Shown piece after piece: positions 1 to 64,000 of a stretch of 64,000 bases of DNA. Source of the DNA: Candidatus Multivorans sp. (GTDB taxonomy: Bacteria > Acidobacteriota > Thermoanaerobaculia > Multivoradales > Multivoraceae); the NCBI GenBank assembly GCA_965224025.1, contig OZ245033.1:928001-992000 (forward strand), written 5' to 3'. The translations under genes and the position numbers were made by a program. Within the stretch, counting starts at the first letter, position 1. Each line of letters opens with the position of its first letter. The notes under the pieces were generated by a model. The model worked only from the letters and a program-made list of their open reading frames with translations, was not told the origin of the DNA and ran no database searches.

Positions 1-17
1 TCGGGGCCAGCGGGTTC

Positions 18-1223
18 CTACCGGTTGGCGTTCCTGCTCGCCTCTTCGAGCGCCCGCATGTTCTCTTGTATCTTCCGCCGGATTGCGTCGGCGCGTTCCT
101 TGTGGTACTTCTCGAAGTCGACCGGCTTCTCGTCGACGATCTGGTAGATGCGGGTGAACTTCTGCACGTCCCCGGTTTCCCGGAACTGGATGTTTCCGGT
201 GACGCCTTGGAGTTCGCGCACCGCTCTCATGCCCTTGAGGAAGTCACTCGGGACGGCGATCACCTCGACCTCGGACAGGGCCTCGATGTAGACCCAGAGC
301 GCGTCGTAGCCGAGGGCCGCGTAGTAGCTCGGAACGCTGCCGTGCTTCTCCTGGTAAGCCGCGACGAAGGACGCAACCGGCTCCTCGGGACTCTCGGCGT
401 CATAGAGCGGCGCCGTCATGAAGCTGTTGTTCCCTGCCGGGCCCGCCGCCGTCAGCACGGATTCGATGGCAAGCGAGGAACTCGCAGCCAGGTAGTCGTG
501 CGCGCCGTTGAAGCCACCAAGACGGAGCGCCTGCATCGCCTCGGCCAGCGCCGCCCCGGACGCGGCAACGTAGATCGCATCCGCCTCGTAGCTCAGCGCT
601 GCGTTGACCATGGCGTTCTGATCGCTGGAAGCGGTAAAGAGGACGCGGCCCGCGAGTCGGGTTCCCCAAACCGCCTCGACGGAGTCGGCGAGAGAGGTGC
701 CGAAAGCCGTGTCCTGGGCTACCACGACGAGCCGTTCGACCTGCAGCCTGTCGCGCAGGAACGTCGCCATGGTCGAGGCTTCGATCTCCGCACTCGGATA
801 GAGCCGGTAAAAGAACTCGGACACGCCGCTCAACTCCGGGCTCGATGCGGACGGCGACAGCAGCACACGATCCGCCTCGTTGACGACCGGAATCATGGCC
901 AGGGCCTCGTCACTCGTCACCCCGCCGATCGCTGCCAACGACGTGGCGAACGCCGTCTCCAGCAGCGCCGCGGCCCGTGCCGGGTCGCCCTCGGAGTCGA
1001 CGATCTCGATGACCACGTTGTAGCCGATGTCTTCATCGCCCGCCATCAGCCGCTCGTGACGCAACTGGATGCCGTTCGCGATCTCCTGGCCGTAGAGGGC
1101 CGCCTCGCCGGTCAGCGGCGCGACGGCCGAGATGGTAACGGTTGGAACTTCCGGGCCGCAGCCGACCGCCGGCAGCAGGCACAGGACTCCGAGCAGCACA
1201 AGGGTTCGTGTACGCAAGCTCAT
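18..1223 (-). CDS. ABC transporter substrate-binding lipoprotein, branched-chain amino acid (LivJ/LivK-like) family
   Basis: Start chosen at ATG 1223 with GGAG upstream; lipobox-like LLPAVG-C; 'APLTGEAALYG', 'DSEGDP', 'LLSPSASSPELS', 'GYDAL', 'GVTGNIQF' are typical periplasmic binding protein type 1 motifs. Confidence 0.8.
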   Translation of the reverse strand: MSLRTRTLVLLGVLCLLPAVGCGPEVPTVTISAVAPLTGEAALYGQEIANGIQLRHERLMAGDEDIGYNVVIEIVDSEGDPARAAALLETAFATSLAAIGGVTSDEALAMIPVVNEADRVLLSPSASSPELSGVSEFFYRLYPSAEIEASTMATFLRDRLQVERLVVVAQDTAFGTSLADSVEAVWGTRLAGRVLFTASSDQNAMVNAALSYEADAIYVAASGAALAEAMQALRLGGFNGAHDYLAASSSLAIESVLTAAGPAGNNSFMTAPLYDAESPEEPVASFVAAYQEKHGSVPSYYAALGYDALWVYIEALSEVEVIAVPSDFLKGMRAVRELQGVTGNIQFRETGDVQKFTRIYQIVDEKPVDFEKYHKERADAIRRKIQENMRALEEASRNANR

Positions 1224-1341
1224 CACTCCAGGTTCTCCATCAGCCGGCAATGTCGCCGAATCGATGCGGCAACCTCTTCGGGGGCGCCTCACGCGATCCG
1301 GCGGAGGCAATGCCTCGAATCGCACGGTAGGACCGTCCATT

Positions 1342-1510
1342 CTAGGAGTCCGCGCGGCAGAAACGCAACTTCAGCCGATGCCCAAGTTCGGTCAGCGGCT
1401 CGTCGTCGCGCCAGGTGTAGCGGCTGGCGAGATTGGCCACGCTCTCGCCATGCCGGACCATCAGCAGCGTGGACACGGCATCAAAGCCCGGAGGCGGCTC
1501 GGTCACCAAC
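1342..1510 (-). pseudogene. N-terminal fragment of a histidine phosphatase (PGM-like) gene
   Basis: 'LLMVRHGESVAN...DEPLTELG' carries the RHG motif, then ends after ~12 unrelated codons; start approximate. Confidence 0.55.
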
Positions 1511-2974
1511 GGCGCGCGTGACCGGCTGGCTGCCGACCGGTCCACTCACCCAGCCACCGATCACAGCGGAGAACAGCCCGGCGTTGCCACCGGCGTGGAC
1601 CAGTTGCAGCCCTCCCGACCGGAACTTCGGCACCTGGGCGCCAGCCATCTTTTCCGGTATCCCCTCGTCGCAGTCGCCGGCGCCGCGAACCAGATCGGCG
1701 CCCGATCGCACCAGCAGGCCGTCGAGTTCCCGGCGGAGCCTGGCCTTGTCCCAGCCAGCCCGCCGGAAGACGTTGCCATGCTCCGCCCCCACCACCAGCA
1801 TCGCGTCGAAGCCGACGATCAGCTTGTGGTGGGCGACGCTCAGAAGAGCCGCCGCCAGCGAGCGGGTCAACGACTCCGGCCTGCGGGACAACTGATCGAC
1901 CACACCGCGGGGTCCCTCGCCGGCGAACAGGGTCACGGCGGAAGCGCCTTCGGGAATGCCCCGTTCAACAGCCAGCGATTCCCAGGGCGAGTCGTCCTCC
2001 CGCTCGGCGAAGCAGAAGCTGAGCTTGCCGGGGTTGCCGAGCGTGGCCCGATCCACTTCGCCCGGCCGGGCGCCGCCGACGTTGCGCAGCACGAGCTGAA
2101 GCGCGCGGCCGATGGTCGAGTTCGCCCGATTGCCCTGCCCCAGGACGTTCATCTTCGAGTTCATGCCGATCGCGGACGTGACCGGCCCGTTCACCACGAC
2201 GATGGGGCCGGCGAAGTACGTCGTGGCCGCGAGACCGTGCCAGTTGAACTCTTCGGTCAGCGCCGCCTCGACCGCGGCCAGAACCACCGGCATGTACTCG
2301 GGACGGCAGCCGGCCATCACCGCGCCCGTGGCGACCTTCTCCACGGTGCACTTGCCATAGTCGGGCGCCACCAGTCCGAGGACATCCGCACGGTCGCGCC
2401 TCGTGCCGGCGAGCATCCGCTCGACCCGCTCGGGCGTCGGCGGCACCACCGGCAGACCGTCCGTCCAGCCGCGCGCGAAGCAGGCCTCGACCTCGTCTTC
2501 CTGATCGCCGAGTTCGACCCTGCGCGAACCGCCGCCCGCGAACAGCGCCGCGAGCCGCTCGACGTGAGGCGGCTCGACGTTCAGGGCGCCGCAGCCTGGA
2601 CGGCTCGGCGGCAGATCCGCGCCCAGTCCGTCGAGACCGCTAACCTCCTGCCACTGTTCCCGGTTCCAGCCGATCGCCGTGCCTACAGTAGAGCCGCCAT
2701 CCCTCGACAGGAGCGTCGGCACGATCTCGATCCCCAGCCGGTGCGACAGCACGAGGTCCGCGTCGTGGACGGGATCTCCCGCGACCGGGAAGGCCGGATC
2801 GTCCTGGGTCACCACGAGCACCGGCCGGTGGCGTCGGACCTCGTCCAGCACCGGTTCGACCAACTGACAGGTCGGACAGTCCTTCTTGACCACCGCCACC
2901 AGGCCTTGATCGAAGCCTGGAGGCGCCCCAGAGGAAACGGAGGATGCGGCGGAGACGGAAGATGATGGAGCCAT
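1481..2974 (-). CDS. Thioredoxin-like (CPTC) protein with 'DGLPVVPPT' domain, UGSC-associated family
   Basis: 'KKDCPTC', 'IEIVPTL', 'GWTDGLPVVPPT', 'GNRANSTIGRAL', 'FCFAEREDDSPW'; adjacent to UGSC gene. Confidence 0.75.
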   Translation of the reverse strand: MAPSSSVSAASSVSSGAPPGFDQGLVAVVKKDCPTCQLVEPVLDEVRRHRPVLVVTQDDPAFPVAGDPVHDADLVLSHRLGIEIVPTLLSRDGGSTVGTAIGWNREQWQEVSGLDGLGADLPPSRPGCGALNVEPPHVERLAALFAGGGSRRVELGDQEDEVEACFARGWTDGLPVVPPTPERVERMLAGTRRDRADVLGLVAPDYGKCTVEKVATGAVMAGCRPEYMPVVLAAVEAALTEEFNWHGLAATTYFAGPIVVVNGPVTSAIGMNSKMNVLGQGNRANSTIGRALQLVLRNVGGARPGEVDRATLGNPGKLSFCFAEREDDSPWESLAVERGIPEGASAVTLFAGEGPRGVVDQLSRRPESLTRSLAAALLSVAHHKLIVGFDAMLVVGAEHGNVFRRAGWDKARLRRELDGLLVRSGADLVRGAGDCDEGIPEKMAGAQVPKFRSGGLQLVHAGGNAGLFSAVIGGWVSGPVGSQPVTRAVGDRAASGL

Positions 2975-3036
2975 GGCGCGGGACGATAGCAGCGTGCGGG
3001 TCGTGTATCGTTCCCCACTCACGGAGGAGACAACTC

Positions 3037-3552
3037 ATGGTCCAGACCCTGATCGACCCGACGAACGAGGCAGCCCCCGCGGCCCGCGCCGCGGCGCCGC
3101 GACTCGACTCCATCGGCGGCAAGACGATCGCCCTGCTCGACATTTCCAAGGCGCGCGGCGACCTGTTCCTCGACCGCGTCGAAGAGAGAATCGCAAGCCG
3201 CGGCGCGTCCGTGCTCCGCTTCACCAAGCCCACCTTCTCCAAGGTGGCGCCGGCCGACCTTCGCGCCGAGATCGCCCAGCGTTGCGACGCGGTGATCGAA
3301 GCGCTGGCCGACTGAGGGTCCTGCACGTCGTGCAGTGTGCACGACACGACCCAGTTGGAAGAGATGGGGCTGCCGTCGGTGTTCGTCGCCTCGTGCGAGT
3401 TCCAGGACGCCGCCGAGTCGCAGTCGAAGTCGCTCGGCTCCTCGCCGGAAGTCGTCTACGTGCGGCACCCGATCCAGGACCGCTTGGACGACGAGATGGG
3501 AGAGATCGCCGATCAGGCGGTCGACGCCCTCGTCTCCGCACTGACCAACTGA
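3037..3552 (+). CDS. UGSC-family selenoprotein (in-frame TGA 3313-3315 read as Sec)
   Basis: ATG 3037 after GGAGGAGA; the frame continues through TGA as ALAD-U-GSCTSCSVHD, joining ORFs 2944..3315 and 3337..3552; hairpin right after UGA. Confidence 0.85.
3316..3340 (+). promoter_or_regulatory. Putative bacterial SECIS element
   Basis: CTGCAC-GTC-GTGCAG 6-bp stem with G-first apical loop, starting 6 nt after the UGA. Confidence 0.6.
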
Positions 3553-3597
3553 CACGCGCGAAGCGCAGGTCCGGCTGAGGGCCAACCGAGCAGGCCC

Positions 3598-4653
3598 ATG
3601 CGGACCAGCACCTCAAGCGCCAAGAAGCAGCTCGAGTCACCAAGGCGCTTCACCACCGCCGCCGGGCGGGTGGTGTACGCCCTGAACCTGGAGGTGTTCC
3701 CGAACTTCTTCGGCAACGTCTACGTGATCGACGACGGCGCCCGCCGCACCCTGGTCGACTGCGGCTCGGGCATGGACTTCTCGAACGAGAACCTGGTCCG
3801 CGGCCTGGCCTCGGTCGAGGAGCGCTTCGGCGCCCGCATCGGCCTCGCCGACATCGACGTCATCCTGATCACCCACGGCCACATGGACCACTTCGGCGGC
3901 CTCCAGTTCGTCCGCCTCCACACCGAGGCGCCGGTCGGCATCCATGTGCTCGACCGCCGCGTGCTGACCCACTACGAGGAACGGGTCGTGGTCGCCTCGC
4001 ACCAACTTCGCGTGTTCCTGAACCGGGCCGGACTCTCGGCCGGCAAGTGCGGCCAGTTGATGATGATGTACACGGCGCCCAAGGCGCGGTACGCCTCGGT
4101 ACCGGTGCAGTTCCTGCTCGACGAGGGCCAAGGCGTCCCGGATGCGCACGGCGGAGATCTCGACATCGAGGTCATTCACGTCCCCGGGCATTGTCCAGGG
4201 CAGGTGTGCCTCAGGGTAGACGACATCCTGCTGACCGCCGACCATGTCCTGGCGCGCATCACGCCTCACCAGTCGCCCGAGTCGCTGACCCTCAACATGG
4301 GCCTCGGCCACTACTTGGAGGCTCTGGGAAAAATCGAGACGCTCGACGGCATCCGGGTCGGTCTTGGCGGCCACGAGGAACCGATCGAGGACGTGACCGC
4401 GAGAGTCGGAGAGATCCGCGAGTCTCACGACAAGCGGCTGAACGTGATCATGGACACCTGCCGGGCACCCCAGACCACCGCCGACATCAGCCGCAGGCTG
4501 TTCGGCGCCGTCCGCGGCTACACCGTGCTCCTCGCGCTGGAAGAGGCCGGCGCGCACGTGGAGTACCTCTACCAGCGCGGCGAACTCGTGGCCGAGAACG
4601 TAGGCGAACTGGAGTCCGAGGAAGACCCGGTGGTTCGCTACGTGCGGGCGTAG
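3598..4653 (+). CDS. Metallo-beta-lactamase fold hydrolase
   Basis: 'LVDCG', 'ITHGHMDHFGG' (HxHxDH), 'PGHCPG', 'TADH', 'GGHE'. Confidence 0.85.
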   Translation: MRTSTSSAKKQLESPRRFTTAAGRVVYALNLEVFPNFFGNVYVIDDGARRTLVDCGSGMDFSNENLVRGLASVEERFGARIGLADIDVILITHGHMDHFGGLQFVRLHTEAPVGIHVLDRRVLTHYEERVVVASHQLRVFLNRAGLSAGKCGQLMMMYTAPKARYASVPVQFLLDEGQGVPDAHGGDLDIEVIHVPGHCPGQVCLRVDDILLTADHVLARITPHQSPESLTLNMGLGHYLEALGKIETLDGIRVGLGGHEEPIEDVTARVGEIRESHDKRLNVIMDTCRAPQTTADISRRLFGAVRGYTVLLALEEAGAHVEYLYQRGELVAENVGELESEEDPVVRYVRA

Positions 4654-4693
4654 CAACCGCAGAATAGTCGCCGCTTCGCGGCGCGTTTCTTCC

Positions 4694-4721
4694 CCGCGGG
4701 TCAGAAGACCCGCGGCTACGG
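4694..4721 (-). repeat. GTAG-type REP palindrome
   Basis: Reverse complement GTAG-CCGCGGGTC-TTCT-GACCCGCGG; identical core at 37290-37318. Confidence 0.7.
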
Positions 4722-4819
4722 CCTGTGGTAGATCTCCCTCTGCCCGCGCCCATGTTCACTGTCGCGCCCACTTCCCATCGCGGTCCGCTCTCAGGCAGCC
4801 GGTCGCGCCGCCGCGAAAC

Positions 4820-5485
4820 GTGAAGATCGCCGGCAAGCACGCGCTCGCCGTTCCGCGCGGCGTCGTCTGGGAGGCGATCCTCGACCCGGAGGTCCTGTCT
4901 CGCACGCTTCCCGGCTGCGAGGACATGGCGCCGGTAGGAGACAACCAGTTTCGCGGCAAGCTGAAGATGAAGGTCGGCCCCGTCCAGGGCCTGTTCGAGG
5001 GCGGCGTCGAGCTTCTCGACCTCGACCCGCCGAATGGCTACAAGCTGAAGATGGACGGCAAGGGGGCGCCCGGCTTCGTCAACGGCAGCGGTTCCATCCG
5101 CCTCGAGGACACGGACGACGGCGCCACATTGCTCCACTACGACATCGACGCCCGGGTCGGCGGCCGTATCGCTGCGGTCGGCCAGCGGCTGCTCGACAGC
5201 TCGGCCAAGGTGCTGACCCGCCAGGGCATTCAGGGCCTGGAGAAGCAGCTCGAGGCGCGGGCGGCAGCGGCGGCCGCCGCGGCCCCGGCCGAAGCCGCGG
5301 AGACGCCGGCCACAGCCACGCCGCCTTCACCGTCCAAAGCCCCGGGCGGCGCCGAAGCGCCGTCCCAGGCCGCCTTCGCCGGCCGGTTCGCTGCCGGTCT
5401 GGCCAAGGAACTCTGGCCCTACGTTGCCGGCGGCACCCTGGCCGTTCTTGCCGCCATCGCAATTTCGCTTCGCGCTTGCTCGTAG
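4820..5485 (+). CDS. coxG: CoxG/SRPBCC family protein with C-terminal membrane anchor
   Basis: '[19 protein letters not shown]', '[11 protein letters not shown]', '[12 protein letters not shown]', Ala/Pro linker, hydrophobic tail. Confidence 0.85.
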
Positions 5486-5607
5486 GAAGGATCACGATCA
5501 TTGCTTCGTCCGACTCCACCGCGTCGTCCATCAGGGCAGACGATCGTGATCTATCCCCGTCATCACAGCCCAGGAAATCGCAGCCCAGGAAAGGAGACAC
5601 TCCACAG

Positions 5608-6075
5608 ATGACCGTGTCCATACAACTCGAAGTCAACGGGAAGCCGGTACAGGCCGAGGTCGAGCCGCGGCGCCTGCTGGTCCACTTCCTGCGGGAGGAC
5701 CTGGGCCTGACCGGGGCCAACATCGGCTGCGAAACGAGTCTCTGCGGCGCTTGCACGGTGCTGGTCGACGGCAGCGCGGTCAAGTCCTGCACCATGCTTG
5801 CGGCGCAGGCCGACGGCGCCGCCGTGACCACGATCGAAGGGCTGGCCCAGAACGGCGAACTGCATCCTCTGCAGGACGGCTTCTGGGAGAAGCACGGCCT
5901 GCAGTGCGGCTACTGCACGCCGGGCATGATCCTGTCCGCGCACTACCTGCTGGCGCAGAACCCGAGCCCGAGCGACGAGGAGATCCGCGAAGGGCTGAAG
6001 GGCAACATCTGCCGTTGCACCGGGTACCACAACATCGTGGAGGCCGTGAAGTACGCCGCCGAGAGAATGAGCTGA
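5608..6075 (+). CDS. coxS: 2Fe-2S small subunit of xanthine/CO dehydrogenase family
   Basis: '[12 protein letters not shown]...KSC', 'QCGYCTPG', 'CRCTGY'; AAGGAG RBS. Confidence 0.9.
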
Positions 6076-6076
6076 G

Positions 6077-8431
6077 ATGGCGGGCGTACTCGGTACTTCG
6101 ATCAAGCGCCGGGAGGACCCGGCACTCATCACCGGCCGCGGCAAGTACACCGACGACCTGAACGCCCCCGGCATGGCGCATGCCGCGATCGTGCGCAGCC
6201 CCTACGCTCACGCCCGCATCCGCGGCATCGACGCCTCCGCCGCCGAGGCGCTGCCCGGCGTCCTCGCCGTGCTCACGGCGCGCGATGTCGCCGCGGCCGG
6301 CATTCCCGGCGTGGTGCCCGTGGGCTGGCTCCTGCCCGACCTGAAGACGCCCGCCCACCCGATGATCGCGGCCGACACCGTCCGCCACGTCGGCGACGCG
6401 GTGGCCGTGGTCGTCGCCGAGGACCGCTACATCGCCCGCGACGCCGCCGAACGGGTCGCGGTCGACTACGAACCGCTCGACGCGGTCGCCGACGTGGTCG
6501 CCGCGCTCGAGGACGGAGCGCCCGCGGTCCACGACGACGCGCCCGGCAACGTCGCCTTCGACTGGGAGATCGGCGACAAGGATGCGGTCGACGCCGCCTT
6601 CGCGCAGGCCGCCCACACGGTGGAGCTCGATCTCCGCAACAACCGCCTGATCCCCCACGCGATCGAAGCGCGCGCGGTGCTCGCCTCCTACGACTCGTCG
6701 ACCGGCGACATGACGATCCACATGACGACCCAGAACCCGCACGTCCATCGCCTGCTGATGACGCTCGCGTCGCTCGGCATGCCCGAGCACAAGGTGCGCA
6801 TCGTCGCGCCCGAGGTCGGCGGCGGCTTCGGCAGCAAGATCCACCACTACGCCGACGAGGCAATCGTGGGCCTGTGCTCGATGAAGCTCGACCGGCCGGT
6901 CAAGTGGGCCGCGACGCGCACGGAAACAAACCTCACCGACGCGCACGGCCGCGACCATGCGACCCACTGCGCGATGGCGCTCGACGGCGACGGCCGCGTC
7001 ACCGGCCTGCGAGTCGACACCAAGGCCGCCATGGGCGCCTACCTTTCGACCTTCGCGCCGGCCGTGCCGACCTACCTCTACGGCACCCTGATGTCCGGCC
7101 AGTACGACATCCCGGCCATCCACTGCCACGTGACCGGCGTCTTCACCAACACCGCGCCGGTCGACGCCTACCGCGGCGCCGGACGCCCGGAAGCCACCTT
7201 CGTCGTCGAGCGGCTGATGCATCTCGCCGGCGACGCGACCGGGCTCGGCCCGATCGAGGTTCGCAAGCGGAACTTCGTGCCGCCGGACGCCTTCCCGTAC
7301 CAGACCCAGGTCGCGCTCGCGTACGATTCGGGGAACTACGCGCCGGCGATGGACCGCGCGCTCGAGATGATCGGCTACGACGACCTCCGCCGCGAGCAGG
7401 CGTCGCGCCGCGCCAACGGCGGCGGCCGCAGGCAGCTCGGGATCGGCTTCTCGTCCTACATCGAAGCCTGCGGTCTCGCGCCTTCGGCCGTCGTCGGCTC
7501 GCTCGGCGCCCAGGCCGGGCAGTGGGAGAGCGCCGACGTGCGCGTCCACCCCACCGGTTCCGTCACCGTCTACACCGGCTCCTCGTCCCACGGACAGGGG
7601 CACGAGACGACCTTCTCCCAGATCGTCGCCGACCGGCTCGGCGTCGCTCCGGAGGCCGTCGAGGTCATCCACGGCGACACCGACCTGGTCCAGTTCGGCA
7701 TGGGCACGTACGGCAGCCGCAGCGCCGCCGTCGGCGGTTCGGCCATCGCGGGAAGCGTCGACAAGATCATCGAGAAGGGCAAGAAGATCGCCGCCCACCT
7801 GCTCGAGGCATCCGCCGAGGATCTCGAGTACGAGGACGGCAGCTTCCGCGTCGCCGGTTCGCCGGACCGCGCGCTCGGACTCGGGGACGTGGCGCTCCAG
7901 GCGTACCTGGCGCACAACTACCCCGACGACCTGGAGCCGGGCCTGTCCGCAACCACGTTCTACGACCCGGCCAACTTCACCTACCCGTTCGGCACCCACG
8001 TCTGCGTCGCCCTTGTCGACACGGAGACCGGCGCCATCGAACTGTTGCGCTACGCGGCGGTCGACGACGTCGGCAACGTGATCAACCCGATGATCGTCGA
8101 CGGGCAGCTCCACGGGGGGTTGGCCCAGGGCATCGGCCAGGCGCTGTGGGAGAACGCGGTCTACGACGAGAGCGGGCAACTCGTGACGGGCTCGTTGATG
8201 GACTACGCGCTGCCCAAGATCCACAACCTGATCCAGTTTGAACTCGACCGCACGACGACGCCCTGCCCGCACAACCCGCTGGGCGTCAAGGGCGTCGGCG
8301 AAGCCGGCGCGATCGCTTCGCCGCCGGCCGTGGTCAACGCCGTCGTCGACGCGCTGGCGCCGTTCGGCGTCACTCACATCGACATGCCGCTCACGCCCGA
8401 GAAGGTGTGGCGTGCCGTGAACGCCGGATAG
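6077..8431 (+). CDS. coxL: Molybdopterin large subunit, form II CoxL-like
   Basis: 'VGGGFGSK', '[10 protein letters not shown]', 'HGQGHET', 'GTYGSRS', 'KGVGEAG'. Confidence 0.85.
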
Positions 8432-8493
8432 TCCTCAAACCGTCTACAATCTCCCAGCCAAACAAGCAAGGCCGCCGAATCAGGAGCACCGAT

Positions 8494-9342
8494 ATGTACC
8501 CAGCCCAATTCGACTACCGCCGCGCCGGATCGGTCGCCGAAGCGCTCGGCCTGCTGCAGGAGCACGAAGACGCGAAGCTGATGGCCGGCGGCCACAGCCT
8601 GATCCCGATGATGAAGCTGCGCCTCGCGCAGCCACCCGTCGTCATCGACATCGGCCGCCTCGATGAGTTGAAGGGAATCTCCGAGGCCGGCGTCAGCATC
8701 CGCGTCGGCTCCCTGACCACCCACGCTGACATCGCGGCCTCCGAAATCCTCGCCGCGTCCTGCCCTGTCCTCGCCGAGGCCGCAGGCCACATCGGCGACG
8801 CGCAGGTCCGCAACCGCGGCACGATCGGCGGCAACATCGCCCACGCCGACCCGGGTTCCGACATCCCGCCCGTCCTCGTCCTCCTCGGCGCCGCCGTCCA
8901 CCTGCAGTCCCCCTCCGGCACCCGCTCCGTCGAAGCCTCTGACTTCTTCCAGGACCTCCTGATGACCGATGTCGGCGAAGACGAGATCCTCACCCACGTC
9001 GACGTCCCCGCCCAGGGCGCCGACACCGGCACCGCCTACCTCAAGTTCGAGCACCCCGCCTCCGGCTACGCCGTCGTCGGCGCAGCGGCTTCCGTCACCG
9101 TTCATCACGGCCGCTGCACCGCCGCCGCCCTCGTCGTCGGCGGCGTCGGCGCCATCCCGACCGCCGTCGACGTCTCAAGCCTCATCGGCAGCGACCTCTC
9201 GGACGACGCGATCGCCTCAGCCGCCTCCGGCCTCGACACCGAAGACCCCATCGGCGACATCTTCGCCTCCGGCGACTACCGCGTCCACGTCGGCAAGGTC
9301 TACGGCAAGCGCGCGTTGGCCGCGGCCCGCGACCGAGCTTAG
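8494..9342 (+). CDS. coxM: FAD-binding medium subunit
   Basis: 'AGGHSLIPMMKLR', 'QVRNRGTIGGN', 'AYLKF', 'SGDYR'; GGAG RBS. Confidence 0.9.
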   Translation: MYPAQFDYRRAGSVAEALGLLQEHEDAKLMAGGHSLIPMMKLRLAQPPVVIDIGRLDELKGISEAGVSIRVGSLTTHADIAASEILAASCPVLAEAAGHIGDAQVRNRGTIGGNIAHADPGSDIPPVLVLLGAAVHLQSPSGTRSVEASDFFQDLLMTDVGEDEILTHVDVPAQGADTGTAYLKFEHPASGYAVVGAAASVTVHHGRCTAAALVVGGVGAIPTAVDVSSLIGSDLSDDAIASAASGLDTEDPIGDIFASGDYRVHVGKVYGKRALAAARDRA

Positions 9343-9636
9343 TCGGCCGCTTCGCGGCTACGGGGACCCACCCGCCTGGGGCGGGGCCGGTGGGAGGGGT
9401 CCCTCCACAGGCTGCACGGCGTTAACCTGCGACGTTCCCCAAGCTAGAGAGGAATCCACGTGGGTCCTGGAAAGCTCAAGCGCACCGACTTGAGAGTCGG
9501 CTGGAAGCACGAAGAGAACGACTTCACTCCGTGGCCGGAGGAGCACATTGACCTCCTGGCCGAGACGCTTGGCCTGGAAGACGATCTTGAAGTCGAAAGC
9601 AGAGAAGAGCCGATCGGACGCTACGGAGCGGACCTA

Positions 9637-10855
9637 GTGTCATGTCACATGTCCTATGTCGTATGAATTGTAGTAGGCTCGTTGCCGTTCAAGGACGGCA
9701 AGGAGGCTGGCATGAAGCGGTACGTGGTGGAGTTGGAGGTGCAGGAGCGCGAGGAGTTGGCGTCGATCACGCGCAAGGGTTCGCATCGGTCGCAGAAGGT
9801 AGTCAACGCCCTGATTCTGCTCAACTGCGACGAGGGCAAGCTCGACGGGCCTCGGACGACCGGCGAGACGATCGCCGGCGTCTTGCGGATCAGTGCGCGC
9901 AGGGTGGATCGGGTGAAGAAGCGGTTCGTGGAGGACGGTCTCGAGGCAGCGCTCGGGAATCGGCAGGGGCGTCGTCCCAAGTATCTGCGCAAGGCGGATG
10001 GCGAGTTCGAGGCGCGGCTGGTCGCGCTCAGTTGCGGCGACCCGCCCGAAGGACGTTCGCAGTGGTCGCTGCGTCTGTTGGCGGACCGTGCGGTGGAGCT
10101 CGGCTATATCGACAGCGTCTCGCACGAAACGGTGCGACGGGTGCTAAAGAGAACGCTCTCAAACCGTGGCGCCGCGTCGGCTGGGTGATTCCGCCGCAAT
10201 GCAACGCCGACTTCGCGGCAGGCATGGAGCGAGTGCTCGACGTCTATCGGCGTCCGTACGACGCACACTTCCCGGTGGTATGCATGGACGAAACGCCGCG
10301 GCAGTTGATCGCCGAAACACGCGCTCCCATCCCGCCGGCCCCTGGACGGGAGGTCCGCGAAGACTACGAGTACCGACGCTGCGGCACCTGCAACGTGTTC
10401 ATGGCGACCGAACCGCTGGCCGGGCGGCGTCTGACCAAGGTCACCGAGCGCAGGACCAAGACCGACTGGGCGCGTTTCCTGGAAGACATCGCCGGACAGC
10501 ATCCCGAGGCCGCCCGAATCACGCTCGTGATGGACAACCTCAACACGCACCGTCCCGGCGCGCTCTACGAAACCTTCGACCCGGCCCGGGCCAAGGCGCT
10601 GTGGGACCGCTTCGAGTTCGTCTACACCCCCAAGCACGGCAGTTGGCTCAACGTCGCCGAGGTCGAACTCAGCGTGATGATCCGCCAGTGCCTCAACCGC
10701 CGCATCGACTCCATCGACACACTGCGCGCCGAAGTCGCCGCCTGGGAGGCCGCCAGAGACCGGATCCGAGCCAAGGTCAACTGGCACTTCACTACCGACG
10801 ACGCACGTGTCAGGCTCAAACGCCTCTATCCGACTTTTGACGAGTGACACGACAC
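9637..10855 (+). mobile_element. IS630-family insertion sequence
   Basis: TA duplicated at 9635-36 and 10856-57; terminal IRs GTGTCATGTCAC / GTGACACGACAC. Confidence 0.9.
9712..10847 (+). CDS. IS630 transposase (two ORFs, -1 frameshift near 10146)
   Basis: HTH part 'WSLRLLA...SHETVRRVLK'; DDE part 'CMDE', 'MDNLNTH', 'TPKHGSWLNVAEVE'. Confidence 0.85.
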
Positions 10856-11255
10856 TAGTCTGCTCGAGCCAAGCCGGCAAGGTCCTCATCGAGAATCAAC
10901 TCGGCGAGACCGATCATTCACACCTCGGACAGGTTCTCGCCTACGCGGCCGGGATCGAAGCCACCGTCATAGTCTGGGTGGCCGCCTCCTTTACCGAAGA
11001 ACATCGCGCTGCCATCGACTGGCTGAACAACATCACTGGCAGCCCCTGCCTGGGAAGAAGGCCTGCCGTATTGCACTCACGAAGGACCTCGATCCCAAAG
11101 ACGAGTCGATCTGGCCAGAGCAACACCGATGGCTCGCGGATCGCCTCGACCGAATGCACAAGGTTCTCGCCCCCCGAGTCAGGAATCTCTAACCCGTCCT
11201 GGAAAAGCAAGGTAACGGCGGGGACGCCTAAAGAAACTCGGGAGCTTCTGGCACC

Positions 11256-11462
11256 CGACGCCCTCCAGCCTGCGCAGGGTCCGAAGGGGAGGGTCCCAGC
11301 GAGGCTGTCGGCAAGCGACGGCCCATGCCCCTCCAGAAACCGACGACCAACCGGAGCGCAGCCGACCGCAGCGAGCACCTACCTCCCATTCATCCGACAA
11401 GTGCGAGCGTCCGCTGGGACCCTCCCCTTCGGACCCGGAGAAGGCGGGTGCAGCCGACGCCG
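11256..11462. repeat. ~205-bp structured repeat, copy 1 (25-bp inverted arms)
   Basis: GGGTCCGAAGGGGAGGGTCCCAGCG (11277) pairs perfectly with CGCTGGGACCCTCCCCTTCGGACCC (11412); homologous to 14329-14538. Confidence 0.8.
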
Positions 11463-11657
11463 TCGCGCCCGGCGACGGCACCACTGTCAATCCGATCCGG
11501 GCGGGCCACCGACGACCAGCGAGCTGCGGGTGAGGCGGCCTTAGAATGCCGCGTCGCACTCCGAACGCGGGTCCGTTCTCGTGTATGTCCGTAGTGCCCG
11601 CTCCCACGAGCAAGGCCGTCCTTGACGGACACGAACAGGGGATCATACGATCCCCAC

Positions 11658-12080
11658 ATGAACAAGCAGAGCGGGGGCAGAGACCAGATCGACCTCTCCG
11701 CGCTTGAGGAACCGACGTGCCCGTACTGCGAACAGCCAGCGACCACGACACTCGTGGACGACACATTCACTTATGGCTCAGGTGAAGACGCAGTGGAACT
11801 CCACGTCCGACTCCCGGTGAGACACTGCGAGGCCTGCGACTTCCACTTCATCGATCAGGTCGGCGAACGCATCCAGACCGAGGCGGTCTACCGCCACCAC
11901 GGCTTGCTGAGTCCCTGGGAGATCCGGGCGATCCGTGAGCGCCGGAAGCTGAGCCGTAAGGCCTTCGCCGAGATCACCGGCCTCGGCGAAGCAACGATCA
12001 AGCGCTGGGAAACCGGCGCCACCGCCCAGAACCGTGGGAACGACCGCTACTTGCGGCTGCTGAATGACGACTCCTGCTAG
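11658..12080 (+). CDS. MqsA-like antitoxin (Zn finger + HTH)
   Basis: 'CPYC...CEAC' zinc ribbon then 'LLSPWEIRAIRER...LGEATIKRWETG'; stop coincides with the IS1634 end. Confidence 0.75.
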   Translation: MNKQSGGRDQIDLSALEEPTCPYCEQPATTTLVDDTFTYGSGEDAVELHVRLPVRHCEACDFHFIDQVGERIQTEAVYRHHGLLSPWEIRAIRERRKLSRKAFAEITGLGEATIKRWETGATAQNRGNDRYLRLLNDDSC

Positions 12081-14053
12081 TCCGAAGTTCTGAGGCTCCT
12101 GGGGCCTCCTCGTCGTCGAGAGGCGTTGCAGTGCTTGGGTTTTCGGGTGTTGGGCCGCCCCTGTTTTCCGCCATTGGTAGCCATGTAATGATCTCGTGGC
12201 ATGTAGACATTCTGAATGGTTTCGTCTACAATGAGAAGCCATGTACATCGAACGGGTACCCAACCGAAACTCACCACCAGCCGTCCTGCTGAGAGAGTCC
12301 TACCGACAGGACGGAAAGGTCAAGAAACGCACTCTCGCCAACCTCTCCAAGTGGCCCGACCAACTCGTCGAAGGACTCAGAACCCTGCTCAAGGGAGGAG
12401 TCGCCCTGCCTTCGCTCGAGGCAGCCTTCGAGATCCTGCGCGCCAGACCGCACGGCCACGTCGCCGCCGTCCTCGGCGCGGCCCGAAGCCTCGGCCTCGA
12501 ACGGCTCCTCGATCGACGGCCCTCGCGCGAGCGGGCGCTGGCGCTGGCCATGATCGCGGCCCGCATCCTCGAGCCGCGATCCAAGCTCGCCACCGCCCGC
12601 GGACTCGCAAGCGAGACCATGAGCCACACCCTCGGCGAGGAACTCGGCGTGCAGGAGGCCTCGGCCGACGAACTCTACGGCGCCATGGACTGGCTGCTCG
12701 AAAGACAGCCGCGCATCGAGCGGACTCTTGCCCGGCGGCATCTGGAAGACGGCTCGCTGGTGCTCTGCGACGTGACCTCGGTCTACTTTGAGGGCAGGAA
12801 GTGCACGCTGGCCAGGCACGGCTACTCCAGGGACAAGAAGAGAGGCAAGGTCCAGATCGTCTTCGGCTTGCTCTGCAGCCGGGACGGATGCCCGGTCGCG
12901 GTCGAGGTATTCGAGGGCAACACGGCCGATCCGACGACCCTGAACGCCCAGGTGCAGAAGCTCCGCGACCGCTTCTCGCTGGAGAGGATCGTGATGATCT
13001 CAGACCGGGGCCTGATCACCGACGCGCGCATCCGCGAGGACCTCGACCCCGCGGGCCTGTCCTGGATCAGCGCCCTGCGCGCGCCGGCGATCAGGACGCT
13101 GGCCCAGGAAGGCCACCTGCAACTGTCGCTCTTCGACCAGCGGAAGATGGCCGAGATCAGGGTTCCGGAGCTGTACCCGAAGGAGCGCCTCGTGGTGTGC
13201 CGGAACCCGCTTCTGGCGGAGGAACGCGGCCGCAAGCGCCAGGAGCTTCTCGAAGCCACCGAGCGCAAGCTCGACGCCGTCGTTGCGGCGACGCGGCGCA
13301 AGAAGAACCCCCTGCGCGGCAAGGACGCCATCGCCGTGCGCGCGGACCGCGCCCGGGGCGCCTACAAGGTCGGCAAGCACTTCGAGGTCGAGATCGAAGA
13401 GGACGGCTTCCAATACCGCCGCAACGAGGCGCGCATCGCCGAGGAAGCCGCTCTCGACGGCTTCTACGTCATCCGCACCAACGTCCCCGAAGACGAACTG
13501 CCGGCAGCCGATGCGGTCCGCGCCTACAAGAGCCTCAGCCGCGTCGAACGCGCCTTCCGCTCCTTCAAGAGCGTCGACCTCAAAGTGCGCCCCGTCCACC
13601 ATCGCCTGGCCTCGAGGGTGCGCGCCCACGTCTTCCTCTGCATGCTCGCCTACTACGTCGAGTGGCACATGCGCCGGACCCTGGCGCCCATCCTCTTCGA
13701 CGACCAACGCCGCGACGACCAACGCGAGTCGCCAGTCGATCCCGCGCGCAGGTCGCCCGAGGCAATGGCCAAGGCCAACTCCCGGAGGACCCCCGACGGA
13801 CTCCCCGTCCACAGCTTCCAGACCTTGCTCGCCGACCTGGCCACGCTGACCCGAAACCGGGTGCGGATGCACGGCGACGCCGACTCCACAGCCGACGTCC
13901 TCGCACGGCCCACTCCACTCCAGAACGAAGCCTTCAAGCTACTCGGCATCCGCCCCTGAAGCCGACGTACCCAGTACAAGACACCGCCGAACAACTGAAA
14001 ACGCCCACCACTACAGGCGATTCCACGACTTGAAGCTCAGAACTTCGGGCTAG
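12077..14053 (+). mobile_element. IS1634-family insertion sequence
   Basis: CTAGTCCGAAGTTCTGAG ... CTCAGAACTTCGGGCTAG (18 bp, 1 mismatch, CTAG at both ends). Confidence 0.85.
12241..13959 (+). CDS. IS1634-family DDE transposase
   Basis: 'MYIERVPNRNSPPAVLLRESYR', 'DVTSVYFEG', 'GYSRD', 'SDRG', 'VERAFRSFKSVDLKVRPVHH'. Confidence 0.9.
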   Translation: MYIERVPNRNSPPAVLLRESYRQDGKVKKRTLANLSKWPDQLVEGLRTLLKGGVALPSLEAAFEILRARPHGHVAAVLGAARSLGLERLLDRRPSRERALALAMIAARILEPRSKLATARGLASETMSHTLGEELGVQEASADELYGAMDWLLERQPRIERTLARRHLEDGSLVLCDVTSVYFEGRKCTLARHGYSRDKKRGKVQIVFGLLCSRDGCPVAVEVFEGNTADPTTLNAQVQKLRDRFSLERIVMISDRGLITDARIREDLDPAGLSWISALRAPAIRTLAQEGHLQLSLFDQRKMAEIRVPELYPKERLVVCRNPLLAEERGRKRQELLEATERKLDAVVAATRRKKNPLRGKDAIAVRADRARGAYKVGKHFEVEIEEDGFQYRRNEARIAEEAALDGFYVIRTNVPEDELPAADAVRAYKSLSRVERAFRSFKSVDLKVRPVHHRLASRVRAHVFLCMLAYYVEWHMRRTLAPILFDDQRRDDQRESPVDPARRSPEAMAKANSRRTPDGLPVHSFQTLLADLATLTRNRVRMHGDADSTADVLARPTPLQNEAFKLLGIRP

Positions 14054-14199
14054 TCCGTGCTTGAGCGGCTGGCCGCCCCGCGAAAAGCGAAGCTCGATCC
14101 CGTCGCGTAGCGGCAGCCGCAACGCGGCGGGGGCACTCTGCTCACGGCGTAAGGTGCCCGCCTCCGGCCGGCCCGTGTTCCTGGCCGCCTACGGCGGCA

Positions 14200-14228
14200 G
14201 CGGACCAGAAGGTCCGCGCACCCAGAGA
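14200..14228 (-). repeat. REP-like palindrome (CTGGGTGCGCGGACC-TTCT-GGTCCGC)
   Basis: Hairpin; its 5' half recurs at 37273-37290. Confidence 0.6.
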
Positions 14229-14328
14229 ACGGTCGCCGTTGCTTTGAGTTGCTCTACCCAACTGGAGGAGCATCCTCCTTGCTGGTGCTCCGGAACTGGA
14301 ACGCGCATCCGTCGGAGGTAATGGCCTC

Positions 14329-14538
14329 CGACGACCTCCAGCCGGCGCAGGGTCCGAAGGGGTCACGTCCCAGCGAGGCTGTCGGCAAGCGACGGCCCAT
14401 GCCCGCTCATGAACCGACACCCAACCTGAGCGCAGCCGACCGCAGCGAGCGCTGCCCTTCCATTCATCCGGTAAGCGCAAGCGGCCGCTGGGACCTGACC
14501 CCTTCGGGCCCGGAGCAGGCGGGTGCCACCGACGCCGC
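14329..14538. repeat. ~210-bp structured repeat, copy 2
   Basis: Direct repeat of 11256-11462; arms 14350-14375 / 14486-14511 carry compensatory changes. Confidence 0.8.
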
Positions 14539-14614
14539 CACGCCAGCCCACCAGCCGACCCCCGCGACGTGGCGCAGCCGCGTCGCACCTGGCAGCCGTC
14601 CGGCTGCCTCGGAC

Positions 14615-15793
14615 TCAGTAGCTCCGCGGTAGCCCCAGGACGTGCTGGGCCAGGTACGTCAACACGAGGTTCGTCGAGATCGGCGCCGTCTGGAACAGCC
14701 GGCATTCGCGCCACTTGCGTTCGATGTCGTATTCCGTGGCGAAGGCGAAGCCGCCGAAGGTCTGGAAGCAGGTGTCGCCGGCGTTCCAGGCGGCTTCGGA
14801 GGCGAGGAGTTTGGCGCTGTTCGCTTCCGCGCCGCATTCGCGGCCGGCGTCGTAGAGGACGGCGGCCTTGCGGACGATCATTTCGGCGGCGTCGGTTTCG
14901 GCATGGGCTCGGGCGATCGGGAACTGGATGCCCTGGTTCTGGCCGATCGGTCGGCCGAAGACCTCGCGTTCGTTGGCGTACTCGACGGCGCGGCGGATGA
15001 AGTAGCGGGCGTCGCCGATCGCCTCGGAGGCGAGCAGGATGCGCTCGGCGTTCATGCCGCTCAGGATGTACTTGAAGCCGTGGCCCTCCTCGCCGATCCG
15101 GCTGCCGACCGGGATGCGCAGGTTGTCGAAGAAGACCTGGGTGGTGCCGTGGTTGATCATCGTGTCGATCGGCTGGATCTCCAGGCCGTTGCCGCGCGCC
15201 TCGCGCAGGTCGACGAGGAACACGGACAGGCCCCGTGAGCGCTTCTCGACCTGGTCCGCCGGCGTCGTCCGCGCGAGCAGGATCATCAGGTCGGAGTGGA
15301 GGGCGCGGCTGGTCCAGATCTTCTGGCCGTTCACGACGTAGGTGTCGCCGTCGCGGACCGCCGTGGTCCGGAGTTGAGTCGTGTCGGAGCCCGTCACCGG
15401 CTCGGTGACGCCGAACGCCTGCAGCCGCAGTTCGCCGCTTGCGATCTTCGGCAGGTACTGCTGCTTCTGTTCGTCGCTGCCGTGGCGCAGCACCGTGCCC
15501 ATCGTGTACATCTGGGCGTGGCAGGCGGCGGCGTTGCAGCCGCTCGAATGGATCGTCTCCAGGACCACGCTTGCCGCCCGCAGCGGCAGGCCGGAGCCGC
15601 CGTACTCCTCGGGAATCAGGCAGCCGAGGTACTCGTGCTCGGTCAGTGCCTGGACGAACTCCGTCGGGTACTCGGCGGCGGCGTCGAGACGCCGCCAGTA
15701 CTCGCCCGGGAACTGCTCGCAGATGCGGCGTACCGGATCGCGGAGGAAGGCGTAGTCGTCTTCGATCGAAACCTGGAGCTCGCTGTCGATCAT
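14615..15793 (-). CDS. Acyl-CoA dehydrogenase
   Basis: 'IPEEYGGSG', 'VTEPVTGSD', 'NGQKIWTS', 'REVFGRPIGQNQGIQF', 'FGGFAFATEYDIER'. Confidence 0.9.
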   Translation of the reverse strand: MIDSELQVSIEDDYAFLRDPVRRICEQFPGEYWRRLDAAAEYPTEFVQALTEHEYLGCLIPEEYGGSGLPLRAASVVLETIHSSGCNAAACHAQMYTMGTVLRHGSDEQKQQYLPKIASGELRLQAFGVTEPVTGSDTTQLRTTAVRDGDTYVVNGQKIWTSRALHSDLMILLARTTPADQVEKRSRGLSVFLVDLREARGNGLEIQPIDTMINHGTTQVFFDNLRIPVGSRIGEEGHGFKYILSGMNAERILLASEAIGDARYFIRRAVEYANEREVFGRPIGQNQGIQFPIARAHAETDAAEMIVRKAAVLYDAGRECGAEANSAKLLASEAAWNAGDTCFQTFGGFAFATEYDIERKWRECRLFQTAPISTNLVLTYLAQHVLGLPRSY

Positions 15794-15847
15794 GGCAGTT
15801 GATCGTAGCGCGGCCGCCGCCGGCGTCCGCGCACCGGGGACCCCTCG

Positions 15848-16417
15848 TCAGCCCCTCTGGCGCAGGACGCGCGCCGCGTGGGATCGCGCCAGGAAGGCGC
15901 CAACCAGCAGCGTAGCTCCAACCAGGAAGCCGGTGTAGTGGAGCGCATCGTCGCGGTAGCCGAAGACGAGCAACAGCGGGCCGACGGCCACCGCGACTCC
16001 CAACGCGCCGTAGATCTTCGTGCCGTAGATCCACTGGAACGGAAGGAAATGCGCGCCCACGATCGCCGCGAACGCAGCCGGCATGAAAGCCGGCTCCTGA
16101 TCCCATACGAGGAGCAGTGCCGGAAACGCGACGATCTGTACGAAGTTGAGCTGGAGCACCAGAGGCAGCAGCGGATCCGGCTGCGGCGCCGGGACGTATC
16201 CCCACCTTCTCTCCAAGGCAATGGCGACGGCGACGGCGGGCAGACCCAAAACCGGATACAACCACGGCGCGAGGTCGCGCGGAGCGACGTACGTCAGCCC
16301 CGCCGCGCCAATCCACGTCAAGCCGAAGACCAGCAGAAAGGGAAACCCGGCGAGCGAGGCGAGCGTCGCCTGTCGTCGGATGACATCGAGTTCTGCCCTA
16401 TCGGTCATGGCGTTCAT
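15848..16417 (-). CDS. Polytopic membrane protein (DUF7010-like)
   Basis: About six hydrophobic segments; 'IVGAHFLPFQWIY' motif. Confidence 0.65.
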   Translation of the reverse strand: MNAMTDRAELDVIRRQATLASLAGFPFLLVFGLTWIGAAGLTYVAPRDLAPWLYPVLGLPAVAVAIALERRWGYVPAPQPDPLLPLVLQLNFVQIVAFPALLLVWDQEPAFMPAAFAAIVGAHFLPFQWIYGTKIYGALGVAVAVGPLLLVFGYRDDALHYTGFLVGATLLVGAFLARSHAARVLRQRG

Positions 16418-16456
16418 TCTCACGGAAAACGGCGGAACGCTCCGAGCGCCGGCCAC

Positions 16457-17905
16457 TCATGCCCGAACCCGGTGGATCCGCACCAGGTTCGTCGGCGGAC
16501 GATCCTGGATCGGGTCGCCCATCAGCAGCACGATCGTGTCGCCGGGCAGGGCCAGGTTGCCGGCGAGGAGCTGCCGGTCCACCATCGCGACGACCTCGTC
16601 GTGGTGGTAGACCTCCTGCTCCATCCGCACGGAATGGACGCCCCAGACGAGCTGGAGTTCGCGCATGGTCCGCGGTTCACGGGTGAAAGCGAGCACCGGC
16701 GTCGACGGGCGGCGGCAGGCGACCTGGCGGGCCGTGAATCCGCCTTGGCTGAGGACCACGATTCCCTGCGCGCTCAGGTGCCGGGCCGACAGGATCGCCG
16801 CGGCCGAAACGGTCTCCGGGATCTCCAGCGCGCCCAGCCGGTTCGGCGGCTCGATGTCGTAGGGGCCGACCTCCATGGTGTGGAATCCGACCGGCTGCGA
16901 GGTGTGCTTCGAGAGCTGGTAGCGCTCCGACTCGGCGATGATCCGGTGCATCGTCTGCACCGCTTCCAGGGGATAGCGGCCGGCGGCGCTCTCGCCGGAC
17001 AGCATCATCGCGTCGGCGCCGTCGAACACGGCGTTGGCCACGTCCGAGGATTCGGCTCGGGTCGGCCGCGGATGCTCGATCATGGATTCCAGCATCTGGG
17101 TCGCCACGATCACCGGCCGCGCCAGCCGCCACCCGGTCTCGATGATCCGCTTCTGCTCCACCGGCACCCGGTGGAGCGGAATCTCGACGCCGAGGTCGCC
17201 CCGCGCCACCATCACGCCGTCGGATTCGAGCACGATCTCGTCCAGGTTCTCGAGCGCCCGGCGGCGCTCCAGCTTGGCAATCACCTGCAGGCCGCGGCCC
17301 GCCTCCCGGGCGGCTTCCCGCACCCGCACCACATCCGCGGAGCTGCCGATGTAGCTGGCGGCCAGGAAGTCGGCGTCCTCCTCGACCGCCATCCGGATAT
17401 CGCCCAGATCCTTGTCCGAAATGTGGAACGGCAGATGGCTGTCGGGCAGGTTCACGCCCTTGCGGCTCGACACGGCGCCGCCGATGATGACTTCCGCCTC
17501 GATCTTCTCCTCGTCCTTCGACCGGACCTCCAACTGCACCCGGCCGTCGTCGATCAGGATCTGTTCGCCCGGCTGGACATGCGTGACCATGTCGCGGTCG
17601 AGCGCCAGGTCCGCGCCGGCGCCCGCGCCCAGGAAAACGACATCGCCTCCCTTGAGCACCCGCGCGCCCTCAAAGTGATCGAGGCGGTGCCGCGGCCCCA
17701 TCAGGTCGACCATCACGCCGACCGGCCGGCCGGCCTCCTCGCTGACCTGCCGCACCAGCCGGACGAGGCGACGATGCTCCTCCCGGGTACCGTGCGACTG
17801 GTTCAGCCGGACGACGTTGACGCCGGCGCGGATCAGCCGCGCGAGGGTCCTGGGATTCGAACTCGCGGGGCCGATCGTGGCGACGATCTTGGCTCGGCGC
17901 TGCAC
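16457..17905 (-). CDS. pyk: Pyruvate kinase
   Basis: 'KIVATIGPAS', 'KGVNLP', 'VMVARGDLGVE', 'ATQMLESM', 'DAMMLSGESA'. Confidence 0.95.
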   Translation of the reverse strand: MQRRAKIVATIGPASSNPRTLARLIRAGVNVVRLNQSHGTREEHRRLVRLVRQVSEEAGRPVGVMVDLMGPRHRLDHFEGARVLKGGDVVFLGAGAGADLALDRDMVTHVQPGEQILIDDGRVQLEVRSKDEEKIEAEVIIGGAVSSRKGVNLPDSHLPFHISDKDLGDIRMAVEEDADFLAASYIGSSADVVRVREAAREAGRGLQVIAKLERRRALENLDEIVLESDGVMVARGDLGVEIPLHRVPVEQKRIIETGWRLARPVIVATQMLESMIEHPRPTRAESSDVANAVFDGADAMMLSGESAAGRYPLEAVQTMHRIIAESERYQLSKHTSQPVGFHTMEVGPYDIEPPNRLGALEIPETVSAAAILSARHLSAQGIVVLSQGGFTARQVACRRPSTPVLAFTREPRTMRELQLVWGVHSVRMEQEVYHHDEVVAMVDRQLLAGNLALPGDTIVLLMGDPIQDRPPTNLVRIHRVRA

Positions 17906-17958
17906 AGTGGTCTCAGTCCTCCGGGCTCACGTTCCGGACGGGGCGGTACCGACCTGCG

Positions 17959-18975
17959 TCAGGACCCTAGCTGCGCCAGGCGCTCGATCAAATCCGCAAC
18001 CCGGTTCGAGTAACCCCACTCGTTGTCATACCACGACACGACGCGGGCGTACACGCCGCCGCCCTCAGCCGGAGTGACTTGGGTCAGCGGCGCGTCGAAG
18101 ATCGACGAATGGGGATTGCCGAGGATGTCGCTCGAAACCAACGGGTCCTCCGAATACTGGAGGATGCCCGCCAGATTCGACTCGGCCGCCGCCGAAGCCG
18201 CCCCGTTCACGTCCTCCGCCGCGGCGCTACTGCGCAGCCTGCAGGTCAGGTCGACGATCGAGCCGTCCGCCACGGGCACCCGCATCGCCATGCCGTCGAG
18301 GCGGCCGTTCAGGTGCGGCAGCACCTTGCCGACGGCGCGCGCGGCGCCCGTCGTGGTGGGGATGATGTTGGCGGTCGCCGAGCGGCTGCGCCGCGGGTCG
18401 CTGTGCGGCGAATCGACCAGGCGCTGGCCGTTCGTGTACGCGTGAACGGTGGTGATGAAGCCCTCCTCGAAACCGAAGGCGTCATCGAGTGTCTTGGCCA
18501 AAGGCGCGAGGCAGTTCGTGGTGCAGGAGGCATTGGAGACCACGCGATGTTCCGGACCGAGATCGCCGTCGTTGACCCCGAGCACGATCATGGCGTCGAT
18601 CTCGTCCTTGGCCGGCACCGTCAGCACCACGCGCGAGGCGCCGGCTTCGAGGTGCGACGCCACCTGGGCGCGGGTCCGAAACACACCCGTCGACTCGACC
18701 GCGATGTCGACCCCGAGATCACTCCAGGGGAGCTGGGACGGATCCCGCTCCGCGCTGAGCCGGATCTGGCGGCCGCCGACGCGCAGGCCGTTGCCGGTCA
18801 CCTCGACCTCCTGGTCGAAGACTCCCTGCACCGTGTCGTAGCGCAGCAGGTAGGCCAGGCGCTCCGCGTCGAACAGGTCGTTGATGCCGACGACCTGCAC
18901 GTCGGGGCGGGCGGCCAGGATGCGGAAGACGCTGCGCCCGATCCTTCCGAATCCGTTGATGCCGACGCGGATCAT
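17959..18975 (-). CDS. gap: Type I glyceraldehyde-3-phosphate dehydrogenase
   Basis: 'GINGFGRIGR', 'ESTG', catalytic 'SNASCTTNC', 'TVHAYT', 'WYDNEWGY'. Confidence 0.95.
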   Translation of the reverse strand: MIRVGINGFGRIGRSVFRILAARPDVQVVGINDLFDAERLAYLLRYDTVQGVFDQEVEVTGNGLRVGGRQIRLSAERDPSQLPWSDLGVDIAVESTGVFRTRAQVASHLEAGASRVVLTVPAKDEIDAMIVLGVNDGDLGPEHRVVSNASCTTNCLAPLAKTLDDAFGFEEGFITTVHAYTNGQRLVDSPHSDPRRSRSATANIIPTTTGAARAVGKVLPHLNGRLDGMAMRVPVADGSIVDLTCRLRSSAAAEDVNGAASAAAESNLAGILQYSEDPLVSSDILGNPHSSIFDAPLTQVTPAEGGGVYARVVSWYDNEWGYSNRVADLIERLAQLGS

Positions 18976-20003
18976 GAGGCACCCCCTTCGGCGCCCGCCA
19001 CGCCATCGAGCGCGGCGACGAGTTCCAAGAGCCGGTGCAGGTAGCCCCAGCCGTTGTCGAACCAGGCGATCGTCTTCGAGACGTGATCGCCCAGGGTCAT
19101 CGTTCCCTGCGAGTCGAAGATGCAGGTCGCCCGGCTGCCCACGGTGTCCGCCGAGACGATCGCCTCGCGCTCGAAGCGCAGCCTGCCGCTCCACTCGCCG
19201 TCGGCGGCCGCGGCAACGGCCTCGTTGACCCCGGCAACGCTCACGGCGTCGCGGTGCCAGCACACGAGGTCGACCACGGAGCCGTTCGCAACCGGCACGT
19301 TCATCGCCGAAGCCGAGAGCTTGCCGCCGAGTTCGGGCAGCACGGTCTCGAGTTCCGCCGCGGCTTCCGTCGCCGAGGGGATGATGTTCTCGCCCGCCGC
19401 CCGGCCGGAGCGGAGCTCGGGCGCCGGTACGTCGGCGAGCCGCGAACCGGCGCCGTAGGCACGCACGGAACTGATGAACGCCTGCTCGACGCCGAACGCC
19501 CCGTCGAGGATGCGCAGCAACGGCCCGGCGCAGTGCGCGGTGAACGAACCGGCGGACACGATCCGGTCGGAGGGCTCGATCCGGCCGTCGTTCAAGCCGA
19601 CCACGACCGTCCGGTCCAGTTCCCCGCCCGGAGGCGCGCAGAGCACCACGCGCTCGGCGCCGGCCTCAAGGTGACCCTCGAGCTCGCTCCGCGTCGGCTG
19701 CGTGTCCCGGAAGTCGACCACGGTCGTGACCCCGAGGTCGCCCCAGGGCGCCTCGCCGGCGCTGCCGACGCGCACCACGCTGGCGCACGAGCCGTCGACG
19801 CACAGGCTGCCGTTCTCGAGCGCGACATCCGCGTCGAGCGGCCACGGCAGGGTCGAGAAGCGCAGCAGGTAGCGCAGCATCTCGGGATCGGCGGTGTCGG
19901 CCACGCCGGCAACCTCGATTTCGGGCCGGTCAAGAGAGAGGCGGAACAGGCTTCGACCGAGAAGGCCGAAGCCCATGATGCCAATGCGAGTCGGTGTCGT
20001 CAT
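18972..20003 (-). CDS. GAPDH-like paralog lacking catalytic Cys/His
   Basis: 'GIMGFGLLGR', 'SAGSFTAHC', 'SVRAYG', 'NIIPS', 'WFDNGWGY'; overlaps gap start by 4 nt. Confidence 0.8.
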   Translation of the reverse strand: MTTPTRIGIMGFGLLGRSLFRLSLDRPEIEVAGVADTADPEMLRYLLRFSTLPWPLDADVALENGSLCVDGSCASVVRVGSAGEAPWGDLGVTTVVDFRDTQPTRSELEGHLEAGAERVVLCAPPGGELDRTVVVGLNDGRIEPSDRIVSAGSFTAHCAGPLLRILDGAFGVEQAFISSVRAYGAGSRLADVPAPELRSGRAAGENIIPSATEAAAELETVLPELGGKLSASAMNVPVANGSVVDLVCWHRDAVSVAGVNEAVAAAADGEWSGRLRFEREAIVSADTVGSRATCIFDSQGTMTLGDHVSKTIAWFDNGWGYLHRLLELVAALDGVAGAEGGAS

Positions 20004-20119
20004 ATGAGTGCGAAGGCGGAAGATGTGGAAGAGAAGGTGGTCGACCGCGCGGAGGATAGCGGACGTTTGGACCGGTGTCCGTGTAGAGCCCGAAGTCTCC
20101 TCAGGACGGACGATCGGGC

Positions 20120-21406
20120 TCAGTCGGCGCCGTGCGCCGAGGCCAGGATCTCCATCGTGTGCCGCACGGGAATCGGCGAGCCCAGACGATGCACGTGGCT
20201 CTCGATCTGGGTCAGGCAGCCGATGTTGCCGGTGGCGATCACGTCCGGTTCGCCCTCAAGCAGAGCCTCCGCCTTCTTGCGCCCCAGGCGGGCCGCAAGC
20301 TCGGGCTCCTCCAGGTTGTAGATGCCCGCCGAACCGCAGCAGATCTGCCAGTCGCGCGGTTCCACCAGGGTCACGCCCCGCACCTGGGCCAGCAACTGCC
20401 GGGGCCCTGCCCGCTCCGATTGGGCGTGGGCCAGGTGGCAGGCGTCGTGGTAGGCGACGCGCAGCGGCTGCGGCAGCGGCGGCGGCGCCTCCGTCTCGAG
20501 CGCGGCCAGGAACGTCGAGACATCCCGCACCTTGGCGGCCAGAGCGCGGGCCGCTGCCTCCTCGGGCCGCCCCGCGAACAGCAGGCCGTACTCCTTGAGG
20601 CCCGAACCGCAGCCGGCCGCGTTGGTCAGCACCGCGTCGACGTCGGCCAGGAGACCCTCTGGCCCGAGGACCCGCAGCAGGGGTCCGGCGGCGGCGCGGG
20701 CCCGCGGCGCGTCACCGGCGTGAAAAGCCAGCGAACCGCAGCACGCCTCTTCCTTCGGGACGATGACCTCGACTCCCCGGCGGGTCAGCACTTCGATCGT
20801 CGCGCGGTGGATCCGCGGCGCCAGCACCTGCTGCGCGCAACCGGCGAGGAGCGCCACCCGGGCGCGCCGCTCACCGACCGCCGGGAACACGCCGAAGCCA
20901 ACTTCCGAACGGTCCGGGGTCGTTGGCAGCAGATCGAGCGGCACGGCCAGCCTCGCCGGCAGCAGCGCGCGAAACGGCGCCGCCAGGCGACCCAGCCGCA
21001 GCATCCACCGCAGGCGCGCCGGACTCGCCAGCGTGTCCAGCATCAGGCCGCGCCACAGCCGATCCGCCCGAGAGCGCCGCCGGCCGTCCTCGGCCAGCTC
21101 CCGGAACGGCATCAGCAGCTCGCCGTACTCGACGCCCGACGGGCAGGCGGTGACGCACGACATGCAGCCCAGGCAGGGGTCGATGTGCTCCAGCGCCTCC
21201 TCGAGTTCGAGGCCGCCCTCAAGCACCTCCTTCATCAGCACGATGCGGCCGCGCGGCGAATCCATCTCCTCGCCGAGCTCGACGTAGGTCGGGCACGTCG
21301 GCAGGCAGAAGCCGCAGTGGACGCAGGCCGAAACCGCGTTCGCCATCGCCGAGGCCGAGTCGCCGACCTCGCTCCGTAGCGCGTCCAGTTCGATCGCGTG
21401 CTGCAC
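20120..21406 (-). CDS. glcF: Glycolate oxidase iron-sulfur subunit
   Basis: 'CVHCGFCLPTCPT', 'DSPRGRI', 'CLGCMSCVTACPSGV', two CCG domains. Confidence 0.85.
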   Translation of the reverse strand: MQHAIELDALRSEVGDSASAMANAVSACVHCGFCLPTCPTYVELGEEMDSPRGRIVLMKEVLEGGLELEEALEHIDPCLGCMSCVTACPSGVEYGELLMPFRELAEDGRRRSRADRLWRGLMLDTLASPARLRWMLRLGRLAAPFRALLPARLAVPLDLLPTTPDRSEVGFGVFPAVGERRARVALLAGCAQQVLAPRIHRATIEVLTRRGVEVIVPKEEACCGSLAFHAGDAPRARAAAGPLLRVLGPEGLLADVDAVLTNAAGCGSGLKEYGLLFAGRPEEAAARALAAKVRDVSTFLAALETEAPPPLPQPLRVAYHDACHLAHAQSERAGPRQLLAQVRGVTLVEPRDWQICCGSAGIYNLEEPELAARLGRKKAEALLEGEPDVIATGNIGCLTQIESHVHRLGSPIPVRHTMEILASAHGAD

Positions 21407-21424
21407 GCCGGCTGCGAGCGACCG

Positions 21425-21661
21425 CTACGCGAGCACCCGGAACAGCGCCAGCAGACCGCCTACGCCACCCAGCCCTACTCCGATTACACGCCAGGACGCC
21501 GCCGTGATCTTGTCGCTCAGGCGGAGCTCTACCGCCGCCAGATCCGCTCGCGTCGCGGCGGTCTCGGCGATGGTTTCGCCAACGGCTTCGGCGACCGCAG
21601 TCGCATGGTCAGGGTCGATTCCCGCTTCACGCGGGGCTCGCGCTATCGCCAGAGTGATCAC
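21425..21661 (-). CDS. Small coiled-coil protein with C-terminal TM helix (DUF1640-like)
   Basis: 'EAGIDPDHATAVAEAV...ATRADL' plus hydrophobic tail; start uncertain. Confidence 0.5.
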   Translation of the reverse strand: MITLAIARAPREAGIDPDHATAVAEAVGETIAETAATRADLAAVELRLSDKITAASWRVIGVGLGGVGGLLALFRVLA

Positions 21662-21675
21662 GCCCTGATGCTAAC

Positions 21676-23247
21676 TCAGATGTGCTGGTAGGCCTGAAGG
21701 GTCAGAAACTCCTGGAACTCGGAGCCGAGCACCAGGTCGTCGAGCAGCTCGACGGCGAGACCGTAACGGCTCGCGGACCGGCCTCCGAGCTGGCGCAGCT
21801 CCTCGTCCCGCACCTGCTCGTAGAGCTCCGGCGTGACCTGCTCGCCGTTGTCCATCCGCGCGTTGCGGTGGACCCACTGCCACAGTTGGGCCCGTGCGAT
21901 CTCGGCGGTCGCCGCGTCCTCCATCAGGTTGTTGATGGCGGCCGCGCCGTTGCCGTTGAGCCAGGAGTTCATGTACTGGAGTCCCACCGACACGTTGTTG
22001 CGCAAACCCTGCTCGGTCAGCGTGCCGCCCGGTACGTTCAGATCGATGAGGCTGCCGGGTTCCACCGACACGTCCTGGCGCAGCCGTTCCTTCTGGTTCG
22101 GACGGCCCTCCATCTTCGTGGAGAAGACCTCCAGGGCGATCGGCACCAGGTCCGGATGGGCAACCCAACTGCCGTCGAACCCGTCGCCGGCCTCGCGCTC
22201 CTTGTCGGAACGGACCGCCGCCAGCGCCGTCGCGTTGACCTCCGCGTCCCTCCGGCTGGGGATGAAGGCCGCCATGCCGCCGATCGCGTGGGCCCCGCGG
22301 CTGTGGCACGTGCGCACCAGCAGCTCCGTGTAGGAGCGCATGAAGGGAACCGTCATCGTGATCTGGCCGCGATCGGGCAGCACCATGTCCTCCCGGAACG
22401 CGAACTTCTTGATCGCGCTGAAGATGTAGTCCCAGCGGCCGGCGTTGAGCCCGGCCGAGTGATCGCGCAGTTCGTAGAGGATCTCCTCCATCTCGAAAGC
22501 GGCCAGAATGGTCTCGATCAGCACCGTGGCGCGAACGCTGCCCCGCGGAACCCCTCGCGCATCCTGGGCGGCTACGAAGATGTCGTTCCACAGGCGCGCC
22601 TCGTGGCGGTTCTCCAGCTTCGGCAGGTAGAAGTACGGCCCGCTGCCCCGGCTGAGGGCCTCCTTGGCGTTGTGGAAGAAGTAAAGGCCGAAGTCGAAGA
22701 TGCCGGCCGAGACGGGCTGGCCGTCAAGCAGGGCGTTCTTCTCGATCAGGTGCCAGCCGCGCGGACGCACCAGCAGAGTCGCGATCTCGTCCTTGAGGCG
22801 GTACTCCTTGCCGTTACCGGGGTTCGTGAACTCCAACTGTTTGCGCACCGCGTCGTAGAGGTTCCGCTGGCCGCCGATCACGTTCCGCCAGCTCGGGCTG
22901 AGTGCGTCCTCGAGGTCGGCCATGAAGACCTTGGCGCCCGAGTTCAGCGCGTTGATCATCATCTTGCGGTCGACCGGACCGGTGATCTCGGCCCAGCGGC
23001 AATTCAGATCCGCGGGTGTCGGCGCGACTTTCCAGTCGCCGTCGCGCACTTCCTGCGTCTCAGGCGGGAAGGTCGGATCCTCGCCGGCCTGGATGCGGGC
23101 GTGGCGCTCGACGCGGTCCCGCAGGAGCGCGACGCGACGGTCCTCGAACCGGCGGCAAAGGTCGCCGGCAAACTCGAGCGCCTCCGGGGTCAGGATGTGC
23201 TCCGCCGCTTCGGAGTCGCGTGGTCCGGTGATCTCGATTCCACTCAT
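21676..23247 (-). CDS. aceB: Malate synthase A
   Basis: '[19 protein letters not shown]', 'VRPRGWHL', 'YLPKLE', '[11 protein letters not shown]', '[11 protein letters not shown]'. Confidence 0.95.
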
Positions 23248-23406
23248 GCTGCCGTCCCCCAAAAACCGGCCCGCGGCCGGCGTCTCGATACCTCGTTCTT
23301 CTGCAACCTGCCCAACCAGGACGCGTAGACTTGTCTGGCGAAGCGGCGGCAGCCTACCGGATGCAGCGGGGCGATTCCGCACCCGGGAATCCGCACCAGC
23401 GGACAA

Positions 23407-23451
23407 CCTGGGAACGCGGGCATCCTGCCCGCATCCGGCGCGAAGTGCCGG
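23407..23451 (+). repeat. REP-like palindrome family A (CCTGGGAAC-GCGGGC-N5-GCCCGC-AT)
   Basis: Five copies: 23407, 28383, 29161, 37925 and (reverse) 61555. Confidence 0.75.
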
Positions 23452-23567
23452 TCCCGCGGAGGCCGAAGAGAACACTGCCCGGCAATCCGACGAGCCCATA
23501 GACCAACGTGAGACAATGCCGCGGCGCTCACGCTTGGAAGCGCCGTCCCGCGACCGGAGGTTCTCCC

Positions 23568-26500
23568 ATGATCGATCCCCGTCACGTTTCGCGCGCCGCG
23601 CTGTGCGCCACCGTCCTGGCCGTCACCGTCCTGGCGGCGCCGGCTCGGGCCCAGACCGGCGAGCCGACCAGGCTGCTCCGCTTCCCGGACCTCTCGGGCG
23701 ACCGGATTGCGTTCACCTACGCGGGCGACATCTGGCTCGCCGCGGCGGACGGGGGCACGGCGACACGGCTCACCTCACACCCCGGCCTGGAGCTGTTCGC
23801 CAAGTTCTCGCCCGACGGTTCGCGGATCGCCTTCACCGGCCAGTACGACGGCGACGAGCAGGTCTACGTCGTGCCGACCGCGGGCGGCGCTCCACGGCAG
23901 TTGACCTTCTACCCCGCCGCTGGGCCGCTGGCGCCGCGCTGGGGCTACGACTACCAGGTCTACGGCTGGTCTCCGGACGGCACCGAGGTCCTGTTCCGGT
24001 CGCTGCGGGACGGATGGGACCTGGGCGACACGAAGCTGTTCCTCGTCGACACCGCCGGGGGATTGCCGAGAGCGCTGCCGATGCCGGAGTCGGGCGGCGG
24101 CGATCTCTCACCCGACACCCGGCGCGTCGTCTACTCGCCGGTGACCCGTGACTTCCGCCACTGGAAGCGCTACGAGGGCGGATGGGCCCAGGACCTCTGG
24201 ATCCTCGACCTCGACAGCCTGGAGTCGATCCAGGTGACGGATCACAAGCGCTCCGACCGCGACCCCATGTGGATCGACGACACGATCTACTTCTCGTCCG
24301 ACCGCGACGGCATCCTGAACCTGTACGCCTACGAAACAGGTTCGGGTGATCTCGCGCAGCTCACGCAGGAGGACCAGTGGGACGTGCGCTGGCCCAGCGC
24401 CGACAAGGCGAACCGGCGAATCGTCTACGAGAAGGCCGGCTCGCTCGAGATCTTCGACCTGGACTCGGGCGCCGCACTCCCGATCCCGATCCATGTGCCG
24501 ACGGACCGGCTTGCGCGCCGTCCCAGCCGGGTCTCGGCGGCGAACCGGGTGTCCGGCTTCTCGCTCAGCCCGAAGGCGAAACGCGCCGCGTTCTCCGCCC
24601 GCGGCGACATCTTCAGCGTCCCGGTCGAGCATGGTCCGACGCGCAACCTGACGCACTCCTCCGGCGCCAACGACCAGGATCCCGCCTGGTCGCCCGACGG
24701 CCGGCGGATCGGCTTCGTGTCCGATCGGACAGGGGAGACGGAGATCTGGGTCGTCAGCCAGGACGGCAACGGCGACCCCGTGCAGCTCACCGAAGGCAGC
24801 GTCGGCCGCCACTACAACAACCTGCTGTGGTCGCCGGGGAGCGACCGCATCGCCTTCGTCGACCAGCAGGGGCGGCTCGGCATCGTCAACGCCGCGCCGA
24901 CCGGATCGCGCGACATCATCGAGGTCGCCGACGATCCGCGGCCCTTCGGCACCGGCTACGACTGGTCGCCGAACGGCGACTACCTGGCGGTCGAGCTCGG
25001 CGATCCGAACGAGTTCAGTTCGATCCACCTGTTCGAAGTCGAGAGCCGGACGCTCACGCGCGTGACCTCCGAACTCTGGAACGACTTCTTCCCCGTCTTC
25101 GACCCGGGCGGAGACTACCTCTATTTCCTCTCCGACCGGCAGTTCCAGCCGCAGATCGGGAGCTTCGAGTACAACTACGCCGCCGACCGCGAGACGTACA
25201 TCTATGCGCTCGCCCTGCGCCAGGACACGCCCCACCCCTTCCCGCCGCGCAGCGACGAGGTCGAGATCGAGGACGAGCAGGACGAGGATGAGGCGGACGA
25301 CGACGGGGACGGCGAGCACGAGGATGGCGACGAGGACGGCGAGCACGAGGACGGCGACGAAGACGGCGAGCACGCGGGTGATGACGACGGCGACGACGGC
25401 GATGACGAGGAGCCCGGCGACCGCATCGACCTCGACGGTCTCGCGCAGCGCGTTGCCCGCATACCCGTAGAGGCGGACAACTACATCGGCCTCGGCGCCG
25501 CGGAGGGCAAGATCTTCTACGTTCGAGGCGGCGCCGGGTACCTCGGACGCTCCTCCGATGTCCAGACCGAGGTCTTCTCGTACGACCTCGAAAAGCGCGA
25601 GGGCAAAAGCCTGGCCAAGGGCATCGGCGGCCTTGTCCTGTCCCGCGACGGCAAGAAACTGCTGGTGCGAGAGGGCAGGGCCTTCCGCCTGCTCGATGTC
25701 GGCGGCGGCGACGCAAAGACGCTGTCCCTCGCCGGCCTGACCGTCGACCGGGTGCCGACCGAGGAGTGGGCGCAGATCTTCAACGAGGTCTGGCGCCGCT
25801 TCCGCGACTTCTTCTACGCCCCGAACATGCACGGCTACGACTGGGAAGCGCTGCGCGAGCAGTACCGCCCGCTGCTCGCCCACGTCGGCCACCGCAGCGA
25901 CCTGAACTACGTGATGAGCGAGATGGTCGCCGAACTGAACGTCTCCCACGCCTACGTCACCGGCGGCGACTACGAGGTTCCGGACCAGCCGCGCGCGGCT
26001 CTGCTCGGCGCTCGCTTCGAGCTCGACGAGAACGCCCGCCGCTACCGGATCGCCCGCATCTTCAAAGGCCAGAACGAGGAGCCGCGCTACCGCTCGCCGC
26101 TGACCGAGATCGGCGTCGGCGTCGGCGAGGGCGACTACCTGTTCGCGATCCAGGGCCGCGAGCTGACCCCGGCGACGAACCCCTTCCAGCTCCTGCGCGA
26201 GGCCGGGCGGGGGCCGCTCGAGTTGACCGTCGGTTCCAGCGCCGACCGCGGCGAGGCGCGCAACGTCCTTGTCGATCCGATCTCGAGCGAAGACGCCCTG
26301 ATCTACCTGGCCTGGACCGAGCGCAGCCGAAAGATCGTCGAGGAGCGCGGCGGCGGCCGCATCGGCTACCTGCACATCCCCGACATGTCGGCGAACGGCA
26401 TCCGGGAGTGGATCAAGTGGTACTACGGCCAGGTGCGCAAGGAGGCCATGGTCGTCGACGTGCGCTCGAACGGCGGCGGCAACGTCTCGCCGATGATCAT

Positions 26501-26963
26501 CGAGCGCCTCCGCCGCGAGACTCTGATGCTCGACTTCGAGCGCAACCGCGACTCGGTCGACACGTCGCCGGGCGGCGTCTTCCACGGCTACCTCGCGTGC
26601 GTGATCGACGAGGACACCGCCTCCGACGGCGACCAGTTCGCCTACCAGTTCCGCCGCGCGGGTCTGGGGCCGATCGTCGGCAAGCGGAGCTGGGGCGGCG
26701 TGGTCGGCATCTACGGCCGGGCGCCGCTCATCGACGGCGGCTCGGTCAACGTGCCCGAGGCAGGCTCCGCCGACCCCGAAGGCAACTGGGTGATCGAGGG
26801 CTACGGCGTCGACCCGGACATCGAGGTCACCAACCTGCCGCGCGACATCTTGGGCGACCGCGATCCGCAACTCGAGCGGGCCGTCGACCTGCTGCTCGAG
26901 AAGCTCGCCGAAGACCCCCGCACCCTGCCCGGCCGCCCCGCCGACCCGATCAAGACGCCTTAG
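23568..26963 (+). CDS. Tricorn protease homolog (S41 peptidase)
   Basis: Signal peptide, PD40 propeller repeats, PDZ-like region, 'IGYLHIPDM', 'DVRSNGGG', 'TASDGD', 'GKRSWGG'. Confidence 0.9.
25308..25382 (+). repeat. 27-bp coding tandem repeat (DGEHEDGDE) in an acidic linker
   Basis: GACGGCGAGCACGAGGAYGGCGACGAR x2 plus a partial third copy. Confidence 0.75.
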
Positions 26964-26980
26964 GCTGAGAGGAGAATCCC

Positions 26981-28360
26981 GTGTCGAAGAGCCTCCACTA
27001 TCTCCTCGCCGCCACCTTTGCAGCAACGCCCGCGATTCATGCCGCGGCCAACGACGCCAATGACTGGCCCGGCTTCCGCGGCGCGGACGGCAGCGGCGTC
27101 GCCCGCTCCGGCCCGGGCCCGGCGGCCGACCTCGACCCCGAACGGAACCTGCTCTGGAAAACGAAGATCGAGGGCCGCGGCCACTCCTCACCAGTCATGG
27201 CCGATGGCCGCATCTTCCTCACCACGGCGATCGTCGGCGAGCCGATTCCCGGCGCCGGCCCTCCCGAGCACACCTTCGGAGGACAGCCCTTCCGCCACCC
27301 GCAAGCCACTGACGGCAACCGCCACCACACGATGAAGGTCATCGGGCTCGACGCCGACTCGGGGAAGATCCTCTGGTCGCACACGGCCTACGAAGGCCGG
27401 GTCTACGACGACCGCCATTCCGAGTCGTCCTACGCTTCGCCGACCCCGGTCACCGACGGCGAGCGGGTCTACGCCTACTTCGGCTCCGAGGGCGTTTACG
27501 CCTACACGATGGACGGCGAACCGGTCTGGGAACGCGATATCGGCGACATCAAAACCGTAGGCCTCGGTGTCGGCTCCTCGCCGGTGCTCACAGACGGCCT
27601 GCTGATCATCCTGGCCGACGAGGACAGCGGCGACGACTCCTTCATCGTCGCGCTGGACGCCGCCACCGGCGAGGAGGTCTGGAAGCGCCAGCGGCCCGTC
27701 CAGGCGAGTTGGGCAACGCCCGTCCTGGTCGAGCACGACGGCCAGAAGCAGTTGCTGACGACCGGCTACGAGTACGTCATCGCCTACGACCCGGCGGACG
27801 GCCGCGAACTCTGGCGAGCCCGGGGGCTCCAGAACAATGCGATCCACACGCCGATGACCGTCGGCGACCTGGCGGTCTTCACGTCCGGCTACCCCGGCAA
27901 GGTCGTCTTCGCGATTCCCCTCGACAGCCGCGGCGATCTGACCGGCGACGACCCGCGGGTCTGGACTTACCGCAAGGGCACCGGCTACGTGCCCTCGAAC
28001 CTGCTCTACCACGGACTGCTCTACCTGACCAACGACGGCGGCGTGATCACCTGCCTCGACGCCCGCACCGGCGAAGTGGTCTACGAAGGCGGACGGCTGC
28101 CGATCCGCGGCCGCTACTCCGCCTCCATGGTCGGCGGCGGCGGGCGGATCCTGATGGTCAACACGGACGGCGACGCCGCCATCATGCGCGCCGGCAGGGA
28201 GCACGAGGTCCTCGGCAGCTTCTCGCTCGGCGAGTCGGTCTGGGCGACGCCGGCGATCGTCGGCGACCGGCTCTACGTGCGCGGCCGCGAACACCTCTTC
28301 GCACTCGGCCCGGCTGAGAGCAGGACGGCGCAGTCGACTGGCAACGCCGGCGGGCCCTGA
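26981..28360 (+). CDS. PQQ-like beta-propeller (BamB-like) secreted protein
   Basis: Signal peptide, 'DWPGFRG', 'SSPV', repeated 'ALDAATGEEVW' blades. Confidence 0.8.
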   Translation: MSKSLHYLLAATFAATPAIHAAANDANDWPGFRGADGSGVARSGPGPAADLDPERNLLWKTKIEGRGHSSPVMADGRIFLTTAIVGEPIPGAGPPEHTFGGQPFRHPQATDGNRHHTMKVIGLDADSGKILWSHTAYEGRVYDDRHSESSYASPTPVTDGERVYAYFGSEGVYAYTMDGEPVWERDIGDIKTVGLGVGSSPVLTDGLLIILADEDSGDDSFIVALDAATGEEVWKRQRPVQASWATPVLVEHDGQKQLLTTGYEYVIAYDPADGRELWRARGLQNNAIHTPMTVGDLAVFTSGYPGKVVFAIPLDSRGDLTGDDPRVWTYRKGTGYVPSNLLYHGLLYLTNDGGVITCLDARTGEVVYEGGRLPIRGRYSASMVGGGGRILMVNTDGDAAIMRAGREHEVLGSFSLGESVWATPAIVGDRLYVRGREHLFALGPAESRTAQSTGNAGGP

Positions 28361-28382
28361 ACAGCCGCGGAGTAAGAACCAC

Positions 28383-28410
28383 CCTGGGAACGCGGGCGTC
28401 TCGCCCCCAT
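28383..28410 (+). repeat. REP-like family A copy (degenerate)
   Basis: CCTGGGAACGCGGGCGTCTCGCCCCCAT. Confidence 0.6.
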
Positions 28411-28495
28411 CAAGCGCGAGGCCGCGAAGCGGTGAGCCCGAGCCGGAAGCCCCACAACCCGCGAAACCAAATCGACCGCAGTAGCCTGACGTGCG

Positions 28496-30712
28496 ATGAA
28501 CCCGACCCGCATCGCCGTCCTCCTCCCCTGCCTCAACGAGCAGGCGACGATCGCCGATGTCGTGGCGGCGTTCCAGCGCGCCCTGCCCGACGCCGCCGTC
28601 TACGTCTGCGACAACGGGTCCGACGACGGCACCGCGGAAGCCGCCGCAGCCGCCGGCGCCACCGTCATCGCCGAGCCCCGGCGCGGCAAGGGCCGGGCCA
28701 TCCGCCGCCTGTTCCGCGAGGTGGACGCCGACATCTACCTGATGGCCGACGGCGACGACACCTACGACGCCGAGAGCGCCGGCCGTCTCGTTTCGACCCT
28801 CCAGGAGCGTGACCTCGACATGCTCGTGGCGGCCCGCAAGCGCGCCGACGCGCACGCCTACACGCCGCTGCGCCGCCTCGGCAACCGGCTGTTCACCGCC
28901 CTCGCCCGCTGGCGCTGCGGCCCCCGGGAGCATGACCTCCTGTCCGGCTACCGGGTCTTCTCGCGCCGCTTCGTGGAGCGCTTCCCCGCGCGCTCCAACG
29001 GCTTCGAGATCGAGACCGAGCTGACACTCTTCGCCGCGTCTTCGGACCTCGCCTGGGACGAAACCCCGTGCCCCTACTTCGCCCGGCCGGAGGGCTCGGC
29101 GAGCAAACTCAAGGCGTTCCGCGACGGCTTCCGCATCCTGCGCACGCTGTTTTCTTCTGACCTGGGAACGCGGGCTTCCAGCCCGCATTCCGGAGGCCCA
29201 GCAACTGCCATCCGGCCCGCACGCCAGCAGCGCCTACGACCTCTCCGCGCCACCACTCTCATCACCGCCGTCACGCTCGCGGCCACCGCTCTCTTCCTGA
29301 CGCTGAACTGGCTCGCCGTCCGCGCCGATCCGGAGCCGGTAGCCGAAGCGCTACGCGCCTCCTACGCACAACCGGGCCGGACGGTCCAGGACTCGCGCGA
29401 GAGCTTCAACGACTGCCTGCTCAGCCTGATGACGCTCGACCGCGACGCCTCGACCCTGGAGCGCACGGTCTCCCCTCGCCGGGTGTACCGCTACACGAGA
29501 CCGCAGCGCCCCTGCGACGCGCTCAGGCAACGTCTCGACCAGGGCGCCGTCGACGACTCGGACTACCTGACCGTCTTCTACCACCAGTACTGGGCCGGCC
29601 AGCGCGTTATGCTGCAGTGGCTGCTGCCGCGCATCGGCGTGGAGGGGCTACGCCAGTGGCTACGCGTGCTGACCTTCGGCCTGCTGGGTCTCGGGCTCGT
29701 CGGCGCGCTGGTTATCGCGACGGCAGTCGCCGCCCTGCCCCCGGCTCGGGCACGCCGGTTTCCAGCCAGCCTCAGGCGAAGGCTCGGCCTGCCGCCGGAT
29801 CCAGGTGTGACGCCGAACCCGCTGGTGAGACGCCAGACCCTCTTCCAGGCCGTCGCGCTCGCCGCGCTCATCGGCAACCTCCTGCTCTTCCTCGACCTCG
29901 ACGACCGCGCCGGCAGCTTCACCACCGGCGCCTCGAACGTGCTGACGTTCGTCGTGCTTCTCGCCGTGCCGAGACGCCGTATCGCGCACTGGCGACCGAG
30001 CATCCAGGTCGTCCTCTTCGCCGCCTTCGGCGCGCTGATCGCCTACCACGAACTCCTGTTCGGCAGCGCCCTGATCGGACTCGTCGTCCTGCTGCTGGTG
30101 CTGGCGGTCGCACCTCCGCCGTCCACGGGATACTCCGCCCGATCGTCCGATCCTGTCGGCGAACCGCGGACCTGGCGCCGCCAACTGCTGATCCGCTGCG
30201 CCGGCGCCTACGCCTCTTGCCTCTCCGCCGTCTTCCTGCTCCGGGTCCTCCTCGCCGAACTCGTGTTCCGCGAGCCCGTGCTCTTCAAGTTCTGGGACCA
30301 GCTCACTTTCCGGCTCTACGGCGCCCCGCGCAGCTCCATCCATCCCGACATCGATCCCTTCTACTCCAGCGCGCCGACTCTCGAACGGACCCTCGAACGG
30401 GTCGGGAACCACCTGGGCACCGTCGGCCTCGGCTCACCGGCCCTGGCCGTCGTCCTGATCGTCGTCACGGCGGCCACGCTGATCGCCGGCACCCTCTACG
30501 TCCTCCGCCACTGGTGGTCCCTCGAAGACCCCTGGCGCTGGGCCGGCATCCTCGCCGCCGGGTGGGCTCTCCCGGCCTGGTACGCCGTCTTCTTCGCCCA
30601 CTCCCTGGCGCACGTGCCGGTTGCGCTGCGGCTACTGGCGCTGCCGTACGCGGCGGCTGCGGTGCTCGTCGTCGGAGCTGCCATGTTCCGGCGGAGGACT
30701 GTGGAGACCTGA
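28496..30712 (+). CDS. GT2 glycosyltransferase fused to a polytopic membrane domain
   Basis: 'LPCLNEQ', 'CDNGSDD', 'MADGDDTY', 'DLLSGYRVFS', 'GFEIETE'; followed by ~500 aa with many TM segments. Confidence 0.75.
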   Translation: MNPTRIAVLLPCLNEQATIADVVAAFQRALPDAAVYVCDNGSDDGTAEAAAAAGATVIAEPRRGKGRAIRRLFREVDADIYLMADGDDTYDAESAGRLVSTLQERDLDMLVAARKRADAHAYTPLRRLGNRLFTALARWRCGPREHDLLSGYRVFSRRFVERFPARSNGFEIETELTLFAASSDLAWDETPCPYFARPEGSASKLKAFRDGFRILRTLFSSDLGTRASSPHSGGPATAIRPARQQRLRPLRATTLITAVTLAATALFLTLNWLAVRADPEPVAEALRASYAQPGRTVQDSRESFNDCLLSLMTLDRDASTLERTVSPRRVYRYTRPQRPCDALRQRLDQGAVDDSDYLTVFYHQYWAGQRVMLQWLLPRIGVEGLRQWLRVLTFGLLGLGLVGALVIATAVAALPPARARRFPASLRRRLGLPPDPGVTPNPLVRRQTLFQAVALAALIGNLLLFLDLDDRAGSFTTGASNVLTFVVLLAVPRRRIAHWRPSIQVVLFAAFGALIAYHELLFGSALIGLVVLLLVLAVAPPPSTGYSARSSDPVGEPRTWRRQLLIRCAGAYASCLSAVFLLRVLLAELVFREPVLFKFWDQLTFRLYGAPRSSIHPDIDPFYSSAPTLERTLERVGNHLGTVGLGSPALAVVLIVVTAATLIAGTLYVLRHWWSLEDPWRWAGILAAGWALPAWYAVFFAHSLAHVPVALRLLALPYAAAAVLVVGAAMFRRRTVET
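29161..29193 (+). repeat. REP-like family A copy inside GT2 CDS
   Basis: CCTGGGAACGCGGGCTTCCAGCCCGCAT, translated LGTRASSPHS. Confidence 0.7.
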
Positions 30713-30791
30713 AATCTCGGAGTCAGGCGGTCGATATCTCGGAGTCGAGATAGGGGAAATCTCGGAGTACAACGCCGGAAATCTCGGATTC
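30711..30791 (+). repeat. Four 14-bp direct repeats at 22-23 bp spacing
   Basis: GAAATCTCGGAGTC (30711), GATATCTCGGAGTC (30733), GAAATCTCGGAGTA (30756), GAAATCTCGGATTC (30778). Confidence 0.85.
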
Positions 30792-30810
30792 AAGTTAGAA
30801 TCCCGGAACG

Positions 30811-31983
30811 ATGATCGCCAGGGAAGAGTACCTCCGGAGAATCGCGACAGCCACCAACCGGGCGCCGGTCACCTCCCTGCTCGGACCCCGCCAGTGCGGC
30901 AAGACCACGTTGGCCCGCCAGTTCGTCTCGACCCGGGACGCGACGATCTTCGACCTCGAATCAGAGGCCGACGTTCGTCGGCTCAGCAACCCCGAACTCG
31001 TTCTGGGGGAGCTCCAGGGATTCGTCGTACTGGACGAGATTCAGGTTCGGCCGGTGCTCTTCAACGTCCTCCGCGTTCTCGTGGACCGGCCTGGCAGCGA
31101 CACCCGCTTCCTCATCCTCGGCAGTGCCTCGCCCGACATCGTGCGCGGCGTATCCCAGACCCTGGCAGGCCGGGTCACGTTCATCGACATGGCCGGGTTC
31201 GACCTGGCGGAGGCCGGCGCCGACAACTTGCGGATGCTCTGGCGGCGCGGCGGTTTTCCACGCTCCTACCTGGCGCCGTCGGAAGCCGACAGCTGCGCCT
31301 GGCGAGACGCCTTCTTCCAGACCTTCCTGGAGCGCGACGTTCCGCAACTCGGCATCTCGATGCCGGCCCCGGCGATGCGACGCTTCTGGACCACCCTGGC
31401 GCACTACCACGGCCAAACCTGGAACGCCTCGAAACTCGGCCGAACGATCGGGGTGTCGGACAAGACGGCTCGCAACTACCTGGACCTCCTGACCGGCGCC
31501 TTCATGGTTCGCCAACTCCATCCCTGGTTCGAGAACGCGGCGAAGCGCGAGGTCAAGGCGCCCAAGGTCTATATCCGCGACACCGGCCTCCTGCATTCGC
31601 TCCTGGGCATCGCCGACGACCGGGATCTTCTCGGCCATCGCCGCGTCGGGGCCTCCTGGGAAGGCTTCGCCATCGAACAGGTCCTGTTCACCTTGCGCCA
31701 ACCCTACGGCTGGTTCTGGGCCACGCACGGCGGCGGTGAGCTGGACCTGCTGGTCCGTACCCGCGGCCTTCGCATCGGCTTCGAGATGAAGTTCAGCGAA
31801 GCCCCGAAGGTCACCGGGACGATGCGCAACACCGCCGAGACCCTCCGGCTCGACCATCTCTTCGTCGTCTGCCCGACCAGACGGGCGTATCCGGTCGAAC
31901 GCCACATCACCGTCCTGCCGGCAACGGAAATCCCCGATCTGCGCGACCGCGTCGCGGCTCTCCCGCCGCGCACTACACGCTGA
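30811..31983 (+). CDS. AAA ATPase with DUF4143 C-terminal domain
   Basis: Walker A 'GPRQCGKT', Walker B 'VVLDEIQ', 'ILGSAS', 'GGFP', 'KAPKVYIRDTG', 'ELDLL...FEMK'. Confidence 0.85.
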   Translation: MIAREEYLRRIATATNRAPVTSLLGPRQCGKTTLARQFVSTRDATIFDLESEADVRRLSNPELVLGELQGFVVLDEIQVRPVLFNVLRVLVDRPGSDTRFLILGSASPDIVRGVSQTLAGRVTFIDMAGFDLAEAGADNLRMLWRRGGFPRSYLAPSEADSCAWRDAFFQTFLERDVPQLGISMPAPAMRRFWTTLAHYHGQTWNASKLGRTIGVSDKTARNYLDLLTGAFMVRQLHPWFENAAKREVKAPKVYIRDTGLLHSLLGIADDRDLLGHRRVGASWEGFAIEQVLFTLRQPYGWFWATHGGGELDLLVRTRGLRIGFEMKFSEAPKVTGTMRNTAETLRLDHLFVVCPTRRAYPVERHITVLPATEIPDLRDRVAALPPRTTR

Positions 31984-32035
31984 CCTTCCAGGACAACGCG
32001 GTGAACCTGGCGGATAGGATCGCGACGATCGACCG

Positions 32036-32320
32036 ATGACTCGACCAATCGAAGTCAGACCCCGCAGCGGCTGCAAGCTCTGGCTCCGCTTTTCCGACGG
32101 CGCGGAGGGCATCCTCGACCTCTCCCGCCTTGCCGGCAGGGGCGCCTTCCGCTGCTGGGACGCCGCGGACGCCTTCGAAGCGGTTCGTGTAGCCGAGCAC
32201 GGCGCCGTCGTGTGGGGGGATGACGTGGAACTATGCCCCGACGCGCTGTACCTCCAGGTCACCGGCAAGGCGGTCGACGACTTGATGTCTGAAACCGCTC
32301 ATCTCCTGAGCGATGCCTGA
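32036..32320 (+). CDS. DUF2442-domain protein
   Basis: 'LWLRFSDGAEGILDL', 'VVWGDDVELCPDALY'. Confidence 0.75.
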   Translation: MTRPIEVRPRSGCKLWLRFSDGAEGILDLSRLAGRGAFRCWDAADAFEAVRVAEHGAVVWGDDVELCPDALYLQVTGKAVDDLMSETAHLLSDA

Positions 32321-35300
32321 AGGCCTGGAAGAGAGCGAGCATCTGCAGCCGCCAGTACCGCCATCCATACCCCGCGTCGGCATGCTCGCCCGCGTCCGCA
32401 ACCGCCGCGGCATCGTCGCCAGCGTCAACCCATACGACGACGGCGAAACCGGCGTCCTGCATCTCGTGCAGGTCGACTACAAGGGCCACGACGCGCCGCA
32501 CAGCGAGCGCCTCCTGTGGGAACTCGAACCTGGCCGCGAGCTGCTCGAACCGAGCCGGTTGCCCCGGATTCGCGAGAGTTCGCCGATGCCGGCCGAGGAC
32601 TTCGACGCCCTGCTGCGCGCCGCGCGCTGGACGGCGCTCACACCCTACGTGGACCCCGACGGCGACGGTCCGCTCGACCGCCAGCCGGTGTCGAGCCCCC
32701 TGCACAGCGGGGTCCGGGTCGAGGACTACCAGCTCGAACCGCTTCGGCGGGCGCTGCGAATGCCGCGCGTGAACCTCCTGATCGCCGACGACGTCGGCCT
32801 CGGCAAGACGGTCGAGGCGGGGCTCATCCTCAAGGAACTCCTGCTGCGCCGCCGCATCCGTCGGGTGCTCGTCCTGGCGCCGGCGGCGCTGCGCCTGCAG
32901 TGGCGCGACGAACTCCTCGACAAGTTCGCGTTGCCGTTCGAGATCGTCGACCGGGGACGCACCGAGAACCTGCGCCGGGAACTGGGCATCGACGCGAATC
33001 CCTGGCGCTCGTTCAGCCGCATCGTCGCCTCCTACCACTACCTGCGCCAGCCCGACATCCAGGAGCAGTTCCTCGCAGCCAGCCGTGCCCGGGAGGGTTC
33101 GCCTCATCTCCCCTGGGATCTCCTGATCGTAGACGAGTGCCACAACTTGATGCCCTCTCCGTTCGGCGACGACAGCGAGCTGTGCCAAATGCTGCGCCGG
33201 ATCGCCCCGTGCTTCGAGCACCGGCTCTTCCTCTCCGCCACGCCGCACAACGGTCACACTCGCTCCTTCACCGGCCTGCTGGAGATCCTCGACCCCGTGC
33301 GGTTCAGCCGGACCGACGAAATGACCGACGTCCAGCGACGCCGCGCCCGCCAATTGGTCATTCGCCGCCTCAAGCGCGAACTGAACCAGCAGAGCGCCTC
33401 GCCCCGCTTCTGCGAGCGAAGACAGCCGACGCCCCTGCTGCTCCACCGCGACCCGCGGGAGGCCGCCCTTTCCACCGCCTTCGCCGCCTTCCGCACCGCC
33501 GTGCGCCGCGCCATCGCAGCCGGCGACGCCGGCGAACGGGCGGGTACCTTCGCCATCGAAATCCTGGGTAAACGCCTGCTCTCCTGCCCGACCGCCTTCG
33601 CCGACTCCTGGCGCCGGACGCGCGACGGCTACGCGCGCGCCGAGCAGGCCGCCGACGCCGCGACGGACGCCGATGTCGCGGCGGCGAAGCGCTCCGTCGA
33701 GCGGGAAACGTCCGACGACCGGGAGACCGAGCAACGGACCGGCACGGCGGCCGGCGTCGTCGGCGCCTGGCTGCGCAACGTCGCGAACTCCGTGGAAGGC
33801 GAGATGACCGCCATCGACGCCGCGCTGGCCGACCTCGGCTTCGTTGCCGAAGGCCCGCCGGCAGTCGAACAGGACCCGACCGCCGACGCCCGGCTCGCCG
33901 CGCTGGCCGAGCTGATCGAGCGGCGCCTGCTTCTCCCTGACCGGCCGGGCGAAGCACCGGCCTTCCGCGACGACGAACGGCTCGTCGTCTTCACCGAGTA
34001 CAAGACGACCCTGGACTACCTCGCACGCCGGCTGCGCGAACACTACGACGCGAACGGCCAGACCGCCCCCCGCGTGCTCACCCTCTTCGGCGCCGGCGGC
34101 CAGGACGGCATGGACGACGCCGCCCGCGAACGCGTCCGCGAAGCCTTCAACGATCCCGACTCCGCCGTACGCATCCTGGTGGCGACCGACGCCGCGTCCG
34201 AGGGGCTCAACCTCCATCGCAGCGCCCGCTACCTCCTGCACTACGACTGCCCCTGGAATCCGTCGCGCCTGGAGCAGAGAAACGGCCGCCTCGACCGCTA
34301 CGGCCAGGCCCGCGACGTGACCGTGCATCACTTCCTGAGCGACGACGACCCGGATCTCACGTTCCTCGACTACGTCATCCGCAAGGCGGACGAGATCCGG
34401 GAAGATCTCGGATCGGTCAACGAGCTGTTCGATACCGCCGCCCACAAGCGTCTCGTCGAAGGCGCCGATCCAGCCAGAGTCGAGTTCGAGCTGAGGCACG
34501 GGCTCACCGAGGAACGCGAACGGATGCGCGACCAGGGAATCCCCGGCCTCTTCGGCGGGACCGACGCTCGGCACGCCGGCGCCCCGACCGCATCCGGCAG
34601 CGCGCCCGATGTCCTCCTCCGCCAACTCGAACGCGAGATCGACTTCCACCCCGCGGCACTCAGGCAAACGCTTGAGACCGCGATGGCGATGACGGGCGGC
34701 CGACCGCAACTCGACCGCGTTCCGAGCCCCGGCGCCGGCGATACGAACGGCGCGGGCGGCTTCTGGCGCCTCCTCCACACCGACCTGCCCGGCTGGCGCG
34801 ACACGATCGACGAATCCCTGCGCATGGCCTCGCGCGACGGCCCCGCCCGGCGCCTCGCCTTCGACGCGAACTCCCTGCTCCGCCGAATCGGCGGCCGCGA
34901 CGTGTTCTCGCCGCGGCCCGAAGTCGCCCTGCTGCACCTGGCCCATCCCCTGATCGAGCGCGCCCTGCGGTCCCTGACCCAGCGGCGCCTGCCGGGCCCG
35001 GCCGAAGCGGCGCGCTGGACCGTGCGGCGAGGCGGCGTACCGCGCGGCATGGACGCCCTGATCCTGCTCAGCCTGGAAGAACTGGCGGTCAACGAGCTGC
35101 GCGAGACCTTCCACCACTGGGTGCGAACGCTCACCCTTCCCGTGCGAGGCGGCGGGCTCGAAGACCCCATGGCCCACGTGACGGCCCGAAACCTGGCCCG
35201 TAGCGGTAGCGGCGGCCAAGGCGACCGGGAAGCCCCTCAGCCCGCGTCGCCGACGCCCGCCGAACGGGAACAGGCGCGGGAGCTCTTCCTCCACGTCGAG

Positions 35301-35726
35301 GCCGACCTCGAAGCCGCGGTCACGCGACACGCCGAGGAACTGACCGACTCGCTCCAGGCGCAGTTGCAAACCGACGGCGCAAGCGCCCTGCGCGACGCCA
35401 ACGAGCGCTACCGGAGCCGGCAGGGCGAAGTCTCCGAGCTGATCGAACAGCAGAGCGTAAAGCGCCTCGAACGGGAGATCGCGACGCTCCGCCGCTCGCT
35501 CACCCAAGGCCGGCTCTTCGACCAGCGCCGCGACCTCGAGCGGATCGCCGACTCGATCCAGGAGAGGCAGCGGGAGATCGAGCGCCGCCGCCGCCACTAC
35601 GAGGACGCGCGCGAGCAGTTGGAGCGGGAGCGCCGGCGGATCGTCGATCGTCTGCTGCCGAAGCGCCACGCCCTGGCCGGCGAAGCGCAGGCGTTCCCGG
35701 TGACCGTCGAGGTGCGCCTGCCTTGA
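32313..35726 (+). CDS. drmD: SNF2-like helicase, DISARM DrmD type
   Basis: 'LLIADDVGLGKT', 'DECH', 'SATPHNG', 'ATDAASEGLNL', 'WNPSRLEQRNGRLDRYGQ'; coupled to a large MTase gene. Confidence 0.8.
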   Translation: MPEGLEESEHLQPPVPPSIPRVGMLARVRNRRGIVASVNPYDDGETGVLHLVQVDYKGHDAPHSERLLWELEPGRELLEPSRLPRIRESSPMPAEDFDALLRAARWTALTPYVDPDGDGPLDRQPVSSPLHSGVRVEDYQLEPLRRALRMPRVNLLIADDVGLGKTVEAGLILKELLLRRRIRRVLVLAPAALRLQWRDELLDKFALPFEIVDRGRTENLRRELGIDANPWRSFSRIVASYHYLRQPDIQEQFLAASRAREGSPHLPWDLLIVDECHNLMPSPFGDDSELCQMLRRIAPCFEHRLFLSATPHNGHTRSFTGLLEILDPVRFSRTDEMTDVQRRRARQLVIRRLKRELNQQSASPRFCERRQPTPLLLHRDPREAALSTAFAAFRTAVRRAIAAGDAGERAGTFAIEILGKRLLSCPTAFADSWRRTRDGYARAEQAADAATDADVAAAKRSVERETSDDRETEQRTGTAAGVVGAWLRNVANSVEGEMTAIDAALADLGFVAEGPPAVEQDPTADARLAALAELIERRLLLPDRPGEAPAFRDDERLVVFTEYKTTLDYLARRLREHYDANGQTAPRVLTLFGAGGQDGMDDAARERVREAFNDPDSAVRILVATDAASEGLNLHRSARYLLHYDCPWNPSRLEQRNGRLDRYGQARDVTVHHFLSDDDPDLTFLDYVIRKADEIREDLGSVNELFDTAAHKRLVEGADPARVEFELRHGLTEERERMRDQGIPGLFGGTDARHAGAPTASGSAPDVLLRQLEREIDFHPAALRQTLETAMAMTGGRPQLDRVPSPGAGDTNGAGGFWRLLHTDLPGWRDTIDESLRMASRDGPARRLAFDANSLLRRIGGRDVFSPRPEVALLHLAHPLIERALRSLTQRRLPGPAEAARWTVRRGGVPRGMDALILLSLEELAVNELRETFHHWVRTLTLPVRGGGLEDPMAHVTARNLARSGSGGQGDREAPQPASPTPAEREQARELFLHVEADLEAAVTRHAEELTDSLQAQLQTDGASALRDANERYRSRQGEVSELIEQQSVKRLEREIATLRRSLTQGRLFDQRRDLERIADSIQERQREIERRRRHYEDAREQLERERRRIVDRLLPKRHALAGEAQAFPVTVEVRLP

Positions 35727-37272
35727 GCAACCCGCAGACCGGCAACCGGCGGTCCGGCGGCGCCGCGACCGGCGGCGCCGACCTGGACGGCTGGAGCGAC
35801 CTGCGCCACGGCGGCCTGCTGCTGGACGCGCAGCGCCAGAGCGAGATCGCCGCACTCCCTCCGCCCGCCGCCCCGGACGCCTGGCTCCAAAGCGAACTCC
35901 GGCGGCGCTCCGAACTGCTGCGCGACACCGACCCGAACCGTCAGCGTCGCGAGGCGCCGGAGTTTGTCGCCTTCGTGCTGGAGCGCCTCTGCGGCTTCGG
36001 GCCCGACAGCGGCTCGTGGCTGCGTGGCAACCGCGTGCCGGCCGAGTGGCGCCGCCGCGCTACGACCGGCGAGAGCGTCCGCCCGCGCCAGCTCTGGCTC
36101 GGCCCCAACGGCGCCGTCTTGCCCGTCTTCGTCACGAACGACAAGCGCGTCGGCATCGGCCGCGGACGGCGCGAAACGAGCCGCGTCCTCGGCTGGCTGC
36201 GCGCCGGCGCCGAACGCCTCGCCCTGGTGACGAACGGACGCCAGTGGCGGCTCCTGTTCGCCGGCCTCGACTTCGACGCCTGGTGCGAGTGGGACGCCGA
36301 CCTCTGGTTCGCCGAGGGCGCGCCGTCGCCGGCCTTGAAGGCGCTGCTCACCCTGATCCGGCCAGCCCTGTGGACGCCGGGCGAAGGCGCCGACCCGCCG
36401 CTTCTGCGCGCCGTCCGCGACAGCCGCAAGGGCCAGTCCGAACTTTCGGAGGCGCTCGGCGAGCGCGTGCGCGAGGCCGTCGAACTGCTGATCCAGAGCC
36501 ACGGGGAAGCGCTGAAGCGCGACTGCGCGGCCGTCGATCCGGCGAACATCTACCGGGCAGCCTGCCGCGTCGTCATGCGCCTGGTCGTCATCCTGTTCGC
36601 CGAGGCGCGAGGCCTCCTGCCGCGGGACGACGCCGTGTACCACGCGGGCTACGGGCTCGGCGGCCTGCAAGAGGCCCTCGGACGGCGCGTGGCGGCCGGC
36701 CGCCTCCGCGCCCACGGCCACGGCGCATGGCCGCGCCTGCTGGCGCTGTTCCGCCTAGTCCGCGAAGGGTCGCACCACGAAGGCCTGCCGGTGCCCGCGT
36801 ATGGCGGAGACCTGTCGCCCCCGGCTCTCCCGACAGCGAGGACGGCCTCTCCCGCGCCCTGGCCGCCTTCGAGACCGCCTGCCTGCGCGACGAAGTGCTC
36901 CCCGACGCCCAGGTTCACGACCTGCTGGAGCGCCTGACCCGCACCCACGTCCGCATCCGCCAGGGCCGCGGCAGCCGCCTGGTCTCGGCGCCGGTCGACT
37001 TCTCCGACCTCTCCACCGAGTACATCGGCGTGCTCTACGAGGGCCTGCTCGACTACGAACTGAAGACCGCGCCTGGCGACGACCCAATCATCTTCCTCGC
37101 CGTCGGCGAGCAGCCGGCCCTGCCCCTGTCCCGCCTGGAGGCAATGGACGACAAGGCCCTCCGCAGCCTCTTCGCGGCGATGAAGAAGTCCACCGGCAGC
37201 GCCGACGCCACATCCGCCCACAGCGACACCGAGTCAACGCCAGTAGAGAAGCAAGCCCCCTCCGACGCCGTA

Positions 37273-37318
37273 TCTCTGGGTGCGCGGACCCGTAGCCGCG
37301 GGTCTTCTGACCCGCGGG
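37273..37318 (+). repeat. Composite REP (half of the 14200 type + GTAG REP) inside the MTase
   Basis: TCTCTGGGTGCGCGGACC joined to CGTAGCCGCGGGTCTTCTGACCCGCGGG. Confidence 0.7.
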
Positions 37319-37924
37319 AAGAACGTGCAATGCCGCGAAACGGTGAGCCCGAGCCGAACCCCGACAACACCACCGAAGACCCCCGCCAGGCCACCCGCAC
37401 CCGCGCCGAAGCCTGGGCCCGCCGCGCCGCTCAAGCCGCCGGCCTCGTCAAGAAACCCCGCCGCCCCAAGTCGCAAACCACCATCCTCTCCGCCCGGCAA
37501 GCCCACGAACAGGAACTCGCCAAACGCGCCGCCAGCCTCGTCAGCCGCGTCGTCCTCCCCGGCGAGTGGTACCTCGTCCGCTGGGGCGGCACCCGCAAGG
37601 GCTCCGGCAGCTTCTACACCCGGCCCGGCCTCACCGTGCCCACCGCCCAGCGCACCCTGCGCCCGCTCGCCTACGAGCCGCCCACCGGCGCCGACAACGA
37701 GCCCGACCGCGACGCGACGCCCTCCGCCTGGACGCCCAAGCGCCCCGAGGACATCCTGAGCCTCAAGGTCTGCGACCCGCCTGCGGTTCCGGCAGCTTCC
37801 CGCTCGCGGCCCTCCGCTTCCTGACCGACGCCCTCTACGCCTCCGTCCAACACCACGAGCGCATCGAGCAGCAGGACAACCGCTCCCTCGTCCGCCTCCT
37901 CGGCCTGGACGCTACAGCGCCGGC

Positions 37925-37970
37925 CCTGGGAACGCGGGCATCCCTGCCCGCATCCGGCGCAAAGCGCCGG
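37925..37970 (+). repeat. REP-like family A copy inside the MTase
   Basis: CCTGGGAACGCGGGCATCCCTGCCCGCATCCGGCGCAAAGCGCCGG, near-identical to 23407. Confidence 0.75.
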
Positions 37971-40900
37971 GCGCGCTCCGACGGCGACGCCCCGAGGCGC
38001 CCGGACGTCGAGAGCCCCGGCGACTCATCCCCTGCCCGCCCGACGCCGACGACTTCGAGCCCCGCCTCAAGGCGGTGCTCCGCCGCTACGTCGTCGAACG
38101 CTGCATCTACGGCGTCGACCTGGACCCACTCGCCGTCTCGCTCTGCCAGCTCTCCCTGTGGATAGAGACGATGGACCGCGACCTGCCGTTCTCCTTCCTC
38201 GACCACAAGATCCGCTGCGGCAACTCCCTCGTCGGCGCCTGGTTCGACCAGTTCCAGCACTACCCCGCAATGGCCTGGAAGAACCGCGAAGCCGGCGACA
38301 AGACCCACTCGAACGGCGTCCACCACGAGAAGGGCGCCGGGACGAAGGCGATCAAGGCCTTCGTCAAGAACGATCTGACCCCGGATCTCCGCCACGTCCT
38401 GGAAGGCCGCACCCTCTTCCACGAAGACCTGCTCGACCAGGCGACCGCCGTCCACCGGCAGGCGCTCGAATCCCTGGAGCGAATGCACCGCCTGCCGATC
38501 CAGGACTCCGCCGCCCGCGCCCGCCTCTACCGCGAAGAACTGATCGGCTCAACCGAGTGGCGCTCCCTCAAGCAGGCGATGGACCTGTGGTGCGCCTGCT
38601 GGTTCTGGCCCGCCGACGAGCTGGACCGCGCGCCTCTGCCCACGACCTTCGCCGATCCGTCGCCAGAGACCCGCGCAGCGGCCGCCCGCATCGCCGCCGA
38701 GATGCGCTTCTTCCACTGGGAACTCGAGTTCCCGGACGTGTTCCGCGCACCCGACGCCGGATTCGACGCCATGCTCGGAAACCCGCCGTGGGACATCGCC
38801 AAGCCCAAGTCGCAGGAGTTCTTCTCCAACATCGACCCGCTCTACCGCTCCTACGGCAAGCAGGAGGCCGTGCGCCGCCAGAAGAAGTTCTTCACCGAAG
38901 ACGAGGCGAGTGAGCGCGACTGGCTCGACTACAACGCCCGCTTCCGCGCCCAGTCCAACTTCGTGACCTGCGCCGCCTCCCCCTTCGGTGACCCGGAAGA
39001 GAACGACAAGAGCCAGCGCCGCTTCGCCGTCGCCCGCGGCAAAGCGAACCTCGGCCTGCACGACCGCTGGCGCGAAGCGCGCCGCCGCTCAGGCGGCTAC
39101 GCCGACGCCGACCACTCCTTCAGACACCAGGGCTCGGCCGACCTGAACCTCTACAAGCTGTTCCTTGAGCAGGTCCACGCCCTGCTCAGGGCCGGCGGCC
39201 GGCTCGGCTTCGTCGTGCCTTCCGGCCTCCAGGGCACCGGCGCCCTGCGCGACCTGTTCCTCAAGCGCTGCAAGTGGGAATGGCTGTTCGGCTTCGAGAA
39301 CCGGGCCAAGCTGTTCCCGATCGACAGCCGATTCAAGTTCAACCCCGTCATCGTCCAGAAAGGCGGCGCCACCGAAGCCATCCGCACCGTCTTCATGCGC
39401 CGCGACCTAACCGACTGGGAGCGGGCGGAGCAGTTCGCCGTCCCCTACAGCCGCGAGCAGGTCCTCCAGTTCAGCCCCAAGAGCCGAGCGATCCTGGAAA
39501 TCGAATCCCGCCGCGACCTGGAAATCCTCGAGAAGATCTACAAGAACTCCGTCCTCCTCGGCGACGACGGCCCCGATGGCTGGGGCATCCGCTACGCACG
39601 CGAGTTCGACATGACGAACGACTCGAAGCTCTTCCCGCCCCGCCCCCAGTGGGAAGCGAAGGGCTACCGCCCCGACGAGTACAGCCGCTGGCTCCTGGGT
39701 AACTGGCGCCCAATCGACGAACTCTGGGCCGAACTCGGCATCGACCCCGCCCGCCCTGAATCCGCCGCAATCGAACTCGAAGACTGGCTGTTCGATTCCG
39801 ACGCCGGCCCCGAGCGTCGCATGGCCGAACGCCAGTTCGTACACGGCCATCTGCTGGCACCCGGCGACGTCCAACGCACACACGCGCGCATCCGCTGCGC
39901 CCAACCGCCGTACGACCGCCTGCCCGTGCCCCGCGTCGCAATCCCCGAGGGCATCATCCTCTCGAGAGAGGCCGACGCCTGGATCGACGAGAAGGAGGTC
40001 AAGGACGTAGCGCTACCCCTCTACGAAGGCCGCATGATCGGCCAGTTCGACTTCAGCCAGAAAGGCTGGGTCAGCGGCAAGGGCAGGGGCGCCGTCTGGC
40101 GCGACATTCCGTGGGACCGGAAACAGATCGAGCCCCAGTATCTGATGGCAGAGGCGGACTATCGGCAGGGAGTGCCGGAGGCGGCTGCTCCGAAGCTGCT
40201 CCACATGCGCATCGCTTCAGGAACCAACGAGAGAACAGCCGTCGGCGCCTTCTGCCAAGGCGCACCCTCCGGCGACACCGCGGCGGCGCTCTACGCAGGG
40301 AGCACCGACGCAGTCCTGACCCTGACCTGCCTCCTCGACTCGTTCACGTTCGATTCAGTCACTCGCAACCGGCTTGCCGGACTTCACTTCGACTACCACG
40401 TCCTGGAGCAGAACCCGGTCCCGCTGCCCTCGCCTCAGCTTGAAGCCTCGATCCCCGTCGCCACCAGCCTGATGCTGACCTCACAGAGGGAGTCGCCAAG
40501 CCTGCTGCTCCTCACAGGCACTCCCTCGCCGCACGAACCTCGCCGGCCCTCGCCAACTGGGGCGCCGCCAAACCCGGCAGCCACCAGAGCGTGGCCTTCG
40601 CCCTGAGCCCACGCGAACGCGTCCGCGGGCGAGCCATAGCGGATGCGCTCGTCGCCACCCTCTACGGACTCGACGAGCCGGACTTCCGGAGCCTCCTGGC
40701 CGACTGCGACCATCCCCTCTCCACCGTTGCCAGCAGAAAGAGCTCGGAACTGAGAGGCACGGGCTTCTGGCGAGTCGACAAGGACAAGCCCCCCGAACTC
40801 CGCCACACCGTCCTGGCCCAGATCGCCTTCGCCGACCTCCTGCGCCACATCGACTCCGCCGGCGGCGACCGCGAAACCGGCATCCGGTCCTTCATGCTCC

Positions 40901-41596
40901 AGAACTACGGCGAAGGCTGGCACCTCCCCGAAACCCTCCGCCTAGCCGACTACAACCTCGGCCACGACAACCGCGCGAGAGAACGCCAGCCCGTCGCCAC
41001 CGAACTCGGCCCCCGCTTCCACGACTGGCAACTCGCCCAACCTCCGGAAGAAGCCCGGACTGAAACCCACCTCCACGCCCGCAACCTTCTCGGCGAACAC
41101 GCCTACCACCGCCTCCTCGCCGGCCTTGACCAGACCGGCCAAGACCAACCGGCCGAAACCGCCTACAATCTCAGGTCCCAAGTCGCCGAACAACGCCACC
41201 GCTGGGACAACTGGCTCGAACACACCGCCGATGATCCGAAGCCCCGAAAGCCATCCGATGCCGACCAACCTGACCTCTTCGACTAGCCAAGAAACGGGAG
41301 CGGATACTGAAGGGTCCTCGGCTCCAGACCCAGCAGCCAAGCCCGCGATAGCGACCCCACTCTTCCGGCCCGTCCCACAGAGACGGGGGCCAGCCGAAGG
41401 TCCCGAAACTGCATTCCAGTTCCTCGAGCGCGGAGCACGCAGGAAGGCGATTCCGATTCGTCACTGGATGGAGCACTCGTTCCGGGCACTCCCCACTGAC
41501 GCCAAACCTCGCCTGAAGCACCCCTCTCTGCCAACGTACGTGACACAGCGGGCATCCCGTTGAATAGTGGAGGGCACGCGTTGGCAAGGAGGATCA

Positions 41597-42082
41597 ATGT
41601 CAAGACGAGAGCAGAGGTTTGGCGGCGGCTCGGAGCTCCCGGCCGCGGGGGTTGAGGAGCGTAGCGACGAGGCCCCCGCGGCCGGCGCGGCGTCCGCGGG
41701 GGGCGTTCCCGACCCGGAGGTCGTAGCGAAGCCGACCCGACGGCAGTTCACGGCGGAGTACCGGCTGCGGATTCTGGAGGAAGCGGATCGATGCACCCAC
41801 CGCGGCGAGGTGGGTCGGCTGTTGCGGCGAGAGGGTCTGTACAGCTCCCATCTGGCCAACTGGCGCAAGGCGCGGCGCGAGGGCGCGCTTTCCGGTCTGA
41901 GGCCGAAGAAGCGGGGCCGCAAGCCTGTCGAGGCCAACCCTCTGATGCCGAAGGTGAAGCGGCTGGAAGCGAAGGTCAAGCGGCTCGAGAGGGAAGTCGC
42001 CGCCGCGCACACGATCCTGGACGTCCAGGGAAAAGTTGCAGGGCTGCTGGGATTCAGCCTCGAAGACGGGAAGGACTGCTGA
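41597..42082 (+). CDS. IS3 OrfA
   Basis: AAGGAGG RBS; 'RRQFTAEYRLRIL...LLRREGLYSSHLANWR'. Confidence 0.85.
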   Translation: MSRREQRFGGGSELPAAGVEERSDEAPAAGAASAGGVPDPEVVAKPTRRQFTAEYRLRILEEADRCTHRGEVGRLLRREGLYSSHLANWRKARREGALSGLRPKKRGRKPVEANPLMPKVKRLEAKVKRLEREVAAAHTILDVQGKVAGLLGFSLEDGKDC

Positions 42083-43080
42083 TGGCGGCAAGGTCCCTGG
42101 CCCGGCAGGTCGGCATCGCGCCGGCGTGCCGGGCGCTGGGCGTGTCGCGATCGACCTTCTATCGTCGTGCGAGGCCCGCTCCCGGGCGACGGCAGCCCCG
42201 CCCCACGCCTGCCCGGGCACTGAGCCAGATCGAGCGGAAACGGGTCGAGGCCACGCTTGCGTCGCCGCGTTTCGTCGATCGTTCGCCGGGAGAAGTGGTG
42301 GCCACCCTGCTCGACGAGGGCCGCTACCTGTGCTCGGAGCGCACGATGTACCGCATCCTCGAAGCGAACCACCCCGTGAGGGACCGCCGCAATCAGCGCG
42401 TCCATCCGTCGTACGCCAAGCCGGAGTTGGTCGCTGTCGCGCCCAACCAGGTCTGGTCGTGGGACATCACCAGGCTGCTCGGACCGCAGACCTGGACCTA
42501 CTACTACCTCTACGTCCTGCTTGACCTCTTCAGCCGCTACGCGGTCGGCTGGATGGTCGCCGACCGCGAGAACTCCGCGCTCGCCCAAAGGCTCATCGAG
42601 GAGACCCGCCTCAAGCACGGCGTCAAGCCCCATGTCCTGACCCTGCATTCCGATCGAGGCGCCCCCATGACCAGCCAGGGCACCGCCCAACTGCTCGCCC
42701 GCCTCGGCGTGAACCGCTCCCTGGGCCGACCGCGGGTCAGCGACGACAACCCCTACTCCGAAGCACAGTTCAAGACCCTCAAGTACCACCCCGACTTCCC
42801 CAGCCGCTTCAACTGCCAGGACGCCGCGACCGACTACTGCAGGTCCTTCTTCCCCTGGTACAACACCGAACACCGCCATGCCGGCATCGCCATGCTGACT
42901 CCCCAGACCGTCCACTACGGCCGGGCGCAAGCCGTCATCGAGCAGCGCCAACGCACGCTGAGCGCCGCCTGGGAGAGCTCACCCGAACGATTCGTCGGCG
43001 GCCAACCGATGCACACGCCACTGCCCCGGGCCGTCTGGATCAACAAGCCCGACAACGAGACTGCAGAGACCACTCAGTAA
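42082..43080 (+). CDS. IS3 OrfB integrase-like DDE domain
   Basis: TGATG overlap; 'PNQVWSWDIT', 'HSDRG', 'DNPYSEAQFKTLK', 'YNTEHRH'. Confidence 0.9.
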   Translation: MAARSLARQVGIAPACRALGVSRSTFYRRARPAPGRRQPRPTPARALSQIERKRVEATLASPRFVDRSPGEVVATLLDEGRYLCSERTMYRILEANHPVRDRRNQRVHPSYAKPELVAVAPNQVWSWDITRLLGPQTWTYYYLYVLLDLFSRYAVGWMVADRENSALAQRLIEETRLKHGVKPHVLTLHSDRGAPMTSQGTAQLLARLGVNRSLGRPRVSDDNPYSEAQFKTLKYHPDFPSRFNCQDAATDYCRSFFPWYNTEHRHAGIAMLTPQTVHYGRAQAVIEQRQRTLSAAWESSPERFVGGQPMHTPLPRAVWINKPDNETAETTQ

Positions 43081-44236
43081 ATCCTGAACCCCGCTGTGTC
43101 AATGTCGTTGACAGGTTCCGCACCGCCTTCAGTCGTCCAAGTTCGCGGAGTTCCTCAGCGCGTCCTTCGACGCTTCAGGTCTTCACGCTCCTGCGACGTC
43201 TCGGTTGCTCCGTCGACGTCGAGCCGACCTTCCCCGGTACTCGTGGCGCGACAGTCGACTTCCTGGCACGCCACGGCCAAGACGAGTTCTACGTCGAGGC
43301 CACTGTCTGTGGGCTTGGCCAAGGCGTTCTCAGCTCCAACGAAAACGAAGAGGACGCAGTACGCAAGCTCAGGGAGGGTCTCACGGACCTGCACTCTGAC
43401 GTCTGGCTACAGGCAGAAGGAGTTCTTCGGAGGACACTCGGAAAGAAGCGTCTCGTCCAGCCGTTCCAGAACCTCCTGAGGGCGCACAGGCCAGACGAAG
43501 TGCGGGATCTGCACTCACGATTGGGCCGCTTCGAAGCAGAGCCCTACCTATCCGAGACCATCAGAGAAGGGCAGTGGGAGCTGACTGGGCGTCTCGACCC
43601 TCCCCGCGCGACGAGCGGCCAAGGCCAAGTCTGGAGCCCGGTACGGAGCGGTACCGTGAGCGCCGAGGCACCGCTCAAACGAGCACTGGCCAAGAAAGCC
43701 CAAGACTGGCGCAGAACCCACCTCAAGGAGCCGTGCTTCCTGGTCGCCGTCAACATCTGCAACCCCGACTTTGGCTGGAACCTGGACGAGATCCGGGCGA
43801 TCTATACGCCCGATGCGCCAATCCACGGAGGAACCGGCGCTCGGAAGAGTCTCTTCGCGCCGTATCTCTCACGCGTGGCCGGCGTCCTGATCGTCGACAA
43901 TGCCACGCTAGGCAGCGAGCGAACCGCCCGCGTTCGCCACCACCAGAATCCACAGACGCGGCTACCCGACTGTCTTCGGTTCCTGCTGGTGGAACAGCCA
44001 CTGGGGGACCTGATCGGTTCTACTGCCGAAGGCGTGTCTTCGCCCGCCGAGTCCTACGAACGATGAATCCCATACCGCCAAGCATTTCCGCCTCGATGGA
44101 AGTCTCTGTTCGACACTAGTCTTCAACCCGGAGCAAGTGACCCGCCCTCACGTGACGGCCACCAAGAACGACCTGTGGACGATCCCCCTTCGGGAGCTAA
44201 CCGTACAGGAGCACAGCGCTACTCTGCCAGCAGACC

Positions 44237-46732
44237 ATGCCACCAACAGACATCGACTTCCTTGGCACTACAGCCGTTCCTCACCTGCGTGCACAATTCG
44301 AGCGCGCCCGCGTCGTGCTCTTCACGGGTGCGGGCTTCTCGCTTCCCGCGAAGAACCTCGCAGGCACAACAATCCCGAGCCCCAGCCAGCTCTCTCGCCT
44401 CCTTTGGCAAGTAGCCTTTCCCTCAGAGAGGTTCGATCCGAACTCTTCTCTTCGCGACATCTTCGACACGGCTCTGGCGCGCAGCCCGAAGCAACTGAAG
44501 GAATACCTAGTACGACACCTCACCGTTGCACCAAGTTCTCTGCAGGAGTGGATACCTGACTACTTCCGTCTACCTTGGTATCGCATCTACACTCTCAACG
44601 TAGACTCTCTTGCAACTGCCGTGCAACAACAATACGACCTGCCGAGACGGCTCATCAGCATTTCGGGAACTAGACCTGAAGCAGGGCAGAGTTCCGCTCC
44701 ACAGCGCGACTTGGAGGTCGTACATCTCAACGGCACGCTGCACGACGCGCCAGAGAACGTCACTTTCTCTGAGTCCCAGTACGCCCAAATGCTAGCGTCG
44801 CCGAACAGGGCCTTCCAGGAGCTTACTGCGGACCTTCTCGTCAGGCCCGTCGTGTTTGTTGGAACCCGGCTCGACGAGTCGCCTCTCTGGCAGAGCATCA
44901 AAAGGCGGCGTTTGAAGGGGCAGCGCGGCGCACGTGAACTGAGACCACGCTCCTACCTCGTCACCCCCTCCCTGGATCGGGCACGCCAGGCGCGTCTCGG
45001 CCGGTTCAACATCGCCTGGATCCAGATGGCCGCGCAGGAATTCGCACACGAGGTACTGACCGACTTCAAGGACGCCGGCGCACGCGGCTTCTCCTTCCTT
45101 GGGCACACCGCGAAGATCGGCCACCCAAAGCCTCGGCTCCCCGATGTCGCCGAGCTCGCTGTAAGTCCCGGCATGCCGTCGGAGTTTCTCTTTGGAGCGC
45201 AGCCAATCTGGGCCGACGTTCAGGCTGGCCGCGCTATCCGCCGAGAGTGTGATGAAACGTTCCTCGCGCGTGTCAAGGACCAGCTGTCCCGCAAGGGCGT
45301 TCCCGGCGTCGTAGCACTTACCGGCACCGCGGGCTCCGGCAAGACGACCTCCCTTATGAGGCTCGCGCTACGCCTTTCGGCGGACGGCGTACGAGTCGGA
45401 TGGGTTGACGCGAACACCGATCTCTCGGAACGAGCGATAGTGGCGGCCATGCACCACCAGAACGCGCCCCCTGTCCTCGCAATCGACAGCGCCGAGAACT
45501 ACGGCCGCAACTTGGCTACCATGCTCCGCGAGGTGGCCTTGCTCGGCAGCTCACCCTTAGTCGTCGTGTCAGTGCGTGCCGGACGCATCGACACGGTACT
45601 TAACCCGGTCGTACTCTCGGACGTCCCGCTTAGAGAAGTCACCGTCCCGCATCTCGCCGACTCCGACATCGACGCACTGATAGGGGCTCTCGATCGCGCC
45701 AAACGATTGGGCGCTCTTCGAGGAAAGACCCTCGATCAGCAGCGCACGACCTTTCGCGACTACGCCGGCCGACAACTGTTGGTAGCCATGATCAGCGCCA
45801 CTTCGGGCAAACGCTTCGAAGAAAAGGTTGATGAAGAATACGACGACCTACAGCCTAACGCTCGATTGATCTACGCGACCGTGAGCCTAGCCACCTACTT
45901 CAGTTATTCACTCCAACGCCAAGAAATCCTCATGGCGGTCAATGACTTCAGTAACGATAAACTCAATGCCATCGAACGACTTTTAAACCGACACATTCTG
46001 TCCGAATCACCACCCGGTTCCGGTAGAATCCAGACGCGGCACCGCCTGATTGCTGAGCGGTTGTGGCGCACTCTACAGCAGCGCGGAGTGCTAGCCGACG
46101 TGGTGGATGGACTCGGCCTCTTCGCTGCCACGCTCCCGATCCAATCGCCACATCAGCGCCGTGCACGTCGCCTACTTGTCGGCCTTACCAATCATGATTT
46201 CCTGCATCGAGCCATTGGCTTGGAACGAAGCAAGTCTTTCTACGAGAAACTAGAGGACATCTTGTTCCGAGACTTCCACTACTGGCTCCAGAGAGGGAGT
46301 CTGGAGGCCGAGTTCGGCGACCTCGCGTTGGCGGAGAACTTCCTGAATCAAGCCCGCGGACTCGAACCCAACGACACACGGGTCGAGAACGAGTGGGCCT
46401 ATCTCCTGTCACGTCAAGCCATCGAAGCTCCTCTTGCTGAACGCTCCAAACTACTCATGGACACCGCGATGGAAACCCTCAAGGGGCTGATCGCCCATCC
46501 CCGGCGGTCGCCGTACCCCTATCATGTGCTCGGCAGCCAAGGACTCGCATGGTCCAGATGCGCTCCCCTCAGCTGGAGGCAGCGCGAGGAACTTCTGAGC
46601 GACCTCCGTGACAGCGTCAAGGAAGGCCTCCGCTTCTTTCCGGGCGAGAGGAAGCTAAGGAAGCTAGCGAAGGACTTAGAGAGGGAGTATCTGACTCTCG
46701 CCGTAGCGAAGGGTCCTGACGGCCGCCGCTGA
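44237..46732 (+). CDS. SIR2-like domain + P-loop NTPase + TPR-like protein (putative antiphage)
   Basis: 'VVLFTGAGFS', 'IYTLNVD', 'VHLNG', 'VFVG'; 'GTAGSGKTT', 'LAIDSAE'; helical C-terminus 'HYWLQRGSLE...AENFLNQA'; visibly lower GC than flanks. Confidence 0.75.
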   Translation: MPPTDIDFLGTTAVPHLRAQFERARVVLFTGAGFSLPAKNLAGTTIPSPSQLSRLLWQVAFPSERFDPNSSLRDIFDTALARSPKQLKEYLVRHLTVAPSSLQEWIPDYFRLPWYRIYTLNVDSLATAVQQQYDLPRRLISISGTRPEAGQSSAPQRDLEVVHLNGTLHDAPENVTFSESQYAQMLASPNRAFQELTADLLVRPVVFVGTRLDESPLWQSIKRRRLKGQRGARELRPRSYLVTPSLDRARQARLGRFNIAWIQMAAQEFAHEVLTDFKDAGARGFSFLGHTAKIGHPKPRLPDVAELAVSPGMPSEFLFGAQPIWADVQAGRAIRRECDETFLARVKDQLSRKGVPGVVALTGTAGSGKTTSLMRLALRLSADGVRVGWVDANTDLSERAIVAAMHHQNAPPVLAIDSAENYGRNLATMLREVALLGSSPLVVVSVRAGRIDTVLNPVVLSDVPLREVTVPHLADSDIDALIGALDRAKRLGALRGKTLDQQRTTFRDYAGRQLLVAMISATSGKRFEEKVDEEYDDLQPNARLIYATVSLATYFSYSLQRQEILMAVNDFSNDKLNAIERLLNRHILSESPPGSGRIQTRHRLIAERLWRTLQQRGVLADVVDGLGLFAATLPIQSPHQRRARRLLVGLTNHDFLHRAIGLERSKSFYEKLEDILFRDFHYWLQRGSLEAEFGDLALAENFLNQARGLEPNDTRVENEWAYLLSRQAIEAPLAERSKLLMDTAMETLKGLIAHPRRSPYPYHVLGSQGLAWSRCAPLSWRQREELLSDLRDSVKEGLRFFPGERKLRKLAKDLEREYLTLAVAKGPDGRR

Positions 46733-47001
46733 GAGCCACACGGGCAGAGTCGGAGTTGGCCTGCCCCGACGCACGAGACACGCGAGCGCCGTCCCGACTG
46801 CCCGCGTTCCGCAAGATGAAGACCACGGTGCCCGGCGGAGCACCTCAAGAACATGGTGGACCTGGGCCGGTCCGGGCACGTGTAGGGAGATGGATCAGGC
46901 GCGAAGATCCGGGCTGATATCTGAGCCCCCACAGCGCCACCGGCTCGCAGGTCCGGGCAGCCTGCTCGCCACACGAAATCCGGGACCTTGAGGCCCTCGT
47001 A

Positions 47002-47198
47002 AGCCGGCCCGGACATCAAGGCCGCCGCCTCGGCCGAGTTGCTTGACGCCCACGCGCTCGGTCTGCGTCAACAGTACGACAACCTCCTCCCCGTGATCGA
47101 CCGGGCGGGCAACACGTTGACGGAGGCGATGAAGAAGCTCGACCCCGAGCGGAGTGCCGATCCCAGGGGAGAAGGCGCTGCTGCTCTTGAACAGGCCG
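47002..47198 (+). repeat. ~195-bp duplicated gene-end segment, copy 1
   Basis: Near-identical to 53161-53356; encodes AGPDIKAAASAELLDAHALGLRQQYDNLLPVIDRAGNTL. Confidence 0.85.
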
Positions 47199-47201
47199 AG
47201 G

Positions 47202-49305
47202 CAGGGCTGTTCCAAAGTCGTTCACAAAGCGTTGACCTGACAGGCGACTTGTCCGTTACTGGACATTCAGCCTCGATTCCGGCATCATCGGCCGTGATGG
47301 GGGTGGCGATGTCGGGGGTTTCAGGAGCGGTCGATCTGGGCGGGATCTCCGTGCGGCGGGTGACGGACCGCGCCGAGTCGGCGCGTTGGGACATGTTGAT
47401 GTCGCGTCACCACTATCTGGGGTTCCGCGGCCTGGTCGGAGGCGGCGTGCGTCAGGTGGCGGAGTTGCCGGACGGGAGGTGGGTGGCTCTTCTCGGTTGG
47501 CACGCGGGTTCGTTCAAGGTCGGCGCCCGTGATCGCTGGATCGGCTGGACGCGCGAGCAGCAGTTCCGTCGTCTTCGGTTGGTGGCCAACAACACGCGTT
47601 TTCTGGTGTTGCCGGGCTGCCGGACGCCGAATCTCGCATCGCGGGTACTGGGTTTGTCGCTGCGTCGGCTGTCGCGCGACATGGAGGACCAGACCGGCCA
47701 CCCGGTGTTGCTGGCGGAGACGTTCGTGGATCCGGGCCGGTTCAGAGGGACGTGTTACCGGGCCGCCAATTGGCGGGAGATCGGCAAGACGCGCGGCTAC
47801 GCGCGGGTTCCGGGCGGCGGTTGGAGGAAGCACGGCGAGCCGAAGACGGTGCTGGTGCGGGAGTTGTGCGCCTCGGCGCGGGAGGCCTTGCGTCAGCCTG
47901 AGGACGAGGAGGAGTGGGGACTCGCGGTCAAGCGGCCTCGGCCGCCGAAGGTGGATCGCCTCGAGAGCTTGTACGAGTTTCTGCGGCGGGTGCCGGAGTA
48001 CCGCAAGGCGCGGGGCATCCGCCACCAGTTGGCGACCATCTTCGCGATCGCTCTGGCGGCGAAGCTGGCGGGAGTCCGCGGCGTGGTGGCGATCGGGGAG
48101 TTCGCTTCTCGTCTGACCCAGGCGCAGTTGGCGGCGGTGCGGGCGTTCTGGAGTCCGAGCAGGGAGCGCTACGTGGCGCCTTCGACCGCGTCGTTCCACC
48201 GGGTGCTGTCGGCCATCGCCCCGGAGATGCTCGACGAAGCGCTGCGCCGCTTCATCGACCAGAGCCGGTCGCCGCGGGGCGCGGTCGCGCTCGACGGCAA
48301 GGCGACCGCGGCGGAGTGGATGCGGGGCAAGGACAGCGAGCGGATGCTGGTGGCGGCGGTCGAGCACGCCAGCGGTCTGGTCCGCGGTCAGGAGGCCCGC
48401 GACGGCGCCGGGGGCGAGATTGTGGGTGTGCGCAAGTTGCTGCGCCGCGTCGACATCGAGGATCGTGTGGTGACCCTCGACGCCTTGCATACGCAGCGCA
48501 AGACGGCGCGGTTGATCGTCGAGCGCGGCGGCTTCTACCTGATGACGGTCAAGGGCAACCGGCAGGAGGTGCTCGACGATCTTGCCGCTTTCGACTGGGA
48601 TGTCGGGCAGGTCGCGGCAACCGAGCACGAAACCACCGAAAAGGGGCATGGACGTATCGAGACGCGCCGCTGCCGGACCATCGACCTCGGTCTCGTCCCG
48701 CCCGAGTACGTCTCGATGCCGCATCGCCGGCAGGCCTTCCGCATCGAGCGCGAACGCCACGTGCTCCGCTCGGGCAAGACCTCCGCCGAAACCGCGTACG
48801 GCGTCACCTCGCTGGGGCCGGAACGGGCGTCGGCGAGCGAACTGCTGAACCTCAACCGGGGCCACTGGGAGATCGAGAACCGGCTTCACTACGTCCGTGA
48901 CTTCACCTATGACGAGGACCGCAACCGCGTGCGGGAGAAACGCCTCCGCCGCAATCTCGCCTGCCTCGCGAACGCCGCCATCTCGATCGTACGCCTCGAC
49001 GGCCGTTTCGAGTACATGCCCCAGGCCCACCGCCACTTCGCCGCCCGACAGGGCGACGCCATGCGACAGGTGATGAGGCGTCGCTTCGCCGGCTGAACCG
49101 CCGGCCGCACACCGCTGACCCACCATTCGAGCCGAACTGCGGCCGTCACCAAGAAGAGCGGCCGAAAACGACCCAAAACGACAGTCCGGGACCGACGGCC
49201 TCCCGCAAACCCCGCACAACTCGACTCGCCAAAGCTCAACTACCGCCGACCTGGCCATACCTCACACTCCAGCCCTGCCTTCACGCCGACTTTGGAATGG
49301 TCCTG
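47202..49305 (+). mobile_element. ISAs1-family insertion sequence
   Basis: IRs CAGGGCTGTTCCAAAGTC / GACTTTGGAATGGTCCTG; no matching flanking duplication. Confidence 0.85.
47297..49096 (+). CDS. ISAs1 transposase with N-terminal DUF4338-like domain
   Basis: 'HHYLG', 'RDRWIGW', 'NNTRFLVLP', 'GTCYRAANW'; then 'ALDGK', 'TLDALHTQ', 'VKGN', 'RGHWEIENRLHYVRD'. Confidence 0.85.
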   Translation: MGVAMSGVSGAVDLGGISVRRVTDRAESARWDMLMSRHHYLGFRGLVGGGVRQVAELPDGRWVALLGWHAGSFKVGARDRWIGWTREQQFRRLRLVANNTRFLVLPGCRTPNLASRVLGLSLRRLSRDMEDQTGHPVLLAETFVDPGRFRGTCYRAANWREIGKTRGYARVPGGGWRKHGEPKTVLVRELCASAREALRQPEDEEEWGLAVKRPRPPKVDRLESLYEFLRRVPEYRKARGIRHQLATIFAIALAAKLAGVRGVVAIGEFASRLTQAQLAAVRAFWSPSRERYVAPSTASFHRVLSAIAPEMLDEALRRFIDQSRSPRGAVALDGKATAAEWMRGKDSERMLVAAVEHASGLVRGQEARDGAGGEIVGVRKLLRRVDIEDRVVTLDALHTQRKTARLIVERGGFYLMTVKGNRQEVLDDLAAFDWDVGQVAATEHETTEKGHGRIETRRCRTIDLGLVPPEYVSMPHRRQAFRIERERHVLRSGKTSAETAYGVTSLGPERASASELLNLNRGHWEIENRLHYVRDFTYDEDRNRVREKRLRRNLACLANAAISIVRLDGRFEYMPQAHRHFAARQGDAMRQVMRRRFAG

Positions 49306-49804
49306 TCAGGCGCCGGAGTGTCTGTGGACAACCACCGATCCGGCGACGTAGAATCTGCCTTGACGAAATCAGTTCGCGCGCGGCAGCCGCGAGAATCGAG
49401 GTGCGCGCTCAGCTACGTGCCGTCCAAGGAGCGCGTGCTGTCTGGCGATCCGATTGTCAGAGATAGCGGTCGTCCTTTCCGAGTCGGCTGGTCTCAGCCC
49501 TCTCGGTCTGTAGCTCTTGGTTCGATGACAGTTCTTCCGGTTGTCTCTAGCGCCCGGACGCCACGCTCAATCAATCTGAGCAGACGCAGGGCTAAGAACG
49601 CAAACACGGCCGTCGAACCCGTGGTCGACTTCCGAACGACCTCGAACGCACCCTCGTCTCTCACCAATGCCTTGGCCTTCTCGGCCGGAAGTATCGAAGC
49701 CATCCTCATCTCCAAAATCAATGGTATCCACCCAATGCGGCAAAGCCTAACCAGGTCGCGTCAGCCGGTCAACGTCTCGGGGCCAATCGGCACTCTCCTG
49801 TGTA

Positions 49805-51030
49805 GTGCCGAGTCACTCCCGTCATCAGATCTTCCAGGAGTCCTGTGGCGAGAACCGCATGGGCGAGGAGGTGGCCTCGCTCGCCTCCCGCATCGACGCC
49901 GAGACCTACGAACTGCTCGTCCTGGTCCGCGAGTTCGATGACAAGGAAGGCTGGAGCAACGGCTCCCTGGACTGCGCCCACTGGCTCACCTGGCGCATCC
50001 GTCTCGCTCCCGGGGAGGCCCGGGAGCGGGTGCGCGTCGACGCGCTGCGCAACCTTCCCCTAATCGGCGAGGCGATGAAGCCGGGCGCGCTTTCCTAGTC
50101 GAAGGTGAGAGCGCTGACGCGCATCGCCACGCCGGAGACCGAGGAATCACCTCGACTGCTGCAGCTCGCAGACCCGCATCGAACGGGTGTTCAGGGGTGG
50201 CGGAGAATCGACCGTTCCATCGAGGCGAGCGACGACGGGCTACGCGATGCATCCGAACTGCGTTGCGCCCCAAATCGACGAGAACGTCATGGTCGTGACG
50301 CGGGGGCACCTCGCACCCGAGGCGAGCGAAGTGCTGATGAAGACACTCGACGCCGAGGGAGGGAAGCTCTACGCCGGCAACGGTCAGGACGAGACCAAGG
50401 ACGAGATCGACCGGCCGCCGGCCGGCAAGGTACGGGCGGACGGCCTTGCTCTTGTAGCAGAGAGCGCGCTCAAGGCGAATCTCGGCCCAGGGTCGAGCGG
50501 TGTCCGCTACCAGGTCACGGTCCATGTGACGAGGATGACTGAAGGTCTCGGCAACGAGCGTCGCGTTTCCGCGGAACGCCGGCCCGCCCCGCGCCCAGGG
50601 CCAGGACGACCTGCGCGCACGCAGAAGACCTGGCCGCAGGCACCTGGCTCGGCGCCTCGCATGTCCTGTTTTCGCGGAAACGGCCCGCCGCATCACCTGC
50701 GACACCGGCAAGGTGCCGATAGCCCACAAGAAAGGCCAGATCCTGAGCGTCGGCCGCAAGACGCGCACTATCCCGCCGCCCATTCGGCGCGCCCCGGAGT
50801 TCCGCGACCAGCGTTGCCTCTTCCCGGGCTGTTCCTCCAGGCACTGCGACGCACACCGGGTGGTCCACTGGACCGAGACCGGCGAAACGAAGCTCTCGAA
50901 ATCTCGTCTTCTCTTCCCACAACACCATCGCACGCTCCACGAAGGCAATTTCAGCGCCCAAATGGACGACAAGGCACAGTCCAGTTCCACCATCCTCTCG
51001 ACCGGCCGCTGCACGAGAGCACGGTGCTAG
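49805..51030 (+). pseudogene. DUF222/HNH endonuclease (13E12-repeat-like) pseudogene
   Basis: 'REFD...CAHWLTWR...ARERVRV', stop at 50096, 'SKVRALTRIATPETE', 'VGRKTRTIPPPIRRA..RDQRCLFPGC...DAH...W..GET...HH'. Confidence 0.7.
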
Positions 51031-51065
51031 GACTTGGCAGAGCGCCGACAGCACCAACGGCCCGG

Positions 51066-52220
51066 TCAGCGCGGCAGCGGGAGCCGAATCCAGAGCGGCA
51101 GGTGGTCGCTCACCTTGTGCTCGAACCGCTTCACGAAGACGGCCTTCTCCTGCTTCGACAAGTCCCCGAAGGGCTTGTTCAGCACGGCCTGTGCGAACAG
51201 ATCGACGAAGTCGAAGACGCCGTAGTCCGGCCCTTCTCCGTGCCTTCCCATGTGCTCGTTCACGTCGCACGGAGGAAACCGCTCGTCGCGGAAGAACAGC
51301 CCGATCTGATCGAAGGTCTCGGTCAGGCGGGCGTTTGTGCGGAACACCGTCTCGCTGCCGGGATAGGGGTCGAGGAACGGAAAGTTGACCCGGACTCCCT
51401 CCGCGCTGTCGCCATCGAAGCACTTGAGGTGTTTCGCCACCCGAGTCCAGGTTGAGGTCGCCGAACAGGATGAAGTTCGGGTAGTACGCCGCGTCGTTCT
51501 CGTTGACGCGGCCCACGATCCAGTTCATCAGCGCGTCGAACTCCTGCCGGCGATCGTCGATGAAGTTGCCGAAGTAGAGGTGAGCGTTGACGCCCATGAA
51601 CCGGTACGGATCGATTCCCGGATGCCCCTTGATCTCGAAGCTGACGCAGAACGGCGCGCGGATGAAGGCCAGGAACGTGGGCAGCTTGACCTTGGGCCGT
51701 CGCGGTTTCCTCCCCCGCCGGCTCTGCTGCCACGACGCCAGCTTGTTTCGTAGGCCACCAGGGGGTCGAGGGCGTCATGGACCTTGTCGCGATTCTCGAT
51801 CAGCGTCGAGAGGATCTTCGAGCGGTCGAAGGTGATGTCGGTCGCGACTTCGGTCCGAACCACGACGTCCCGGTTGTAGATGAAGGCCAGCCGCTCGCCG
51901 AGCCCCGGCTCTCCTGGGAAGGCGCCCGTCTTGTCCGAGACGATCATCTCGAACTCCGGATCCAGCAACTCCATCAACAGACGCATGCCGCTCAGGTCGT
52001 CCATGACCTCCTGGATCGCGATGAGGTCGAACTGCTTGCAGATCCGGGCGAGGAACTCCCAGGTCCGCTTGGTGCGGCCGTGCGAAGACCCCAGCTTCCG
52101 GACGTTGAACGACCCAAGAAGCACCGACCCATAGACCCTCTCGGGGAACCCGTACCTCCCCGGGTTCGCCGTCAGCTCTTCGTCGATGCGCTTCCACTCG
52201 GCAACCGTAAACTGCGCCAC
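51066..52220 (-). pseudogene. Endonuclease/exonuclease/phosphatase family pseudogene
   Basis: 'SFNVRKLG', 'IAIQEV', 'NAHLYFG', 'FGDLN', 'TFDQI', 'SDHLP' spread over several frames. Confidence 0.75.
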
Positions 52221-52420
52221 ACGACCCTCCCCAACGTCCACGAGCGGGATGCCGACGCCGAGATCGGCAATGCCCGCGTCCCGGACCAAGCTTAGTGCGG
52301 CGCGCCGCCGACAGGCCCCGCAGGGGGAGTTCGCACACACGCCGACGCTAGACTGCGGTGGTCTTCCCCCAAGCTGGACAATCGTGAGGTCGTCAACGTC
52401 ATAGACGTCGGAGTGCGTTC

Positions 52421-53038
52421 ATGGACCAAAGCCACACGCTCTACTACGCGACCAACCGGCGGCACGTCGGTCGGGATCGGTGGCGACCAAGCCGCTACAG
52501 CGGCGAATCCAGCAAGGACGGCGACGAGAACCTGCGTTTCGGCAAAGTCGTGCTGGAACTCGACGCCGATCGCGTGAATGCACACCTTGAAGAAACGTGC
52601 TCGAGAACGCACTGAAACGGACCCTGGAGTCCGGTCGACCGCCCCGGATCTTCGACCAGATCTTCCTTTGCACCCCTGACGTGGCAGACGACGTCTTCGA
52701 GCCCGGGCGGCCGTTCTGCGAGCTACCCGGCATGGCCGAGAACGTGACCGTGTACCACAACAAGGGCGATCTCGCGATGCCGGTCTCCGACTACACGAAG
52801 GGCAACACGGACCGTCTGGGCTGGCGAGGGGCGAACCGTCCGGCCGACCTCGACGGCCGCGTCCACATCGTCGACTGTGGTGGGATCGTCACCGGCGCGG
52901 TGGAGCACAGCTACTACCAGTGCGGCCCGGGGCAACGACGACATCGCCCAAAGCCTGGACGGCATCAGTGCCGACGACAAGGTGCGGCGCCGCAGCCCCG
53001 TACAGCACGGCTGGCCGAACGTGTGGCGGCTGCGATGA
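52421..53038 (+). pseudogene. Alpha/beta hydrolase (DUF900-like) pseudogene with internal deletion
   Basis: 'YYATNR...LRFG' N-terminus, then 'PDV...VTVYHNKGDLA..VS...RLG...HSYY'; nucleophile region missing. Confidence 0.6.
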
Positions 53039-53160
53039 TCGACGGAACCGGGTTCGAACACACCGTGGCCACGAGCGAGGTTCTCCAGATTGTCAGCCGC
53101 TAACGAAGTGGAACATTCCAAGACCATACGTGACGTCAGCCGTGCACTTCCCGCGCTCGT

Positions 53161-53356
53161 AGCCGGCCCGGACATCAAGGCCGCCGCCTCGGCCGAGTTG
53201 CTCGACGCCCACGCGCTCGGTCTGCGTCAACAGTACGACAACCTCCTCCCCGTAATCGACCGGGCGGGCAACACGCTAGTGAAAGCGGTCGAGAGGCTCG
53301 ACCCCGAGGAGAGCCCCGATCCCGACGGGGAAGGCTCGGCTGCCCTTGAAGAGGCC
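53161..53356 (+). repeat. Duplicated gene-end segment, copy 2
   Basis: Direct repeat of 47002-47198, ending EEA-TAG at the IS1182 target. Confidence 0.85.
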
Positions 53357-53451
53357 TAGGAGTGTCCGCAGCGTTGTCGCTGCGCTGTCGCGCAGGGAAC
53401 AGGCAGCGAGTAGCCAACGTTACAGCGGCGTCGTGGGTTCATAGAGTTGGC

Positions 53452-53607
53452 CGCGCTGGGCAGCGAGGCCGCGCAGGCACTGGTGTGTTGGCGCCCGACT
53501 AGGAGTTTGGCCCGGACCGTGATCGGCGCTCTGACGCTGGCGGCGCGGCTTGTGTCGCGACCCCGTATGCAAGATTGAGCTTTTCGCCGCGGTCTCTGCC
53601 CAGCGCG
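53452..53607 (+). ncRNA. Putative IS110 bridge/seek RNA
   Basis: Closing stem CGCGCTGGGCAG.. / ..CTGCCCAGCGCG; internal CAGGC, CTAGGAG (target halves) and CGGAC, ATGCAAG (donor halves). Confidence 0.7.
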
Positions 53608-53640
53608 ACGATTGGATTCCACATCTACGGGAGGCAGGGG

Positions 53641-54960
53641 ATGGCAAAGCGGAAGGCGGAGCGTCTGGAAGTCGTTCACCCGGATTGCGCCGGTGTGGAC
53701 GTAGGCAAGCGCAAGCACTACGTGGCGGTGGCCCCGTCGCGTTTCGAGCGGCCGGTGCGCAATTTCTCGTCGTTCACGGAGGACCTCGAGGCGATGGCCT
53801 CGTGGCTTCAGGAGTGCGGCGTGCGTGAGGTGGCGCTGGAGTCGACGGGGGTGTACTGGATTCCGGTGTTCGAGGTGCTGGACCGGGCGGGGTTCGAGGT
53901 GCATCTGGTGAATCCTCGGGCGACCAAGCAGGTGAGTGGCCGCAAGAGTGACGTTCTGGACTGCCAGTGGATCCGGCAGTTGATGAGCTACGGGCTCCTG
54001 CGCGGTGCGTTTCGCGCGCCGGACGAGTTGTGTCCGCTGCGTTCGTACACGCGGCAGCGCGCCCAGTTGGTCCGCGACCGCAGCCGCGCGGTGCAGCACA
54101 TCCAGAAGGCTCTGGTGCAGATGAACGTGCAGTTGGACAACGTGCTGAGCGACATCATGGGCAAGACCGGCCAGTTGATCGTGCGCGCGATCGTCGCCGG
54201 CGAGCGCGACGGCGCGGCGCTGGCCCGTCACCGGGACGGTCGCTGCAAGGCTGGTCCGGCTGTGATCGCGGCGAGTTTGCAAGGCAACTGGCGAGACGAG
54301 CACCTGTTCGCTCTGGGCCAGGCGCTGGCCCGCTACGACATGCTGCAAGGCCAGATCGAGATGTGCGAGAAGCGCATCGACGCCGAGCTCGACGGCCTGG
54401 CCCAAGACGGCGTCGAGGACGCGCCGCCGCCCGGTTCGAAGGCGCGCGAGCGCGCCCTGCGGAAGCGGCTGCATCGCATGCTCGGCGTGGACCTGGTCGC
54501 CATTCCGACGGTCGGCGTCGAAACCGCGCTGACCTTCGCCGCTGAGATCGGCCCGGACCTGTCCCGGTTTCCCTCGCAGGGCAACTTCTGCTCGTGGCTG
54601 TGTCTGGCTCCACCGACCAACATCAGCGGCGACAAACGGCTGAACGGCCCTCCCGTGAAGCAGACCAACCGGGTCGGCCAGACGCTGCGCCAAGCCGCCA
54701 CCACAGCCCGCAACAGCAAGACCGCCATCGGAGCCTCTCACCGCCGGCGTCTCCAGCACATGGAGAAGGCGAAGGCCATCAAGGCCACCGCTCATCAACT
54801 CGGCCGACTGATCTACGCCATGCTGACCCACGGCGAAGAGTACGTCGAGCGCGACCTCGCCGAAATGGAGGCCGTCCGACGCGAACGACAAATCAGAAAC
54901 CTGCAGCGTCAGGCCCGCCGCCTGAATCTGGCTCTCGTGCCGACCGAACATGCCGCCTGA
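53641..54960 (+). CDS. IS110 DEDD recombinase/transposase
   Basis: 'GVDVGK', 'ALESTG', 'KSDVLDC', 'IPTVG', 'AEIGPDLSRF', 'NISG'; GGGAGG upstream. Confidence 0.9.
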   Translation: MAKRKAERLEVVHPDCAGVDVGKRKHYVAVAPSRFERPVRNFSSFTEDLEAMASWLQECGVREVALESTGVYWIPVFEVLDRAGFEVHLVNPRATKQVSGRKSDVLDCQWIRQLMSYGLLRGAFRAPDELCPLRSYTRQRAQLVRDRSRAVQHIQKALVQMNVQLDNVLSDIMGKTGQLIVRAIVAGERDGAALARHRDGRCKAGPAVIAASLQGNWRDEHLFALGQALARYDMLQGQIEMCEKRIDAELDGLAQDGVEDAPPPGSKARERALRKRLHRMLGVDLVAIPTVGVETALTFAAEIGPDLSRFPSQGNFCSWLCLAPPTNISGDKRLNGPPVKQTNRVGQTLRQAATTARNSKTAIGASHRRRLQHMEKAKAIKATAHQLGRLIYAMLTHGEEYVERDLAEMEAVRRERQIRNLQRQARRLNLALVPTEHAA

Positions 54961-55117
54961 ATCGCGCAACCTGCGCTGCCAACAAGGAACCCCTACCCGT
55001 TTGTTCCATGCAAGCCTGTAGGGCATAGTCGCTGCTCTCCGTCATTTGGTCTGGTGTGTCTTGCAGGTGAGAATGGAGTTGCCCCGGTTTCGTGGTCAGT
55101 TCGGTTGTGGAGGCGTG

Positions 55118-56635
55118 ATGAGCAAGCAGTATCGTGGTTGGACTCAGGATCAGCTGTACCTGCTGCCTCCCTCGATGCGGGATTGGCTGCCGGAGGGTCA
55201 TCTGGCGTGGTTCGTTCTGGACGTGGTGGGTGCTGTGGACATCAGCGAGATCGAGCGTGCCATTCAGAGCAAGGACGGCCGGGGTCAGCGTCCGTACCAT
55301 CCCCGGATGATGGTGGCGTTGCTGGTGTACGCATACTGTTCGGGGTTGTACTCGTCTCGTCGTATTGAGCGTGCGTGTCAGGAGAGTGTGCCGTATCGCG
55401 TGATCACGGGGGATGTGCAGCCTCACTTCACGACCATCAACGAGTTTCGCCGGGTCCATCGGGGGCACTTCGAGTCGTTGTTCGTGGAGATTCTTCTGTT
55501 GTGCGGCAAGTCGGGTTTGGTGAAGCTGCAGCAGGTGTCAGTGGACGGCACGAAGGTGCGGGCCGACGCGAGCAAGCACAAGGCGATGAGCTACGGCCGG
55601 ATGGTGTCCGAGGAGAAGCGTCTGGGTGGCGAGGTCAAGCGTCTGATGGCTCTGGTCGAGTCGGCGGATACGGAGGAGGACGTTCTTCACGGTGCTGGGG
55701 TGCGTGGCGACGAGTTGCCGGAGGAGCTTTCCCGTCGTGAGAGCCGGTTGTCGCGGATTGAGGCGGCGAAGTCCCGGTTGGAAGCGGAGGCTCGGGAGAC
55801 TCGCGCCAAGGAGCTTCGGGATCAGGCCGCTGGCATGGAGGAAACGGCGTCGCGGCATGAGAAGCCTTCGGTGCAGAAGGGTCTTCGGACGCGGGCGTCG
55901 AATCGGCGTGGCGAGGCGGAGAAGCTGGCGCCTCCGGTCGAGGCCGAAGACAAGGCCATCGACGAGTTGCCGCTGAAGTCGACGCGGGCGACGGTGGAGG
56001 GTTTGCCGAGGGACGAGGCCCAAGGGAACTTCACGGACCCGGAGAGCAGCATCATGAAGGGGCGGGACGGTTTCGTTCAGGCGTACAACGCGCAGTTGGC
56101 GGTGGACGAGGAGGCTCAGGTGATCGTGGCGCAAGGCGTGACGAACCAGCCGCCGGACAACGGCAATCTCAGGCCGATGGTGGCGCGCGTGGCGGGCGCT
56201 CTCGGTGAGGCGCCGACGAACGTGACGGCGGATGCCGGCTACTGGCACTCGGAGGTGGAAGAGCAGGTGCGGGAGCTTGGCAGTGAGGCATGGGTATCGA
56301 CCCAGGGCAGTTCCTCCAGCGAACCCGGTCCCTCTGATGAGAATGCCGACACGATCGACCCGGTCAAGCGGATGCAGTCGCGTCTCGCGAGCTCCGAAGG
56401 GCGTGCTCTATATGCCCGCCGCAAGGCGGTAGTCGAACCGGTCAACGGACAGATCAAGGAGGCTCGAGGATTCCGCCAGTTCTCGTTTCGGGGCTTGGAA
56501 GCCGTGCGCACGGAATGGACCCTTGTCTGCTTGTGCCACAACCTCCTCAAACTGTTCGGCCACTGCCTCCAAACTGCCCAAGAGGCGGCCCATTCAGGTC
56601 AACTGGACGGGAATCCGCTGCCCCAAGCCGCCTGA
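55118..56635 (+). CDS. IS1182-family transposase
   Basis: 'QLYLLPPS..WLPEGHLA', 'PYHPRMM', 'SSRRIE', 'VDGTKVRADAS', 'YNAQ', 'ADAGY', 'YARRKAVVEPVNGQIK'. Confidence 0.9.
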   Translation: MSKQYRGWTQDQLYLLPPSMRDWLPEGHLAWFVLDVVGAVDISEIERAIQSKDGRGQRPYHPRMMVALLVYAYCSGLYSSRRIERACQESVPYRVITGDVQPHFTTINEFRRVHRGHFESLFVEILLLCGKSGLVKLQQVSVDGTKVRADASKHKAMSYGRMVSEEKRLGGEVKRLMALVESADTEEDVLHGAGVRGDELPEELSRRESRLSRIEAAKSRLEAEARETRAKELRDQAAGMEETASRHEKPSVQKGLRTRASNRRGEAEKLAPPVEAEDKAIDELPLKSTRATVEGLPRDEAQGNFTDPESSIMKGRDGFVQAYNAQLAVDEEAQVIVAQGVTNQPPDNGNLRPMVARVAGALGEAPTNVTADAGYWHSEVEEQVRELGSEAWVSTQGSSSSEPGPSDENADTIDPVKRMQSRLASSEGRALYARRKAVVEPVNGQIKEARGFRQFSFRGLEAVRTEWTLVCLCHNLLKLFGHCLQTAQEAAHSGQLDGNPLPQAA

Positions 56636-56804
56636 TGGCCACATCCCGGCCCAGCTATCACGGGCTGACACCCCCCAAACCCAAAGTGCCGACCTCCTCC
56701 ACTCCCCTACAACTGCGACGAACGCCTCAGCCCGTACCGCAGAGCCCGGATACCTCAGTGCTTGCCCCGCCGGCCAACCTATGGCCTACAAGCTCCTAGG
56801 CTCC

Positions 56805-58559
56805 GTGTCCACCACGACCTCGTCTCCCACACGCGATCAGCTTTCCCGTCTAGACCTTCTGATCGCGGTCTTCGTCACGGCCGTCGTGCTCCTGGCGGCG
56901 CCCTCCTCGGCCCAGGACTTCGCCGAGCTCCTGGAGATTCGCCGGGTCAAGGAAACCCTCGACCTGAGCCAGGTGCCGGAACCGGATCTGTCGACCGTGC
57001 CCGCGGGCGACGCGCAGCGGCTCCGGGACTACCGGGCGCTCACTGCGAACGGCCTCGAACATGCCCTGGAGCCCATGCAGGCGCAGTTGGCGGCGAACAC
57101 CTTCGGCGATCTCTGCGCGCGCTACCTGCACTATGAGCTTCACGAAGCGGCGACGGTCTGCCTGGACCAGCTTCGGGAACTGGCGCCGGGGGACTTCCAG
57201 TGGGCCTACTTCCAGTTGCTGCTGGACATTGCGAACGGCGACCTGGAAGGGGCTCTCTCAAGCGCCGAGCAAGCGCTCGCCATCCGGCCGGACGACCCGC
57301 CCACCCTGGTCCGCCTGGCCGAACTCCTTGTCGCCGCCGGCGATGTCGACGCCGCCGAAGCCGCCTACGACAAGGCCATCGCGGCCTACCCCGAGAGCGC
57401 GACGGCCCGCGTCGGGCTCGGCTACATCGCCCTCGAGCGCGGCGACCCGGCGAAGGCGCTCCAGATCTTCCAGGAGGTTGCCGCGTCCCAGCCCGAGGGC
57501 AGCGAGGCGAATCACCACGTCGGCCTCGCATACCGCGCCCTGGGCGACGCCGACCGGGCCGCCGAGGCGTGGCGGCTGAATCAGGACGTCCTGATCCCGA
57601 TGTACGACCCGCTGCTCAAGCGCCTGCGGCCGCTCGAACAGGATGTGACGCTGCCCCTCGACCGCGCCGTCGCCGCCGCCGCGGAAGGCGACCACGCACG
57701 GGCGATCGAGCTGTACGAGGAGATCCTCGCCGCGAACGAGGCGGACCACGAGGCGCACTTCCGGTTGGCCGGCTCGCTGCTCGTCGTCGGCGAAGACGAA
57801 CGCGGCGAACGCCACCTCCGCCGGGCCGTCGCACTCAACCCCGAGCACCCCGGCGCCCACTTCGCCCTGGCGATGTTCCTCGCTCGCGAGGGACGGCGCG
57901 CCGAGGGCGCACGGCACCTGGAAAGGGCCGCCGACCTGGCGCCGGACAACCTGCCATGGCGCCTGCAACGGGCACAAATGCGGGCCGCTTCGGGCAACAC
58001 CGCCGGCGCCATCGAGGAACTCGAGCAGCTCGTCGCCCTGGATCCCGGGATGATCGAGGCAAGGCGGATGTTCTCCGCCGTGCTGGTCGGCGCCGGTCGG
58101 GCGGACGAGGCAGCCGCCCAGTTGCAGGCACTGGTCGCTCTGACACCGGACGATCTGCAGGCGCGCTTCAACCTGGGACTCATGCTGTTCCAGACCGCAC
58201 GCTACGCGGAGGCCCGCCGGGCGCTCGACGAAACGCTGCAGCGCTTCCCCGCCGACATCGCGACGCGGCACCTCCTGGCGCGCCTGCTTGCCACCAGCCC
58301 CGACGACGCGACGCGGGACGGTGCCCGGGCAGTCGAACTGGCGCAATCGGTGATCGACAAACAACCGGCGGTCGACCACCTGGAAACGCTGGCGATGGCC
58401 CTGGCCGAAGCCGGCCGGTTCGACGACGCGGTCGCTTGGCAGCAGCGGGCGCTGGAACGGGAACGGGCCGAGGCCGGCGGTAACTCCTCCCAACGGCTCG
58501 ATCGCCTGGCGCTCTACCAGGCCCGCCAACCGCTGCGGGCGCCGCGGCGCCAGAACTGA
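56805..58559 (+). CDS. Secreted TPR-repeat protein
   Basis: GTG start, signal-like segment, many TPR motifs, C-terminal 'LLATSPD...RDGARAVELA'. Confidence 0.75.
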   Translation: MSTTTSSPTRDQLSRLDLLIAVFVTAVVLLAAPSSAQDFAELLEIRRVKETLDLSQVPEPDLSTVPAGDAQRLRDYRALTANGLEHALEPMQAQLAANTFGDLCARYLHYELHEAATVCLDQLRELAPGDFQWAYFQLLLDIANGDLEGALSSAEQALAIRPDDPPTLVRLAELLVAAGDVDAAEAAYDKAIAAYPESATARVGLGYIALERGDPAKALQIFQEVAASQPEGSEANHHVGLAYRALGDADRAAEAWRLNQDVLIPMYDPLLKRLRPLEQDVTLPLDRAVAAAAEGDHARAIELYEEILAANEADHEAHFRLAGSLLVVGEDERGERHLRRAVALNPEHPGAHFALAMFLAREGRRAEGARHLERAADLAPDNLPWRLQRAQMRAASGNTAGAIEELEQLVALDPGMIEARRMFSAVLVGAGRADEAAAQLQALVALTPDDLQARFNLGLMLFQTARYAEARRALDETLQRFPADIATRHLLARLLATSPDDATRDGARAVELAQSVIDKQPAVDHLETLAMALAEAGRFDDAVAWQQRALERERAEAGGNSSQRLDRLALYQARQPLRAPRRQN

Positions 58560-58628
58560 AGAGTCCTTGAAGAGGAAAGCAGGAGGCGATCTCTTGCCAT
58601 CTATTACCGCCCGGTTTACGCTTATCGG

Positions 58629-61600
58629 ATGGCTCCCAAGGTACCCAAGGTCGACGTGCCGGCCCGCAACATGGGGCTGTCCGGCTCGATGCGCAAGGGC
58701 AGCGACCACGGCAAACGCGGCGGCAACGGCCTGCTCGACGCCCGGGGCGAACCGAACCCCGGCTACGCCGCGCCGGGCGCGGTCAAGGAGCAACTGCGGC
58801 GGCGCCAGTTCCAGACTCCGCCCAGGCGCCGGCGCACACCGCCTCCGCCCTACGCCGAACTCCACGCTGCCTCGTCGTTTTCGTTCCTGCGCGGCTCGTC
58901 CCAGCCCGAGGACCTGGTGGCGCGGGCGGCGGCGCTGGAGCTGCCGGCAGTCGCCCTGCTCGACCGGAACGGCGTTTCCGGCGCGCCGCGCTTCTACAAG
59001 GCGGCGCGGGAGGCGGGGATTCGGGCGCTGGTCGGCGCCGAGGCGGTGATCGACCGGCCGCAGGCGTCGGCGGTGTCGCGGCAGCGCGAGGAGCGGCCGA
59101 TGCTGGACGACCAGGAAACCCGCGTCCAGCTCCTGGTGCGAAGCCGGCAGGGCTACCGCAACCTCTGCCGCCTGCTGACCGCCGGGGCGCTCAACCACCC
59201 CAAGGGCGAGGCCCGGATCGACTGGACTCTGCTCGAGGAGCACGCGGCGGGGCTCCACTGCCTGGCCGGCGCCGCGGCCGACCCGGTCGGACGGGCGCTG
59301 GCCCGGGAAGGGCTGGAGGCCGCCCAGCGGCAGCTCGAACGACTGCACGCCGTCTTCCCCGGCCGCCTGCACGTGGAGCTCGCGCGGCACGGCATCCGCG
59401 CCGAGGAACATCGCAACCAGGCCCTGGTTCGGCTGGCGGAGAGGCTCAAGGTCCCGCTCGTCGCCACCGGCGGCGTGCGCTACGCCACCGCCGCCGACAA
59501 GCCCCTCCACGACCTGATGACCGCGATCCGGCACCACGTGACGGTCGACGACGCCGGCGCCCGCCTCGCCCGCGAGCGCCAGCGCCGCCTCAGGAGCCAG
59601 GAGGAGATGCACCGGCTGTTCGCCGATCTGCCGCGGGCCGCCTACGCGGCGCACGAACTGGCCGCGGAACTCGACTTCACCCTCGACGATCTCGGCTACC
59701 GCTTCCCGGACTACCCGCTTCCCGACGGCGAGACGGCGATCGCCCACCTCCGCGGGCTGACCTGGCAGGGGGCGCGGGAGCGCTTCCGGCCGCTCACCGC
59801 CCGCGCCGGGGCGCAACTCGAGAAGGAGCTCGCGCTGATCGAGAAGCTCGACCTCGCCGGCTACTTCCTGATCGTCTGGGACATCGTCCGCTTCTGCAAG
59901 GAGCAGCGGATCCTCGCCCAGGGCCGCGGCTCGGCCGCCAACTCCGCCGTCTGCTACGCACTGTCGATCACCGCGGTCGACCCGGTCAAGATGGACCTCC
60001 TGTTCGAGCGCTTCCTGTCCGAGGAACGCGGCGAATGGCCGGACATCGACCTCGACCTGCCGTCCGGCGACCAGCGCGAGAAGGTCATCCAGTACGTCTA
60101 CCGGCGCTACGGCCGGCAGGGCGCGGCGATGACCGCGAACGTGATCACCTACCGCGACCGCATGGCCGCGCGCGAGGCGGCCAAGGCGCTGGGGTGCTCC
60201 AAGTCCCAGGTCGACCGGCTGGCCAAGGGGCTCGGCCACTGGCACTACGACCTCTCCCGCGGCGACAGCAAGCAGATGGACGAGGAACTGACCGAACTCG
60301 GGTTCGATCCCCGCGACCGGCGCATCCAGATCTTCGTCCGACTGTGGCGACAGCTCCAGAACCACCCCCGCCACTTGGGCCAGCACTCGGGCGGCATGGT
60401 GCTCTGCGCCGGCCGGCTGGACGAAATCGTGCCGCTCGAACCGGCGGCGATGGAGAACCGGGTGATCGTCCAGTGGGACAAGGACGACTGCGCCGACCTG
60501 GGGCTGATCAAGGTTGACCTGCTCGGCCTCGGCATGCTGAACGCGCTGGAAGAGGCGGTACCCATGATCCGCCGGCACGAGGGCAAGGAGATCGACCTCG
60601 CCCATCTGCCGCCCGACGATCCGGACGTCTACGAGATGATCTGCCGCGCCGACACGGTCGGGGTCTTCCAGATCGAGAGCCGGGCGCAGATGGCGTCCCT
60701 GCCGCGCCACCGGCCGTACAAGTTCTACGACCTGGTGATCCAGATCGCGATCATCCGTCCCGGCCCGATCGTCGGCGGCATGGCCCATCCCTTCTTCGAG
60801 CGCCGGGTGGGCCGCGAGGAGGTCACCTACCCCCACCCGCTGCTCGAGCCGATCCTGCGGCGCACCCTCGGCGTGCCGATCTTCCAGGAGCAGATTCTCA
60901 AGATCGCCATGGTCGCGGCCGGCTTCTCCGGCGGCGAGGCGGAGGACCTGCGGCGCGCGATGGGCTTCAAGCGCTCCGTCGAGCGCATGCAGCAGATCGA
61001 GCAGCGGCTGCGCTCCGGCATGAACGAGCGCGGCATCCGCGGTGAAGCCCAGGAGCAGATCGTCAAGGCGATCACGTCGTTCGCGCTCTACGGCTTCCCC
61101 GAGTCGCACTCCGCCAGCTTCGCCCTGATCGCCTACGCCAGCGCCTACCTGAAGCGTCACCACCCGACCGCCTTCTTCCTGTCGCTCCTGAACGCCTGGC
61201 CGATGGGCTTCTACCACCCGGCGACCCTGGTCCGCGAAGCGCAGCGCGCGGGCAGCGTCGTGCTGCCGATCGACGTCAACGAATCGGGGGTCAGGTGCCG
61301 CTGGCAGGACCGGCCGGAGAACGCCGGCGAGCCGGCGCGGCAGAGCGAACCGCCCCCGCCGGGCGCGATCCGCCTCGGGCTCCGCTACATCAAGGGGATG
61401 CGGCGCGAAGCGGCCGAACGGATCGAAGCCGAGCAGGCGGCGAGACGCTTTGTGAGCATCGAGGACCTGGCCGGGCGCTGCCGCCTGCGCCGGAACGAGC
61501 TTGTGGCGCTGGCGTCCATCGGCGCGTTGGGCGGGCTGAGTGAAGACGCCGGGTCGGATGCGGGCAGGATGCCCGCGTTCCCAGGGGGAAAGCTCGCGTT

Positions 61601-62147
61601 ACCTGATCAGGCCAAATCGAATCGCAAGGGCCTCGGCCGGCGCGCCGCGCTGTGGCAGGCGGCCCAGGTCGAAAAGCCAAAGGGTCCCCTGTTCGCGGAT
61701 CTCTCAACCGCCAGTCCGTCGCCGCTCGACGAGATGACGCCCATGGAAGAGACGGCGGCCGACTTACGCGTAGCCTCGATCACCACGGGACCCCACCCGA
61801 TGGAGTACTACCGCCGCGCTCTCGATCGGCGCCGCGTCGTGTCCGCCGCGGCGCTCCCGAACAAGCCCGCCGGGCGACGCGTACGCACCGCCGGCTCCGT
61901 CATCGTCCGCCAGCGCCCCGGAACCGCCCGCGGCCTGCTGTTCCTGACCCTGGAGGACGAGACCGGGATGAGCCAGGCGGTCGTCATGCCGGACCAGCTC
62001 AAGAAACACCGCCGCACGATCGTCTCCTCCTCCGGCCTGATCGTCGAAGGTGTCCTGCAGAAGAAGGACGGCTCGCTATCCGTCAAGGCGGACAAGTTCT
62101 GGCCGATCGACCGCCTGGAGCGGATCCCGAGCCATGACTTCCGGTAG
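58629..62147 (+). CDS. dnaE2: Error-prone DNA polymerase DnaE2
   Basis: 'YAELHAASSFSFLRG', 'GRGSAANS', 'PDIDLD', 'QWDKDD', 'GFPESH', 'RQRPGTA', terminal 'SHDFR'. Confidence 0.92.
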   Translation: MAPKVPKVDVPARNMGLSGSMRKGSDHGKRGGNGLLDARGEPNPGYAAPGAVKEQLRRRQFQTPPRRRRTPPPPYAELHAASSFSFLRGSSQPEDLVARAAALELPAVALLDRNGVSGAPRFYKAAREAGIRALVGAEAVIDRPQASAVSRQREERPMLDDQETRVQLLVRSRQGYRNLCRLLTAGALNHPKGEARIDWTLLEEHAAGLHCLAGAAADPVGRALAREGLEAAQRQLERLHAVFPGRLHVELARHGIRAEEHRNQALVRLAERLKVPLVATGGVRYATAADKPLHDLMTAIRHHVTVDDAGARLARERQRRLRSQEEMHRLFADLPRAAYAAHELAAELDFTLDDLGYRFPDYPLPDGETAIAHLRGLTWQGARERFRPLTARAGAQLEKELALIEKLDLAGYFLIVWDIVRFCKEQRILAQGRGSAANSAVCYALSITAVDPVKMDLLFERFLSEERGEWPDIDLDLPSGDQREKVIQYVYRRYGRQGAAMTANVITYRDRMAAREAAKALGCSKSQVDRLAKGLGHWHYDLSRGDSKQMDEELTELGFDPRDRRIQIFVRLWRQLQNHPRHLGQHSGGMVLCAGRLDEIVPLEPAAMENRVIVQWDKDDCADLGLIKVDLLGLGMLNALEEAVPMIRRHEGKEIDLAHLPPDDPDVYEMICRADTVGVFQIESRAQMASLPRHRPYKFYDLVIQIAIIRPGPIVGGMAHPFFERRVGREEVTYPHPLLEPILRRTLGVPIFQEQILKIAMVAAGFSGGEAEDLRRAMGFKRSVERMQQIEQRLRSGMNERGIRGEAQEQIVKAITSFALYGFPESHSASFALIAYASAYLKRHHPTAFFLSLLNAWPMGFYHPATLVREAQRAGSVVLPIDVNESGVRCRWQDRPENAGEPARQSEPPPPGAIRLGLRYIKGMRREAAERIEAEQAARRFVSIEDLAGRCRLRRNELVALASIGALGGLSEDAGSDAGRMPAFPGGKLALPDQAKSNRKGLGRRAALWQAAQVEKPKGPLFADLSTASPSPLDEMTPMEETAADLRVASITTGPHPMEYYRRALDRRRVVSAAALPNKPAGRRVRTAGSVIVRQRPGTARGLLFLTLEDETGMSQAVVMPDQLKKHRRTIVSSSGLIVEGVLQKKDGSLSVKADKFWPIDRLERIPSHDFR
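61555..61586 (-). repeat. REP-like family A copy inside dnaE2
   Basis: CGGATGCGGGCAGGATGCCCGCGTTCCCAGGG, translated [10 protein letters not shown]. Confidence 0.75.
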
Positions 62148-62158
62148 GAAAGCGAGCC

Positions 62159-62190
62159 TTGACAAGGAACCGATCCTTGCTACGGTAAGG
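62159..62190 (+). promoter_or_regulatory. Sigma70-like promoter with operator palindromes for the TA operon
   Basis: TTGACA-16 bp-(TGc)TACGGT; overlapping CAAGGA-N5-TCCTTG inverted repeat. Confidence 0.6.
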
Positions 62191-62192
62191 AC

Positions 62193-62489
62193 ATGAGCAA
62201 GGTCACGAGCAAACTCCAGTTGACCCTGCCGAAGGCGCTCGCCGTGGAGTACGGCATACGACCCGGTGACGATGTGCGCTTCGAGGGCGCCGGCGAGGTG
62301 ATCCGTATGGTCCCCGAAGATGCGGACCGCGCCCCGGCCGGCCTGGATGCGGAGGCTCGACTGCTGCTCTTTGACGCGGCCACGGCTCGCCAGGAGGAGC
62401 GCCAGGCCCGGCGGCGAACGCGCGGCCAGGCCAGCCGAGGGTGGACACGGGAGGAACTCTACGAACGTGGCCGCCCGCGTACTGATTGA
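62193..62489 (+). CDS. vapB: AbrB/MazE-type antitoxin (VapB-like)
   Basis: 'MSKVTSKLQLTLPK...GIRPGDDVRF', 'WTREELYER'; overlaps PIN gene. Confidence 0.8.
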   Translation: MSKVTSKLQLTLPKALAVEYGIRPGDDVRFEGAGEVIRMVPEDADRAPAGLDAEARLLLFDAATARQEERQARRRTRGQASRGWTREELYERGRPRTD

Positions 62490-62901
62490 CACGAACGTCC
62501 TCGTCTACCGCTACGACCATCGCTTCCCGGACAAGCAGGCGACGGCTACCGGCGTTCTGCGCGAGTACCTCCAGACCGGCGTCGCGCGCGTCCCGCACCA
62601 GGCGGTCGTCGAGTTCGTCGCGGCGACAACCCGGGGGCGGCTCGGCCAACGGCTGCTCGAACCGGCCGACGCTCGACGCGAGGCCGAAGAAATCATGGCC
62701 CAGTTCCCCGTGATCTACCCGGACGATGCGGTGCTGCGCACGGCTCTGCGCGGGGCGGCGGCCTACGGCCTGTCCTGGTTCGACGCACACCTGTGGGCCT
62801 ACGCCGAAGTCCACGGCCTGTCCGAACTTCTGTCCGAGGACTTTCAGCATGGCCGCATGTACGGAACGGTCACCGTACGCGATCCGTTCCGCGACGCCTG
62901 A
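62467..62901 (+). CDS. vapC: PIN-domain toxin (VapC-like)
   Basis: 'LIDTNVLVY', 'VVEF', 'SWFDA', 'LLSEDFQHG'. Confidence 0.85.
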   Translation: MAARVLIDTNVLVYRYDHRFPDKQATATGVLREYLQTGVARVPHQAVVEFVAATTRGRLGQRLLEPADARREAEEIMAQFPVIYPDDAVLRTALRGAAAYGLSWFDAHLWAYAEVHGLSELLSEDFQHGRMYGTVTVRDPFRDA

Positions 62902-62929
62902 CCTGTCGGGACTGCGGAGAAGCCGGTCT

Positions 62930-63145
62930 GGTTCGGTCATCGTCCGCCAGCGCCCGGGTTCCGCCCGCGGCCTGCTGTTCCTGACCCTGGAAGACGAGGC
63001 CGGGATGAGCCAGGCGGTCGTCATGCCCGACCAGATCAAGAAGCAGCGCCGCCTCCGGCCTGATCGTCGAGGGCGTTCTTGCAGAAGAACGACGGCTCCT
63101 CATCCGTGAAGGCGGACAGGTTCTGGCCCATCGACCGCCTGGAGC
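62930..63145 (+). repeat. Degenerate duplicate of dnaE2 3' end (61893-62121)
   Basis: 'SVIVRQRPGSARGLLFLTLEDEAGMSQAVVMPDQ', then deletion/frameshift, ending ...ATCGACCGCCTGGAGC. Confidence 0.85.
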
Positions 63146-63590
63146 CAGTGCGATGACCAGGGCGAGCTGGCCGTCCCTGCGGGCAGCGTCGCTGTGGGTC
63201 GCCAGCGTCCAGGCGATCTCATTGCCGCGCGCGAGAAGTCGCTGGTCCTCGACGTGGGCGCGCCGCAGTTGCTCGGCGCCCTCCGCCGCGGTGGCCGGGC
63301 CGCTCTGGAGCAGAGCGAGCCCGAGTGCGTGGCGGCCGGCGGCATGGTCGGGGTCGTGTTCCAGCAGCGCCCGGTACCCTTCCACCGCTTCATCCAGACG
63401 ACCACGGCCGGCAGCAACCTGAGCGGCGCCGTATAGCGCGTCGACGTCACGTGGCTCCACCGCAAGTACGGCGCCTGCTCCACCTCCACGGACCGTCGCA
63501 GCAGGGACACGGATTCGGCGGGGAAGCTGTCTTCGTACCGGCGCGCGTAGCTCGCGAGCGAGAAGGAGTGAAGAAGGGCCGTCCACAACC
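63146..63590 (-). pseudogene. TPR protein fragment
   Basis: 'DEAVEGYRALLEHDPDHAAGRHALG', 'NEIAWTLATHSDAARRDG'; truncated at the dnaE2 duplicate. Confidence 0.5.
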
Positions 63591-63594
63591 GATT

Positions 63595-64000
63595 TCACCT
63601 GGTCATCGCGGCAACGAGATCGCGCGCCCTCCCCAGTGAGCCGCCGCACTCCGTCAACCAGTCCGGTTCCTCGCCCACCTTGACCGAGAGCCAGGACGTG
63701 TCGGTCGCACTTGCGCCCGTGTGTTGACCCATATGACCGATCACGTACTGCTTCAGCACAGGTTTAGGAATCACCCAAGCATGTGCATCGAAAGGGGAGA
63801 TACCCAATGCGAAGACATAGTCGTAGTTCTGGTCACGAATTTGTTGAAACTTGTACCCGCCACCTCTCCAAAGCGTTGAGAACTTGATCTCGACTCGCCG
63901 GCCCTCAATGAGCCGGTCGGCCTCTGAGTCGGGCGACTTCACGACATCGAAGTCCTTGGCAGCGCACCATGCTGCCACCAGCCGCTCACCTATAGCACCA
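63595..64000 (-). CDS. Restriction endonuclease-like PD-(D/E)XK protein (5' partial)
   Basis: 'GERLV...EADRLIEGRRVEIKFSTLW...FQQIRDQNYD'; lower GC; runs off the window edge. Confidence 0.6.
   Translation of the reverse strand, partial: GAIGERLVAAWCAAKDFDVVKSPDSEADRLIEGRRVEIKFSTLWRGGGYKFQQIRDQNYDYVFALGISPFDAHAWVIPKPVLKQYVIGHMGQHTGASATDTSWLSVKVGEEPDWLTECGGSLGRARDLVAAMTR

Follow-up and report, generated by a model that had tools for sequence, protein, structure and literature searches.

Mobile elements at the locus

The window, by which we mean the entire 64,000-nucleotide stretch of DNA that was analysed, carries an IS110-family element of 1652 bp (53363-55014, plus strand) that occupies the left end of an IS1182-family element. 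It consists of a 278-bp non-coding left end, a gene at 53641-54960 and a 54-bp right end, and since an AG core stands at both junctions its boundary is ambiguous by 2 bp. The junctions read as the original prediction had them, CCTAGG-AG^TGTCCGC on the left (53355-53369) and CCATGCA-AG^CCTGTAG on the right (55006-55021; ^ marks the cut or junction, here and below). The features of the two elements are as follows.

53356-53362, plus strand: left target and core, CTAGG + AG, identical to the guide at 53499-53505 and found in front of 14/14 copies
53356-53359, plus strand: CTAG, the probable 4-bp duplication of the IS1182 element
53360-53362, plus strand: GAG, the first 3 bp of the IS1182 element
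53367-53384, plus strand: left-end hairpin CGCAGCG-TTGT-CGCTGCG, found at the left ends of 25 homologues, with a candidate role in recognition
53392-53403, plus strand: left subterminal inverted repeat GCAGGGAACAGG, complementary at 9/12 positions to its partner at 55000-55011
53641-54960, plus strand: recombinase gene, 439 aa, with a DEDD domain and a C-terminal Ser-Gly motif
55000-55014, plus strand: right end of the IS110 element, the subterminal repeat TTTGTTCCATGC followed by AAG, the last two bases being the core
55015-56795, plus strand: body of the IS1182-family element ("type A"), 1784 bp with the GAG at 53360-53362; transposase gene at 55118-56635
56785-56799, minus strand: unoccupied target at the right end of the window's IS1182 element, CTAGGAG^CTTGTAGG (site C1 984799, minus strand)

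The recombinase is recognized by the Pfam models PF01548 and PF02371, scores 270.7 bits against the NCBIfam model NF033542, "IS110 family RNA-guided transposase" (cut-off 140), and aligns with the IS621 transposase 8wt6 (E = 1.1e-8), which together place it in the RNA-guided IS110 family. Only the N-terminal domain aligns well with 8wt6; the alignment covers the catalytic Asp, Glu, Asp-x-x-Asp and Ser-Gly (GvDvgK/GiDtaK, lEsTG/iEaTG, sDvlD/tDtvD and iSGd/eSGs). The host genome, of 5.14 Mb and 68% G+C, holds 14 near-identical full copies of the element, each with 0-2 positions differing from the window copy and all with identical guide loops. Empty sites in the same genome, in which CTAGGAG is joined straight to the right flank, support the boundaries given above, and the GGGAAC/GTTCC core of the subterminal repeats covaries in the homologues L057/L059, L061 and L078. 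Contigs of run X1 on 53000-55400 break at 53356 and 55014, with a depth of ~280 inside the IS and ~28 outside; among the contigs of runs X1, X3, X5 and X6 on this interval, none spans the IS, and neither a circle junction nor an empty site was seen. Outside the window lies a diverged paralogue of the recombinase with 85% identity (G000:C1:2129247-2130563, minus strand), which has an intact right end (TTTGTTCCATGCAAG) and no recognizable left end or RNA region.

The neighbouring element shows the hallmarks of the IS1182 family. Its transposase scores 347.2 bits against NCBIfam NF033551 (cut-off 270), its ends read CTAGGAGCCTGTAGGGCATAG and, on the other strand, CTAGGAGCTTGTAGGCCATAG, inverted repeats that agree at 19 of 21 positions, and CTAG stands on both sides. 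This CTAG is probably the target duplication of the element, which is plausible because a 4-bp duplication has been reported for ISPse1 of the same family (PMC3281130). A search for an empty site of the window's IS1182 element found none: the gene on the left flank continues differently in relatives, and the right flank is without a match. In related genomes the homologous left-flank gene runs past the IS1182 position, which suggests that the IS1182 element interrupted a gene when it inserted. The ~200 nt that close the left flank (53154-53355, from the query 52700-53355 and within a short open frame at 53090-53359) recur ~6 kb upstream, at 46993-47196, with 87% identity. Type A is represented in this genome by one full copy, that of the window, and by one copy truncated to its right 999 bp; tblastn found no IS1182 transposases there beyond these two known copies. 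Two of the three type A ends are occupied by the IS110 element, the left end in the window and the right end elsewhere, and the third (CTAGGAG at 56793-56799, minus strand) is free.

A predicted bridge-type RNA and its guides

Bridge and seek RNAs are established for the IS110 family, and comparison with homologues predicts that the left non-coding end of the present element encodes such an RNA at ~53450-53609. The alignment comprises 26 distinct elements of 44-86% protein identity, with relatives from assemblies of Pseudomonadales and other Gammaproteobacteria, and its consensus fold has 39 pairs in 7 helices. Across the 26 sequences 94.9% of the cells are paired and 25 pairs show compensatory changes; none of 500 shuffles reached the values of the fold on any of five measures, and slid controls are ~40% paired. 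The long non-coding end thus holds a structured RNA with two internal loops (53471-53505 and 53529-53584), and the perfect 12-bp stem described in the original prediction is there, pairing 53452-53463 with 53596-53607. The parts of the RNA are listed below.

53450-53609, plus strand: core of the bridge-type RNA, supported by covariation, with P1 around a target loop and a donor loop
53450-53461 with 53598-53609: P1, which closes the entire structure
53467-53470 with 53509-53512: P2, which carries the target internal loop (5' strand GCGCAGGC, cap P3, 3' strand with CTAGGAG)
53515-53518 with 53591-53594, and 53525-53528 with 53585-53588: P4 and P5, which carry the donor internal loop (cap P7, 3' strand with ATGCAAG)
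53471-53478, plus strand: right-target guide GCGCAGGC, on the best diagonal of right-flank complementarity and varying with the flank
53499-53505, plus strand: left-target guide CTAGGAG, identical to the left flank and core and hence pairing with the bottom strand
53513-53517, plus strand: CGGAC, formerly taken for a donor guide, part of P4 and not a guide
53567-53573, plus strand: donor guide ATGCAAG, identical to the right IS end and core

Folded as a single sequence, the 279-nt left end has a minimum free energy that is not better than that of shuffles (z = +0.32), and a scan of 53200-55200 against Rfam gave 5 matches, all far below their gathering scores, and no bridge-RNA family. The case for the structure therefore rests on copies, relatives and covariation rather than on energy. 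A scan of 53300-53700 for consensus promoters and terminators found none. Homologues conserve a TATAAA-like box (TATAAAG, GTAAGG, TACAAAG) 6-8 nt upstream of P1 (columns 6-12 of alignment A1), and the window reads CATAGAG at the same position (53440-53446); the box may be the -10 element of an internal RNA promoter. An RNA read from the minus strand was considered and rejected, since the core-pairing bases of every guide would then be 5', contrary to IS621.

All motifs of the original prediction are present in the order it gave, namely CAGGC (53474-53478), a hairpin, CTAGGAG (53499-53505), CGGAC (53513-53517) and ATGCAAG (53567-53573). In 156 nt of one strand of this genome the two 7-mers are rare, with chance counts of 0.002 for CTAGGAG and 0.003 for ATGCAAG, and the two 5-mers are near chance level (0.31 for CAGGC, 0.34 for CGGAC). 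Every alignment column was then scanned against every flank and end position in 24 homologues, those of the 26 aligned elements for which both ends could be fixed (the other 2 lack an end motif), and with IS boundaries set by homology to conserved end motifs and not by the guides. The best diagonal for identity with the left flank falls on the CTAGGAG columns, with a 97% match and a mean mutual information of 1.05 bits, the highest in the whole scan; that for identity with the right IS end falls on the ATGCAAG columns (98%, 0.48 bits); and that for complementarity to the right flank falls on columns with CGCAGG, within GCGCAGGC (62%, 0.38 bits). Three guides thus covary with their DNA, and CTAGGAG and ATGCAAG keep the roles first given to them, the one reading the left target with the AG core and the other the right IS end with the core. 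The left guide occurs in at least nine forms, which track the flanks and include CCAGGAG, ATGCAAG, ATGAAAG, ATGCGAG, ATTGTAG, GAGGGAG, ATTCTAG and ATAGGAG, and the donor guide takes eight that track the right ends, including ATGCGAG, ATGGAAG, ATGAAAG, ATAAGAG, ATGAGAG, ATGGGAG and ATAGAAG.

It could be argued that the protein alone picks the site and that the left-end matches are leftovers of ends or of earlier insertions, and the 5-mers, taken by themselves, are indeed at chance level. We find this barely credible, given that the two 7-mers lie in unpaired loops of a covariation-supported fold and change together with flanks and ends across homologues, and that an RNA-guided mechanism has been shown experimentally for IS621 and ISEc21 (PMC11208160, PMC11187229).

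The two 5-mers fared differently under the same comparison. CAGGC is complementary to the right side of the target, as proposed, and is only the 3' part of the longer guide GCGCAGGC, the complement of which, G^CCTGCGC, is a closer match to most insertion sites than to the window's IS1182 end. Within families this guide and its flank go together: the guide complement is GCCTGCGC and the right flank G^CCTGCGCG for the element of the window, GCCCGCG and G^CCCGCGCC for the L029 family (5/13 copies), and GCGTGC and G^CGTGCGCC for L042. Right-flank pairing is loose, many single-copy homologues being unmatched, and several of these precede another left-end-like sequence; the target loop pairs with both target strands, with a right-guide fit that is clearer within families than in the 24-homologue scan. 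CGGAC, by comparison, was dropped as a donor guide. It overlaps helix P4, 4/4 pairs of which show compensatory changes, it gave no left-IS-end signal across the 24 homologues, and TTTGGCCCGGACCG around it is conserved although the left IS ends differ (TGTCCGC, TACCCAC, TTCTCGC, TTTTCAC etc.); the match to the left end is a coincidence in the window copy.

For the left IS end as a whole, no complementary diagonal stood out in the 24-homologue scan, and of the four pairings that IS621 would lead one to expect, three were recovered: among the scanned columns the donor loop offers a guide for the right end and none for the left. The left-end hairpin is kept among homologues while the sequence of its stem varies, and this conserved hairpin would be a candidate recognition feature. 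The 5' strand of the donor loop (CTCTGACGCT, 53529-53538; A1 columns 110-119) holds a box, TGACGC, that in many homologues matches the bases immediately preceding the left subterminal repeat (53386-53391) by identity and not by complementarity. The box changes with the left-end bases in L068 and L075 (TTCAC), and the longest common run is only 4-6 nt.

Several relatives carry other left-target guides. In L024/L025, L043, L046, L048, L049 and L073 the guide (A1 columns 80-86) reads ATGCAAG, ATGAAAG, ATGCGAG or ATGGAAG, and each of these elements is directly preceded by an IS110-type right end, belonging to a miniature or to a full element; they represent natural re-aiming at the family's own right end, with tandem arrangements as the outcome. 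The right flank of L048, like that of L057, is a repeat of the left end of the element itself. A contig of run X3, which comes from another sample, has a loose end at window position 53504 and joins the conserved part of the RNA to another left-target guide (...CCCGAATGCA), and guide-swapped variants therefore coexist in nature.

Landing sites in this and related genomes

The original prediction asked whether other copies also lie at CTAGGAG^CCTG in IS1182 ends. All 14 copies do follow CTAGGAG, and only 2 of the 14 lie in the window's IS1182 type, their right flank being C(C/T)TGTAGG, the ends of that type. The right flank is an NNTGCGC(C/G)(G/C)CAG-type sequence in 8 copies, a hairpin repeat (ACTGCGCTGCGTCC...) in 2, ACTGCGCAGG in 1 and a miniature IS110-like element in 1; in all, 4 of the 14 adjoin sequences of a non-IS1182 type (two hairpin repeats, one mini-element and one other). 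Outside the IS the genome has 122 CTAGGAG sites, and occupancy follows the right flank: where 6 or more of 8 right-flank positions pair (42 sites), 13 hold a copy, whereas the 80 sites with fewer pairs hold 1 between them (Fisher p = 2.4e-6). The left half and core therefore appear to be read strictly (14/14 copies here, 12/13 in the L029 family), and the right half over ~4 nt with more pairs preferred, the same pattern as has been described for the short and extended right guides of IS621 (PMC11208160).

These sites bear on how narrowly the target should be drawn. If the RNA were programmed specifically against the left end of the window's IS1182 copy type, one would point to the window copy, which sits at CTAGGAG^CCTGTAGG with G+CCTG and one wobble paired by the guide, and to the occupation of two of the three ends of that type. 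Set against this, 12 of the 14 copies lie elsewhere, one of the two that do hit IS1182 occupies an end of the right type, and the full guide complement makes 7-8 of 8 pairs at other sites versus 6 of 8 at the window's IS1182 end, all copies having the same guides. So narrow a specificity is very improbable. What stands of the earlier proposal is that the guides read an IS1182-family tip; the window's IS1182 element is hit at two of its type's three ends, and the right-target guide matches a second IS1182 type better.

That second type (CCTGCGCG/C...) is present in this genome only as short palindromes and solo ends, with no transposase gene. "REP-like" flanks carry its terminal sequence, e.g., CTAGGAGCTTGCGCCGCAGAAC...GTTCGCGGCGCAAGCTCCTGG, and the link from palindrome to second IS1182 type rests on a common terminal sequence of ~21 nt. 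A loose pattern for type-B ends gave 292 hits in the genome, mostly random at 68% G+C, of which 38, preceded by CTAGGAG, CCAGGAG or ATGCAAG, are meaningful.

Related genomes hold the second type in full. Its transposase was searched for in the genomes of four relatives and matched in three (G001-G003), which gave 19 loci with 35 readable ends of a ~1.57-kb IS1182-type element. The free ends, 27 of 27, read CTAGGAG^NNTGCGCC(G/A)TAG(G/A)A with unrelated sequence outside, and the 8 of 35 that are occupied read ...TTCCATGCAAG^NNTGCGCC..., an IS110-type right end at the same position. Full-length copies in the three genomes end in CTAGGAG^NNTGCGCCGTAG, and the same ~21-nt sequence stands at both tips. 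Among the IS110 loci collected from relatives, 5 abut IS1182-type transposase sequence. In L040 the right flank CCTGCGCCGTAGAAAG... is continuous with the beginning of an IS1182-type transposase, followed by an internal deletion and then the C-terminus of the gene, and the contig ends in ...CGGCGCAAG^CTTGCATGGAAC, the right end of a second, inward-facing IS110 copy; both ends of one internally deleted IS1182-type copy are thus occupied. In L045 a 5'-truncated IS1182-type gene comes after the flank GCTGCGCCGTAGGAAC..., and the element ends in ...TCCTACGGCGCACGCTCCTAG, so that the left end is occupied and the right end free. The insertions at IS1182 ends, 2 in the own genome, 8 in G001-G003 and 2 in L040, are without exception placed between CTAGGAG and NNTG, the right IS end being the one turned towards the IS1182 body, and thus represent repeated independent insertion at one position and in one orientation within the terminal repeat of another element. 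Given the terminal sequence shared by full-length IS1182 elements of relatives, the landing site of the clade would be the IS1182-family tip; the clade as a whole, on this sequence comparison, appears to target the tips of IS1182-family terminal repeats and not only the left end of the window copy.

A more conventional account is that this is an ordinary REP-targeting IS110 element, the palindromes being host REPs unrelated to IS1182 and the IS1182 ends being hit only because they carry CTAGGAGC(C/T)TG by coincidence. REP targeting by the IS110 family is well known (PMC11208160; PMC12288879), most sites in the own genome are short palindromes without a transposase, and 5 of the 13 sites of the L029 family are a hairpin with a 9-bp stem. 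We nonetheless regard this account as unlikely, as the ~21-nt sequence lies at both tips of full-length IS1182-type elements in three genomes, where 8 of 35 tips are occupied, and as insertions into two distinct IS1182 types share one relative position. Taken together, it is highly probable from these comparisons that the region is the bridge (seek) RNA of an active IS110-family element, aimed at the tips of IS1182-family terminal repeats.

The own genome also contains ~20 miniature IS110-like elements of ~60 bp, none of them in the window (examples are G000:C1:527079-527150, 1070791-1070865 and 690770-690844, minus strand). Each is composed of a left-end hairpin, a subterminal repeat and a right end, TCGAGTCGCGGCGTCCGCGCCGCGCTGACGCACAGGAAACAGGG(Y)TTGTTCCATGCAAG; the full element's donor guide fits the right end, but the left end is unlike that of the full element. 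Of 22 pattern hits, 11 follow CTAGGAG, 4 follow CCAGGAG and 2 follow another right end, many of them with NNTGCGC next. The miniatures have the appearance of non-autonomous derivatives sharing the full element's landing site. A second hairpin repeat, TCAGCGCTGCGTCCGCGCAGCGCTGACTTGCA(G/T)GGAAC, also follows CTAGGAG (e.g., G000:C1:1161177 and 722289, minus strand) and has the IS110 right end, in reverse complement, as its terminal sequence; the full IS110 copies at 111519 and 4161482 both precede sequences related to it.

Relation to known guided elements and proposed mechanism

IS621 of the IS110 group is a close parallel (PMC11208160, PMC11208158). Both elements have a DEDD/Ser recombinase, an RNA in the long left end upstream of the gene, and two internal loops built of stem, guide, stem-loop and guide, with one guide per loop identical to the left half and core and one, found here in the target loop, complementary to the right half. 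They further share a 2-nt core in target and donor (here AG, or CT on the other strand) and a short effective right-target guide with optional extension. They differ in that the guide complementary to the top strand comes second in the target loop of IS621, the left guide lying 5' of the right one, whereas here, in the direction of the gene, it comes first, GCGCAGGC preceding CTAGGAG. In addition, the closing stem of the present RNA encloses both loops, a guide pairing with the left IS end was not found, and the recombinase has 439 aa, as compared with the 328-residue chain in 8wt6. The order of left and right target guides followed by left and right donor guides, ascribed to this RNA in the original prediction, is recovered together with a CT core when the sites are read on the other strand; on that reading the gene and its RNA are on one strand and the ends on the other. 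In the gene's own orientation, the guide order is the reverse of that of IS621 and ISEc21 and the same as in IS1111 members (PMC11187229, PMC11208158).

With the IS1111 elements that use seekRNAs (PMC11187229), the present element shares subterminal inverted repeats, here with a 3-bp right extension (AAG). The non-coding region of IS1111 elements is downstream of the gene; here it is upstream (278 bp, vs. 54 bp downstream). Their left extension beyond the repeat is 7 bp, as against ~29 bp with a hairpin here, and their recombinases of 330-350 aa are much shorter than the one described above. The IS1111 group is also marked by repeats of 7-17 bp; those of the present element are short and agree at 9/12 positions. 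Judged on region, repeats and protein length, the element falls outside that group, and its long recombinase and upstream non-coding region are features of the IS110 group (PMC11187229).

Landing in other mobile elements is itself a known behaviour, and what appears to be new here is the use of IS1182-family ends as targets. IS4321 and IS5075 land in the terminal repeats of the Tn21 family. For ISEc21 the target is a conserved part of IS3-family transposase genes (PMC11187229). As in IS4321/IS5075-like elements, an element of IS110/IS1111 type finds its target inside another mobile element at a fixed position and in a fixed orientation; in the present case that host is the IS1182 family, short derivatives included, with a cut that would fall 3 bp into the terminal repeat and a recognized sequence that takes in the CTAG next to it. 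The suggestion of a hyperparasite thus captures the recurrent insertion into the ends of another IS and is not new in kind. Among titles and the opening parts of abstracts, no report pairing IS110 elements with IS1182 ends was found; the supplementary target lists of two of the studies (PMC11187229, PMC11208160), which cover hundreds of elements, may include such cases. Overall, the original prediction was largely right, with a family of ends in place of a single target, a longer right guide, and one guide that is not a guide.

By analogy with IS621, the IS would form a circle, and the DEDD/Ser recombinase, guided by an RNA produced from the left end, would carry out strand exchange between this circle and the target at the AG core. 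In the target loop, the 5' strand GCGCAGGC would pair with the top strand right of the cut (the core G and CCTGCGC), and the 3' strand CTAGGAG with the bottom strand left of the cut. In the donor loop, the 3' strand ATGCAAG would pair with the right IS end and core, and the hairpin at the left IS end may take part in recognition there. The target loop would thereby spell the tip of the IS1182-family repeat, that is, the CTAG flank, GAG and then C(C/T)TG..., and the element would land, in one orientation, 3 bp inside the IS1182 terminal repeat if CTAG is the duplication. The best-matching sites would be the repeat of the second IS1182 type, and the window's type would be a slightly weaker match that is yet hit at two of its three ends.

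A broader picture, which we offer only tentatively, is that an IS110 clade in high-GC Gammaproteobacteria lives on the tips and miniatures of IS1182 elements, each insertion separating the outermost 3 bp from the rest of the repeat, which probably leaves that end inactive until excision of the guest. It would do so with an undescribed architecture, in which an upstream RNA has the guide order of the IS1111 type and a closing stem round both loops, and in which the left end is read by a DNA hairpin or another non-pairing feature, with relatives re-aimed at the right end of their own miniatures.

Together with the 13 copies of one related genome and the many relatives that have been re-aimed, the 14 copies of this genome form a well-populated natural set of guides and targets. 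In this set the element shows a strict reading of the left half and core and a loose, extendable reading of the right half. The arrangement of its loops departs from the IS621 model, and the missing fourth guide points to a mode of donor recognition that is worth testing. Finally, IS1182-family ends, with a landing sequence that two different IS1182 types have in common, would join the short list of mobile-element ends that RNA-guided elements use as landing pads.
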